IMG/VR virus record: IMGVR_UViG_3300045988_017465
DNA length: 41,918 bases
Direction: 5' to 3' (one strand)
Source: a virus
In this document: positions 1 to 41,918 of the stretch, in pieces
Position numbering within the stretch: position 1 is the stretch's first letter
Layout: the number at the start of each line of letters is the position of its first letter
Notes under the pieces: generated by a model
The model's input: only the letters and a program-made list of their open reading frames with translations
Told to the model about the DNA's origin: nothing
The model's database searches: none
Made by a program: the position numbers and the translations under genes

Positions 1-180
1 GGAGACCCTGGCATCGCCGGAGACCCTGGCATCGCCGGAGACCCAGGCATCGCCGTAGACCCTGGCATCGCCGGAGACCCTGGCATCGCCGGAGACCCAG
101 GCATCGCCGGAGACCCTGGCATCGCCGGAGACCCTGGCATTGCCGTAGACCCTGGCATCGCCGGAGACCCAGGCATTTCC
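1..180 (-). repeat. 18-bp tandem repeat, 10 near-identical units (consensus GGAGACCCTGGCATCGCC), coding
   Basis: Units start at 1, 19, 37, 55, 73, 91, 109, 127, 145 and 163. They differ only at 1-3 positions (ccctgg/cccagg, ggagac/gtagac, atcgcc/attgcc/atttcc). Each encodes G-[DN]-A-[RW]-V-[SY] on the minus strand. Confidence 0.95.
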
Positions 181-324
181 GTCCTGATCCAGGTTGCTTT
201 CTTTTTCGATCCAACCGCCGAGTTCCCCAGCAACCACATCCGCAAAGGCTGCCAGTGCCTTAATACGGTGCATGGTTGTCGTGCCAATTTTCATGGTTTC
301 GTTGGTTAATTCGTACTTTTTCAT
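1..324 (-). CDS. Hexapeptide-repeat (beta-helix-like) protein, 5' part; continues across the junction at 41918..41600
   Basis: ATG at 324..322 with AAAGGAA upstream. No stop before the left edge, so it is absent from the ORF track. Own translation: [48 protein letters not shown], then [30 protein letters not shown] and further hexapeptide units. Confidence 0.8.
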
Positions 325-350
325 TTCGCATTTCCTTTCAGCGTTTTTCA

Positions 351-1043
351 CTATTCTTGTGCCAACACACGCCGTATAGCTTCCAGTTCGGCATCCCCAA
401 GTTCTCCGGATGCGCCCTTCGGAATATCCGGTTTCCCCCATCTGGGGGCAGGGAAAGCACTTTCCTGCTTTTCCCAGGTACGCACCGCCGCTTTCCAGTC
501 CTTCATCGGGTTTTTTCCCACCCGCCAGCCGTTTGCGGTGTAGTAGTCAACAAAACGTTGTGCATCTACCTGGTTTCCACGTTCCCGGCAATAGTCCGCC
601 ACATCCTGCACCGTGGGTGGGATAAACCGACTTGGCTTTTTGCAAGCTTCATTTTGCTGCTCTGTGGTGTGCGTGGGGGCGCAAGCCCCATATACACTAT
701 TCTCCTTTTCCTTTTCCTTTTCCTTTTCCTTTTCCTTGGCTTCTTTTGCATCCAATTGCATTTCTTCCGTGCTTTTGCATCCTTTTGCAGATTCATCGTG
801 CTTGTAGCGGCTAGACGCATTTTCGGACAATTTCTTGCATTTGCTCTTATATTTCTCATTATCTCTGTCAATTTGTCCTCGAATAGTCGAGAACACGAAC
901 CGCTCGTTGCCAGTGAGGCGCGGGGCTACGCCCGTCTTGCTGTATTCCAGACAAGCCGTGAATAGCCTCCCCCTCTCACCATCGTTGAGAAGTTCCATGG
1001 AATCGAGATAACTGTGGTATGCGCAAAAATATTCGACCGCCAT
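351..1043 (-). CDS. Replisome-organizer-like early protein (DUF6291-like N-terminus, conserved phage C-terminus)
   Basis: 230 aa. The N-terminus YFCAYHSYLDSMELLNDGERGRLFTACLEYSKTG and the C-terminus PTVQDVADYCRERGNQVDAQRFVDYYTANGWRVGKNPMKDWKAAVRTWEK resemble phage DnaD/replisome-organizer-type proteins from memory. It lies at the end of the replication module. Confidence 0.55.
   Translation of the reverse strand: MAVEYFCAYHSYLDSMELLNDGERGRLFTACLEYSKTGVAPRLTGNERFVFSTIRGQIDRDNEKYKSKCKKLSENASSRYKHDESAKGCKSTEEMQLDAKEAKEKEKEKEKEKENSVYGACAPTHTTEQQNEACKKPSRFIPPTVQDVADYCRERGNQVDAQRFVDYYTANGWRVGKNPMKDWKAAVRTWEKQESAFPAPRWGKPDIPKGASGELGDAELEAIRRVLAQE
704..737 (-). repeat. Hexanucleotide microsatellite (CCTTTT)x5 plus a partial unit, coding for (KE)n
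   Basis: Read directly: ccttttccttttccttttccttttccttttcctt. It lies in frame in the 351..1043 ORF and gives EAKEKEKEKEKEKEN. Confidence 0.95.
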
Positions 1044-1069
1044 ATATCAAACTTGCCATCCTTTCTTAT

Positions 1070-1516
1070 TTAGGCTTTCATAGCCTTGCGCATATCGATA
1101 ACGGTTGCCGGAATCGGTTCGATAACCTCGCCGGTTTCGGGGTCACACGGGATTTCCGGTTCTGCGTCAATCTGCATCTGACCGGGAAGACGGTTATGCC
1201 GCCCATATTCCTCTGCGAATACCTGGCCGGTTTTCAGGTTCTTCCCGATCATGAAAGCGGTCTGCATAGGGGCTTGTGCCGCCAGCTTTTCGGAAACCTT
1301 GATTGCACAGGATACATCATCCCTGGCTTCGTTCTGGACGAACTTTAGTTCGATGCAGATTTTTCGACAATCCTTGAACGGGGTATTCGGGTCAGCCAGG
1401 TTTTCTACAACCCGCAGGAACGATTTTTCAAATTGTTCCTGAAGCGCACCGCCTACCATTTCCTGCAAAGAGATTTTTCCATTGTTTATCCTTCCTTTCT
1501 GAATGTGTACTGTCAA
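1070..1516 (-). CDS. Phage replication-terminator-like protein family
   Basis: 148 aa. The segment GGALQEQFEKSFLRVVENLADPNTPFKDCRKICIELKF matches my memory of the family annotated as replication terminator protein in Firmicutes phages. The start is uncertain: TTG at 1516 has no clear SD. Confidence 0.5.
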   Translation of the reverse strand: MTVHIQKGRINNGKISLQEMVGGALQEQFEKSFLRVVENLADPNTPFKDCRKICIELKFVQNEARDDVSCAIKVSEKLAAQAPMQTAFMIGKNLKTGQVFAEEYGRHNRLPGQMQIDAEPEIPCDPETGEVIEPIPATVIDMRKAMKA

Positions 1517-1545
1517 TATTTGGCAGAAAAGATTGATTTTTACGG

Positions 1546-2184
1546 TCAGAACGGCAATTGTGCGTCCTCGTCTTCCAGCATTGCGAAATCGGAAGACCCC
1601 GGGGTCTCATACCCGCCAAAGCTGGGGGCAGTGGATGAGTAATCAGGGGCAGGATAGGTAGGGGCAGGCTCAACCTTGTTTTTCAGGGGCTTGTCTTTCG
1701 GCAATGTGTAGGAGCCGTCTTCCACACTGTCCACGCTGATGGCCCGGAAGGGGCGCACGGACCAGCCGGACTTTCCGTTCCACTCCCATTCCTCGTTACG
1801 GAAGATCACGCCAACTTCCTTCTTGGCGAGGCTGTTCTCGTCCCAGTTCCACCGATAGCCACGGTTGGATTCTTCCACTGCGGTCACAAAACCCTTCAGG
1901 ATCGATTTCGTCCACTCGTCCTTGTCGCTGCCGTCTTCCTTGGGCAGCCAGAGCCGCAGAACGCCCTTCCATTTCTTGTCCTCCCGCTGGTTCCGGTTGT
2001 AATCCTCCTGATAGTACCCGGCGTATTCACCGGCGTTGATATCGATCAGCACACACAGCTGCACACCGTAGTCGCTGGACTGTACGGCTGCCCGCTTGAT
2101 GGTGCATACATAAGCCCCAACGGGGAGCTTCTGAAAGTCGCTGTAAGCCTGCACATTGTCCCAATTGTTCGGTCTGGTAATCAT
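1546..2184 (-). CDS. DUF669-family protein with SSB-like acidic C-terminal tip (putative ssDNA-binding partner of the ATPase)
   Basis: 212 aa. ATGA overlap with the upstream ATPase gene. The C-terminus ...AMLEDEDAQLPF resembles the D-D-D-[IL]-P-F tip of SSB. Placement directly after a Sak4-like ATPase is typical of DUF669. Confidence 0.6.
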   Translation of the reverse strand: MITRPNNWDNVQAYSDFQKLPVGAYVCTIKRAAVQSSDYGVQLCVLIDINAGEYAGYYQEDYNRNQREDKKWKGVLRLWLPKEDGSDKDEWTKSILKGFVTAVEESNRGYRWNWDENSLAKKEVGVIFRNEEWEWNGKSGWSVRPFRAISVDSVEDGSYTLPKDKPLKNKVEPAPTYPAPDYSSTAPSFGGYETPGSSDFAMLEDEDAQLPF

Positions 2185-2813
2185 TTTTCATCGTTTCCTT
2201 TCTTATTTAGGTCATAATATTCCCGGATGGCATTGTCCACGGCTTTCAGATCATTGTCAATTTCAGTCGGGAACATGTCCATCGGAGACTTACATGTTGT
2301 GGTTCCGTCGCTCTGGGTTTCAAAGACGTGCTTTTTCCCGTCCGTCCAGCACAGCAGGACGATTGAAAACAGTCCCTCAAGGGTTAGCTGGTTGTCCAGC
2401 ATCTTGCCCAGGGTTTTTGCTCTGGTTTTGCCGGTGTTGCTGTCCTGGTCAGTGTGGTGGAGAAAATAAACAATCACGTCCGGCGGCGTCTGGGTGATGA
2501 CGAATTGCACTAAATTGTAAAAATGCAGTGCCATGTCGGTATATTTGCCATAGCCGGTTTCCTTGGCCTTGGCGAAGGATTCAAAGCACATAAGGTATTG
2601 ACTATCATCAATCACAAAAGCTTTTTTCTCGCTTCGCTTGATTACCGCCATAATCTTTCCATAATCGGCGGTATTGCCAACCGGAAGTTTTTTTCGGAAG
2701 GGGAGCGGCTTACCCGCTACGTTGATGATGCTCACATCGGCAGGCTCAAAATTCCGCAGGCTTGCGGATTTGCCGGAACCGGATTCTCCCAAGATAAGTA
2801 CGGGGATTCCCAT
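2181..2813 (-). CDS. AAA/RecA-like ATPase (Sak4-like recombinase family, AAA_24-type)
   Basis: 210 aa. Walker A is GESGSGKS at the N-terminus and a Walker B-like AFVIDDSQ follows. SD GGGGGTGG lies upstream of the ATG at 2813. Confidence 0.75.
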   Translation of the reverse strand: MGIPVLILGESGSGKSASLRNFEPADVSIINVAGKPLPFRKKLPVGNTADYGKIMAVIKRSEKKAFVIDDSQYLMCFESFAKAKETGYGKYTDMALHFYNLVQFVITQTPPDVIVYFLHHTDQDSNTGKTRAKTLGKMLDNQLTLEGLFSIVLLCWTDGKKHVFETQSDGTTTCKSPMDMFPTEIDNDLKAVDNAIREYYDLNKKGNDEK

Positions 2814-2825
2814 ATGTCCACCCCC

Positions 2826-3314
2826 TTACCGGATTCTCAAACTCTCGCCCCGTTCGCCCAGAGTGGCGAAGGGAAGGGAGTTCCCGGCTTCCAGGTATTC
2901 CCGGATTTTTGCCGTATCCGGTGTTCCTGGCTTTAGCCATGCCGCCGGAACATCTCCCTGAAGCTCTACCGGCTTCACACCGCCGTTTTTCTGGATATTG
3001 AAGGAGAACAGTGCGGTCTTGAAATTCGTCCGGCCTGTGGCCTTCATGGTGTCGAATAGCCGCTGCTTCAATGCGGCCTGCCGGTTCTTAACAGCGGTCT
3101 TCCGCTCCTGAAGCCGCTTGATCTCGGCATCAATCTGGGCGGCATCCCCGTCCATGCTCTTGATGATCTTTGCGTAACCGTCGGCCTTGATGTCCATGTC
3201 CGCCTCGATCATCTCGATTGTGTCGAATACTGCCTCTTCCGGAATTTCCGGGTCAAGCAGCATCTCGAACACGTTTTCCCATTCCTGGGACATTTCGTAC
3301 AGTGATAGTTTCAT
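2826..3314 (-). CDS. Siphovirus Gp157-family protein
   Basis: MKLSLYEMSQEWENVFEMLLDPEIPEEAVFDTIEMIEADMDIKADGYAKIIK... plus a coiled coil, typical of Gp157. I prefer the ATG at 3314 (SD GGGAAAGGA) over the track GTG at 3341. Confidence 0.65.
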   Translation of the reverse strand: MKLSLYEMSQEWENVFEMLLDPEIPEEAVFDTIEMIEADMDIKADGYAKIIKSMDGDAAQIDAEIKRLQERKTAVKNRQAALKQRLFDTMKATGRTNFKTALFSFNIQKNGGVKPVELQGDVPAAWLKPGTPDTAKIREYLEAGNSLPFATLGERGESLRIR

Positions 3315-3315
3315 A

Positions 3316-3344
3316 TTGACAAATCCTTTCCCAACTGACACAAT
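3316..3344 (+). promoter_or_regulatory. Candidate plus-strand promoter, antisense to the early operon: TTGACA-N14-TGaCACAAT
   Basis: TTGACA at 3316..3321, a 17-nt spacer, CACAAT at 3339..3344 preceded by an extended -10 TG at 3336..3337. Confidence 0.4.
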
Positions 3345-3350
3345 ATCAGT

Positions 3351-3418
3351 GTTATCTAATTTCCTTTCCGTGTGAACCGCTTCCGGGCTTTCATCCCTGC
3401 CCGGGGGCGGTTCTTTTT
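3351..3418 (+). ncRNA. Candidate ~68-nt antisense small RNA (promoter 3316..3344, intrinsic terminator 3374..3418)
   Basis: A 15-bp stem joins 3374..3388 (GAACCGCTTCCGGGC) to 3399..3413 (GCCCGGGGGCGGTTC). Two of the pairs are G-U only in the plus-sense RNA. The loop is 10 nt and TTTTT follows at 3414..3418. No plus-strand gene lies nearby. Confidence 0.4.
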
Positions 3419-3599
3419 ATGCTGGTTCGACCGCCTCGCCATTTTCCAGCCACCGTTCCAAGGCTTTGGCGGGGATCAGAATCCGGCCACCAACTACCTT
3501 TTTTGGGAAATCTGTGCAATGCACTAAATTGTACATGACGGTTCGGGAAACGCCGATAACGTTCGCCGCTTCTGTCACGCTGTAGGCCAGCTTTTCCAC
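3417..3599 (-). CDS. Small HTH DNA-binding protein (excisionase/MerR-type HTH_17 family)
   Basis: 60 aa with a GTG start. YSVTEAANVIGVSRTVMYNLVHCTDFP...ILIPAKALERWL is the classic Xis/AlpA-type winged HTH pattern. Confidence 0.7.
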   Translation of the reverse strand: MEKLAYSVTEAANVIGVSRTVMYNLVHCTDFPKKVVGGRILIPAKALERWLENGEAVEPA

Positions 3600-3613
3600 G
3601 ATTCCAGCCCCCC

Positions 3614-3799
3614 TTAAATCAAATCCACCTTGGAGACCCCAAGGGCATCCGCCAGCCGTTCCAGCAAGTCCAGGGACGGCTTTTTCACGCCGTGCTCGAT
3701 CTGGTTAATCATCTGGCTAGTGACATAGACCTTCGTCCCAAGCTCCTGCTGGGTCATGCCGTGCGCTTCACGCAGTTCCTTCATTTTTGTGTAGTTCAT
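3614..3799 (-). CDS. XRE-family HTH protein, Cro-like
   Basis: ATG at 3799 is preceded by AGGAGGAAAAGA. MNYTKMKELREAHGMTQQELGTKVYVTSQMINQIEHGVKKPSLDLLERLADALGVSKVDLI is a canonical XRE HTH. The track ORF is extended upstream without support. Confidence 0.8.
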   Translation of the reverse strand: MNYTKMKELREAHGMTQQELGTKVYVTSQMINQIEHGVKKPSLDLLERLADALGVSKVDLI

Positions 3800-4184
3800 T
3801 CTTTTCCTCCTTTCGCTGGGATAGCGGTTCATTCCGCTTGATAGCAATCCCACCCTTGTATGGATACCCCCGATATGGCACACCAAATTTCACATATGGC
3901 TCTAGTGCCGCAAATGATATTTGTGCGCTGCGGTTTCGGCGGTTCAAGCATCTGCTGTTCCACCCTGGTTCAGACGGGATAAACAGAATATGATCTTTCC
4001 CCATTTTCACCGTTATGTTATCCACGCCGAGCAGAAGCTTTTTCGCAAGTGAATTAAAGTTAACCAGGCAGCGTGTATAATCGTAGGAATAAAAGGTTAC
4101 GGTGGGGACTTTATATCTTCCTTTCCCGAAACTGCTGATATCCAGAAATTCTTCGCTTTCGTCGATTTCGATATCCGTTACCAA
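3768..4184 (-). CDS. Hypothetical early protein
   Basis: TTG at 4184 is preceded by GAGGAGGCGGAGG. 138 aa starting VTDIEIDESEEF.... It overlaps the Cro-like start by 32 nt. No family recognised. Confidence 0.5.
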   Translation of the reverse strand: MVTDIEIDESEEFLDISSFGKGRYKVPTVTFYSYDYTRCLVNFNSLAKKLLLGVDNITVKMGKDHILFIPSEPGWNSRCLNRRNRSAQISFAALEPYVKFGVPYRGYPYKGGIAIKRNEPLSQRKEEKNELHKNEGTA

Positions 4185-4387
4185 ACCTCCGCCTCCTCGT
4201 TGAAAACCGTCATGCTCTCTATGCACCGGGGGCAGTAGTAGTCCTTCCGGTCGTCCGCCTCGATGCACAGCACCATAGGCTCAGCTATCGGTTGCCCGCA
4301 CCGGGAGCAATGGGGAAGCCGTGCCATGTGCCTGTCCCAGGTGGATTCCCGCCGCTCTGCCTCCGTGTAAGGGGCGTTAATCTCCAC
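4178..4387 (-). CDS. Small zinc-ribbon protein
   Basis: Two CxxC pairs: HCSRCGQP...YYCPRCIES. I prefer the GTG at 4387 (GGGGTGAG upstream); the N-terminal part of the track ORF overlaps the upstream gene. Confidence 0.5.
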   Translation of the reverse strand: MEINAPYTEAERRESTWDRHMARLPHCSRCGQPIAEPMVLCIEADDRKDYYCPRCIESMTVFNEEAEVW

Positions 4388-4736
4388 CGATCTCACCCCA
4401 TTCCAGCTTTTCCTGCGCCGCCCGTGCAATTCGGGCGAAGAATACATAATTCGGGGCCTTGTCCTTCCAGGCCGGGACAGTTCCGTGCAGATAGCCATCC
4501 AAAACCTTGGATTCGCAGTTCCGGAAGGCGTACTTGATGCACTTCCGGATTCCTCGTTCTACCGTCGGTACGGAACAGCCGTACTTGACGGCAAGGGGCT
4601 TGTAGATATGCTTGTGCTCGCCGTTCATCCAGGCCAGGATAGCGTCTTCCAGCATGGGAAAGCCCAGCAAGTGCTCTCCTGCGCCAATGTCCAGAAGAAT
4701 GTCGGTGATTGCCTTTCTTGCTTTCTTTTCGTCCAT
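4377..4736 (-). CDS. Stand-alone Spo0A C-terminal (DNA-binding effector) domain homologue, no receiver domain
   Basis: ITDILLDIGAGEHLLGFPMLEDAILAWM...LAVKYGCSVPTVERGIRKCIKYAF...KAPNYVFFARIARAAQ aligns by eye with Spo0A_C of B. subtilis ([20 protein letters not shown]...TTASRVERAIRHAIEVAW...KPTNSEFIAMVADKL). ATG at 4736 has a GTGAGGAA SD. Confidence 0.65.
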   Translation of the reverse strand: MDEKKARKAITDILLDIGAGEHLLGFPMLEDAILAWMNGEHKHIYKPLAVKYGCSVPTVERGIRKCIKYAFRNCESKVLDGYLHGTVPAWKDKAPNYVFFARIARAAQEKLEWGEIGGD

Positions 4737-4740
4737 GGAT

Positions 4741-5139
4741 TTATTCCTCACTTTCATTTTCAAAAGGGTAGTACAGCCGGAAAATGTACGACGCCGGAAA
4801 GACTGCGCCGCCCAGGCAGAAGGCTGCCGCCGCCCACACCGGGAATGGGCTGAATGCGGCGAAACACAGCGTAGCCAGGCACACCAAAATATACCTCTTG
4901 ATGGCCTCCGAAGACTTGTACTCCCGCTCCATATCCTCCCGCATGGCCTTGTCCGCCGCCACCCGTTCGGCGATCCGCTCGTCCCGGCTGAGTGCCTGGG
5001 CAGCTCTGGCCGCCCGGTGGGCGTTGATGCCGGAGATCATTTCCACTTCGTAGGCATCAAGTGCCCGGTCTGCCGCCTGAGCGGCCTTTTCCTTCTGGTG
5101 GTATTCCAGATTTCGCTTGAAAATATCCTGAGTGTCCAT
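4741..5139 (-). CDS. Hypothetical membrane protein (coiled-coil N-terminus, hydrophobic C-terminus)
   Basis: 132 aa. The C-terminal segment YILVCLATLCFAAFSPFPVWAAAAFCLGGAVFPASYIF looks like two transmembrane helices. Confidence 0.6.
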   Translation of the reverse strand: MDTQDIFKRNLEYHQKEKAAQAADRALDAYEVEMISGINAHRAARAAQALSRDERIAERVAADKAMREDMEREYKSSEAIKRYILVCLATLCFAAFSPFPVWAAAAFCLGGAVFPASYIFRLYYPFENESEE

Positions 5140-5241
5140 AAAAAGTTACCTCTTCTCATGTTTTCCTTTCTGCTTGTTTGCCCTGCCTCATCGGCGCAGG
5201 TGGGGCAATCCCTGCGGACGGCCTTCTCAGACCGTTTCGGC

Positions 5242-5427
5242 TTAGTTGCTTGCTTTTTTGATCTTCTTGACCAGGAGGATGCACATGTCGTTCAGCTCGT
5301 AGTATATTTTCCGGATATCCTCGTCCTCAGTCATGCCATAGGGGTAGTTCTCAAAGCCAAACACCTCGATATTATTCTGTGCGTGGCGGACGCTGTTCAA
5401 AATCACGGTAAGTTCTTTTTTAGTCAT
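5242..5427 (-). CDS. Hypothetical early protein
   Basis: 61 aa. SD AAAGGAA lies upstream of the ATG at 5427. Confidence 0.55.
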   Translation of the reverse strand: MTKKELTVILNSVRHAQNNIEVFGFENYPYGMTEDEDIRKIYYELNDMCILLVKKIKKASN

Positions 5428-5489
5428 TGTTATCCATTCCTTTCTGTGTCGGGCGGGGCAACCTGCCCGGTTGTTACTTCTTTTGGATA

Positions 5490-5651
5490 TTATAGTAAGT
5501 CATCCCTATTGTCGCTTCCGTTTTCGATCTCCCATCTATCTGCGATACGTTCACCACCCGGAAACCTGTAAACTGGAAATTCTCCGTATTCTAAATACAG
5601 GAACATACCAATGTATCCGTCATAGGTTTTTACATATTTAGGATATTTCAT
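5490..5651 (-). CDS. Hypothetical 53-aa protein, first gene of the early leftward operon (below the ORF-track size cut-off)
   Basis: Own translation: MKYPKYVKTYDGYIGMFLYLEYGEFPVYRFPGGERIADRWEIENGSDNRDDLL. Strong SD: TTTGGAGGTAACAAC then ATG at 5651. Length is 162 nt, in frame. Confidence 0.55.
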   Translation of the reverse strand: MKYPKYVKTYDGYIGMFLYLEYGEFPVYRFPGGERIADRWEIENGSDNRDDLL

Positions 5652-5708
5652 GTTGTTACCTCCAAAAAGCTATCTAAATCCTTGAATTTTTCTGCTTGTT
5701 GTGTTATA

Positions 5709-5727
5709 TTGTAGGTGTTCCTTAACT
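5709..5727 (-). promoter_or_regulatory. Conserved box copy 1 (minus-sense AGTTAAGGAACACCTACAA) at about +2..+20 of the early promoter
   Basis: Plus strand TTGTAGGTGTTCCTTAACT. A near-identical copy lies at 11943..11963, in the same position relative to a second consensus promoter. Confidence 0.6.
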
Positions 5728-5735
5728 CTGGTTAC

Positions 5736-5764
5736 ATTATAATCCTAATAGTAGGATTTGTCAA
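5736..5764 (-). promoter_or_regulatory. Early leftward promoter, perfect consensus TTGACA-17-TATAAT, with a palindromic operator in the spacer
   Basis: Minus-strand read: TTGACA (5764..5759), AATCCTACTATTAGGAT (17 nt), TATAAT (5741..5736). The spacer holds the inverted repeat AATCCTA-N4-TAGGATT (5741..5758). Confidence 0.75.
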
Positions 5765-5773
5765 GCTATATTT

Positions 5774-5788
5774 TAGGATTTTATCCTA
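5774..5788. promoter_or_regulatory. Second operator-like inverted repeat TAGGAT-TTT-ATCCTA
   Basis: It has the same half-site (TAGGAT/ATCCTA) as the spacer palindrome. A third half-site, TTTTAGGAAAA, lies at 5791..5800. All sit between the early promoter and the repressor gene. Confidence 0.5.
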
Positions 5789-5820
5789 CTTTTAGGAAAA
5801 AAGTTTTGGGGGTGTTTCCA

Positions 5821-6159
5821 ATGCAGTTCGTTGAGAGGGTGGCAGCCCTCGCAAAAGAAAACGGGGTAACGGAAAAGCAAGTCCTGCTGGATTGCAAACT
5901 GAATAAAAATTTATTTGGCTTATGGCGGCAAGGAAGAATGCCCAGCACGGCGACAAAAAAAGTATTGGCCGATTACTTCGGCGTATCAGTGGAGTACCTA
6001 ATGGGTGAAACCGACGACAGGGGGCAAAAAAATAGCCCCGGTCAGATGACCGAGGCTGAAGGAGCGAAAAAGGCAATATTGGATTTGATTGATGGCATGT
6101 CGGACGATCAGCTTCAAAAGCTGGAAACGCTGATTCAGGCGGCAAAAAATGTTCTGTAG
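5821..6159 (+). CDS. CI-like repressor (XRE-family HTH)
   Basis: ATG at 5821 follows GGGGGTG. MQFVERVAALAKENGVTEKQVLLDCKLNKNLFGLWRQGRMPSTATKKVLADYFGVSVEYLMG is an XRE HTH. The gene is divergent from the early promoter. Confidence 0.8.
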   Translation: MQFVERVAALAKENGVTEKQVLLDCKLNKNLFGLWRQGRMPSTATKKVLADYFGVSVEYLMGETDDRGQKNSPGQMTEAEGAKKAILDLIDGMSDDQLQKLETLIQAAKNVL

Positions 6160-6171
6160 GGTGGCGAAAAG

Positions 6172-6624
6172 ATGAAACTAAATCCTGACTGCATCCGGGA
6201 CATTATGATGTTCTGCGTAGACAAAACCTTTGTAATGGATGAGCACAGAACCGTGAAGAAAGATTCCATCTGTTTTGCAAGTTTTCACGTCCTGCATGTA
6301 GATGAGATGGCCAAAACCGAGCAAATGCGCAAATATCCGTTTGGAGAATTGACCTATCATGTGATTCAGCTTTCAGAAAGTGGATTCCTCGCAACGGATT
6401 TTTCGCTGGACACCAAAAACAGAAAAACCGAATTCCTAGTTCCGGTGATCTACTATGTCACCCCGAAAGGATACGACTTTGTGGCGGCATCCGCCGAAAA
6501 GACACAATGGGAAAAATCCAAGTCTATCTTGGCGAAGCTGGGCGGCGTGTCAATGTCTGTCCTGGAAAAGGTTGCTGCCAATGTCGCTTCCGCTGCAATT
6601 AGTCAGCTAATGGGTAAGGGCTGA
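6172..6624 (+). CDS. DUF2513-like protein
   Basis: 150 aa. The N-terminus MKLNPDCIRDIMMFCVDK matches the characteristic DUF2513 start as I remember it (MKLNPDL.RDILL..E). It follows the repressor. Confidence 0.55.
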   Translation: MKLNPDCIRDIMMFCVDKTFVMDEHRTVKKDSICFASFHVLHVDEMAKTEQMRKYPFGELTYHVIQLSESGFLATDFSLDTKNRKTEFLVPVIYYVTPKGYDFVAASAEKTQWEKSKSILAKLGGVSMSVLEKVAANVASAAISQLMGKG

Positions 6625-6856
6625 TTGCATAGCCGCCCATGCCGTCGGAACCGAACGACACGGGAGCCGGTTCAAATGTTAGCTTGTCAAGAGCTACGGT
6701 TCTGCTGCTGTCAATTGCGTTCTTTAGGCAGGCAGGAAGCATATCTGCCTGGTCGTATGTAAGCCCATTTTTTTGCATGATTTCCATACACTCGTTTACT
6801 GTTTCTCTCATCTGATTGCTTTTGAACCAATATCTGGGTGCGTTCATTTCGTCCAT
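6599..6856 (-). CDS. Hypothetical protein, antisense-oriented within the lysogeny module
   Basis: 85 aa. AAGGATGA lies upstream of the ATG at 6856. Its 3' end overlaps the convergent 6172..6624 gene by 26 nt. Confidence 0.5.
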   Translation of the reverse strand: MDEMNAPRYWFKSNQMRETVNECMEIMQKNGLTYDQADMLPACLKNAIDSSRTVALDKLTFEPAPVSFGSDGMGGYAISPYPLAD

Positions 6857-6999
6857 TCCTGTATCATCCTTAAAATATATTCGGCTTGCTTGTCCGTCAG
6901 GGCAAGAACTTCTGCCTTTAGTTTATCACGGATGGTTTCGGATTGCAATCCGGTGTTTTCAATCGTTTCACAAGCCATAGTGTTATCGTTCCTTTCCAT
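6844..6999 (-). CDS. Hypothetical small protein
   Basis: Ends ...LKAEVLALTDKQAEYILRMIQEWTK. The start is ambiguous (TTG 7026, ATG 6999 or ATG 6978) and none has a convincing SD. Confidence 0.4.
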   Translation of the reverse strand: MERNDNTMACETIENTGLQSETIRDKLKAEVLALTDKQAEYILRMIQEWTK

Positions 7000-7102
7000 T
7001 TTAACGGCTGGTGCCGTTGAATACAATCATATGTTTGGTTTACGCAAGCATATCACACTAATAGTACCATAAAACGGGTACGAAAGAAAGAGGGAAAATA
7101 AA

Positions 7103-8317
7103 ATGAAGAGAATCGGGGCGTTGCTGCTTTGTCTGTGTCTGCTGCTGGCAGGCTGTGGCGCCAAAAAAGCGGAGACAATATCCCTGGTTGCGGGAGTACA
7201 GGGGCAATACGGCGAGCCGTTTACCATAAACAAAGGCACGGAATTTGAGGAAAATTATTTCATTTATCGTGTTCCGGCTGGAACATATACGGTGACAAAC
7301 GTTGGAAAGTACCTAAACCAATTCACCGTTTTAGGCGAAACTGTATACACCACTGATGCCGGATGGGAAGAGCTATCCGATGTGTACTATGTCAAGGCAC
7401 TAAAGCCTGGTGAATCAGATACAGTAACTATCGAAGATGGGCAAATAATCGAAATTCACGAGCCAGGGGAGTTCGAACTGGAAAAAGTTAAATCTGGACA
7501 TGGGACTGAAAAGACGGTGAAAACTGTTCCCCCAACAACGAAGGTAGAAACAACGGTGAATCCGAACACGGCAATTTTTGAAGCGGCAAAAACCGAGATT
7601 GAAAACCGCTTGGGTTCGAATTTTTGCTATTACAATGTGTCCTACGATGACAATATGTTTTGCGTTTCGGTATCTATGGAAGGAATAGAAGAAATTGTAA
7701 CCCAAGCGTTGGAACAGGGTGTTTCTTCTGATTCCAAAGAATGGGGATCAATCAGAAATTCCACAATCACAGGGCATGATCTGGTGAAAAAGATTCTGAC
7801 GGAAGCCGGGGCGGATTTGTCGGATGTGCAAATCAGCTTTGATTTGGTCAGTGACGTGGACAATGAAGTTGTCTATGTATCCGCCGTAGACGGCACTATC
7901 TATTATGATGTCCTGGAAATGGCGGAACAGATGAAGGAAGCCGGAGTTGCAGAAACAACGCCTATGCAGAAAGAAGATGCAAAATCTTTGGCGATTATCG
8001 TCAAAGGTATAATGCTGAAGAATCATAGCGATATCAATGTGGATGTCGAGGGGAATACACTGATTGCGTCGTTCACCTATCAAGGCCTTGGGCAGGTAGT
8101 TCCGTATCTGGCTGATGGAAACAAAGAACTTGTTGACAATTGGGGGAATCTGGTTACAGCATCCGAAAAAGAATGCCAATCAATATGTGAACTTGTACAG
8201 ACTTGTGGATATGATTGTACCGTAAAAATGATTATTCTGAACGATTTAGATACTAGCAAATCATTGATGGAATTTACGGATGGGAAAATCACTTACAATG
8301 TTGCGGACGAGAAATAA
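7103..8317 (+). CDS. Prophage-encoded lipoprotein
   Basis: 404 aa. Signal peptide plus lipobox: MKRIGALLLCLCLLLAGC|GAKK. SD AGAGGGA. No family recognised for the mature part. Confidence 0.8.
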   Translation: MKRIGALLLCLCLLLAGCGAKKAETISLVAGVQGQYGEPFTINKGTEFEENYFIYRVPAGTYTVTNVGKYLNQFTVLGETVYTTDAGWEELSDVYYVKALKPGESDTVTIEDGQIIEIHEPGEFELEKVKSGHGTEKTVKTVPPTTKVETTVNPNTAIFEAAKTEIENRLGSNFCYYNVSYDDNMFCVSVSMEGIEEIVTQALEQGVSSDSKEWGSIRNSTITGHDLVKKILTEAGADLSDVQISFDLVSDVDNEVVYVSAVDGTIYYDVLEMAEQMKEAGVAETTPMQKEDAKSLAIIVKGIMLKNHSDINVDVEGNTLIASFTYQGLGQVVPYLADGNKELVDNWGNLVTASEKECQSICELVQTCGYDCTVKMIILNDLDTSKSLMEFTDGKITYNVADEK

Positions 8318-8329
8318 TCAGACGGTTAT

Positions 8330-8353
8330 CATTCCCGGAGTATTCCGGGAATG
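8330..8353 (+). terminator. Perfect 10-bp stem-loop after the lipoprotein gene (CATTCCCGGA-GTAT-TCCGGGAATG), no U-tract
   Basis: Read directly. It is followed by a second 5-bp hairpin at 8354..8369 and a 12-bp bulged hairpin at 8390..8421. Confidence 0.35.
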
Positions 8354-8557
8354 CCGCTAGTACCAGCGGAACAGATTCCTTTTGAATTTGCCCGGCTCCT
8401 GGTGCCATCAGGAAGCCGGGCTGCCGCCGGTGTGGTGTGTCCCTCGCCGGTTGCTGCCATTACTGTATCACCTGAAATCGAAACTTGGAACGACCGGAAA
8501 GGGCAAATTTTAACGCAAACCATGGCAAATTGTTATACAAAATAGGGGTGACGGATT

Positions 8558-9211
8558 TTGAAAATATCGCAGGAAGGGAAAAATTCGCAAGAGACGAGAG
8601 AATTTGTCGAAAGCTTATGGCAGGCCAGGCTAGACAAAAAGAGAACCTATCAGGAAATTTCCGACGAAACACAAATACCGTATCACACGGTGTGCCGCTT
8701 CTTCCAGGGCACGATGGACGATCCCGGAATTTACATCGTGAACGAACTGGCACATGCGTTAGACGTGCCCATGTTTGCGCCGGATGCGCCGGACACCACC
8801 GCAGAGGTGGAGCGACTGGAATCCGAGCTGTGCCACAAAGACGAACTTCTTGCCGAAAAAGATAGGGCAATTGGAAGGCTGGTAGACCGCAGTCGGATCA
8901 TGCTAACCGGCATCGAATTCAGGGAAAACCGCCTGGCAGAAAAAGAAAACGAATTGCACACCGTGCAGGACGGGAGCAAGCCTCTAGTTTACGGCCTTCT
9001 GGGTCTGTGCGTGATGCTGGCTGCCGTCCTGCTCGTTTATATGATCCTTGACGCAAGAGACCCGTATCAGGGATTGATACGGGTAGGGGAAGGGAGAGTA
9101 TCCGTTGTCGTTTTGCTGGGCATTCTCGGCGTGACCGTTGCGGTGCTTGTGCTTATTTATATGGCCGGTGCACATCGCTTTGTGCATCGGAAGAATAAGG
9201 GGGAATCCTGA
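8558..9211 (+). CDS. Membrane-anchored XRE-type HTH protein (HTH, coiled coil, two transmembrane helices)
   Basis: TTG start with an AGGGGTGA SD. HTH: RTYQEISDETQIPYHTVCRFFQGT. Coiled coil: EVERLESELCHKDELLAEKDRAIGRL. Transmembrane helices: PLVYGLLGLCVMLAAVLLVYMIL and VSVVVLLGILGVTVAVLVLIYMAG. The stop overlaps the int ATG. Confidence 0.7.
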   Translation: MKISQEGKNSQETREFVESLWQARLDKKRTYQEISDETQIPYHTVCRFFQGTMDDPGIYIVNELAHALDVPMFAPDAPDTTAEVERLESELCHKDELLAEKDRAIGRLVDRSRIMLTGIEFRENRLAEKENELHTVQDGSKPLVYGLLGLCVMLAAVLLVYMILDARDPYQGLIRVGEGRVSVVVLLGILGVTVAVLVLIYMAGAHRFVHRKNKGES

Positions 9212-10389
9212 TGCCACGAAAAGCCGCCTCCGGCTCCGGCACGATCCGGAAAAAGGAGATTGTCAGAAACGGCACGAAATACACCTATTGGGAAGGCCGC
9301 TACATGGCAGGACGTGACCCCTTAACCGGGAAGCCCGTCCGTAAATCCATCACCGGGAAAACCCAGAAGGAAGTCGCCCAGAAGCTCCGGGAAGTGGTTT
9401 CATCCGGTGCCGACAGCGCATACAATCCAAATAGCGGTATCACCGTGGAAAAATGGCTGAACCTGTGGATAACCGACTACGCCGGGGAGAAGAAGGAAAC
9501 CACCATAGCCAATTACAAAACCTGGATAGACTACCGTATTGCCCCGGCTTTGGGAAAAATAAAGCTGGAGCATTTGCAGACCAATGATATTCAGAGATTC
9601 TATAACGGCCTGCGGGGCGATATTTCCGCAAAAACCATCCGCAATATCCACGGTATTCTGCATAGCGCATTGGCACAGGCTGTGCGCAGCCGGATCATAC
9701 CATTTAATCCGGCGGACGCTTGCGCCCTGCCAAGGGTGGAAAAGCGGGAGATAACTCCGGTTGTAGACGATGATCTCACGGCCTTTTTGTCCGCTATCAA
9801 GGAAAGCAAATACGAAGATGTCTACTTGGTTGACGTATTCACGGGGATGCGTCAAGGGGAAATTTTGGGCCTGACGTGGGATTGTGTAGACTTTAAGCGG
9901 AACCGGCTATGTGTAAATAAGCAGCTGGCCAGGGTCAAGCAGGGGGGAGGAACCCATGTGCTCCGACCCACAAAAAAAGACAACATCCGCTATATTGCGA
10001 TTCCCGCCATGATTGCCGCCCGGCTGAAAACGATCCAGCGGCACCAACAGACCCTCGCTGCCGAAGACCCGTGCACATACCGAAACGATATGAATCTTGT
10101 GTTTACGGACGATACCGGGAAGCACCTGGTTGGTATTACGGTTTACAAAAACTTAAAAAAAATATTTGCCAAAATCGGAATACCGGAATCCAGGTTTCAT
10201 GATCTGCGCCACTCCTACGCCGTTGCACTTTTGGAGGCCGGGGTTGACGTGAAAACGCTGCAAACCAATCTAGGCCACTCGAACATTTCGACCACCCTTG
10301 ACGTATATGCCCACGTTACCCAAAAGCTAAAAGCAGACAGTGCGGACAAGCTGGAAAAATTCGTTTCCGGGCTGCAAAAACAGCGCTAA
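9211..10389 (+). CDS. int: Tyrosine recombinase / phage integrase
   Basis: 392 aa. SAM-like N-terminal domain and catalytic motifs TGMRQGE, HDLRHSYA and LGHSNISTTLDVYAH. Confidence 0.92.
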   Translation: MPRKAASGSGTIRKKEIVRNGTKYTYWEGRYMAGRDPLTGKPVRKSITGKTQKEVAQKLREVVSSGADSAYNPNSGITVEKWLNLWITDYAGEKKETTIANYKTWIDYRIAPALGKIKLEHLQTNDIQRFYNGLRGDISAKTIRNIHGILHSALAQAVRSRIIPFNPADACALPRVEKREITPVVDDDLTAFLSAIKESKYEDVYLVDVFTGMRQGEILGLTWDCVDFKRNRLCVNKQLARVKQGGGTHVLRPTKKDNIRYIAIPAMIAARLKTIQRHQQTLAAEDPCTYRNDMNLVFTDDTGKHLVGITVYKNLKKIFAKIGIPESRFHDLRHSYAVALLEAGVDVKTLQTNLGHSNISTTLDVYAHVTQKLKADSADKLEKFVSGLQKQR

Positions 10390-10397
10390 AAACCTGA

Positions 10398-10670
10398 TTG
10401 GGGAAAACTATGGGGTAAACGCCGTGAAACGAGATATTCAAAAATTGAATTTTCTTAACAAATTTATGATGGATATGAATAAGAATACGGAAATCCCCTT
10501 GAAATTTGAACAATTCCAAGGGGATTTGCTATGGGGTGGATAATGGGACTCGAATTTTGCATATTCCGTACATATAGTTATATTGCGTTATTTTCTTTTG
10601 GAAAACGTCCATATAATTATATTATGTATTGTGGATTGCAAATCCTGTTGGGGAAAAATATGGGGCAAAA
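10398..10670. other. Candidate attP region (arm-type direct repeats flanking an AT-rich core)
   Basis: TTGGGGAAAACTATGGGGTAAA (10398..10419) and TTGGGGAAAAATATGGGGCAAA (10648..10669) match at 20 of 22 positions. An 11-bp perfect inverted repeat AAATCCCCTTG/CAAGGGGATTT lies at 10491..10527. The region is AT-rich and non-coding, directly 3' of int. Confidence 0.6.
10532..10554 (-). other. tRNA 3'-end mimic (T-loop through CCA), probable attP core
   Basis: Minus strand reads TTCGAGT CCCAT TATCCAC C CCA: a 7-nt T-loop, 5-nt T-stem 3' strand, 7-nt acceptor 3' strand, discriminator and CCA, with exact tRNA spacing. No matching T-stem 5' strand lies upstream, so this is not a full tRNA gene. Confidence 0.5.
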
Positions 10671-10705
10671 AGCATTTCCTAATTTTGGGAGGTGCTTTGT
10701 TGGCA

Positions 10706-11041
10706 CTAAAATGTGATTAAGTTTTCAGCACGTTGCAGCAAAAGGCGAAGATAGATTGGGCATCCTCTTGATTCGGTACACCAATTTTCGACCGTTCGCT
10801 TCGGAATGCAATACCGTTCTGCGAATGCCGCTTGGCTCAGGCCAGAATGCGCAACAATTTCCCGGACGGTGCGGCTTGCGGCGGCGTAGATACTGCGCAA
10901 TTGATCCAGCCGTTCGGGCGGGATGGGTGCATCCGGCGTGTCGCCCCAAATGGTGGACAATGCAAGGTCTGACACATACGCGTCCGGGTCGCTGTAATTT
11001 GCAACCGCAGACACGCAAAAATAATATTGTTTGGCAGTCAT
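10706..11041 (-). CDS. HTH DNA-binding protein (MqsA/Cro-like C-terminal HTH)
   Basis: 111 aa. The motif SQAAFAERYCIPKRTVENWCTESRGCPIYLRLLLQR is HTH-like. Good SD (GGAAAGGAAAG). It is the last gene before attP. Confidence 0.55.
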   Translation of the reverse strand: MTAKQYYFCVSAVANYSDPDAYVSDLALSTIWGDTPDAPIPPERLDQLRSIYAAASRTVREIVAHSGLSQAAFAERYCIPKRTVENWCTESRGCPIYLRLLLQRAENLITF

Positions 11042-11059
11042 GTTACTTTCCTTTCTTCT

Positions 11060-11617
11060 TTAATGCCTTTCCTTTTTCCTGCTTTCCCTTAACGCGGAAA
11101 GCCAATTCAGAAATTCATCGTCCGGAATCTGCTGGGCAATGCGGCGCATTTCTTCCGCGGCTTCCCGTGTCTTAAATTCCCCGATAAAGTGCTGATGGCC
11201 GTTTAGAATTTTGTAGGTGAAAAACATTCCCCTAGCCGTTCTTTTTGAAACGCCCGTACGCGAAGAATCGATGATTTTTCCCGCCGCCGTGATCCGCGCA
11301 CTATCGCGCTTCCAGCAGCCACAGCTTTTAGTAGTCCCACCCCTTAGGGACGTTGCTGGTACTAGTACAGTGTTTCCACAGTCGCATTTACAAAGCCAGA
11401 CGACCGATTTTGCACGCTTTACGTCTGTTTCGCAAATTGCGACCAGGCGGCCAAACCGCTGCCCGCTTATGTCCCTATTATCTGGCAGGCGGTTTCTGTG
11501 TATCAGGGCTAGGCGGCACTGTTCGGAACAGGTGCGCCGCACATAATAGGAATCCGGGGCGGTAAATTCCGCCCCGCATATTACGCAAACACGGCGTTTT
11601 TCTTTGCCATTATTCAT
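11060..11617 (-). CDS. Zinc-ribbon plus AP2-like DNA-binding protein
   Basis: 185 aa. CVICG...CSEQC; GQRFGRLVAI...WLCKCDCGNTVLVPATSLRGGTTKSCGC (a common phage motif); then an AP2-like GVSKRTARGMFFTYKILNGHQHFIGEFKTREAAEEMRR. Confidence 0.55.
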   Translation of the reverse strand: MNNGKEKRRVCVICGAEFTAPDSYYVRRTCSEQCRLALIHRNRLPDNRDISGQRFGRLVAICETDVKRAKSVVWLCKCDCGNTVLVPATSLRGGTTKSCGCWKRDSARITAAGKIIDSSRTGVSKRTARGMFFTYKILNGHQHFIGEFKTREAAEEMRRIAQQIPDDEFLNWLSALRESRKKERH

Positions 11618-11921
11618 CTACAACCAGATTCCATTCGTCGCCGTTGTCCCGTTCTTCGTCCGTCAGGGCAACCAGAACTTCGCTATCTTCGCCACGGTTG
11701 GCGGTGTCTACTTCGTTCTGCCACCAGGAAATCAGGTTCTTGACATCTTCGTCGTTGGCCAGAATAGTTGTGCTGCCTTCTTCTGTTCCCTTGCCGAACT
11801 CCCGGGCAAAGCTGCCGTTTTCCAGGTCGTCGAAACAATCGGGTTCATAACCGGCATTCCAGCCGCCGCGCCACAGCTTCAGGGTGATGTTGATAGTCTT
11901 GGTTTCAGTCTTGATAGTCAT
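11610..11921 (-). CDS. Hypothetical acidic protein
   Basis: 103 aa. SD AAAAGGAGA upstream. It is the first gene downstream of the second consensus promoter and overlaps the next gene by 8 nt. Confidence 0.6.
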   Translation of the reverse strand: MTIKTETKTINITLKLWRGGWNAGYEPDCFDDLENGSFAREFGKGTEEGSTTILANDEDVKNLISWWQNEVDTANRGEDSEVLVALTDEERDNGDEWNLVVDE

Positions 11922-11942
11922 AATTGTAATCTCCTTTTGGTT

Positions 11943-11963
11943 TTGTAGGTGCTTTCCTTAACT
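11943..11963 (-). promoter_or_regulatory. Conserved box copy 2 (minus-sense AGTTAAGGAAAGCACCTACAA)
   Basis: Plus strand TTGTAGGTGCTTTCCTTAACT. Apart from a 2-nt insertion it matches 5709..5727, and it sits at the same distance from a consensus -10. Confidence 0.6.
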
Positions 11964-11969
11964 GTCTGT

Positions 11970-11998
11970 ATTATACCACTCATTGGGTGGTATGTCAA
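11970..11998 (-). promoter_or_regulatory. Second perfect-consensus promoter TTGACA-17-TATAAT with a palindromic spacer
   Basis: Minus-strand read: TTGACA (11998..11993), TACCACCCAATGAGTGG (17 nt), TATAAT (11975..11970). The dyad is ATACCAC-N7-GTGGTAT. Confidence 0.7.
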
Positions 11999-12030
11999 GT
12001 GTTTTCTGAAAAATAGTTGGAAATTATTTC

Positions 12031-12066
12031 AAAAATTTATCCCCAAGAGGTTGAACCCTTGGGGAT
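12031..12066 (-). terminator. Intrinsic terminator ending the low-complexity operon
   Basis: Minus sense: ATCCCCAAG-(10 nt)-CTTGGGGAT, a 9-bp stem (12039..12066), followed by AAATTTTT. It begins 6 nt after the stop of the 12072 gene. Confidence 0.6.
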
Positions 12067-12071
12067 AATAG

Positions 12072-12398
12072 TTAATCTTCTAACCGCCGCATAATTGCGG
12101 CGTATTCCTTGGGATAAAGTGCCCGAACACAATCCATGTGTTCATCCAGTACATCCAAAAGCCGTGGCATTCCAGCCTTCCTTGCGGCTCTGACAAACTC
12201 GCTTCCTCCGGTGTCTACCGGCTCCGGCGACATGGAATACATTTGCACAGGGGCAGGATTAGCGGGGCGGGAGCTTTCCGGTAACAGGTGATCCAGGATG
12301 GTGTAGCACGCTGCCATAAGCTGGCAGGCGGAAGCGGTAGGCTTTCGCATTGCCCGACACTCTTCGATTGTTTCCAGCAAGTCCCGCTCTGTTAACAT
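12072..12398 (-). CDS. Hypothetical protein H (last gene of the moron unit)
   Basis: ATG at 12398 follows GGAGGATTAAAA. 108 aa: MLTERDLLETIEECRAMRKPTASACQLMAACYTILDHL.... There are 2 nt between it and the upstream stop. Confidence 0.7.
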   Translation of the reverse strand: MLTERDLLETIEECRAMRKPTASACQLMAACYTILDHLLPESSRPANPAPVQMYSMSPEPVDTGGSEFVRAARKAGMPRLLDVLDEHMDCVRALYPKEYAAIMRRLED

Positions 12399-12400
12399 TT

Positions 12401-12784
12401 TTAATCCTCCATGCACCGCAGAGCCTTTTCCAAGGCCTCCCGTGTCCGGCTATCCGGTGCGTCGTCCATCATGCGCCGCAGTTTGTCGGCCATATCATCC
12501 TTAGCATCTGCCCGGCTGTAGCGTCCCATGCTGTCCCGTTTCCGACCCCGGTAGCTGTTGCCACCCCGGTATTCATCCCGGTAGCCATCACGGCCATAAT
12601 TGCCCATAGCGTACCAGTCACCGGCGTTGCTGTACTCTCCGCCCATCATAATCTTGTCCAGATTTTTCAGGGTGTGGGTCAGTTTGTCCACGGTTTCCAG
12701 ATCACCAGCGGATAACTCGCCTTTTTCGGCGATTTCGTCCAGTTCACGGCAAAGAGTATCACGCAATTCGTTCCAATGTTTCAT
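12401..12784 (-). CDS. Hypothetical protein G with a Gly/Tyr/Arg/Asp-rich low-complexity centre
   Basis: 127 aa. SD GGAGGTGAAAA. Helical ends (MKHWNELRDTLCRELDEIAEKGELSAGDLETVDKLTHTLKNLDKI and ...TREALEKALRCMED) flank GGEYSNAGDWYAMGNYGRDGYRDEYRGGNSYRGRKRDSMGRYSR. Confidence 0.75.
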   Translation of the reverse strand: MKHWNELRDTLCRELDEIAEKGELSAGDLETVDKLTHTLKNLDKIMMGGEYSNAGDWYAMGNYGRDGYRDEYRGGNSYRGRKRDSMGRYSRADAKDDMADKLRRMMDDAPDSRTREALEKALRCMED

Positions 12785-12800
12785 CGTGTTTTCACCTCCA

Positions 12801-13235
12801 TCACGCCACGCGTTCGATCATAAGGTTTGCGTTCGCAACATTGATTGCCTGGGTGGATATGTTGCGCACAGACAGGCTGACACAGCAGCCACGGGGTACA
12901 TCCACAAAGGCAGACGATACCACGTTGAATGCGTTCTCAACAGCCGCAGGGGTCACGGTTGCCGTTGTAGTGGGCAAAGCCTCACCGCCCAGCGCCAAGG
13001 CTACACTGATAGCCCCGACAGTACCGCCAGTTGGGATTGAAATGTTGCCGACAAACAGCACCTTATATCTTGCAATAGATGCACAGCCGTTGCAAATGCC
13101 CCGTAGCGTCACCAGCCCGGCCCCGTCACGGTGAACAACATACCCCCGGTTACACCGAACCGGCGTGTCGGTAAAAAGCACGTTCTGTCCGGCGGGAACC
13201 GTCTGGACAGTGTTTGCAGTAAGTTCAACCGCCAT
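12801..13235 (-). CDS. Hypothetical protein F, BclA C-terminal / C1q-TNF-like jelly-roll pattern (inferred)
   Basis: 144 aa. SD AAAGGAGGG. Pattern: V.AGQNVLF...G.V..R..G..L.G.......YKV.F.GNI..P.GG..GAISVALALGGE.L...........N...S....VP.GC...SVRN.S.Q.I.V.NANL.IERVA. Six Cys. Confidence 0.7.
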   Translation of the reverse strand: MAVELTANTVQTVPAGQNVLFTDTPVRCNRGYVVHRDGAGLVTLRGICNGCASIARYKVLFVGNISIPTGGTVGAISVALALGGEALPTTTATVTPAAVENAFNVVSSAFVDVPRGCCVSLSVRNISTQAINVANANLMIERVA

Positions 13236-13238
13236 GGT

Positions 13239-13457
13239 TTAGCCCTCCTTTGTCGGTGCTGGGTGGCTGTGACCAAGGCACAGGCCGGACAGGCAGCCGT
13301 CCATAAGATTTTTGACCATATCCGCTTTGCTATCGGTCAGGCCTTCCACGTCCTTCACCAAGCCACAATAATCCCGTAGCTCGGTGATGCTGAGTTTTGC
13401 CAGATCGATTTTCCCGATGTGGTCAATCAGATTGGCTTTGATCTCTGCAATGCCCAT
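13239..13457 (-). CDS. Hypothetical protein E (72 aa)
   Basis: ATG at 13457 follows AAGGAGGTCGGTAAA. Sequence: MGIAEIKANLIDHIGKIDLAKLSITELRDYCGLVKDVEGLTDSKADMVKNLMDGCLSGLCLGHSHPAPTKEG. The track ORF (13239..13709) is over-extended into the upstream gene. Confidence 0.65.
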   Translation of the reverse strand: MGIAEIKANLIDHIGKIDLAKLSITELRDYCGLVKDVEGLTDSKADMVKNLMDGCLSGLCLGHSHPAPTKEG

Positions 13458-13470
13458 TTTACCGACCTCC

Positions 13471-14265
13471 TTATGCCACGTTCCCGCAGCCGCAGCCGTA
13501 GCCGTTACCGCAGCAGTTGGGGTTCGGAACGACATAAGCCGGTCTTGCAGGGGGATTGTAATAGGCGAACTGATTTTCGACGTAGCCCTTAATGGTAAGG
13601 TTCTGGGCATTCTGGCTCGCCGCCAACTGTGCCATGAAAAGCTGCTGATTCTGGTCAGCAATTTTCTGGTCTTTCGCCGCCAACTCCTGTGCAGTAAGCC
13701 GCTGGTCAATGGAGCGGAAGCCGCAGTTCATAGCGTCGATGATATCCCTGGTGGTGTTCTGGACGGTGTTCCGGGTTTCGCAACTCTGGGTCGCCATGTT
13801 GTAGTTTACACCCTGGATTGCCTCCCGGTTCTCGCAGCAGCACTGCTGCTGTGCCATCTGCATCTGGAAAAGCTGCTGCATCAAAGCCGCCTGCTGGTTG
13901 CACCGGGACAGCTCCGCCGCCTGGAAACCATTGCTGAGATTCTGGTTCACGTTTGCAAACCCATTCAGCATACCGGTGTTCATGGCATAGAAGCCATCGC
14001 AAACGCCGTTGTTTACGCTGTCGATTTTTCGCTCAATGTTGGAAAAATCGGAAGCGAGGACATAGCCATCCACAACGCCAGCACCGTTTCCACCGCCGAA
14101 GCCGCCGCCCCAGCCGTTGCCGCCCCAACCGAACATGCCGAAGATCAAGAAAACGATGATCCACGTTGCCCAGTCGCCGCCCCAGCCCATGCCGTTATTG
14201 TAGCCGCTACCGCCCTCGGTGCAAGCCCTGATATCGGCAGGGGAGAGATCATTAGAAATACTCAT
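13471..14265 (-). CDS. Hypothetical protein D: Gly/Trp-rich membrane segment, Q/N-rich Cys-containing core, coiled coil, Cys-Gly tail
   Basis: 264 aa. SD TAAGGAGG. Segments: GGSGYNNGMGWGGDWATWIIVFLIFGMFGWGGNGWGGGFGGGNGAG; QQCCCENREAIQGVNYNMATQSCETRN; AKDQKIADQNQQLFMAQLAASQNAQN; C-terminus NPNCCGNGYGCGCGNVA. Confidence 0.8.
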   Translation of the reverse strand: MSISNDLSPADIRACTEGGSGYNNGMGWGGDWATWIIVFLIFGMFGWGGNGWGGGFGGGNGAGVVDGYVLASDFSNIERKIDSVNNGVCDGFYAMNTGMLNGFANVNQNLSNGFQAAELSRCNQQAALMQQLFQMQMAQQQCCCENREAIQGVNYNMATQSCETRNTVQNTTRDIIDAMNCGFRSIDQRLTAQELAAKDQKIADQNQQLFMAQLAASQNAQNLTIKGYVENQFAYYNPPARPAYVVPNPNCCGNGYGCGCGNVA

Positions 14266-14295
14266 GTTTTTTGTTTTCCTCCTTATAAGAAAAAT

Positions 14296-14322
14296 ATTAT
14301 AACAGCGGTTTTACCGCCTGTT
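14296..14322 (-). promoter_or_regulatory. Hairpin plus TATAAT between genes C and D (possible internal attenuator or promoter)
   Basis: Minus sense: GTAACA, 17 nt, TATAAT (14301..14296). The spacer contains the hairpin AACAGGCGGT-AAA-ACCGCTGTT (14301..14322), which overlaps the stop of gene C and is followed by ATATTTTTCTT. Confidence 0.3.
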
Positions 14323-14520
14323 ACCGAAACCAAACATCCCACGGAACTGATCAAATTGTCCTTGCATTTGCTGTGCCATTTGCTGTGCTTGGTTAAGCTG
14401 CTGCTGACTGACCCGTCCGCTCTGCATCAACTGGTTAAGCATCTGCTGCGGATTCTGCCCCTGCATTTGCCGCATAAATTGCGGGAACTGCGTCATCATC
14501 TGCATAGGATTAGGCATCAT
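14311..14520 (-). CDS. Hypothetical protein C, Gln/Met-rich (69 aa)
   Basis: MMPNPMQMMTQFPQFMRQMQGQNPQQMLNQLMQSGRVSQQQLNQAQQMAQQMQGQFDQFRGMFGFGNRR. By my count 21 Q and 12 M. SD GGAGGGAAAG. It overlaps gene B by 11 nt. Confidence 0.7.
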   Translation of the reverse strand: MMPNPMQMMTQFPQFMRQMQGQNPQQMLNQLMQSGRVSQQQLNQAQQMAQQMQGQFDQFRGMFGFGNRR

Positions 14521-14917
14521 TGTACTTTCCCTCCGTCATCTGTTTAATTTTTTCTTCCACAGCGGAAAGCCGCTGCTCAAATTCCGAACTTACCGCTTCC
14601 TTGCCTGTGCTGGTATCCCGAATCTTGTATTCGTAGGCAACAATCGGCATAGGCCGCCCGTTCATGTCGGCTCGTTTTTCGTAAAACACCGGCTTATTGC
14701 TGTCCCAGAGCCGGACAAAGCCATTGGCCGCTACCAAAAACGCCTCTGCTGCTGATTCCGACGCAACCCAAATCCGGTCATCCTGTGGGCTTTGCGGTGG
14801 TGCGGCGTTCTGCCCTATGGGCATCTGCTGGGCAGGCGGCTGCATCTGCGGGAAATAGTTCTGCGGATAGTACCCGCCGGGTTGATAGATTGGCTGCATA
14901 TACGGATTTGCCATCAT
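14510..14917 (-). CDS. Hypothetical protein B: P/Q/Y-rich N-terminus plus a globular C-terminal domain
   Basis: 135 aa. N-terminus MMANPYMQPIYQPGGYYPQNYFPQMQPPAQQMPIGQNAAPPQSPQ, then IWVASESAAEAFLVAANGFVRLWDSNKPVFYEKRADMNGRPMPIVAYEY. ATGA overlap with gene A. Confidence 0.75.
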   Translation of the reverse strand: MMANPYMQPIYQPGGYYPQNYFPQMQPPAQQMPIGQNAAPPQSPQDDRIWVASESAAEAFLVAANGFVRLWDSNKPVFYEKRADMNGRPMPIVAYEYKIRDTSTGKEAVSSEFEQRLSAVEEKIKQMTEGKYNDA

Positions 14918-15300
14918 TCACGCCTCCAAAAATAGATTGGGTTTTCGTCCATCGAATTCCAGGTGTCATACAATACGCCGTCAATCACGGTGACAACGTG
15001 GTTTTTCAGGGCAACGACATAGGTTCCAGTCGGGTACTCCTGGATAAAATCACCCACGGTGTAGCAGTCCGGACATTCTGCCGGAATCGATGCCCGGCGA
15101 AAGCCATGTTTCCGGAGGACTGCACCCCATACGTTGTTTGCACTGGGCATATCACATTGTGATATGCCTTCGATTGCTAGCATGACATATGCCTGATACC
15201 AGTCAATATCTAACGCCTTCGCAATCGCTCTTACAGCACAATCGCCGACTTTCGCCGTCCGGGGGTTCGGGTTGAAACTTCGAAAAATGCCCATAGGCAT
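14914..15300 (-). CDS. Hypothetical protein A, papain-fold cysteine-peptidase-like (inferred)
   Basis: ATG at 15300 follows AAAGGGG. 128 aa. Candidate catalytic residues are Cys in VGDCAVRAIAKAL, His in KNHVVTVIDG and Asp in YDTW. The track N-terminal extension runs through the terminator hairpin. Confidence 0.65.
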   Translation of the reverse strand: MPMGIFRSFNPNPRTAKVGDCAVRAIAKALDIDWYQAYVMLAIEGISQCDMPSANNVWGAVLRKHGFRRASIPAECPDCYTVGDFIQEYPTGTYVVALKNHVVTVIDGVLYDTWNSMDENPIYFWRRE

Positions 15301-15324
15301 CGCCCCTTTCTGCTTATAGCATAG

Positions 15325-15364
15325 CAAAAAACCAGGCGAACGAATCATCATCGTTTCGCCTGGT
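15325..15364 (-). terminator. Intrinsic terminator between the sigma-like gene and the low-complexity operon
   Basis: Minus sense: ACCAGGCGAAACGA-TGATGAT-TCGTTCGCCTGGT, a 13-bp stem with one bulge, followed by TTTTTT. It starts 28 nt after the stop at 15392. Confidence 0.7.
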
Positions 15365-15391
15365 TTTCGTCAGAAAATCGTCACTTTTTCG

Positions 15392-15628
15392 TCAAATAAT
15401 CAGGTCGTCCGGGAGCGTGGCACTGTACTTCTTGACTGCATCATATTTCCGCTGCAATCGTCGCACGACCCTGGTTATTGTGGCTTGGGACACACTGTAT
15501 TTTTGTGATTGCCAGTATTGGCAGTGCCCGGCGGCACGGGTGGTTAAGACATCCTTTTCCAGCGGCGTAAGACACGCCAGCCTGTCAAACTCGTCAATGA
15601 CCACCCGATTTAACCCGGGCTTGTCCAC
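15392..15628 (-). CDS. Small sigma-70 region 4 / LuxR-type HTH regulator
   Basis: 78 aa with a GTG start. LTPLEKDVLTTRAAGHCQYWQSQKYSVSQATITRVVRRLQRKY resembles LTPREREVL...S..EIA..L.IS..TV....I..KL. Confidence 0.5.
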   Translation of the reverse strand: MDKPGLNRVVIDEFDRLACLTPLEKDVLTTRAAGHCQYWQSQKYSVSQATITRVVRRLQRKYDAVKKYSATLPDDLII

Positions 15629-15636
15629 CTACCGCA

Positions 15637-15894
15637 TCAATCCTTTCTGGGGGTAATGTAATTCTGCGCCTGCTTGCTATCGGAGATACCGGCGGTGGTA
15701 GGATCATTGACCACACCCAGGATCACCAGCACACCAAAGACGGCGTTGACCACGGCAATCAGCCGGTTTCCGATGTCGCCAACATCCAGGGTGTAGCCGA
15801 ACACGGCGGCCACGGTCTGGATCAGCAGCAGCACAGCGGGAATCACCGCCAGCCAGAAGTTTTTGTTTTTGAATCGTACAGTCCAGTTAATCAT
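15637..15894 (-). CDS. Holin (phi LC3-type family)
   Basis: ATG at 15894 follows AAGGAGGAAAATAAA. MINWTVRFKNKNFWLAVIPAVLLLIQTVAAVFGYTLDVGDIGNRLIAVVNAVFGVLVILGVVNDPTTAGISDS is the characteristic pattern. The track ORF is over-extended. Confidence 0.8.
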   Translation of the reverse strand: MINWTVRFKNKNFWLAVIPAVLLLIQTVAAVFGYTLDVGDIGNRLIAVVNAVFGVLVILGVVNDPTTAGISDSKQAQNYITPRKD

Positions 15895-15914
15895 TTTATT
15901 TTCCTCCTTAAATT

Positions 15915-16220
15915 TTAGCCCAGCCCAAGCCGGGCAAGAATAAACCCTACGACAGCGGCTACGACGATGTATATGACCCTTTCTACCACAGACTTCCACC
16001 GTTTGCCGGGCTCGGATTTCAGCTCCTGCACGTCCGCGCATAGGCCGTCAACCTTCTCCCCGGTGGTTTCCACACGTTCTGCCATCACCGCAACAGACGT
16101 TGCTAGCGTGTTCACCGCTTCCGTGTGCCGTTCCAGCGCTTCCAGCCGGTGGGAGTTGGATTTGCTCCGCTGCTCTATAGCGGAAATCCACTTAGTGATC
16201 TCAGCTTCTTCCATTGGCAT
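15915..16220 (-). CDS. XhlA-like lysis-associated membrane protein
   Basis: 101 aa. Coiled coil (WISAIEQRSKSNSHRLEALERHTEAV...) plus a C-terminal transmembrane helix VIYIVVAAVVGFILARLGL. It lies between the endolysin and the holin. Confidence 0.65.
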   Translation of the reverse strand: MPMEEAEITKWISAIEQRSKSNSHRLEALERHTEAVNTLATSVAVMAERVETTGEKVDGLCADVQELKSEPGKRWKSVVERVIYIVVAAVVGFILARLGLG

Positions 16221-16229
16221 ACTCCCTTC

Positions 16230-16853
16230 TCAGCCTTGCCACCGGCTGTATTTGCCGTTATCAATATGTACACCCCATTCGTAGCGGCCTAAACCGCCCC
16301 GTCCGGGCATCTTTTCTGCCTGTACCTGCTCGGCGATTTCCTGCAACCTGGCGACGGGAATGTTCCCGCCGATGGGAGCCAGGTCAATGGCCTGTCCGGT
16401 CAGATGCAAGCTGTTCCACACGCCACCCACGTTGGGGTCGGCATTGTGCTGCTTGCAGCGCACACCGGAATTCACCTTCAGGGGGACCCCAGCCCGGCGG
16501 CGGATTTCGTCCGCCATCCGCACAGTTTCCTCCACCGGTTCCGCCGGGAATCCGTTGCAATATTTGCCGCCGCACTGACAGCGGAATTCTGCCCGCCGGA
16601 AGTACTGGATATCGTCCCAGAAAGTCCCCGTCTCGGCGTTTTCCACCTTAGCAGGCGTGTACATTCTCCCCGCCGCAACCGCCGCCAGAAGGGCGGTCTG
16701 GGTCTCCTGACCTGGGTCTCCGTCTACGTTCAGCCCTTCCGCCGCTTGAAAAAGCATCACGGCCTGCCGGGTCTGACTGCCGGTGATCCCATCCGGTGCG
16801 CCCACCGGGTAGCCCAGGTAGGCCAGTAAGCATTGCACCTGCAAAACGTTCAC
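16230..16853 (-). CDS. Endolysin: PG_binding_1 domain plus peptidase M15A-like domain
   Basis: GTG start follows GGAGGTG. N-terminus VQCLLAYLGYPVGAPDGITGSQTRQAVMLFQAAEGLNVDGDPGQET is a peptidoglycan-binding repeat. C-terminus FRRAEFRCQCGG...VNSGVRCKQHN...SLHLTGQAIDL...WGVHID resembles the zinc D,D-peptidase family. Confidence 0.8.
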   Translation of the reverse strand: MNVLQVQCLLAYLGYPVGAPDGITGSQTRQAVMLFQAAEGLNVDGDPGQETQTALLAAVAAGRMYTPAKVENAETGTFWDDIQYFRRAEFRCQCGGKYCNGFPAEPVEETVRMADEIRRRAGVPLKVNSGVRCKQHNADPNVGGVWNSLHLTGQAIDLAPIGGNIPVARLQEIAEQVQAEKMPGRGGLGRYEWGVHIDNGKYSRWQG

Positions 16854-16864
16854 CCGACCACCTC

Positions 16865-17080
16865 CTATCCGGCTGTGGCTTCCGCATCAAGCGAATCTAA
16901 CGCATCGTAGTACGCCTGCGCCAGAGTTTCCACCTCTGCAATGTCGTCCTCGGTCAGCAGGCCGCTGTCCAGATGGGTGTATGCCTTGTCCAGCCAATAT
17001 GCCACGTCACGTCCAGCGGCGATCTCCCGCTTGATTGAGCGCAGTGTCAGGTCGTGTCTGGCTTTGCTCTTGATTGCCAT
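16865..17080 (-). CDS. Hypothetical protein
   Basis: 71 aa. SD AAGGAGG. It lies between the tail fibre and the endolysin. Confidence 0.6.
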   Translation of the reverse strand: MAIKSKARHDLTLRSIKREIAAGRDVAYWLDKAYTHLDSGLLTEDDIAEVETLAQAYYDALDSLDAEATAG

Positions 17081-17093
17081 ACGGATACCTCCT

Positions 17094-18677
17094 TTAGGTT
17101 GCGGTCATGGATGCAATGGCATCCTCAAGATTTTTGATTACCATGTTTACGTCTCTTTGATAGCTCAGTTTTAACCCTGCGCCGTCACTGGCCTGCACCA
17201 CAGTGTCAGGGGCGTAAGCGGTGAGGGCTTTGTAGGCGGCGAGTTCGGTAGCGGTGAGCGGGGTTTCGATGGGGGTGGCGAGGCCGTAGAATAAAATGTA
17301 TTCTCCTTCTTCTGGGTTTTTGGCGTCAATGGGAATAAAAATCTGTACATTGGTTTTGTCTACATAAAAGTGCGGGGTATCTTTGTTAAACGAAACAAGA
17401 AATGGCGATTTATTGCATAGGGCTTCTGTTTTGTAATCGCGACCAAGTATTGGCAACCGAATCGAAAGTCGTTTTGTTACCGCAAACTTAGCGATATCCG
17501 TAACGTTACAGGTTGACAAGTCTATAGCGTTCACCATCTGAACCTTCACCCCTCTCCCCAAGTCCACCTCATCGCACATCCACCGTTGTCCGTTTTCGTC
17601 CGTGTAGTTGCCGCCAGAGACGACAGGGATGCCTGGTAAGCCGTTGGGAGTGGGGAGCGTGATAGTTTGCGTTTTTCCGTTCCCATCGTTCAATGTTACC
17701 GTCACGCTCCCGCCGTCACCAGTGCTCTCGATCGGCACAGGGCTGTCCGGAGTCGGTGTGCCGTCCTGCGCACTTTTGCCGTACACGGTCAGTCCGCACA
17801 GCGGCGCAGAGAAAGTATCGTCAACGGAGATAGGGTTGCCTGTCTCAGTGCCCACAAGGACATTCTGTCGGGCTTTATCTGCCGCATTAATGTTAGACCG
17901 GGCTTGCTCCTGCTGGGAATCAGTAAGGTTCTGCTCGGTGTACAGCACTGCCGTTTCCGCCGCTTTCTGGGCTTTCTGGGCGGCAGCTTGGGCGGCCGTT
18001 GCGTTTTTCTGTGCGTCTTCTGCGGCTTTCTTGGCTGCTGCCGCTGCCGCATCGGCGGCGGTGGTGTCACCGGCGGGGCCAACTGGGCCAGTCAACCCCC
18101 GGGGGCCAGTTTGGCCTACCTCGCCCCGGTCTCCCTTGTCGCCCTTGTCACCTTTTTCCCCTCGGAAGTCCCCGGAAGCAATTCCGTCTTCCAACTTTTT
18201 CAGGGACTTGGCGGCATTTTCAGCGGATATTCCCGCCTGGGTGGCGCTGGCTTCCGAACTCCGGGCGGCTTCCGTGGCACTTGCCGCCGCATCCTTCGCC
18301 GCCTGGGCATCCGCAGCCACGGCCTGGGTGTAGGGCTTCAGTGGCTCGTCGGGTACAGCTCCGGGGGTAGTCAGTGCCCGGATGGTGTTGGTCTGGTAGG
18401 TAACGGATTTGACGACCGCACCGTCTGCGCCCAACCATTGCAGTTCGGCCTGACCCCGTCCGGGATAGGCCGTATCCGTGGATGATACCACCCAGACAAT
18501 ACCGCCGTCGGCCTCCACTGCCGGAACAGGGTATGGCTTCTGGTCATTCGCCCGCTGATGCAGCAGCAGGATACTCCCCACGCCAGCCCGGATATTGGGC
18601 AGCGTCACCCGTACAGCCTGGTTTTCACCCTCTTTGCCTAGAGCAATGACACCAGCGTTAGGCACTACATCAATCAT
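17094..18677 (-). CDS. Tail fibre / receptor-binding protein with a collagen-like G-X-Y stretch and an Ala-rich coiled coil
   Basis: ATG at 18677 follows AAAAGGAGGAAG. GEKGDKGDKGDRGEVGQTGPRGLTGPVGPAGD maps to about 18065..18170. The N-terminus VPNAGVIALGKEGENQAVRVTLP is BppU-like. Confidence 0.8.
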   Translation of the reverse strand: MIDVVPNAGVIALGKEGENQAVRVTLPNIRAGVGSILLLHQRANDQKPYPVPAVEADGGIVWVVSSTDTAYPGRGQAELQWLGADGAVVKSVTYQTNTIRALTTPGAVPDEPLKPYTQAVAADAQAAKDAAASATEAARSSEASATQAGISAENAAKSLKKLEDGIASGDFRGEKGDKGDKGDRGEVGQTGPRGLTGPVGPAGDTTAADAAAAAAKKAAEDAQKNATAAQAAAQKAQKAAETAVLYTEQNLTDSQQEQARSNINAADKARQNVLVGTETGNPISVDDTFSAPLCGLTVYGKSAQDGTPTPDSPVPIESTGDGGSVTVTLNDGNGKTQTITLPTPNGLPGIPVVSGGNYTDENGQRWMCDEVDLGRGVKVQMVNAIDLSTCNVTDIAKFAVTKRLSIRLPILGRDYKTEALCNKSPFLVSFNKDTPHFYVDKTNVQIFIPIDAKNPEEGEYILFYGLATPIETPLTATELAAYKALTAYAPDTVVQASDGAGLKLSYQRDVNMVIKNLEDAIASMTAT

Positions 18678-18787
18678 CGGTATACTTCCTCCTTTTCCAG
18701 CATCAATCCGATAAACCCGATGGCCAGCCCCACCAGCATAGGCAGGGCTAGAACCATCAACCACAGCAGCTTAGCCAGCGTTCTCAT
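18674..18787 (-). CDS. 37-aa transmembrane micro-protein (not in the ORF track)
   Basis: Own translation: MRTLAKLLWLMVLALPMLVGLAIGFIGLMLEKEEVYR. ATGA overlaps at both ends, with the 18784 stop and the 18677 start. Confidence 0.5.
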   Translation of the reverse strand: MRTLAKLLWLMVLALPMLVGLAIGFIGLMLEKEEVYR

Positions 18788-18966
18788 CTGATTACCACCC
18801 CATACTTCGCCAGGATGTCAATGATATCATCGGTAAGTATCTTTTTCAGCTGGCCGGGAGGCAACTTGGCAATAGCTGCCGCAATGGCTCTCATATCCTG
18901 CTCTCCGTCCTCGGCAGCATGAATTTCTACTAACCGCTTTCTTGCTCCATTACTCCACCGGTTCAT
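18784..18966 (-). CDS. Hypothetical protein
   Basis: 60 aa. SD GAGGTGAAA. Confidence 0.6.
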   Translation of the reverse strand: MNRWSNGARKRLVEIHAAEDGEQDMRAIAAAIAKLPPGQLKKILTDDIIDILAKYGVVIR

Positions 18967-19072
18967 CAGGTTTCACCTCCAAAATGGTCAATGCATTTTT
19001 CATGTCTTCGCCCTCGGCCTTCATTTCTGCAATCTTTGCAAGAATTCGCTCTTTCCGCTCTTCTATGGTCAT
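18950..19072 (-). CDS. 40-aa micro-protein (not in the ORF track)
   Basis: Own translation: MTIEERKERILAKIAEMKAEGEDMKNALTILEVKPDEPVE. ATGA overlap with the upstream stop. Confidence 0.45.
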   Translation of the reverse strand: MTIEERKERILAKIAEMKAEGEDMKNALTILEVKPDEPVE

Positions 19073-19389
19073 GTGTTCACCCCCAGCGCAGCTTCAATTT
19101 CGGATAATGCGGCCTCATACTCGGCATTTTGTGCTGTCAGGTTTTCCAGCTGTTCCTGCTCGTAGGCTCTCTGGGCACTATCCAGCTCCCGCCAGGGCTT
19201 CCAGGGTGAAACCATTTCGCCCTGGAAAACTACGCCGTCCGGACGTGTCCAGGTCTGTCCTGCGGGCACAAAGCGGTATCCTTCGATGTAGGCCGGACAT
19301 TTGCCGTCAAAGTAGTTCGTATCAACTGCTGTCAGGCCGTCAGCGGTTGCGGCATGGCACTTGTAATCAGCATCAATGTAGATCGTCAT
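19069..19389 (-). CDS. Tail-fibre-associated small protein (XkdW-like pattern)
   Basis: ATG at 19389 follows GGAGGTGTGACC. MTIYIDADYKCHAATADGLTAVDTNYFDGKCPAYIEGYRFVPAGQTWTRPDGVVFQGEMVSPWKPW is a pattern I recall from fibre clusters in Firmicutes phages. Confidence 0.6.
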   Translation of the reverse strand: MTIYIDADYKCHAATADGLTAVDTNYFDGKCPAYIEGYRFVPAGQTWTRPDGVVFQGEMVSPWKPWRELDSAQRAYEQEQLENLTAQNAEYEAALSEIEAALGVNT

Positions 19390-19391
19390 GG

Positions 19392-20279
19392 TCACACCTC
19401 CGCACGCAAACTGTACAGATTTATGCTGTTTTTTTGTTGCAGGCAAAAGCCAATATACCAATCACCTGTAATATTTTCCACATCCAATTCCATTGTTTGT
19501 CTGCCTGTTTTCGTGCTAAGTTTTACACTTTTAATGCCGTTGTTTGCCTCGCTGGTATAGGCGTAACCTTTGTCGGCAGATAGTGCCAATCCAACGCCCC
19601 TGAAATTGGCGTAGTTTCCGGCATTGGTTACTGTGATGATGTCTACATCTGCAACTATCATTTTTGCGGCGCTTATATCAACCTTGGAGTTGCTAACAAC
19701 ACCGCTGCCGCCGGACGTGTTATTCAGGTTAAGGTATCCATCCGCAGGCGTTATCGTAACAGGGTATTTGGAAACCAATGGCGTACTATATCCGATGTCC
19801 GTAGGCACACCGTTCTTGACGATCCACCGAGCAACTCGGACAGTTTCCGTCTGTCCGCTGGTGGACATGTCGGCTTCTGCGCTCCAGTCTCCCGCCGTGA
19901 TTGACCATGTACCCGCATTTGGCACTACACACGCCCATGTGCCGCTGGTGTCCGGCGCAGTCAGCGTGGTGCTGCCATTCGTGGCCTTGCAGGTCAGCCC
20001 AGCCGGGTAGGTGATGTTGATTGTGGCCGAGAAAAACGTGATTTCCGCCTGGTAGTCCGCCTTGATCTCCACGGCCCTTGTTGCCGTGTCCGTGCCGTTG
20101 GTGATAGTGATTGTCCAGGTGCCTTCGGTCAGGCCTCGGAACACCACAAGGCCATTTGCCCCCACGGTCTTACTTTTGACTTTTCCGGCCTTGTTTGCCA
20201 CGGTGATAGCTACACCAGCAGGGGCGGTAATAGTCAACGTACAACCACTACCGCCTCCTGCATTTGTCATTCCGATCAT
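19392..20279 (-). CDS. Tail/baseplate accessory protein with Ig-like or carboxypeptidase-regulatory-like N-terminal repeats
   Basis: ATG at 20279 follows GAAGAGGTGA. 295 aa rich in T, G and beta-strand sequence (TLTITAPAGVAITVANKAGKVKSKTVGANGLVVFRGLTEGTWTITITNG). Confidence 0.6.
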   Translation of the reverse strand: MIGMTNAGGGSGCTLTITAPAGVAITVANKAGKVKSKTVGANGLVVFRGLTEGTWTITITNGTDTATRAVEIKADYQAEITFFSATINITYPAGLTCKATNGSTTLTAPDTSGTWACVVPNAGTWSITAGDWSAEADMSTSGQTETVRVARWIVKNGVPTDIGYSTPLVSKYPVTITPADGYLNLNNTSGGSGVVSNSKVDISAAKMIVADVDIITVTNAGNYANFRGVGLALSADKGYAYTSEANNGIKSVKLSTKTGRQTMELDVENITGDWYIGFCLQQKNSINLYSLRAEV

Positions 20280-20286
20280 ACTTTCG

Positions 20287-21231
20287 TCACCTCTTCCAGC
20301 AGATAATTGTGTCGATTGCAACCGGGGCAGACGGCTTGCTATCGGCATAGATATACACACCGCCGTTATAGCATTCCGCCACCGGGGCAAAATTGTTATC
20401 CGTCAAGGCGGCAACGCTGTACACCACGTTTGGGATCATGGACGCAATCACATTTGCAAGCGTCACCGCCGCCCGGAATGGATAATCCTGGTATGTGCTA
20501 TCCGCCACAAAGGCCGATACCGGGACGGTGGTATCCGCAAATGTCAGTTTCTTCAGCTCCACCGCCGTTCCGGCTTCCAGGTCTGCAAGTTCCTGATTGA
20601 TTGCGTCAAGCACACCCCGTGCCTGTGACGTGGTATCGTCAAGGACGGTGTTAACCTGCTCCTTTGTTTCGGACAACATTGTGCTGAACTGGCTTTGCAT
20701 TGTTCCAGTGTCAATGCCGACCTTCTCAGTCACCAGGCCGCATACGGAAGCGTCCAACCGTTCGTCCGTAATTGTTGCAGCTGTGATTTGCGTTGCACCA
20801 GCTTCTACGGAGATCCTGGCAAGGCTAATTTGCCGTACCGTGGTGCTATTGGTTAACGCCGGTACTAAAGGGACGCTTGCAGGGGTTCCCTGCAATATCT
20901 TGATTTCCGGCAAATCCGCATAGTCTTTTGTTTTCCATTCCACTATCACCCGGTCAATCCGGTTAAGCGTAGAATCAGCAGGTGCAATCGTCAATGTCAA
21001 CTTTTTTTGGGTGGTTGCCTCGGTATCATTCCACCAACACACGCCGTCTCCCTTGTCATTCGTGATCCAGCCGTTTCCATCAGATACCGTTACCGTCATG
21101 CCACCGGCGGCGGTGACGGAAGAATTCCCATCTGCCCCAAACACGCCGGAAGTACGCCCATGGAGCCAGCGCATAACATCTTCTGCGCCTTGAAATTCGT
21201 CTCTGTTGTTCGGGAAGCTTTTAATTTCCAT
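20287..21231 (-). CDS. Tail fibre / baseplate structural protein
   Basis: 314 aa. SD GAGGTGA. It sits in the distal-tail gene block; no specific family recognised. Confidence 0.6.
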   Translation of the reverse strand: MEIKSFPNNRDEFQGAEDVMRWLHGRTSGVFGADGNSSVTAAGGMTVTVSDGNGWITNDKGDGVCWWNDTEATTQKKLTLTIAPADSTLNRIDRVIVEWKTKDYADLPEIKILQGTPASVPLVPALTNSTTVRQISLARISVEAGATQITAATITDERLDASVCGLVTEKVGIDTGTMQSQFSTMLSETKEQVNTVLDDTTSQARGVLDAINQELADLEAGTAVELKKLTFADTTVPVSAFVADSTYQDYPFRAAVTLANVIASMIPNVVYSVAALTDNNFAPVAECYNGGVYIYADSKPSAPVAIDTIICWKR

Positions 21232-22282
21232 TTCTCAAAATCACCTCATCAATTGCCGTTAAAGTCGGTTCGCCTAGAACAATGCTGGTGGTTTCCCCAT
21301 TGCTGTCCAAAGTGTATTTGTACCCAGTTACCTGCGCCTGGAATGCCACGCCGAACCGGTTAGAAACGCAAGATACCGTGTCACCCAAGTCATATTTCGC
21401 CCCGAATTCATCGGGATCAATTGTCACCGAAAAGCTGGTACGTTTCAGGTATTTCCCCAGGGCAAGGGACGCTTGTTCCTTTGCCCGTTTTTCCACGGCT
21501 TTTTGGGATTCCTTTTCTTCGGCAATAACCGTGTTGCTGCACCACAGCTCCCGTCGCTCGTCGCCTTCTGCCTCGCCGACCGAAGTCTGATATTCTTTAT
21601 CGTTATACTTGTACATGATGTAGGCAGCATTTTTGAAGGTGGATTCATCCTCGTTGATGATTAAGTCTGTACAAGTGCCCTGCTCCTCCACAAACGCTAC
21701 AGCGTGTATCCCCTCAGTTCGGACAATCCCCTTGAAAATCTCAAACGTCCATTTTAAGGCTTTGCTGTCCCAAATCATTCTCCGCCCAAGTTTTCCGTAG
21801 GCCAGAACCTCCGTGACCTGATCCAGCAATTGCCCGTCGGAAATAACGCTTTCGTCATCATCTTCGGTTTCCGTGTCATCTTCCTGGAACGTCTCCGTCA
21901 GACCCTTGATGGGTGCTAGGTCAATCCGGCTCAGTCCACGCAGATTGCCGGAAATCAGACTATAGGTGTCTTCCTCGATGGTTACGATTTTTTTCTTGTT
22001 CGCAACGCACCGCTTATTCAGCAGCCATTCAGCCGTATAGCCGTTTGCGGTAATCTGCTGTTTCGTGGTGTCGCTTTTCACGTTTACCAGCACATAGGTG
22101 GTTCCCCGCACGGTGTTGTAAACGATATTTCCCGGTTTTAGGGATGCAATGGCATAATCGTCAAGTGGTTCTATGATGGATATCTTGCCGACATCGTTGT
22201 ATGCTTCCTCCATCGATATTGCGCTTGCCGCATACAGTCCATACCTGGTAGAAAAATCTGCCGGGTAAATTTCCAGGCTCAC
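21221..22282 (-). CDS. Siphovirus Gp37-like tail-tip / baseplate protein
   Basis: 353 aa. GTG start follows GGGGGTGG. Its position after Dit and its N-terminal pattern (IYPADFSTRYGLYAASAISMEEAYNDVGKISI) resemble the ReqiPepy6 Gp37-like family from memory. Confidence 0.55.
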   Translation of the reverse strand: MSLEIYPADFSTRYGLYAASAISMEEAYNDVGKISIIEPLDDYAIASLKPGNIVYNTVRGTTYVLVNVKSDTTKQQITANGYTAEWLLNKRCVANKKKIVTIEEDTYSLISGNLRGLSRIDLAPIKGLTETFQEDDTETEDDDESVISDGQLLDQVTEVLAYGKLGRRMIWDSKALKWTFEIFKGIVRTEGIHAVAFVEEQGTCTDLIINEDESTFKNAAYIMYKYNDKEYQTSVGEAEGDERRELWCSNTVIAEEKESQKAVEKRAKEQASLALGKYLKRTSFSVTIDPDEFGAKYDLGDTVSCVSNRFGVAFQAQVTGYKYTLDSNGETTSIVLGEPTLTAIDEVILRNGN

Positions 22283-23145
22283 AGCGCCACCCCCGTTTTC
22301 TCCACGGCATAATCTATGGATACCTGTAGATTGTTTTTTCCGCTAGTTGCTTCCGGCTTGATGGAGTTATCGCCCACCCTTAGCCGCCAGAACTTGGAGC
22401 CAAGGTCAAGAGCACCTCGGCATTCCCCGTCTACGGATGACGTGACGTATACCCGATCATGGGTGATTTCGACCACAAGCCGCTCACCGGCAACCATGCT
22501 TTTGTTCACCAGCAAATAGTTGTTTGTCCGTGCGTCGATGATTTGCGGATTTTCCACAACATCCAGGGCGGTAAAAGTAACCGTATACGGGATTTCCAAC
22601 TGCCCGGAGTTGTGGATAGAAATAAATTTCTTCACAACAACCTCGCCGAAACGATACGGGCGGCTTATATTCCACGGGAACTTAAAACGCTTTTCTACAC
22701 CGCTCAGGGCGGCATAAGCATTCTCGGATTTCATCCAATAGGGGTAGGGGGCAAGCAGCGAGAATTGGAATTTTGCCATTGCAGCCTTCGCCTCAATGGT
22801 CGGCGTTTCGGTAGGGCGGCACTCCAAATAGTAGTCATTACAAAACAGCTTCCCGCCCAAATCTGGGCGAACCACTTCCAGCAGACGCTCCTTTTTTTCT
22901 GCCTGTGCGCCTCCAACAATAATTCCGGAGATGTTTACCGGGCGGCTCTGCACATTGGCAGACCGGATTGTGGTTCCGGTCTGCCCGATTCCCTGCGCCT
23001 CGCTGATGGATACGGATACCGCATCAATACCGGTTGGCTTACTGATAAGATACCCGCCGTCATAGTCCAGCGTCACCTTTTCGCCATCACTATTTTCATA
23101 GACAAATGTCTTCGATAAATTGTTGTAACCCACTAGATAGCCCAC
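22279..23145 (-). CDS. Distal tail protein (Dit, Sipho_tail family)
   Basis: 288 aa, immediately after the tape measure gene. The start may be the GTG at 23133, which has better SD spacing, rather than 23145. Confidence 0.7.
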   Translation of the reverse strand: MGYLVGYNNLSKTFVYENSDGEKVTLDYDGGYLISKPTGIDAVSVSISEAQGIGQTGTTIRSANVQSRPVNISGIIVGGAQAEKKERLLEVVRPDLGGKLFCNDYYLECRPTETPTIEAKAAMAKFQFSLLAPYPYWMKSENAYAALSGVEKRFKFPWNISRPYRFGEVVVKKFISIHNSGQLEIPYTVTFTALDVVENPQIIDARTNNYLLVNKSMVAGERLVVEITHDRVYVTSSVDGECRGALDLGSKFWRLRVGDNSIKPEATSGKNNLQVSIDYAVEKTGVAL

Positions 23146-25682
23146 CTCGCTTGCTCAAACATGGCTTGTGTAGCCGCTGCCAGTTGGATCGGGGTCTGTG
23201 GCACGGACTGGATATTCTGCACGATGGTGATACCCTGACTGTTGCCCCGTTCCTTTCCTTTGCGCCATTCCTCCGCTTCCGGGGCATTCAAAATGGCCTC
23301 TCCCCGGTGGAGTGTTGCGGGCATACCGTTGTATGGCACATAATCCATGCCAATAGCACGGCCTTGCCCAGTCATAACCAGGTCGGCATATACGGTCGTA
23401 TGGACATCCCCCAAATGCGATTGCAACGCCTTTGTCATCTGCGACCCGATATCGCCCATGGTGCTCATGATTCCACTTTTGCTTGTGTCAATGCCGGAAA
23501 TAAAACTGGAAATCGTGGATGTGGCCGCTTCCATGGCTTCACCGGATTTGTCAAGCCCCTGAATGGCCTCGGCGTACTGCTCAGAAAGCGTCTGCATTTG
23601 CGCTTGGAATTCTCCGCCCATGTCGGTGAAATTCTGCGCTACGGCACTTTGGGATTCCTTCATGCCGTCCATCATGCTAGTCATGCTTTCGACAATCTTT
23701 TGCCCTTCTTCGGTAGTAGCACCGCCTACGGCTTGCAGCTTCTCCACAATCGCAGACGCATAAGCGGAACCGTCCGCCCCGTAAGATTGCAGGGCATCTC
23801 CAAGGCTGCCCAGACCGTTGTCTGCCAAATATTGCAGATTGTCCGCATACTGATTGTTGAAATCAATCTGCGACTGCATATTCTTCTGGATATCGTCAAA
23901 ACTGGTCTTGATTTTCGTGCTTGCTGCGTCAAATGGCCCGAACCAGCCTTCCACATTGGACAGCGTAGATTCGTAAGTCGCCTGATACTGCTCAAGTAGG
24001 GCAGTAGCGGCGGTGGTATATTCCTCCGTCGCAGAAGTGAACAGTTGTGCTTTTTCCTCTGCCGATAAACCGGCATTTTCTGTAGCGGTATCCGCCGCAG
24101 TAGTGGCATTGGAAAGATCGTTGTATTTTTGCTCTGCGTCGGCAAGGGCAGCTACAAGGGCATCATACTTTGGCGTTCCTGCCAGTTCATAAGATTCCGC
24201 AATCTGCTGTTTCAGATTTTCTACAGCTTGAGCCGCCTCATCTGCCGTAGAGGCAGATTCAACAATTTCACGCACCCCGCTAGCTGGATCGCCGGTTAAG
24301 TCTATCGCAAAATCCAGAAGGCCACTGGTAATCGGCTTCATAGCGTCGCCGATTTCTGCCATATGCACAGCCAGGTTGTTTTTCAGCTTTTCCCACTTGG
24401 CCTCTACCGTGTCCGTCACGGTAGCATTTGCCTTTTCCACCGCACCGGCGGATTCAGCCATCTGCCCCATGATGTCGTTCATATCGGCCAAATTGCTAGT
24501 AATAACGTTTGCGGCCTTTCCGGCTTCCTGAGAACCGAACATATCGCTCAAAGCAATTCCTGCCCTGTCCGCCTCATTTTGCAGAATCGTGAGCACATCC
24601 GTCAGAGAATAACCGGAATTCATAAGCTGCGTAAAAGACATTCCGGTTTTTTCTTTCAGAACTTTGGAAGCGGTAGTTCCGGATTTGCCCAGCTCGTTCA
24701 GCATACCACTTAAGTATGTCGTGGTTTCCGCCGTTGCGATACCGTTTTTTGTCATTACTGCGTAAGCACTGTTCAGCGTGACCATATCCACGCCGAACGC
24801 TTTTGCTGTAGGAATGACACGGCCCATTGCCTGGGCTAATTCGTCCACTGTGGTCTTGCCTAGGTTCTGGGTGGTTATCAGCATATCCGCAATGGACGTA
24901 GCGTCGGACGCTTCCAGCCCATAGGCGTTAATAGCCGTGGTCAAAATATCCACAGCGGTAGCTGCATCTGTAAAGCCGCCACGGGAAAGCTTGATCGCCT
25001 GAGTTGTGAACTGTACGGCATCTGCCTGATCGACAGAAGCGGAAATTGCCTGATATACGGCCTCGGAGAAATCAGACAGCGACACACCGGTTTCCATCGA
25101 CCCCTGCTTGATTGTCTTGAAGTAGGCATCCATGTCAGTTCCGTCAGACAGCAGGGTTTGCACCTTAGAAAAAGCGGTTTCAGCGGCGGCGGACTGCTTG
25201 ATCGCCTCCTTGCCGAAATCTACAAGTGCTTCAGCACCTTTCCGGATCAACTGCGCCTTTGTAAATTTCGGGATTAGTTCATCCAGCACACTCCCGAACT
25301 GGCTTGTAGAATTCCCGGCCTCGTCCATGGTTCCTGGGATATCCTGCATGGTAGAATCGAAAGAATCCGCTGCCGATCTGGCCTCGTCCAATGCTTTTTG
25401 GTTGGTATCCAATTTCCCAGACAGTTCCTCAATTTTCTCTGCGGCTTTTTGGGTTTTTTCGTCTCCAGCGCCAAGTGTGAGATACAGGTCGGCATAGTCT
25501 TCTTTCAATTTTGCTAGCCTGATTTTTTGCTGACCTATGGTGTCCGCCAACTTGTCGGATTCTTTCCCGAACTTTTCAAAAGCCCCGCCAGCTTTTTCCG
25601 CACCCTTGGCCACATTGTTCATGGTCTGGTCGCTTGTGCTACTGATTTTTTTCAGTCCCGCTGATGCGTTATCCTGAATCAT
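23133..25682 (-). CDS. Tail tape measure protein
   Basis: 849 aa, Ala/Gln/helix-rich, located after the G/GT chaperones. TP901-type TMP core motifs are present (GKTTVDELAQAMGRVIPTAKAFGV...). Confidence 0.9.
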   Translation of the reverse strand: MIQDNASAGLKKISSTSDQTMNNVAKGAEKAGGAFEKFGKESDKLADTIGQQKIRLAKLKEDYADLYLTLGAGDEKTQKAAEKIEELSGKLDTNQKALDEARSAADSFDSTMQDIPGTMDEAGNSTSQFGSVLDELIPKFTKAQLIRKGAEALVDFGKEAIKQSAAAETAFSKVQTLLSDGTDMDAYFKTIKQGSMETGVSLSDFSEAVYQAISASVDQADAVQFTTQAIKLSRGGFTDAATAVDILTTAINAYGLEASDATSIADMLITTQNLGKTTVDELAQAMGRVIPTAKAFGVDMVTLNSAYAVMTKNGIATAETTTYLSGMLNELGKSGTTASKVLKEKTGMSFTQLMNSGYSLTDVLTILQNEADRAGIALSDMFGSQEAGKAANVITSNLADMNDIMGQMAESAGAVEKANATVTDTVEAKWEKLKNNLAVHMAEIGDAMKPITSGLLDFAIDLTGDPASGVREIVESASTADEAAQAVENLKQQIAESYELAGTPKYDALVAALADAEQKYNDLSNATTAADTATENAGLSAEEKAQLFTSATEEYTTAATALLEQYQATYESTLSNVEGWFGPFDAASTKIKTSFDDIQKNMQSQIDFNNQYADNLQYLADNGLGSLGDALQSYGADGSAYASAIVEKLQAVGGATTEEGQKIVESMTSMMDGMKESQSAVAQNFTDMGGEFQAQMQTLSEQYAEAIQGLDKSGEAMEAATSTISSFISGIDTSKSGIMSTMGDIGSQMTKALQSHLGDVHTTVYADLVMTGQGRAIGMDYVPYNGMPATLHRGEAILNAPEAEEWRKGKERGNSQGITIVQNIQSVPQTPIQLAAATQAMFEQARWAI

Positions 25683-25708
25683 AACGGCAATAAACAGGTC
25701 TAAAAGGT

Positions 25709-26418
25709 CTATGTGCCGTCACCTCCCATCCGTTCCAGCTTTGTACTGATATCTGCAATAATTTCCTCGCCGCCTCTGTTTTCCTCCGGCTTTGGCGGGT
25801 CAATGTAATCTATATACCGATGCCCTATGTATTTACCGCCAAAAGCTTTTGCTACGGTTTCGGTCAGCGTCATAATGGCATCGGATATATAGACACGGTA
25901 CGCTTTTTCGTCCTGCTGCTGGTTCCAGTGCTCTGAAATCATCCGCAGCATGGCAGGGAAGGGAAGTTTATCCCAAAACAGGGGATTAACCGCACCCAGA
26001 GCAAGAGCGTACCCACTTACGCCAACGCCCTGAGCGAAACGAAAAAACTCATCACGTCATCCCGTGTCAAAATCTTGTTGAACGTGACAACGGCATTCGG
26101 AACCTTTTCGCCCGCCTTCTCGACCATCCAGAAAGAATCCGTAAAATCGGCGGTTTCCTTCGGGTGCTCCAGGCACGCCTTTCTCGCCATCTCCAGGATG
26201 TATTTTTTGTTTTTGTCCCGCTTGCGCTTTGCCACTTCCGCACATTTTGCCCGGAACTGTTCGTCCGTTTCGCCCTCTTCACGGACTACAGGTGGGATTT
26301 CGTCCGCCGGGTCGTTGTCCACCTTTATAAGGGCGGAAAAAGTCTCAATTTTTCCCACAAGGGCAAAAGTTGCCGGGAGCAGCTGCTCGTTCGGCAGGTC
26401 GAAAATGAACTTTGCCAT
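25709..26418 (-). CDS. Tail assembly chaperone G-T fusion produced by a -1 programmed frameshift
   Basis: The -1 frame after TTTTTTC reads FFRFAQGVGVSGYALALGAVNPLFWDKLPFPA and runs without a stop into the track ORF 25709..25951 (MLRMISEHWNQQQDEK...). The frame arithmetic was checked. Confidence 0.75.
26017..26418 (-). CDS. Tail assembly chaperone G
   Basis: 133 aa between the major tail protein and the tape measure. An acidic, helical protein. Confidence 0.75.
   Translation of the reverse strand: MAKFIFDLPNEQLLPATFALVGKIETFSALIKVDNDPADEIPPVVREEGETDEQFRAKCAEVAKRKRDKNKKYILEMARKACLEHPKETADFTDSFWMVEKAGEKVPNAVVTFNKILTRDDVMSFFVSLRALA
26041..26047 (-). promoter_or_regulatory. Slippery heptamer U UUU UUC for the G/GT -1 frameshift
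   Basis: Minus-strand zero-frame codons are AGT TTT TTC, eight codons before the G stop. Confidence 0.75.
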
Positions 26419-26428
26419 ATTGTCCTCC

Positions 26429-27001
26429 TTATGCGGCGGTAATATCCTGATTGACGTAGAACTCCATGGGGCACTCCGTCACATTGCTGATGGAAGCATG
26501 TCCCTGAAGCTCCACAGTAACCTGGCCTTTCCCGTTTTTGGTGGTTTGCAGGGAGAAGCCAGCGGAAGACAGCACGTTTTTCAGGCAAATAGCCGCCATC
26601 CCCTTGTCTCCCATATCTCCAACCCACCAGACTGTGTCGGTAAAATCGGTCAGTTCCAAGGTGTCCTTCGGGGTAATCTTGTTTCCGGTTACGGTGGCGG
26701 GGCCAATAGACAGTTTCACGCCGTTTGCAGTCATGGTCACGGCGGTAAAGCTCATCTTGCATTCCCAACCGTCCAGCTGCTTCAGTTCCTTGGTGTTGTT
26801 GGGGACATTATCGATATCCTCGCCATCATCGGTATAGGTGGCAACACAGCTAGCCTGGATACCGCCGGTGGTCGCAAAAAGGATATCTGTATCCTGCGGT
26901 TTTGCGGGCTTGTCAGGGTTAAAATTGCTCAGGATCATGCCAGCCCCACGGGGGATGCTTTTGAAAGCGTCAGCCGCAATCTGGGTAAACATCTTTGCCA
27001 A
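26429..27001 (-). CDS. Major tail protein
   Basis: 190 aa. TTG start follows AAGGAGG. Its position and beta-rich sequence fit the phi13/TP901-type major tail pattern. Confidence 0.75.
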   Translation of the reverse strand: MAKMFTQIAADAFKSIPRGAGMILSNFNPDKPAKPQDTDILFATTGGIQASCVATYTDDGEDIDNVPNNTKELKQLDGWECKMSFTAVTMTANGVKLSIGPATVTGNKITPKDTLELTDFTDTVWWVGDMGDKGMAAICLKNVLSSAGFSLQTTKNGKGQVTVELQGHASISNVTECPMEFYVNQDITAA

Positions 27002-27015
27002 TCTCGTTTTCCTCC

Positions 27016-27393
27016 TTATGTGAAATATTCGGCGGTGATATTCAGAACCCGCCGCTTAATGGTGTTTTCCTCGTCCGGAACGGCTCGCATAAAGGGGGAG
27101 CCACGCAAAAGCCAGATATAACCGCCGTCCACATCTACGGTACAACCGCCACGGCCTATTGCCTCTCCGATTTCCGCCCCCTTTGCGGTGGGAATTGTCT
27201 CGGATTCCGTCTTATACCAGATGTTTACAGTCAGATTTACGGGCATCTCCCCGAAAATGGCCGTAGCGAACGAGTATGTCATATATGGCATTTCCTGCTT
27301 ATCCGGGACAGATGTCTCCGAGAAAGCAGGAATGCCGAAACCGTTGAAAAATTGGTGAAGTGCTTTGTCTGCCGTCAATTGCTCAGCACCCAC
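27016..27393 (-). CDS. Tail terminator / tail completion protein (DUF3168-like)
   Basis: 125 aa, located directly before the major tail protein. The start is uncertain (GTG 27393 or TTG 27378). Confidence 0.55.
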   Translation of the reverse strand: MGAEQLTADKALHQFFNGFGIPAFSETSVPDKQEMPYMTYSFATAIFGEMPVNLTVNIWYKTESETIPTAKGAEIGEAIGRGGCTVDVDGGYIWLLRGSPFMRAVPDEENTIKRRVLNITAEYFT

Positions 27394-27728
27394 CTTTCAG
27401 CGGTCACTTGGCACATATCCAGGGTGCCAACGTCAGGTGACTGCTTGTCAGCCCCGTTGCTGGTTGCCCGAAAAATTGCGCCGTCCGACAGCCGCTTGAA
27501 AACGTCGTGGAAGGATAGGGGAGTGTTCCTTCGGGTGGTGACGGTATACACATTGGTAACACCCTCCTTTTCGGCAATCCGGCTTTGCATGGACGTGTCC
27601 AGGATAATTGCAGCGTGGAACGCCGCTCCTTCCGCCCATTCCACAATCCAACCGCTCGCCCCATCAGGTGTGCGCTTCTTTTCCATCAGGACGCAAGCAT
27701 CCTTCAGAAAATTATCTAGCATACTCAT
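27375..27728 (-). CDS. Head-tail adaptor / head closure protein (Phage_H_T_join-like)
   Basis: ATG at 27728 follows GGAGGAAAAT, with an ATGA overlap upstream. 117 aa. Assigned by position and size. Confidence 0.55.
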   Translation of the reverse strand: MSMLDNFLKDACVLMEKKRTPDGASGWIVEWAEGAAFHAAIILDTSMQSRIAEKEGVTNVYTVTTRRNTPLSFHDVFKRLSDGAIFRATSNGADKQSPDVGTLDMCQVTAERWVLSN

Positions 27729-28165
27729 ATTTTCCTCCACATCCGCAAGCGTGGCGCAAACACTGTCTTCCAGCTCATGCTTTCGCCTGTGCCGCCACTT
27801 TCGCTTGCTTTGGTGTACGAATACCCACCGAACGATTCGCTCTGATACGGACTTTGCAAAGCCTCAGCGTGTTTCTCCTGCCAGGCGTTAATTTCATCCA
27901 GCAGAATCAGCAGCTCCGTAGGGATGCAAAGCTCGGTCACGATACCGCTGTAGGTCTCGTTGCGCAAATCAGAGTTTCCGTATACATGGATACCGTTGTT
28001 TCGGCGGCTTCCTTCAATCAGGTAATAGTCTCCGTTTTCCAGGCCGGGGAGGAGCAGACGCTTCTCCGTAATATCCTCGCCGAAAAACTGCCACTTTTCC
28101 CCGGGAAAGAAATTCCGCAGGTACACAAGCAGCTCGTATAGACTTACGGGCGTTGTCTGCCCCAT
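27725..28165 (-). CDS. Head-tail connector protein (gp6-like)
   Basis: ATG at 28165 follows AAAGGAGGGGGAAAC. 146 aa. Assigned by position, between the capsid and the adaptor. Confidence 0.5.
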   Translation of the reverse strand: MGQTTPVSLYELLVYLRNFFPGEKWQFFGEDITEKRLLLPGLENGDYYLIEGSRRNNGIHVYGNSDLRNETYSGIVTELCIPTELLILLDEINAWQEKHAEALQSPYQSESFGGYSYTKASESGGTGESMSWKTVFAPRLRMWRKI

Positions 28166-28179
28166 GTTTCCCCCTCCTT

Positions 28180-28299
28180 TCACTGACCCTTAACGGCGGT
28201 CAGAATGTCCGCTTTGTTCATTGCGGCACTGACTCCGGAAATACCATTTTCCTTGGCGTATTCCAAAAGCTGGGCTTTCGTCATGCCGTCAAAGTCCAC
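28180..28299 (-). CDS. Rho_N/SAP-like (HeH) small ORF: either an independent gene or a -1 frameshift extension of the capsid protein
   Basis: MTKAQLLEYAKENGISGVSAAMNKADILTAVKGQ resembles the Rho N-terminal / SAP motif. Neither the GTG at 28299 nor the ATG at 28284 has a convincing SD, and the frame is open upstream through the capsid stop. Confidence 0.4.
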   Translation of the reverse strand: MDFDGMTKAQLLEYAKENGISGVSAAMNKADILTAVKGQ

Positions 28300-28337
28300 G
28301 TTTCCCGGTGCGGTGTTATCAGTGGTCAGGGCCGCTT

Positions 28338-29237
28338 TTAACCCCCCGGCGTAACGGTGGCAACCGCAATGCCATCCAGGTATTCCGCCCACAGCTTCAT
28401 GCCCATGATTGCGTACATATCGCCGGTTGCACGGCTATAGTCGCCCTCGACATGCACGCCGATCAGGTTGGTTTCACCCTTCACGGTGTAGTTCAGACCC
28501 AGCTTTGCGAAGTCGCTGTCGCTCGGATCAACGTAGTACAGGTCAATGTTTTCCACAGGGGTAGCAATGACCTTGCCAGCGGCAACATACTTGTCGGGCA
28601 GCAGGAACAGGGTGCTATAGCCCAGGAAGTTCTGGACATAGGTCAGGCCAAACATGGTCTGGGTGGTAATCTCCTTATCGCCCAGATAGTCGTAGAAATC
28701 CATGATGTTTGCAAAGCCTACGACCTCGGTCACGTCCTTGTCCATGCCCATGAACTTGGCCAGCACTTTGCCCTTTGCCTGTGCAAGTGCCTGCTGCCAG
28801 GTCTTGGGGGTCAGTTCCAGAGAACCGGTAGCCAGGAAGGTGTAGAAGTCGCCCAGAATCTTGTTCTGAAGGGCAACCAGGAAAGCGTCATCGGTCTTTT
28901 CCACCGCAACCTCTGCGCCGTACTTGGCAACGCTCTCAATGGTCACGCTCTTTGCGTACTTGGATACCTCAATGTCACCATAAGCAACAGGGGCAACCTT
29001 CATTTTGGTGAAAGGAATCTCGTCGCCTTCCGCCACGGTGGAACCGCCCTTCAGGCCGCCGTCCACCTCAGCCTTATAGGATACCAGCTTAGTGCCGGGG
29101 GCTTTGCGGATAGGCCGCATAATGCCCAGGATCGTGCGCAGTGCATCCCAGTTGTCGTCGAACCGGGTCACGAAATCCACCTCACGGGCGGTAGTCGTGT
29201 ACTGCGCAGTTGTAGTTACGTTCGTTTTTGCTGCCAT
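28338..29237 (-). CDS. Major capsid protein (HK97-fold type)
   Basis: 299 aa, after the scaffold gene. Typical N-terminus MAAKTNVTTTAQYTTTAREVDFVTRFDDNWDALRTILGIMRPIRK. Confidence 0.85.
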   Translation of the reverse strand: MAAKTNVTTTAQYTTTAREVDFVTRFDDNWDALRTILGIMRPIRKAPGTKLVSYKAEVDGGLKGGSTVAEGDEIPFTKMKVAPVAYGDIEVSKYAKSVTIESVAKYGAEVAVEKTDDAFLVALQNKILGDFYTFLATGSLELTPKTWQQALAQAKGKVLAKFMGMDKDVTEVVGFANIMDFYDYLGDKEITTQTMFGLTYVQNFLGYSTLFLLPDKYVAAGKVIATPVENIDLYYVDPSDSDFAKLGLNYTVKGETNLIGVHVEGDYSRATGDMYAIMGMKLWAEYLDGIAVATVTPGG

Positions 29238-29257
29238 TTCAACAGCTCCTTTCGATT

Positions 29258-29872
29258 TTATTCATTTTCGCTTGCTAAGCTTTCCGCAAGCGCAGCCTGC
29301 CGCTCTGCGGTAGACAGCAGATACCGGCCTTTATCATCTTTCTTGTAGATTTCAGCCCGGCTTTTTACTCCATCCGTGGTATCGGGCGGTGTCTGGGTCT
29401 GGGTTCCGTTCTTTTTGACTTTCCCAACCAGCCCCTTGTAGTCGCCGGAAAGCAGACCGTCCAGGGCGGCGGTGTCCTTGATGGTTTCTCCATCCAGCGT
29501 TAGGCCGTCAATTTCAGCCTTTGCGCCCCGGATCACCAGAGCCATGCTCTCTGCGGGAATGCCCTTGCCCTGGAAATACGCTCTTGCCGCCTTTTCTTTG
29601 GCAGCCGCACTCTCCTTAGCTTCGATTCCCGCCTTGTAGTTCTGGAAATCCTTCTTTTCCTTTTCGTACTTGGCCTTAAAGCCTCCATCGCCGCCCTCTT
29701 TTTTCAGATCGTCCAATTCCTTCTGGACTCCAGGCAGCTTTTCAGCGTCCGCCTTGTAGGTGGCGATTAGGTCTTTCAGCCCATCCACGGTGTCGGTGTG
29801 TGCTTCGATGATGGTGGCAACCTGTTCTTCGGTCAGCCCCATGCTCTTCAAAAAATTGCGAGTTAATGCCAT
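29258..29872 (-). CDS. Scaffolding protein (Phage_GP20-like)
   Basis: ATG at 29872 follows AAAAGGAGATACATGTC. MALTRNFLKSMGLTEEQVATIIEAHTDTVDGLKD... is helical and charged. The track ORF is over-extended. Confidence 0.8.
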   Translation of the reverse strand: MALTRNFLKSMGLTEEQVATIIEAHTDTVDGLKDLIATYKADAEKLPGVQKELDDLKKEGGDGGFKAKYEKEKKDFQNYKAGIEAKESAAAKEKAARAYFQGKGIPAESMALVIRGAKAEIDGLTLDGETIKDTAALDGLLSGDYKGLVGKVKKNGTQTQTPPDTTDGVKSRAEIYKKDDKGRYLLSTAERQAALAESLASENE

Positions 29873-29982
29873 GACATGTATCTCCTTTTCTTCGGGGGAA
29901 GTTCTTTTCCCTTTGACATTTTTACCGTAGCACAAAAAGTAGGCCGTGATACACATTTTTCATTCGTTTGTTCGATAATTTC

Positions 29983-30019
29983 AAAAAGAAAAACCCCGCA
30001 GCGGATAACCGCCACGGGG
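29983..30019 (-). terminator. Intrinsic terminator upstream of the scaffold/capsid genes
   Basis: Minus sense: CCCCGTGGCGG-TTAT-CCGCTGCGGGG (29994..30019, with a 2-nt internal mismatch), followed by TTTTTCTTTTT. Confidence 0.6.
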
Positions 30020-30041
30020 TAGGGAAGGGTTAGATTATGTT

Positions 30042-30383
30042 TTACGTGGCATCAGCCGCTTCGAACGCTTCTACTAGCTTTGGGAACTGGATTGCGAAAA
30101 AATCCACCATTTCCTCGTTCTGTGCCCAGCTGGAATTTTCTGCAAGGCCGGATTCAAAGAGAAAAGCATGGATGATCTCATGTCGCTTATTTTTCCGGAT
30201 TTGAACCGCTAAATTTTTCTTACAGGTTGGGTCTCCTTCAGAATCAGCGTAGCTATCCACAAGCAATTCCTTCACGGTTTCGTCGCAGATACCGTCCGCA
30301 TCTTTCAACCTAACATCTTGGCTTTTGCTGGTAATCGTCAGCGTGTAAGCCGCTCCCAGAATGTTAATTTCCTTACTTTCCAT
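30042..30383 (-). CDS. Small HExxH zincin-like protein
   Basis: 113 aa. RHEIIHAFLFESGL contains an HExxH motif. No family name recognised with confidence. Confidence 0.6.
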   Translation of the reverse strand: MESKEINILGAAYTLTITSKSQDVRLKDADGICDETVKELLVDSYADSEGDPTCKKNLAVQIRKNKRHEIIHAFLFESGLAENSSWAQNEEMVDFFAIQFPKLVEAFEAADAT

Positions 30384-30749
30384 TTAGCCGCCTTTCAGCT
30401 CTTTTTCCACAATTGCCTTGTACTTGTCAAGATGATTCTCCACAGCCGGGCGCAAATACGGTTGCGCTTTTTGCTTGGAAGTGCCTTCTTCCACGCACTG
30501 GGCATATTCCACATTCGTTCCGATTATTACCGTGTCATCGTCGGTGAAAAAAGTGATGCTGTTTCGCAGTCTGCCGGTTCTCACGGGGCAAAGCCGTTTT
30601 GCGTAGCCCTCCGCCACCAGGCCGATTGTGACCAACGTCCTGTGAATAGCCAGCCGCAATTCCCTGGTAACATCGTCTGTCAGGTTGAGAGAATCAATTG
30701 TCACATGGAAGTCTCCACCGCCGGAGGATTTTTGAATCCGTTTTGCCAT
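30384..30749 (-). CDS. HK97 gp10-family protein
   Basis: 121 aa. AEGYAKRLCPVRTGRLRNSITF...GTNVEYAQCVEEGT...QPYLRPA is the gp10-like pattern. Confidence 0.7.
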   Translation of the reverse strand: MAKRIQKSSGGGDFHVTIDSLNLTDDVTRELRLAIHRTLVTIGLVAEGYAKRLCPVRTGRLRNSITFFTDDDTVIIGTNVEYAQCVEEGTSKQKAQPYLRPAVENHLDKYKAIVEKELKGG

Positions 30750-30773
30750 CGGTTATTCCCTCGCTTTCATCTG

Positions 30774-30977
30774 TCAGATTCTTTCAATTGATTCAATCTC
30801 GCTTTGGTAAACGCTTTCGATTCCGCCGTCAGTCAAATCCAAAGCAATAGAATCTTCTGCATCTTCTGTTTCCTCGGCATCCCAAATGCAAATAGTCTTA
30901 CCTTGTATAACAGTTCCGTCCTTCTTGCAAATAACAACTGCCGGAAGATCATTTGCATAATCCCATAAATTTACCAT
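30774..30977 (-). CDS. Small acidic protein, candidate immunity partner of the MuF toxin domain
   Basis: 67 aa, D/E-rich (DAEETEDAEDSIALDLTDGGIESVYQSEIESIERI). It starts 3 nt after the MuF stop and is visibly more AT-rich than its surroundings. Confidence 0.55.
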   Translation of the reverse strand: MVNLWDYANDLPAVVICKKDGTVIQGKTICIWDAEETEDAEDSIALDLTDGGIESVYQSEIESIERI

Positions 30978-30980
30978 AAT

Positions 30981-32375
30981 TTACTCCTTCTTGGGTGGAA
31001 CAGGGAAAATGTGTTCTCCCCTGGCTGAATAGTGAATTGCCACTCTATTGGAATTGTGATATTGATCGTTTTTGAAGTATTGCCCAACTATGATATCGGT
31101 ATCTACATATTCAACGATTCTATAGTGCCCGTCCGGATTTTTCCTTGCGTCAACGTCACCAGCCGTTGCATACTTTTGTAAGACACTATCTAATTCCTTT
31201 TCGCCGATAATAACTATATTTTGCGGCGTTTTACCATTTTTCTGTCTCTGCGCTAAATAAGTTTTATACTCATGCGTTCCTTCGATATGCTTCCGCTGCT
31301 GCCCCTTGTTTAACTTTAACGGAATTTCTCCTGAATCAATCTTCTCCTTTAGTATAGCACGGTTTTTCTCATTTTTCAACTCATTTTCCCGCTGCTTAAG
31401 TTCTAGTTTCTGCACTTTTTGCAATTCTAAATCTTTTCCCGCTTTCCAGTCCTCATAGCTCACCCCGTCCAATTTGGAAGCCCTGGGTGCGTCGCTTTGG
31501 TCGATACCCTTCACTGCGGAAACCAGGGTGCACCGACAATTGTAAATCAGATACCCCGGTGCTTGCGGGTCTCCGGGATATCGGATAGAAGCACCGTCTA
31601 CATGAAACGCCTCGCCCACAGCCACTCTTTGACCGTCAAGCAGTCGGTGCTCGTGCCGGGTTTTGCCGTCCAGCGTAGCAAGCCACTCCTGTTCCAGTTC
31701 GATTCCGATAGATTGCGCATATTTGTAGGTATCGATTCTCCCTGCACATTCCGCCGCCGTGGTTGCCGTCCTGGCAGAGCGCACGGCGGCGTTCAAATCC
31801 ATGCTTGCCACGGTTACGAGCCGCTTGGCAATGTCCTGGATGGGGTCTCCCAGAAGAATGCCCCTGTTGATAGCTGCCGTGATATGCTTCTGGTTCCAAC
31901 GCTTATCAACAGGCACATCTACAGATGGGAGGGGAAGCAGGTTCGGCTCTTCCCGGATCAGGCGTTCCACCGTGCTATGGTCGTATAGCGTCCACGACAA
32001 ATTGACGTTTGCTTTCTTCTCGATATCATAAGCGGCGTAGTTGGCATTCAGGGCATAAACGTCTTTTGCTTCGCCGTTCACAATTTTCATTGCGATTTTG
32101 TCGGCGTTGGTGAAATCCTCGGTCAGCACATCGATCATATCCCGCAAATGCTTTTCTTTGCCTAGCAGCTCTTGCCGCCATCCTGTATATGCCTTCTTTG
32201 ACAGTTTCCCATCTGCAACGGCCTGCGCTTTCTTTTCGTCAAGCTCCCGGAATTCTGCCAGCACAGCGGAAAGCTTGTCCTTGGCTTCTGCCAGAGTATC
32301 AGCATAGACATTTGCAATCCGCTTTTCCATCACCGCCAATCGCTTGTCGGTCTCCTTGTGCCCATAGTCGGCCAT
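30981..32375 (-). CDS. Minor head protein (SPP1 gp7 / Mu F family) with a C-terminal polymorphic-toxin-like domain
   Basis: 464 aa. N-terminal MuF core, then a coiled linker (ELQKVQKLELKQRENELKNEKN), then KGQQRKHIEGTHEY...VGQYFKNDQYHNSNRVAIHYSARGEHIFPVPP. This resembles the KH..G.H.Y ... IHYS..G.HI.P pattern I recall for Ntox50-type toxin domains. Confidence 0.75.
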   Translation of the reverse strand: MADYGHKETDKRLAVMEKRIANVYADTLAEAKDKLSAVLAEFRELDEKKAQAVADGKLSKKAYTGWRQELLGKEKHLRDMIDVLTEDFTNADKIAMKIVNGEAKDVYALNANYAAYDIEKKANVNLSWTLYDHSTVERLIREEPNLLPLPSVDVPVDKRWNQKHITAAINRGILLGDPIQDIAKRLVTVASMDLNAAVRSARTATTAAECAGRIDTYKYAQSIGIELEQEWLATLDGKTRHEHRLLDGQRVAVGEAFHVDGASIRYPGDPQAPGYLIYNCRCTLVSAVKGIDQSDAPRASKLDGVSYEDWKAGKDLELQKVQKLELKQRENELKNEKNRAILKEKIDSGEIPLKLNKGQQRKHIEGTHEYKTYLAQRQKNGKTPQNIVIIGEKELDSVLQKYATAGDVDARKNPDGHYRIVEYVDTDIIVGQYFKNDQYHNSNRVAIHYSARGEHIFPVPPKKE

Positions 32376-32378
32376 ATG

Positions 32379-33815
32379 TTAGCCCTCCGGCGGCTGCTGT
32401 TCCTGCCGTTCCTTCTGTTCCTCCTGGTTCTCTTGGAGCTGTTGCGTATTCTGCAATAACTGATTCTCCAACGCCCCCATACGCTTCATATCGGCCTCGT
32501 CCCGGCGGCGCAGGATGTCCGGCACCTCTTCGGGGAGGATAAAGGGCAGATGGTTGAGGATGGTTTCATCGTCCAGGTATTCAGCAGCGGACAGGATCAT
32601 GTTGGTTTCCTCTGCCTGGTTGATTACCTTATTCCAATGGAAAGAAGGTTCTGGGTTGTCGATACCGGCCACGGCGCAAATTTGCCGAATGAAAGCAATC
32701 AGAAAGTACTCGAAGTCCGCACATTTGTTATCCTGTGGCTGATACGCTGCCGCAATCTCCGTGGCGGTCTTTTCAGCCCCAGCCAGGGCCGCCACATCAA
32801 GCATCTGGGCATCTTCGTACAGATCCCGACGCAGGATATCCAGCATCGTCTTTCGGGCTTCTACGGGCACGTCCAGTGTCACAGGCGTGGCATCTGCACC
32901 ACCGTCACCGTCCCCCTCTACAGCTGCAGCCCGGACAGCCCGGATGCGCTGCACAAACTTGGCAAGGTCTGGGTCGTCCATTGCGCCGGTGTTTTTCAGG
33001 AGCCAGTACACGCCAGAAGCGTCAATCTGATTGGCAAATCCAGATTTTACAAAGTCGTAGCAGTCAATGGATTCTCGCAGCCCCACAATCTCGCTCTCGT
33101 GGGTGTCGTTGCCGTAGAGCACGGCAATGGGAAGACGGGTGTAATTCTCATAGCATTGATCCATGATTCCCAGATCGTTCCCAATCTCTTTGAGCACATA
33201 GCCTCGCTTTCCCGCCATCTGCTGGGCCGGGTCGCTGCCCATTGCGCTCCACTCGCTGATGCCGTCCGGCTCATAGAGCGTTGCCCGGAAAAGCTGCTTG
33301 TTCCCCACATCCCGGAACCAATACCGGATACCGGCCATAAGCTCAGAGGTGTTTTCATCGGGCAGGGGAGTAAAGCCGGGGTTCCCGGGGGTATCGGCAA
33401 AGGAAAACACTTCCAGGTGATCCAGATTCCAGTAACCGTATGCCACACCCTGAGCCAGGGCCAGCTTTGCCGCCTGCTGCAGCTTGTAGTCAATGTCCAT
33501 GCCCAGCTTATCCTTTCCGTCCATGGTCACGCCGTTGGCAAGAATGTACCCTGCCTCCTGTGTCACCAGGCGGCGAAACATCAGCGTTTTGAGCCGGTAA
33601 TCGCTCGACCAAATATCTCTTGTTTTATTTCCGGACAGGGTAAAAATGGTCTTTTCCAGCTGCTCGATGGTTAGATTTCGCTTGTTGTAGTAGGCCATCC
33701 CAACTACGGCGTTTTTGTATGCCTTACTGCCCATGTGGTCCCGGACAGCGTCCCGAAGGAACTCTCCTACGGTGCCCTTGGCAATGGCTTCCTGTAAATC
33801 CTGGTATGTTTTCAT
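32379..33815 (-). CDS. Portal protein (SPP1 gp6-like)
   Basis: ATG at 33815 follows TTGGAGGGACAA. 478 aa, located after terL. Confidence 0.85.
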   Translation of the reverse strand: MKTYQDLQEAIAKGTVGEFLRDAVRDHMGSKAYKNAVVGMAYYNKRNLTIEQLEKTIFTLSGNKTRDIWSSDYRLKTLMFRRLVTQEAGYILANGVTMDGKDKLGMDIDYKLQQAAKLALAQGVAYGYWNLDHLEVFSFADTPGNPGFTPLPDENTSELMAGIRYWFRDVGNKQLFRATLYEPDGISEWSAMGSDPAQQMAGKRGYVLKEIGNDLGIMDQCYENYTRLPIAVLYGNDTHESEIVGLRESIDCYDFVKSGFANQIDASGVYWLLKNTGAMDDPDLAKFVQRIRAVRAAAVEGDGDGGADATPVTLDVPVEARKTMLDILRRDLYEDAQMLDVAALAGAEKTATEIAAAYQPQDNKCADFEYFLIAFIRQICAVAGIDNPEPSFHWNKVINQAEETNMILSAAEYLDDETILNHLPFILPEEVPDILRRRDEADMKRMGALENQLLQNTQQLQENQEEQKERQEQQPPEG

Positions 33816-33835
33816 TTGTCCCTCCAATGTGTAAA

Positions 33836-35110
33836 TTATAGCAGCATAGAATAGGCAGGGTCGATGACCGTATCCTTTTTATTCCACAGCCGCTTGACGA
33901 TACACGCCAAACTGTCCGGCGCATCGTCATGTTCTGCTTCTTCGTTGTAGTCGCAAATCTGGTTGATGTACGCTTTATCGGTTCCCTCCACAAACACGAC
34001 ATTTTTCCATTCAGGCTTCAGCACGCTGGAAATCTTCTCAAATTTGTTCTGGTTTTCGTGGTACTCCACGCATCGTTCCCCACGTCGCCGTAAATCCTTT
34101 GCCAGATAGCCCTTGTCGCCGTTGTTCTCGCAGTAAATCACCCCGGCGTTAAACATTTTCCGATACCGGATGATATCATCCTTGCAGTCATCAACGTGCT
34201 TTCTCCACATCTTGCCGAAAACATAGTATTTCCCATTACGTTTCTTGCAGATGGTAAACGCTGTGTAGTCCTCGCCACCATAGGCAGCATCCACATGGCA
34301 AATGCCCTGTTCCGCAAGGGCAGGATCTGCACCAATTTCCGGATCACGGAATATCACATCATCCGAGGCAATGTGCCGCAGTTCGTAGTTTGCGGAGAAT
34401 AGGGAAGCGGTCATGCTATCCCGAATTTTGGCTAATGTTTCCGGGGAAATCAACCCGGTTTGATAGCAGTCGTACCGTTCCGCTTCCGGCATCAGCGTGA
34501 AGCAATCCTCTTTATGCCACGGTGTTCCTGTGTTGAAAATCCTGCCGCCCCGGTTTTTGATGTTCTGCAATTCCTGGTATATAATTTTCGTATGATCTCG
34601 CTCTGCCTTGGAAATGCGGTCTTGAACATTTACTATATCGTCTGTGAAAATAATATCGAAGTGTTTACCCGTCAGGGAGCCGGAAATACCACAGCCGTAA
34701 AGCTGCACTGTTCCCTTTGCGTCGCTGCTTAGATTTGTGTTGATCTCCACAGCTGATGCGGTAGTCAACGCCAGCGGTTTTCCGTGAATTACTTCGCAAA
34801 CAGCCTGCATATACGGTGACATAAGGATATTTTGCACCTGCCGTATGACCTCTTTCACGTCGCTGTCCGTTTTGCGCATGAACATAATTTTTTTGTTCGG
34901 CAGCAGCACGATCAGGCAGGCCAGGGAGATAGACACGCAGGTTGTCTTGTAACTGCCTCGGTGCGCCTGCAACGTCTTATCATACTTTGACCGTATCATT
35001 TCGCACATCCATGTGTTATGCAGTTTAACGTTCAAATCCTTAAAGCCAACAGCCCAGCCTATCTTTACCGGCTCATCCCTCAGTAGCCGTATCGCTTCCT
35101 TCCTCGTCAT
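33836..35110 (-). CDS. terL: Terminase large subunit
   Basis: 424 aa. Walker A-like AHRGSYKTT, Walker B-like IIFTDDIV, and a nuclease-domain pattern at the C-terminus. The start overlaps the terS 3' end. Confidence 0.88.
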   Translation of the reverse strand: MTRKEAIRLLRDEPVKIGWAVGFKDLNVKLHNTWMCEMIRSKYDKTLQAHRGSYKTTCVSISLACLIVLLPNKKIMFMRKTDSDVKEVIRQVQNILMSPYMQAVCEVIHGKPLALTTASAVEINTNLSSDAKGTVQLYGCGISGSLTGKHFDIIFTDDIVNVQDRISKAERDHTKIIYQELQNIKNRGGRIFNTGTPWHKEDCFTLMPEAERYDCYQTGLISPETLAKIRDSMTASLFSANYELRHIASDDVIFRDPEIGADPALAEQGICHVDAAYGGEDYTAFTICKKRNGKYYVFGKMWRKHVDDCKDDIIRYRKMFNAGVIYCENNGDKGYLAKDLRRRGERCVEYHENQNKFEKISSVLKPEWKNVVFVEGTDKAYINQICDYNEEAEHDDAPDSLACIVKRLWNKKDTVIDPAYSMLL

Positions 35111-35453
35111 CCTCCATCACCATCTTTTCCAACTCATCCAGCGCAATGCCCTTTGCATCGGCTACGGTCACATCCACATTGTCACGCTGTCCCAGGTACT
35201 GTTTGCCCAGAAAAATTGCCATCGTGGCGTTCTTTTCGGCAAGTTTCCATTGCGTTCTCCTAAGCGAAATACACCCTTTTCCCCTTTTTTGGGAAAAAAC
35301 TTCCGCAAAACCTTTTCCGTATGTCCGTTTGCACCATCTTGCCACTGTATCAGGGCTTGTGTCGAAAGCATCGGCTATTTCCTGCTGTGTGCATTGCAAA
35401 CCGCAAAGATTCTCAAACACGTTTTTATTGATTTCTGTTTTTGGCCTTGCCAC
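35073..35453 (-). CDS. terS: Terminase small subunit (HTH type)
   Basis: 126 aa. NLCGLQCTQQEIADAFDTSPDTVARWCKR is an HTH and the tail is acidic. It lies directly upstream of terL. Confidence 0.75.
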   Translation of the reverse strand: MARPKTEINKNVFENLCGLQCTQQEIADAFDTSPDTVARWCKRTYGKGFAEVFSQKRGKGCISLRRTQWKLAEKNATMAIFLGKQYLGQRDNVDVTVADAKGIALDELEKMVMEDDEEGSDTATEG

Positions 35454-35456
35454 TTC

Positions 35457-36311
35457 CTATCGCTCCTTCCTCCATTTTTCGTTTATGATTTTTGGAACGC
35501 AATAATCCCATTCCACATTGTGGTGCATCCGCATGTAGTGATCGCCCATGGCGGCAACTTTCACGCAATCAGGTCTGCTCATCACACTGTAAAACGACTT
35601 AATAAAGGTTCCTTCTTGTTTATAAATGTCCGTCAATCCTCCTGGGTTATCCTGCGTTTGCGTTTGTACAACATCAACATTTGTCACCGTAAACATCAGT
35701 TTTCCGATTCCGCCAAGCGTTACATACATATTTGTGTCCTCATTCGTAAGCCCCATGTACCGAAAAGGTCTATCCGTCCGCATAAACCACACATTCATGG
35801 CTTTTCTCGACAACCCTTTTTTGAAGAATCCGCCATTTATTCCGCCTATAAAATCGCCGCCCTGTGCCATGCATACAGTCACGGCGGTTGAAACATCCAG
35901 AAACTCACAAAATGCTGTAACAAGGGAATCGAAATCATTTACGCACTTTGTTTTGAGTTTGCCGTCCTCTGGGTATCTAATCTCGAACATTTTGTAATCA
36001 TCATCCAAAACGCAGAAATGCGTTAGCTCTAACCGCTTTGCAATATTCCAACATTCATTTCTGGCAAACACGACAGCGTTCCTTTTCCTGCTCGGTGTCA
36101 TCACATCCGTTCTCTCTGCGGCTTCCTTTTTGCAGAACTGGATAACCTGTTCGCCATATGTTTCTCGGTATAAATCTTCCTGCTCGTCCTCGTCATCGAT
36201 CACCAGATACGTTTTTCCACTGTATCCCGCTTTTTCAAGTGCTTTCAAAGTGATAACGTTTTCCGCTCTTCCGTGGGTTAAAATGAGAACCGCAAATCTA
36301 TCATCCACCAT
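35457..36311 (-). CDS. GT-A-like glycosyltransferase-fold protein (inferred), function unknown
   Basis: ATG at 36311 follows GAGGTG. FAVLILTHGR, then YLVIDDEDE, then a DxD-like motif in CVLDDDY, matching the order of GT-A signatures. The assignment is by pattern only. It overlaps the ParB-like gene. Confidence 0.4.
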   Translation of the reverse strand: MVDDRFAVLILTHGRAENVITLKALEKAGYSGKTYLVIDDEDEQEDLYRETYGEQVIQFCKKEAAERTDVMTPSRKRNAVVFARNECWNIAKRLELTHFCVLDDDYKMFEIRYPEDGKLKTKCVNDFDSLVTAFCEFLDVSTAVTVCMAQGGDFIGGINGGFFKKGLSRKAMNVWFMRTDRPFRYMGLTNEDTNMYVTLGGIGKLMFTVTNVDVVQTQTQDNPGGLTDIYKQEGTFIKSFYSVMSRPDCVKVAAMGDHYMRMHHNVEWDYCVPKIINEKWRKER

Positions 36312-37014
36312 CACGCAGCACCTCGATTGTTTTTGAAAGCTTTACATAGCCGTTCGCTATGGCATTTTCCAGATCAATGATGACTAGAGCAGACTTTTCC
36401 ATAAGCTCCTGCATTTCAGGCGTTGCGTGTGCGTAGTATTCCGCAATGGCGGTGAAATTGAATCTGCAATGCCGATGGGCGGCAGCTATCAGAAATTCTT
36501 TCTCATCACAGCTCACACCGCTGTTCTCGATTTCAGAAATCAGATTCATTTCTTTTTCGTTGTCGTACATTTCTGGGAACGAAGGGCAATCCCCTTGAAT
36601 GTTATACTGAGGAATGTTTACGGCGGTGGTATATGGGTTTTCCTCGTTTTCGTCTTTTAATCCCCAATCGAAATCAAAAGCCGATAAATCCAGCTCCGGC
36701 AGTTCCTCCGCCAATAGATCAAAGTCCCATGCGCTCTCGTTGCTCTTATTATCCACCAGCCGCAGGGCGTTCACCTGTTCCGGGGTCAGATCGTCCACGC
36801 AGACACACGGCACCTTATCTATGCCCAGCTTCTTTGCCGCCAGAGCGCGGCAATGGCCGATTATAATCACGCCGTCACGGTCAATCACAATCGGCTGCAC
36901 AAAACCGTACTGCTTGATGCTTTCTGCCACATTGGCAATCTGCTTTTTATCGTGCTTCTTTGCATTCTTCGCATAAGGCACAATTTCGCTTAATTTCTTC
37001 TGGATAACGTCCAT
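36301..37014 (-). CDS. ParB N-terminal (ParB/Srx nuclease-like) domain protein
   Basis: 237 aa. LSEIVPYAKNAKKHDKKQIANVAESIKQYGFVQPIVIDRDGVIIIGHCRALAAKKLG is the classic ParBc pattern. There is no fused methylase domain. Confidence 0.8.
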   Translation of the reverse strand: MDVIQKKLSEIVPYAKNAKKHDKKQIANVAESIKQYGFVQPIVIDRDGVIIIGHCRALAAKKLGIDKVPCVCVDDLTPEQVNALRLVDNKSNESAWDFDLLAEELPELDLSAFDFDWGLKDENEENPYTTAVNIPQYNIQGDCPSFPEMYDNEKEMNLISEIENSGVSCDEKEFLIAAAHRHCRFNFTAIAEYYAHATPEMQELMEKSALVIIDLENAIANGYVKLSKTIEVLRDGG

Positions 37015-37070
37015 ATAATCCCTCCGTCCGGATTAACAATACCATTTCTTTTCGGCTTTGATACACATTT

Positions 37071-37382
37071 TCACAGGAAACCGGCTTCTTTTGCCACGGC
37101 ATAGACGAATTCTCGGTTCCAGTCCCGTGCCGTGCCTTCCGAAATATGCAGTTGCACGGCGGCACCTGGAACGTTGTACCGCCGTTTTCTGTAAACTAAA
37201 TCTATCATGGCAAGCCGCTCTTTGCCCCTGTATTGGCTTTCCGTTTTCTCCAATACATTTTTGACAGCCTCGTCAAATTTAGCTTTTTGCGCCGCTCCCT
37301 GGGCTTGCGCCATGTCGCAGCCGAAACTACACATTATGGATTTTTTAACGTAATCATGCCACAGATATTTCGGCCTCGACAT
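37071..37382 (-). CDS. Putative late-gene activator (sigma-r4-like / RinA-ArpU-type HTH)
   Basis: 103 aa. The C-terminus PGAAVQLHISEGTARDWNREFVYAVAKEAGFL is HTH-like. It lies upstream of the packaging genes. Confidence 0.45.
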   Translation of the reverse strand: MSRPKYLWHDYVKKSIMCSFGCDMAQAQGAAQKAKFDEAVKNVLEKTESQYRGKERLAMIDLVYRKRRYNVPGAAVQLHISEGTARDWNREFVYAVAKEAGFL

Positions 37383-37410
37383 GGCTCATTCTCCTTTCAC
37401 AACATAACTA

Positions 37411-37803
37411 TCAAATGATTTTCGTATTGGCAAGCCCAGTCATAAAATTGAGCGGTGTTGAAATTGCAAGCAGCTTTGTAAGCGCCGCCATTCGCTTTAC
37501 CGCCTGTGCTTTACTTGCCGCTTCATACAGTGCCGCAATACATTCGTACCCCTCCAGCTTGTCTACGGCCAACACATAGGATGTTGCCTGTAATGCCTCC
37601 GAAAACCATCCGGGAACGCTGCCACCCATATAGGTCGCCATAGTCCTGCGGATAATCTTTTCAGGATCAACCCCATCGTCTTCCTCGGCATCTTCCCATA
37701 CTCCGTCCTTGGCGACCTGCTTAATAGCTGCCGCCAGGTCTTGCGTAATACGCCCATTTACGTTTTTGATGATTTGATCTTGGTCGAATGTAATTTCCGC
37801 CAT
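37411..37803 (-). CDS. Hypothetical protein
   Basis: 130 aa ORF with an ATG start. No family recognised. Confidence 0.6.
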   Translation of the reverse strand: MAEITFDQDQIIKNVNGRITQDLAAAIKQVAKDGVWEDAEEDDGVDPEKIIRRTMATYMGGSVPGWFSEALQATSYVLAVDKLEGYECIAALYEAASKAQAVKRMAALTKLLAISTPLNFMTGLANTKII

Positions 37804-37840
37804 AATGTGCTCCTTTCACTTTCCGTTTATAGTTCGCTTT

Positions 37841-38026
37841 TTATCCTCCATTGCTCACCGCCGCTCTTTCTGCCGCTTTCCTGTCCCGATATCGCTGGGC
37901 GGCTTGTCTGTTGCAGAATGTCCGCTGGCAATCAAAGCTGCAATAGACTTTCCGCTTAGTCGTACTGTCGTAAAACATTTTTCCACAGTTGTGGCATATT
38001 TTGGGGATGCCCTGTGGGGCTTCCAC
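37841..38026 (-). CDS. Zinc-ribbon protein
   Basis: 61 aa. CHNCGKMF...YCSFDCQRTFCNRQAAQRYRDRK. GTG start next to GGGAGG. Confidence 0.6.
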   Translation of the reverse strand: MEAPQGIPKICHNCGKMFYDSTTKRKVYCSFDCQRTFCNRQAAQRYRDRKAAERAAVSNGG

Positions 38027-38042
38027 TTCCTCCCTATCGCTT

Positions 38043-38144
38043 TTAATCGGCGGGTGGTATCCCGTGCATTGCCATGTACTTTCCGTAGCTCGTCCCGGCC
38101 TCCTGGGCGGCTATGGAGCATAGGGTAAGATAGTCTAGTTTCAT
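38043..38144 (-). CDS. 33-aa micro-protein (not in the ORF track)
   Basis: Own translation: MKLDYLTLCSIAAQEAGTSYGKYMAMHGIPPAD. ATGA overlap with the upstream stop. Confidence 0.45.
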   Translation of the reverse strand: MKLDYLTLCSIAAQEAGTSYGKYMAMHGIPPAD

Positions 38145-38272
38145 GCCTTTTCCCATGGCTCCCTCCAATCACAAATCCTCAAAATTCTTGCGACATCGGC
38201 AATATAATTTGCCTCGTTCCGGGTCAGTAGAAACTTCCCCATCAGCAGCTTGATAAAGCGTTTACGTTTCAT
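38141..38272 (-). CDS. Hypothetical 43-aa protein
   Basis: MKRKRFIKLLMGKFLLTRNEANYIADVARILRICDWREPWEKA. I prefer the ATG at 38272 to the track start. Confidence 0.5.
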   Translation of the reverse strand: MKRKRFIKLLMGKFLLTRNEANYIADVARILRICDWREPWEKA

Positions 38273-38426
38273 CCGGTTTTCCCCATAGTGCCTTGAATTC
38301 TGCCCCGTCGTACATGTTATCGCTCCCAACCGTGGCAGATACCAGCAGAAGCTCTCCGTCTTTCTCCCTCACGCCAGAAATGCAAAGGCAGCGCATTTCG
38401 TCCGGAATCTCAAGTGTGATTTTCAT
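38262..38426 (-). CDS. Hypothetical 54-aa protein
   Basis: ATG at 38426 follows GGAAGGAGACGGAGC. Sequence begins MKITLEIPDEMRCLCISGVREKDGELLLVSATVGSD.... Confidence 0.5.
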   Translation of the reverse strand: MKITLEIPDEMRCLCISGVREKDGELLLVSATVGSDNMYDGAEFKALWGKPDET

Positions 38427-38724
38427 GCTCCGTCTCCTTCCGTTTTCCGTAACTGCAAAAATCCGATTCTCCCGGATTGCAGAGGCCTTTAGGGTGTCTG
38501 CACCAATTGCTACAACTCTCTGGGTCGTAAAAGATGCACTTCCCACACCTGACCATGGGGACGGCATCCACGGTCAGTGCCCTAAATCTCAGCAGGTGGT
38601 CAGCCTCGGCATATCCTTCGGCCAATGTGTCAAGGTGTATTTGACCGTCAGCAATCATCTTCTTTGTTCGCTTAAATTCTTCCTTGAAAAGCTTCCGTAG
38701 CTCGTCTGCATCAATCAGCCTCAT
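38410..38724 (-). CDS. Hypothetical Cys-rich protein
   Basis: 104 aa. SD AAAGGAGGA. Contains MRLIDADELRKLF... and CGKCIFYDPESCSNWCRHPKGLC. Confidence 0.65.
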   Translation of the reverse strand: MRLIDADELRKLFKEEFKRTKKMIADGQIHLDTLAEGYAEADHLLRFRALTVDAVPMVRCGKCIFYDPESCSNWCRHPKGLCNPGESDFCSYGKRKETEHENHT

Positions 38725-38875
38725 AAAAATCCTCCTTTCTCGGCATCTCTTTCAGCCAGCGTCTTACGGCAAAGAACCGAATGCGTGACGGTTGATTCTT
38801 CGCCCATCGCTCAATAGCGGCGGCGTAAGCAATCCTGGCGTTAAGGCGCTGGCGGTGTTCCTGTCTTTCACTCAT
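38711..38875 (-). CDS. 54-aa basic micro-protein (not in the ORF track)
   Basis: Own translation: MSERQEHRQRLNARIAYAAAIERWAKNQPSRIRFFAVRRWLKEMPRKEDFYEAD. ATGA overlap with the 38872 stop. Confidence 0.45.
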   Translation of the reverse strand: MSERQEHRQRLNARIAYAAAIERWAKNQPSRIRFFAVRRWLKEMPRKEDFYEAD

Positions 38876-39096
38876 TTTCCTGCGCCTCCTTCCTTCGGCG
38901 CCGATGGGAGTAGGTGCATTCCCATCGGTGAAAGCCCTGTATCCTCATACTGTGCAAGGCGAGTATAGAGTTTTGGCACTATGCAGCCATTTCGGCACCC
39001 ACCCGGCTTATTGCTGGGGCGCATGCAGTAGTTATCCTGCCCGCAGCATTCCCACGGATCAAGATTTTGCCAGTGTTCAACCGTCAATCGTTTCAT
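38872..39096 (-). CDS. Hypothetical Cys-rich protein
   Basis: 74 aa. WECCGQDNYCMRPSNKPGGCRNGCIVPKLYTRLAQYEDTGL is a pattern common in Firmicutes phages. Confidence 0.6.
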   Translation of the reverse strand: MKRLTVEHWQNLDPWECCGQDNYCMRPSNKPGGCRNGCIVPKLYTRLAQYEDTGLSPMGMHLLPSAPKEGGAGK

Positions 39097-39415
39097 CGTT
39101 TTCCTCCTTCGGCGGTTCAGGCAGCGGCTTCCACCACAGAATATCCAACGCCATCAAATCTTGGATGTAGGTAACGTTGTACCGCCGCCATTCCCCCCGT
39201 TTGCCGATGTACATTTCGCCAACAAACCCGCCGTCCGTGGCCAGCACTCGTTTTCCAGATTCCGGCAACCTCTCGCTGCACGGGATCCATCTCGTCCGCT
39301 CCAACGCCTCCATGCCCATCCGGCAGGCCTCGTTCACCTCGTCCATGCCGTCGTAATGCTCCCGGTGTTCCGGGTCAAGGATTTCAATCGCTCTGTCAAT
39401 CGTCATTTTGTTCAC
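39077..39415 (-). CDS. DUF551-like protein
   Basis: 112 aa. WIPCSERLPESGKRVLATDGGFVGEMYIGKRGEWRRY is the DUF551 pattern. Confidence 0.55.
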   Translation of the reverse strand: MNKMTIDRAIEILDPEHREHYDGMDEVNEACRMGMEALERTRWIPCSERLPESGKRVLATDGGFVGEMYIGKRGEWRRYNVTYIQDLMALDILWWKPLPEPPKEENDETIDG

Positions 39416-39870
39416 CTCTCTGTTATTACAATTTTAAGTTGCCGCCCTAGCCAAGAAAGCCCGGCCTTCGTCAGGTGGTATTCCGAATATCTGCCATCTT
39501 TGTAGGTACGCAAGATTGTTTCAGGCAGCTTGTCTAGGATACGATTCCCGTCTGGTGAATCTGTGTAATAATTCCGATACGCCCTGTAAAACGCTTTCCC
39601 ATGCCGGTGATAAGGGCAGGCGTTGTCCAAACCGACCATGTGCTTGCAGATTGCAAGCAATCTTGGGAAATCATCAGCCATATCCATCTCGATACCCATA
39701 TCAAGTCCCATATCACCCAGATGGTCGGAATACGCACTGTCCATTTTCTCCACCCAGTTTCTCGGATGTTTACAGCCAAGTATTCCGTCTTTATGTTCGA
39801 TTCCGTACTTTCCCTCTGCCTCCGGGCATACATCATCAGGGTCGGAAAGTGGGCAATTATCGCACCTCAT
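39412..39870 (-). CDS. Hypothetical protein
   Basis: 152 aa with an ATGA-type overlap to the next gene. No family recognised. Confidence 0.6.
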   Translation of the reverse strand: MRCDNCPLSDPDDVCPEAEGKYGIEHKDGILGCKHPRNWVEKMDSAYSDHLGDMGLDMGIEMDMADDFPRLLAICKHMVGLDNACPYHRHGKAFYRAYRNYYTDSPDGNRILDKLPETILRTYKDGRYSEYHLTKAGLSWLGRQLKIVITER

Positions 39871-40225
39871 AAGAAACCACCTCCAAGTCCATCTTTGCGC
39901 CGCAATGGCAATACGGATACCTCCGGCAGGCCTCGCCGTATTCTCCGGCTTCCAGCAGGTGGTGCAAGTCGATATTGTCTACCTTGCGCCCGCAGATAGA
40001 GCATTCCAGGCAGAGGGTCATTTCATCTGCAAGCCGGATATTCCAGTTCCCACGCCGCACCAGCTCCACATCGGCGGCAGGGAGACTCATAATTAGGCGG
40101 ATAGCATTATAAAAGTCACAAATGTTGCAGACGCAAAGGGCGCTGCTGTTTCTATTGCACTCTTCACAGCGTGCTGCTACCCGAATCTTCTCGATTGCTG
40201 CCTCCCCGCTGATGTAATCATCCAT
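39857..40225 (-). CDS. Hypothetical Cys-rich (multi-CxxC) protein
   Basis: 122 aa. CEECNRNSSALCVCNIC...CLECSICG...YPYCHCG. SD GGGAAGGAGA. Confidence 0.6.
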   Translation of the reverse strand: MDDYISGEAAIEKIRVAARCEECNRNSSALCVCNICDFYNAIRLIMSLPAADVELVRRGNWNIRLADEMTLCLECSICGRKVDNIDLHHLLEAGEYGEACRRYPYCHCGAKMDLEVVSYEVR

Positions 40226-40240
40226 TGTTATCTCCTTCCC

Positions 40241-40264
40241 GCCCGGGTTGCCCCGGGCTTTTTA
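40241..40264 (+). terminator. Plus-sense intrinsic-terminator-like hairpin inside a minus-strand gene block
   Basis: GCCCGGG-TTGC-CCCGGGC (40241..40258) followed by TTTTTA on the plus strand. On the minus strand it lacks a U-tract and lies just 5' of an SD. Confidence 0.35.
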
Positions 40265-40265
40265 C

Positions 40266-40706
40266 TTAATCCGTTTTCTCATAACGGATTTTCATTTGTG
40301 CCGGGTATAGGTCCACTTCTGGCTTCCGTTTTCCTGTCCACCGCAATCCACCAGCTTGTCCGACACATTTCCAGCCAGATGCCTTTAGGCTTGTGCCAGG
40401 TTCGGAATCCAGTACATAGGTAATTAGCTTTTTGTAACCCATAGCCCTTGCAGCTCGCCACGCTGCGGCATACAGCATGGAGCAGGCATTTTTCGTTCCA
40501 TCCGTTGCCAGCCGATTTACCTCCAACGTCCACCCATCATCCAGATACCGGGAAACAGGTCTACCAACGATAGCAACACCTACGATGTTTTCGCCATCTG
40601 TGCAGCCGATGGAAAACTTATGCCCAACAACTGGTTTATGATGTCGGTGGTGCTGCTCCACAAAGGCGTTTGCCTCCTTCAGCGAAACCGGGCATATATC
40701 AAGCAT
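40266..40706 (-). CDS. XF1762-family protein (GNAT-like fold), function unknown
   Basis: 146 aa. SLKEANAFVEQHHRHHKPVVGHKFSIGC...VGVAIVGRPVSRYLDDGWTLEVNRLATDGTKNACSMLYAAAWRAARAMGYKKLITYVLDSEPGTSLKASGW matches my memory of this family closely. Confidence 0.65.
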   Translation of the reverse strand: MLDICPVSLKEANAFVEQHHRHHKPVVGHKFSIGCTDGENIVGVAIVGRPVSRYLDDGWTLEVNRLATDGTKNACSMLYAAAWRAARAMGYKKLITYVLDSEPGTSLKASGWKCVGQAGGLRWTGKRKPEVDLYPAQMKIRYEKTD

Positions 40707-40735
40707 CTTTTCACCTCAATTTCTATCGTTGTTAT

Positions 40736-40759
40736 CATTTTCGTGCCCTCACGAAAATG
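40736..40759. other. Perfect 10-bp palindromic stem-loop CATTTTCGTG-CCCT-CACGAAAATG
   Basis: Read directly. It lies in the 55-nt gap between the methyltransferase-like gene and the XF1762 gene, with no U-tract on either strand. Confidence 0.4.
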
Positions 40760-40761
40760 GT

Positions 40762-41433
40762 CTATCCCCACTGTTCCGCCATTGCGGCGGCTATACCAGG
40801 GGAGAATTTGCTTCTGGCCTTGCTTGCACCGCCCTTTCTGCTCACTCCGGCCTTGTCCCGGTTTCCTTTGTTGCGGCTCGTGCCGCAGGAAACAAGAGGC
40901 TTATACTCTGTCAGAACATTAGTCGGAACTAGCGGGTTTAAGCCAAACTCCCACAGCAATGTTTTCTTGCTGTACGGGTCGCCGTATTCAAACGGCTGCA
41001 CAATCTGGGTGTGTTCCGGCATCTCAAAAACCTTGCTTGGCACCGGGTTTTCGATGCAGATTTTCCCCACGCCGAAGTAGCCGTAAAAATAGAACGCCAT
41101 AAAAAACAGTTTTGCTTTCAGGCCATTTACAAAACGTTCCAAACTAAGAACGCCTTTCTTCGGGTACAGGCGGCAAGCCCCGGCGTTGGAAATAAACGTG
41201 CATGAAGGGTGCGCAATAACTAAATCCCATCCAAAGCTGGGAATGACATGCACCTGTCCGTCCATGGTGGTCACTTGCCCCCCCTCTAAGGCCTTTAGCG
41301 CATCCCCTAGGATATGCCATTCAGGATGCCCCCCGCTGGGTTCCTGGATGTCGCAGGAGTAGGCCTCATGCCCACGCTCCCGGAACGCCTTGCACACGGT
41401 TTGCGATTCCTCGCAAGCGATAAGTACTTTCAT
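40762..41433 (-). CDS. DNA (cytosine-5) methyltransferase-like protein (divergent)
   Basis: ATG at 41433 follows GGCGGAGGAAAG. MKVLIACEESQTVCKAFRERGHEAYSCDI; HPSCTFIS where the PC(Q) motif would be; ENP where ENV would be; C-terminus FSPGIAAAMAEQWG. Assigned by pattern only. Confidence 0.5.
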   Translation of the reverse strand: MKVLIACEESQTVCKAFRERGHEAYSCDIQEPSGGHPEWHILGDALKALEGGQVTTMDGQVHVIPSFGWDLVIAHPSCTFISNAGACRLYPKKGVLSLERFVNGLKAKLFFMAFYFYGYFGVGKICIENPVPSKVFEMPEHTQIVQPFEYGDPYSKKTLLWEFGLNPLVPTNVLTEYKPLVSCGTSRNKGNRDKAGVSRKGGASKARSKFSPGIAAAMAEQWG

Positions 41434-41603
41434 TTCTCGCTTTCCTCCGCCGGGGCTTTGAGCCATGCCAACCTGCATTCCTCGCATCCCGGCATATTCT
41501 CGCAGATATCTTTATGCCCCTCGCAAATAAACGTTCCGATGCTGAGTAACTTTGCCAGCTCCTTGTCCGTCATCGCCCGGATTTTATCTCCGTTGGTTTT
41601 CAT
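41430..41603 (-). CDS. 57-aa Cys-containing micro-protein (not in the ORF track)
   Basis: Own translation: MKTNGDKIRAMTDKELAKLLSIGTFICEGHKDICENMPGCEECRLAWLKAPAEESEK. ATGA overlaps at both ends. Confidence 0.55.
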   Translation of the reverse strand: MKTNGDKIRAMTDKELAKLLSIGTFICEGHKDICENMPGCEECRLAWLKAPAEESEK

Positions 41604-41918
41604 TTTTCCCCATCCTCCGTATTGTCGTCAATTGGCGTGGTATCAATCCGGGTCTCTGCCAGCTGGGCGGCCAGTAGATACTCCTTGGCGTTGATGTTTT
41701 CACCGTGCGTTTCTTTCACTTTTTCTCTAAATTTGGCCAGAGTGCCATTAAAGCATCCAACAGTAGCAAATATACTGCCTTCCTTGTCCCTGGTGAAAGT
41801 GATTGAATCATCCCTGGAACCGATCGGGGCAATGACAATATAGTGCTTATTGCCGTAGATTTCGGCATTGCCGTAGACCCAGGAATTGCCGGAGACCCTG
41901 GCATCGCCGGAGACCCTG
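41600..41918 (-). CDS. Hexapeptide-repeat protein, 3' part (continues from 324..1 across the junction)
   Basis: The frame enters from the right edge with no start codon. It reads ...[105 protein letters not shown], with stop TGA at 41602..41600. Confidence 0.8.
   Translation of the reverse strand, partial: RVSGDARVSGNSWVYGNAEIYGNKHYIVIAPIGSRDDSITFTRDKEGSIFATVGCFNGTLAKFREKVKETHGENINAKEYLLAAQLAETRIDTTPIDDNTEDGEK
41855..41918 (-). repeat. Continuation of the 18-bp tandem array (3.5 units)
   Basis: Units at 41855, 41873 and 41891, plus a partial unit at 41909. Bases 41891..41918 are identical to 1..28. Confidence 0.9.

Follow-up and report, generated by a model that had tools for sequence, protein, structure and literature searches.

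A cassette of small genes, which appears to be undescribed so far, is present in thousands of phages of gut Clostridia. Seven of its genes (A, B, C, D, F, G and H) recur in the same order down to approximately 30% identity, a pattern that is far beyond chance, and the cassette is best explained as a self-contained, horizontally mobile accessory 'moron'. A strong terminator insulates it from the late/lysis operon, it is dispensable and exchangeable for other cargo, and in front of it lies a conserved control element consisting of a sigma-region-4-like gene and five phased repeats that run into the terminator. With regard to function, we tentatively prefer a reading in which the cassette is a late-expressed, self-regulated module, with protein D carrying trimers of protein F, that acts on the envelope of the infected cell and is not specific to spores.

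Organization of the cassette

The window analysed is the whole 41,918-nucleotide stretch of IMG/VR virus record IMGVR_UViG_3300045988_017465. Within it, eight minus-strand genes are tightly packed from 15300 down to 12072 and flanked by two strong intrinsic terminators. An earlier note on this DNA had described the unit, and its genes proved to be real, with coordinates, starts, SD sites, overlaps and gaps all as first described.

15392..15628, minus strand: 'sig', 78 aa, helix-turn-helix protein similar to sigma-70 region 4
15345..15394, minus strand: five phased hexamers, TGACGA-type repeats with 11-nt spacing
15325..15364, minus strand: upstream intrinsic terminator, stem CCAGGCGAAACGA / TCGTTCGCCTGG, then T6
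15313..15321, minus strand: extended -10-like element TGCTATAAG, immediately 3' of the T-run, a prediction from sequence only
14914-15300, minus strand: gene A, 128 aa, SD AAAGGGG
14510-14917, minus strand: gene B, 135 aa, 4-nt ATGA overlap with A
14311-14520, minus strand: gene C, 69 aa, 11-nt overlap with B
14296..14324, minus strand: C-D intergenic hairpin, dG -12.2, z -3.4
13471-14265, minus strand: gene D, 264 aa, after a 45-nt gap, SD TAAGGAGG
13239-13457, minus strand: gene E, 72 aa, facultative
12801-13235, minus strand: gene F, 144 aa
12401-12784, minus strand: gene G, 127 aa
12072-12398, minus strand: gene H, 108 aa
12031..12068, minus strand: downstream intrinsic terminator, 13-bp stem, then a T-run

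The lysis cassette that had been placed upstream was confirmed, and comprises a lysin (PG_binding_1 plus Peptidase_M15_3), an XhlA-like protein and a Phage_holin_1 protein (E 5e-29). The gene at 9211-10389 (plus strand) is presumed to encode the integrase, judging by where it lies and by its relatives; proteins matching an HMM of this gene are located at the corresponding site of related loci, and in a 53-kb lineage the gene at the integrase position is a Pfam Phage_integrase.

Both bracketing terminators reported earlier are real, with 0/200 shuffled sequences folding as well as either. The upstream hairpin (15363-15332), together with its T-run, has a dG of -24.6 kcal/mol (z -6.8), and the downstream hairpin (12068-12037) a dG of -20.2 (z -4.5). 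Hairpins of differing sequence occupy the upstream position in other lineages, and terminator-like sites follow the last gene in 63/155 relatives versus 12/150 random segments. The C-D hairpin overlaps a promoter-like site (GTAACA-17-TATAAT with a TG) and has a sub-threshold Rfam match to caiA (E 0.17); as a terminator it is not conserved (7/96 relatives).

Conservation and accessory nature

When compared with diverged homologues, all eight genes were found to be under purifying selection (median dN/dS 0.03-0.26). The order A-B-C-D-(E)-F-G-(H) was essentially invariant in 90 non-redundant related loci with enough flanking sequence. Since D and F were the anchor families of the survey, the presence of both in all 90 loci is built in by construction; of the other genes, G was found in 84 loci, B in 83, A and C in 81 each and H in 62. 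D and F are adjacent, and two of the 90 loci (pattern '<sig>DF') showed no other member. The same fixed synteny was also seen in 80 contigs from genomes or metagenome-assembled genomes (MAGs) and in one cultured phage. The suggestion that A to H are conserved together as a unit held for seven genes, but E is poorly conserved, being present in 39/90 loci, sometimes after G, with a dN/dS of 0.26 (4 pairs), and the conserved unit is therefore seven genes plus a facultative E. The D family comprises 7,717 clusters at 90% identity and 1,829 at 50% identity (lengths 109-367 aa, most of them around 240-300 aa; no large fusions) and the F family more than 7,000 clusters at 90% identity; no useful name is attached to either. 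The carriers are best explained as tailed phages of gut and rumen Clostridia, belonging to Oscillospiraceae, Lachnospiraceae and relatives.

The moron architecture proposed earlier was borne out: the unit has the behaviour of an insert that terminators insulate and that phages can do without. Near-identical phages keep the lysin, the holin and the small HTH gene, with different cargo in the slot, and the tail fibre is unchanged in cassette-less sister phages. When 32 holin-anchored loci with at least 5 kb of downstream sequence were compared, 10 contained the cassette, 10 contained sig with other cargo and 12 had neither. The cassette is co-oriented with the late genes in most loci, and in most it lies between the lysis genes and attP/integrase; it was also found between capsid and tail genes (L231), among tail-fibre genes (L165) and converging on the late operon (L149).

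A control element preceding the cassette

The last gene before the unit is sig, the stop codon of which lies inside the first TGACGA repeat. Three TGACGA copies (15394-15389, 15383-15378 and 15372-15367) are followed by a fourth hexamer, AGGCGA (15361-15356), inside the 5' arm of the upstream hairpin, and by a fifth, TGATGA (15350-15345), inside its loop. The exact arrangement TGACGA-N5-TGACGA occurs at a single site in the whole window. At least three phased copies were present in 29/87 distinct post-sig segments versus 2/300 controls, and 31% of the in-phase hexamers within the hairpin match the repeat at 4/6 positions or more, versus an out-of-phase background of 4.5%. Two cassette-less loci (L250 and L263) still carry the post-sig repeats and the hairpin. 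Relatives of sig in L069 and L231 match the PHROG sigma-factor families phrog_3512 (1.5e-5), phrog_36 and phrog_351. By HMM detection sig adjoins 39/90 cassettes, and it also accompanies other cargo in the sister phages that retain it, which makes it a candidate regulator of this slot, not of this cassette specifically. Five further loci (L001, L140, L158, L148 and L201) and the Butyrivibrio phage Ceridwen have similar TGn-plus-(-10)-like elements behind the T-run.

Properties of the cassette proteins

As the earlier note had surmised, none of the products belongs to a characterised family (Pfam, NCBIfam, PADLOC, PDB), and those other than F and A matched nothing known. An N-terminal hydrophobic signal is absent from every product, none has a signal peptide, and the sole strongly placed hydrophobic segment is that of D. 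With regard to composition, the 30% Gln and 17% Met of C and the 12 Cys of D agree with what had been described, but F has 5 Cys, not 6.

F, the most conserved member at 64% mean column identity, is a TNF/C1q-like jelly roll that stands alone and has an invariant VPRGCC motif. Its AF2 model (pLDDT 87, pTM 0.81) gave BxpB as the best Foldseek match in the PDB (8d02, E 2.4e-7, TM 0.76), with further matches to ExsF (9h3d), F-BclA (9h38), ExsFA (7r1m) and BclA (1wck). The modelled structure thus supports the BclA-C/C1q-like beta-sandwich proposed earlier, the top matches being BxpB, ExsF and the F-BclA and BclA C-terminal domains, and the predicted fold is that of the anthrax spore-surface (exosporium) anchor BxpB/ExsF. 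Pfam BclA_C matches 2/13 F relatives, and F itself matches phrog_20016 (4e-53). In BxpB and ExsF, Pro-rich leader peptides dock at the clefts of the trimer (PMC10470788; PMC12357932).

In D, a Gly/Trp-flanked hydrophobic segment (residues 33-51) precedes a Q/N-rich coiled-coil region, in which a CCC motif is invariant in alignments, and a conserved Pro-rich tail with a C-terminal Cys cluster. Residues P238, P242, V246, P249 and C252 of the tail are invariant or nearly so; the protein matches phrog_16490 (3e-43) and has a dN/dS of 0.09. The transmembrane segment that had been assigned to D is present as a hydrophobic stretch, but its hydrophobicity is only moderate (Kyte-Doolittle 19-residue maximum 1.35), and a transmembrane helix is therefore probable, not certain.

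The proposal that A is a papain-like Cys/His/Asp protein was supported by its AF2 model (pLDDT 93), in which Cys21, His101 and Asp112 appear in a papain-like topology; CPxC at residues 76-79 is invariant in the alignment. The best fold matches are all papain-like, but weak and not significant (Josephin-2, E 0.03, TM 0.41; an NlpC/P60 endopeptidase; staphopain; Tae4). A matches phrog_3754 (1.6e-33) and has a dN/dS of 0.06. Since A-like genes are also found by themselves in early regions of unrelated phages, and since the fold matches are not significant, A may have a role independent of the other cassette proteins.

In B, a P/Q/Y/M-rich N-terminus precedes a globular core that is conserved in the alignment (IWV..E.A....V....V.LWD....V.Y.K..D..G.P), and the C-terminus forms a helix; B matches phrog_21718 (3e-11; dN/dS 0.10) and nothing in the PDB or Pfam. 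C, present in 81/90 loci and always directly upstream of D, matches phrog_22984 (1e-19) and has a dN/dS of 0.03. G has helical ends around a G/Y/S/R/D low-complexity centre with a conserved motif, RRDSMGRYSR or HYVRGHYSRD in the alignment; it matches phrog_28802 (2e-6; dN/dS 0.06) and nothing in the PDB. Judged from its alignment H is apparently helical with a variable linker (62/90 loci; dN/dS 0.16).

Possible function

The sig product, which would be synthesised from the distal end of the late operon, may bind the repeats and either block the RNA terminator hairpin or activate the -10-like promoter behind it. By either route, cassette expression would start at a very late stage of lytic growth and would be off in the quiescent lysogen. 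The products would be made in the cytoplasm, where D, held by its hydrophobic Gly/Trp segment, may carry F trimers on its Pro-rich, Cys-rich C-terminal tail, much as the trimer clefts of BxpB and ExsF bind short Pro-rich leaders. The low-complexity proteins B, C and G, together with H, might serve as partners, chaperones or matrix, and A, a putative Cys-His-Asp enzyme, might process or cross-link either one of the components or a target in the host. The assembly would act on the envelope of the infected cell or on its remnants, at or after lysis. Several observations weigh against this reading, namely the moderate hydrophobicity of the D segment, the non-significant fold matches and solitary relatives of A, and the detection of sig beside fewer than half of the cassettes and beside other cargo. 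Furthermore, the -10-like element could instead drive constitutive expression in the lysogen, as in a classical moron, and the head and tail gene neighbours, like the TNF-like domains of phage fibres, fit a role in the virion equally well.

Such a role is in our view unlikely. The progeny capsid or tail would carry F trimers as decoration, perhaps together with B, G and H, the remaining genes would encode assembly factors, and the cassette would be an optional improvement of the particle that aids its stability or its adhesion in the gut. Phage fibres and spikes commonly contain TNF/C1q-like domains, such as the phi812 central spike knob and a cyanophage short tail-fibre domain, many stand-alone phage proteins of 130-145 aa have them, and a weak Hoc-like PHROG match was obtained (E 0.022). 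The late-gene co-orientation, the capsid and tail-fibre neighbours in L231 and L165, the retention of the cassette by the lytically growing Ceridwen and the presence/absence pattern, which is consistent with the typical dispensability of decoration proteins, also favour it. However, seven genes with a hydrophobic anchor and a dedicated terminator and regulator would be unusual for decoration, the cassette moves across unrelated backbones with differing capsid and tail genes, F is conserved to a degree unlike receptor-binding domains, and cassette-less sisters keep the tail fibre unchanged. We consider similarly doubtful a classical lysogenic-conversion moron, which would have a promoter of its own, active in the lysogen, and would alter the host envelope, for example for superinfection exclusion, receptor masking or adhesion. 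Its position between terminators and, mostly, between the lysis genes and attP/integrase, the -10-like element behind the upstream terminator, the presence/absence among near-identical phages and the resemblance of D to a membrane-anchored protein are all in line with this. Nonetheless, the cassette is complete in Ceridwen, a phage without an annotated integrase for which the lytic cycle alone was seen, export signals are absent from all products but D, the linked regulator gene is part of the late operon, and PADLOC gave no defence match for the cassette.

The earlier note had preferred a spore-surface or exosporium module, with the proteins built into the coat or exosporium of the lysogens' spores. 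This idea is weakened, and we regard it as most improbable, even though the nearest solved folds of F are the exosporium proteins BxpB/ExsFA, ExsF and BclA, the Cys-rich products, rich in Q, G, Y and R, recall coat proteins, and the families of many candidate hosts include spore-formers. Ceridwen, in the record of which no integrase is annotated and for which only a lytic cycle was seen in culture, holds the complete cassette (A, B, C, D, F, G and H), and its host genus, Butyrivibrio, is non-spore-forming (PMC6249431). The inspected loci were all phage or prophage, and the cassette was in none of them part of a chromosomal sporulation locus. Hosts suggested by MAG bins, an unreliable basis for host assignment, include Dysosmobacter, Subdoligranulum and Selenomonadaceae, which are not known as typical spore-formers. 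Neither a cysteine-rich lattice protein of the ExsY/CotY/CsxA type, nor a collagen-like BclA, nor an exosporium leader (TIGR03720) was detected in the unit. The Spo0A effector-domain homologue cited in support was not found by a motif scan, and Spo0A_C was absent from the ten window proteins scanned with Pfam. Thus the genes, their co-conservation, the moron setting and the assignments of F and A stand from that interpretation, but not its spore-surface preference or the support from Spo0A. It is also very unlikely that, inside the infected cell, the prion-like and low-complexity proteins B, C and G undergo phase separation or aggregation organised by D and F, giving rise to a viral factory or an occlusion-like matrix. 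Their extreme yet conserved compositional bias (the P/Q/Y N-terminus of B, the Gln and Met of C, the G/Y/S/R/D centre of G), the purifying selection on all three and the cytoplasmic nature of the products would suit such a role; however, the argument is one of composition, small siphoviruses offer no known precedent, and the conserved motifs inside the low-complexity regions, such as RRDSMGRYSR, point to specific binding and not to bulk phase behaviour.

Genome setting and gene content of the unit

At about 42 kb, the window represents the complete genome of a temperate, siphovirus-type phage. Both of its ends (1-176, 9.8 copies; 41864-41918, 3.1 copies) carry an 18-bp tandem repeat, GGAGACCCTGGCATCGCC, which indicates that it is probably a circular assembly, opened within an array of some 13 such repeats. 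The array could code for a hexapeptide repeat. The eight minus-strand genes that make up the unit, A to H, and their surroundings are as follows.

Features of the window around the unit
Minus strand: packaging, head and tail genes, preceding the tail fibre and lysis genes
17094-18764, minus strand: tail fibre containing a short GXY (collagen-like) run at 18063-18161
Minus strand, after the tail fibre: lysin (PG_binding_1 and Peptidase_M15_3), then an XhlA-like protein and a Phage_holin_1 holin
15392-15628, minus strand: sig, a 78-aa helix-turn-helix gene, after the holin and before the unit
15325..15364: upstream terminator
12072-15300, minus strand: the unit (A 14914-15300, B 14510-14917, C 14311-14520, D 13471-14265, E 13239-13457, F 12801-13235, G 12401-12784, H 12072-12398)
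12031..12068: downstream terminator
11998..11970, minus strand: perfect sigma-70 promoter (TTGACA-17-TATAAT with TG), directly behind the downstream terminator
11610-11921: unknown 103-aa gene, faced by this promoter
11060-11617: HNH-endonuclease-like 185-aa gene (phrog_374 at 1e-19)
10706-11041: HTH protein gene, third behind the promoter
9211-10389, opposite strand to the unit: putative integrase, assigned by position and by relatives, one of which has a Pfam Phage_integrase match

The eight genes, their start codons, their Shine-Dalgarno sites and the ATGA overlap between A and B are as the earlier note described them, with gaps of -11 to 45 nt. The two intrinsic terminators that it placed at the borders are also real, with folding energies of -24.6 and -20.2 kcal/mol (z -6.8 and -4.5), and 0 of 200 shuffles folded as well as these hairpins. 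Measured against homologues of 70-97% nucleotide identity, all eight genes were found to be under purifying selection, with median dN/dS values from 0.03 (C) to 0.26 (E).

A synteny survey based on iterative HMMs covered 237 loci, 90 of which were non-redundant and had enough flanking sequence. In these 90 loci A was present in 81, B in 83, C in 81, G in 84, H in 62 and E in 39, and the order A-B-C-D-(E)-F-G-(H) was practically constant even at about 30% identity, so that the gene set is indeed co-conserved. In a lineage of about 53 kb (locus L330, 11752-12213; also L329 and L331) the position of H is taken by a 153-aa Pfam DUF7841 protein, whose N-terminus in the L330 lineage is H-like while the remainder is different. 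The contigs were searched with the F profile, and the hosts, whose labels were taken from MAG titles and are hence noisy, were mostly Oscillospiraceae (Dysosmobacter, Oscillibacter, Lawsonibacter, Subdoligranulum), Lachnospiraceae, Acutalibacteraceae and Ruminococcus, with some Selenomonadaceae. The genomic context was a phage or prophage at every locus inspected. The recurrence of seven families in one order across host families points to a single multi-protein function that is important to gut phage fitness.

At least 600 matching stretches for D were found in IMG/VR, and D, F and A are each represented by at least about 7,700-8,000 clusters at 90% identity. Nearly all of the D, F and A matches listed were unnamed or called "hypothetical protein", and none had a Pfam domain; one listed F match bears an evidently wrong name. 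At 50% identity D forms 1,829 clusters, and the members listed for these range from 109 to 367 aa, the majority measuring about 240-300 aa, and include no large fusions. Such family sizes, together with the near-total lack of names and Pfam domains, suggest a very common multi-gene unit in human and animal gut phages. A literature search for such a cassette found no description, and since no library, solved structure or searchable paper describes the unit we place it outside the systems known so far. Its members include one known fold in a new context (F), one probable Cys-His-Asp enzyme (A) and five orphans, and their function, once known, would annotate thousands of phage genomes together.

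Mobility of the cassette and its occurrence in phage Ceridwen

To the earlier note the unit was a moron, and its distribution agrees with that description. In a sampling anchored on the holin and not on the cassette, 32 loci had enough downstream sequence; 10 of them carried the cassette, another 10 carried lysin, holin and sig followed by other cargo before the integrase, and 12 had neither arrangement. In sister phages whose holin and sig are 80-100% identical, the slot is filled by other cargo.

Control element at the end of the late operon, and cargo of the slot behind it
Window, 15313-15628, minus strand: control element
L250: control element at 7480-7640; alternative cargo at 7623-8768
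L263: control element at 7480-7660; alternative cargo at 7639-8660
L251 and L264: alternative cargo in the same slot
L236 (Butyrivibrio phage Ceridwen): control element at 22260-22490

Three proteins make up the alternative cargo: one of 150-205 aa that is Gly-rich, hydrophobic and coiled-coil, one of about 115 aa, and one of 102 aa whose rubrerythrin match is weak and sub-threshold; no other family match was found for this cargo. That the cargo of L250 and L263 represents a diverged D or G was rejected, as hhalign probabilities were at most 7%. The position of the cassette also shifts. In L231 (5723-9092) it lies between capsid/connector and tail genes, where an XhlA-like gene and sig accompany it; in L165 (5782-8869) it is found among tail-fibre genes, and in L149 (4046-8795) it occupies the opposite strand and converges on the late operon at the lysin gene. 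Decayed copies were seen as well, with D split into two ORFs in L165 (6831-7988) and L205 (7310-7981) and with B-D deleted in L147 (7793-8360).

The unit shares several features with phage morons, for example those of lambdoid phages: terminators insulate it, near-identical phages may have or lack it, and its position varies, the usual site being between the lysis genes and attP. Its own promoter is represented only by a -10-like match. Unlike morons, which have one or two genes, the unit has seven or eight, is conserved whole across host families and is linked to a late-operon regulator.

A complete cassette was also found in Ceridwen (MN882553.2, 22484-26447), a phage of Butyrivibrio fibrisolvens, where the order is lysin, small membrane protein, sig-like gene, terminator, A, B, C, D, F, HNH-like gene, G and H. 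The HNH-like gene between F and G is a relative of the one that lies outside the unit in the window. The Ceridwen record has no annotated integrase; only lytic growth of the phage was observed, and it was considered to be probably virulent (PMC7372960). The genus of its host does not form spores (PMC6249431). The idea preferred in the earlier note, a phage-encoded spore-surface module, is weakened by this cultured carrier. Altogether, it is well supported that the unit is a conserved, mobile, terminator-bracketed accessory cassette which is not spore-specific, and growth of Ceridwen on B. fibrisolvens DSM 3071 opens it to experiment.

Predicted products

Pfam, NCBIfam and PADLOC searches with all eight proteins gave no meaningful match, the best match of the unit proteins to PADLOC models of defence systems reaching E 0.016, and PHROGs returned unknown-function families only. 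F, the best-conserved member, carries an invariant VPRGCC motif. Its AF2 model, built from a 40-sequence alignment (pLDDT 87, pTM 0.81), is a TNF/C1q-like jelly roll whose best solved match in a Foldseek search of the PDB was B. anthracis BxpB (E 2.4e-7, TM 0.76), followed by ExsF, ExsFA and the F-BclA and BclA C-terminal domains. Model and matches bear out the earlier suggestion of a BclA-C/C1q-like beta-sandwich; the six cysteines counted in F are in fact five. Sequence and profile searches of the PDB found nothing for F, D, B or G. Pfam BclA_C (PF18573) did not match the F of the window at E<=1 and matched 2 of 13 F relatives weakly (best E 7e-4).

The closest known proteins to F are BxpB/ExsFA (ExsF) and the BclA C-terminal domain (PDB 8d02, 7r1m, 9h3d, 1wck, 9h38). 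Like these, F adopts the jelly roll (Foldseek TM 0.65-0.76); it stands alone, with about 145 aa, and like BxpB, to which it is similar in size, it is a predicted cytoplasmic product of a cell bound to lyse. In contrast to them, F shares only 10-18% sequence identity and is phage-encoded, including by a phage of a non-spore-former. The unit also differs from the B. cereus-group exosporium in having no collagen-like partner, exosporium-leader motif or ExsY/CotY lattice proteins; neither exosporium-leader (TIGR03720) nor Collagen models matched A-H. It was established that BxpB and ExsF take short Pro-rich leader peptides into their trimer clefts (PMC10470788; PMC12357932), for which the conserved Pro-rich tail of D is a possible counterpart, by analogy only. 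F poses a testable question, namely whether the peptide docking of spore surfaces is also at work outside sporulation.

The Pro-rich tail of D (P238, P242, V246, P249) lies in the C-terminal part, which also has terminal cysteines, and is preceded by a hydrophobic segment flanked by Gly/Trp and a coiled-coil, Q/N-rich region with an invariant CCC. The hydrophobic segment (residues 33-51), previously taken for a transmembrane segment, is present but only moderately hydrophobic. No NCBIfam match was found for D, and its assignment as a YjcZ-type sporulation protein or a heterocycloanthracin-like precursor was rejected. A double-glycine leader in D, cut by a C39-like A, was rejected: most D relatives lack the motif, which is also out of register.

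The Met- and Gln-rich protein C is encoded immediately upstream of D in every case. A hairpin between C and D was discarded as a conserved internal terminator, being present in 7 of 96 loci. This region (14263-14324, minus strand) gave a sub-threshold Rfam match to caiA RNA (26.9 bits, E 0.17; gathering score 55.5), which overlaps the hairpin and a promoter-like site; no Rfam family reached its gathering score. Relatives of known function were not detected for B, C, G and H.

A is a probable, putative Cys-His-Asp enzyme. Papain-like enzymes have a conserved Cys at the N-terminus of a helix and His and Asp/Asn on strands, and in the model of A (pLDDT 93) C21 stands at the N-terminus of helix 21-29, with H101 and D112 on strands 101-106 and 109-112. 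These three residues are invariant in 41 sequences, and A has an invariant CPxC motif as well. No significant Foldseek match to the PDB and no Pfam or PDB sequence match was found for A; its best match was weak (Josephin-2, E 0.03, probability 0.75, TM 0.41), and the other weak matches, NlpC/P60 endopeptidase, staphopain and Tae4, were all papain-like. Pfam and NCBIfam searches for enzyme families gave no match for the other genes of the unit. In the placing of its Cys at the helix N-terminus and of its His and Asp on later strands A resembles the clan CA papain-like and NlpC-P60 hydrolases. Tgl is a transglutaminase with the Gln-rich substrate GerQ, and the Gln-rich B, C and D adjoining A resemble transglutaminase substrates. 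A differs from all of these in having no significant match, in its extra invariant CPxC and in standing alone elsewhere; solitary A-like genes are carried by Tsamsa-like Bacillus phages, in their early regions, and by Geobacillus GBK2, Lak megaphages and Pseudomonas phages.

The control element behind sig

Three exact TGACGA hexamers follow one another with a spacing of 11 nt, the first of them enclosing the stop codon of sig, and two further in-phase degenerate copies fall within the terminator, AGGCGA in its 5' arm and TGATGA in its loop. After the T-run of the terminator follow TGCTATAAG, which is predicted to be a TGn-plus-(-10)-like element with no -35 element, then the SD and gene A. The exact TGACGA repeat pair has no second occurrence in the window, and the repeat was rejected as a mark of other window promoters, since it marks none. 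Among 87 distinct segments behind sig, 76 had at least two phased copies, versus 30% of controls, and 29 had at least three, versus 2 of 300 controls; a hairpin of -14 kcal/mol or stronger was present in 85. Hexamers inside the hairpin matching the repeat at four or more of six positions made up 31% in phase versus 4.5% out of phase. The hexamer varies with the sig lineage (TGACGA, TGATAG, TGATGG, and TGCACRTAA in Ceridwen), as do the hairpin sequences.

The relatives of sig match sigma-factor region-4 families, and the TGACGA-type repeat looks like a -35 hexamer. The element is present ahead of different cargos, including those of cassette-less sister phages, indicating that it belongs to the slot and not to the cassette; it may mark cargo slots in these phages. 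Two readings of it can be offered. The sig protein might act on the nascent RNA and block the terminator, a timer that would tie cargo expression to the build-up of a late protein, or it might act on DNA and activate the -10-like promoter, as lambda CII does. CII acts at TTGC-N6-TTGC, and TRAP and HutP are RNA-binding antiterminators that recognise phased triplets. Like such regulators, sig is small and its candidate sites are direct repeats, phased by about one helical turn, that lie just upstream of, and overlap, a terminator and a promoter without a -35 element. Unlike them, sig is sigma-70 region 4-like, the repeat is -35-like and two repeats fall within the hairpin. Together, sig and its phased -35-like repeats, which extend into a terminator, may constitute a new kind of late-gene switch.

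Possible function and alternatives

We tentatively favour a late, self-regulated accessory module whose assembly would act around lysis. The cassette would be expressed late under its own regulation, its products being cytoplasmic. D would sit in or at the membrane through its hydrophobic segment, which C may chaperone, and, as the analogy with BxpB/ExsF suggests, its conserved Pro-rich tail would be the docking site for F trimers. Partner or matrix roles would fall to B, G and H. A may either have a target in the host or process or cross-link a component, and the site of action of the assembly would be the infected cell or what remains of it. A more specific version, which we hold to be improbable, is that the cassette of these gut Clostridia phages is self-timed, with the sigma-region-4-like protein relieving the terminator downstream of its own gene, and that the cassette builds an exosporium-like, cysteine-stabilised layer in the dying cell. 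BxpB-type trimers would be set on a hydrophobic coiled-coil anchor within low-complexity matrix proteins, and the layer would coat remnants or virions and protect or cluster them in the gut. If true, viruses of non-sporulating hosts would be reusing a spore-surface anchoring principle.

Among the fold matches of F, TNF ligands and some phage fibre knobs stood lower than the exosporium proteins, and the fold is common to many stand-alone phage proteins of 130-145 aa; that the unit is a virion decoration set is nevertheless unlikely in our estimate. Little credence is likewise given to a conversion function expressed in the lysogen, such as exclusion. The link to a late-operon regulator and the presence of the cassette in a lytically growing phage suggest that it may not serve such a function. 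B, C, G and H have conserved motifs within compositionally biased regions, and condensate formation by the products was considered as another explanation, one that seems very improbable.

The spore-surface or exosporium module is rated lowest of these readings. F has its best fold matches among exosporium proteins; among the unit products there was no Pfam or NCBIfam match to cysteine-rich lattice proteins of the ExsY/CotY/CsxA/CdeC types, nor a match to collagen-like BclA. The Spo0A-effector homologue that had been reported in the same phage was not recovered by a motif scan, and Pfam Spo0A_C was not found in the ten window proteins scanned. The one GXY run of the window is that of the tail fibre (11 collagen-like triplets, Pfam Collagen 1.4e-5). 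Co-variation of this fibre with the cassette was rejected, as cassette-less relatives have the fibre too. Related collagen-bearing fibres also occur in the 53-kb lineage (L329, L330).
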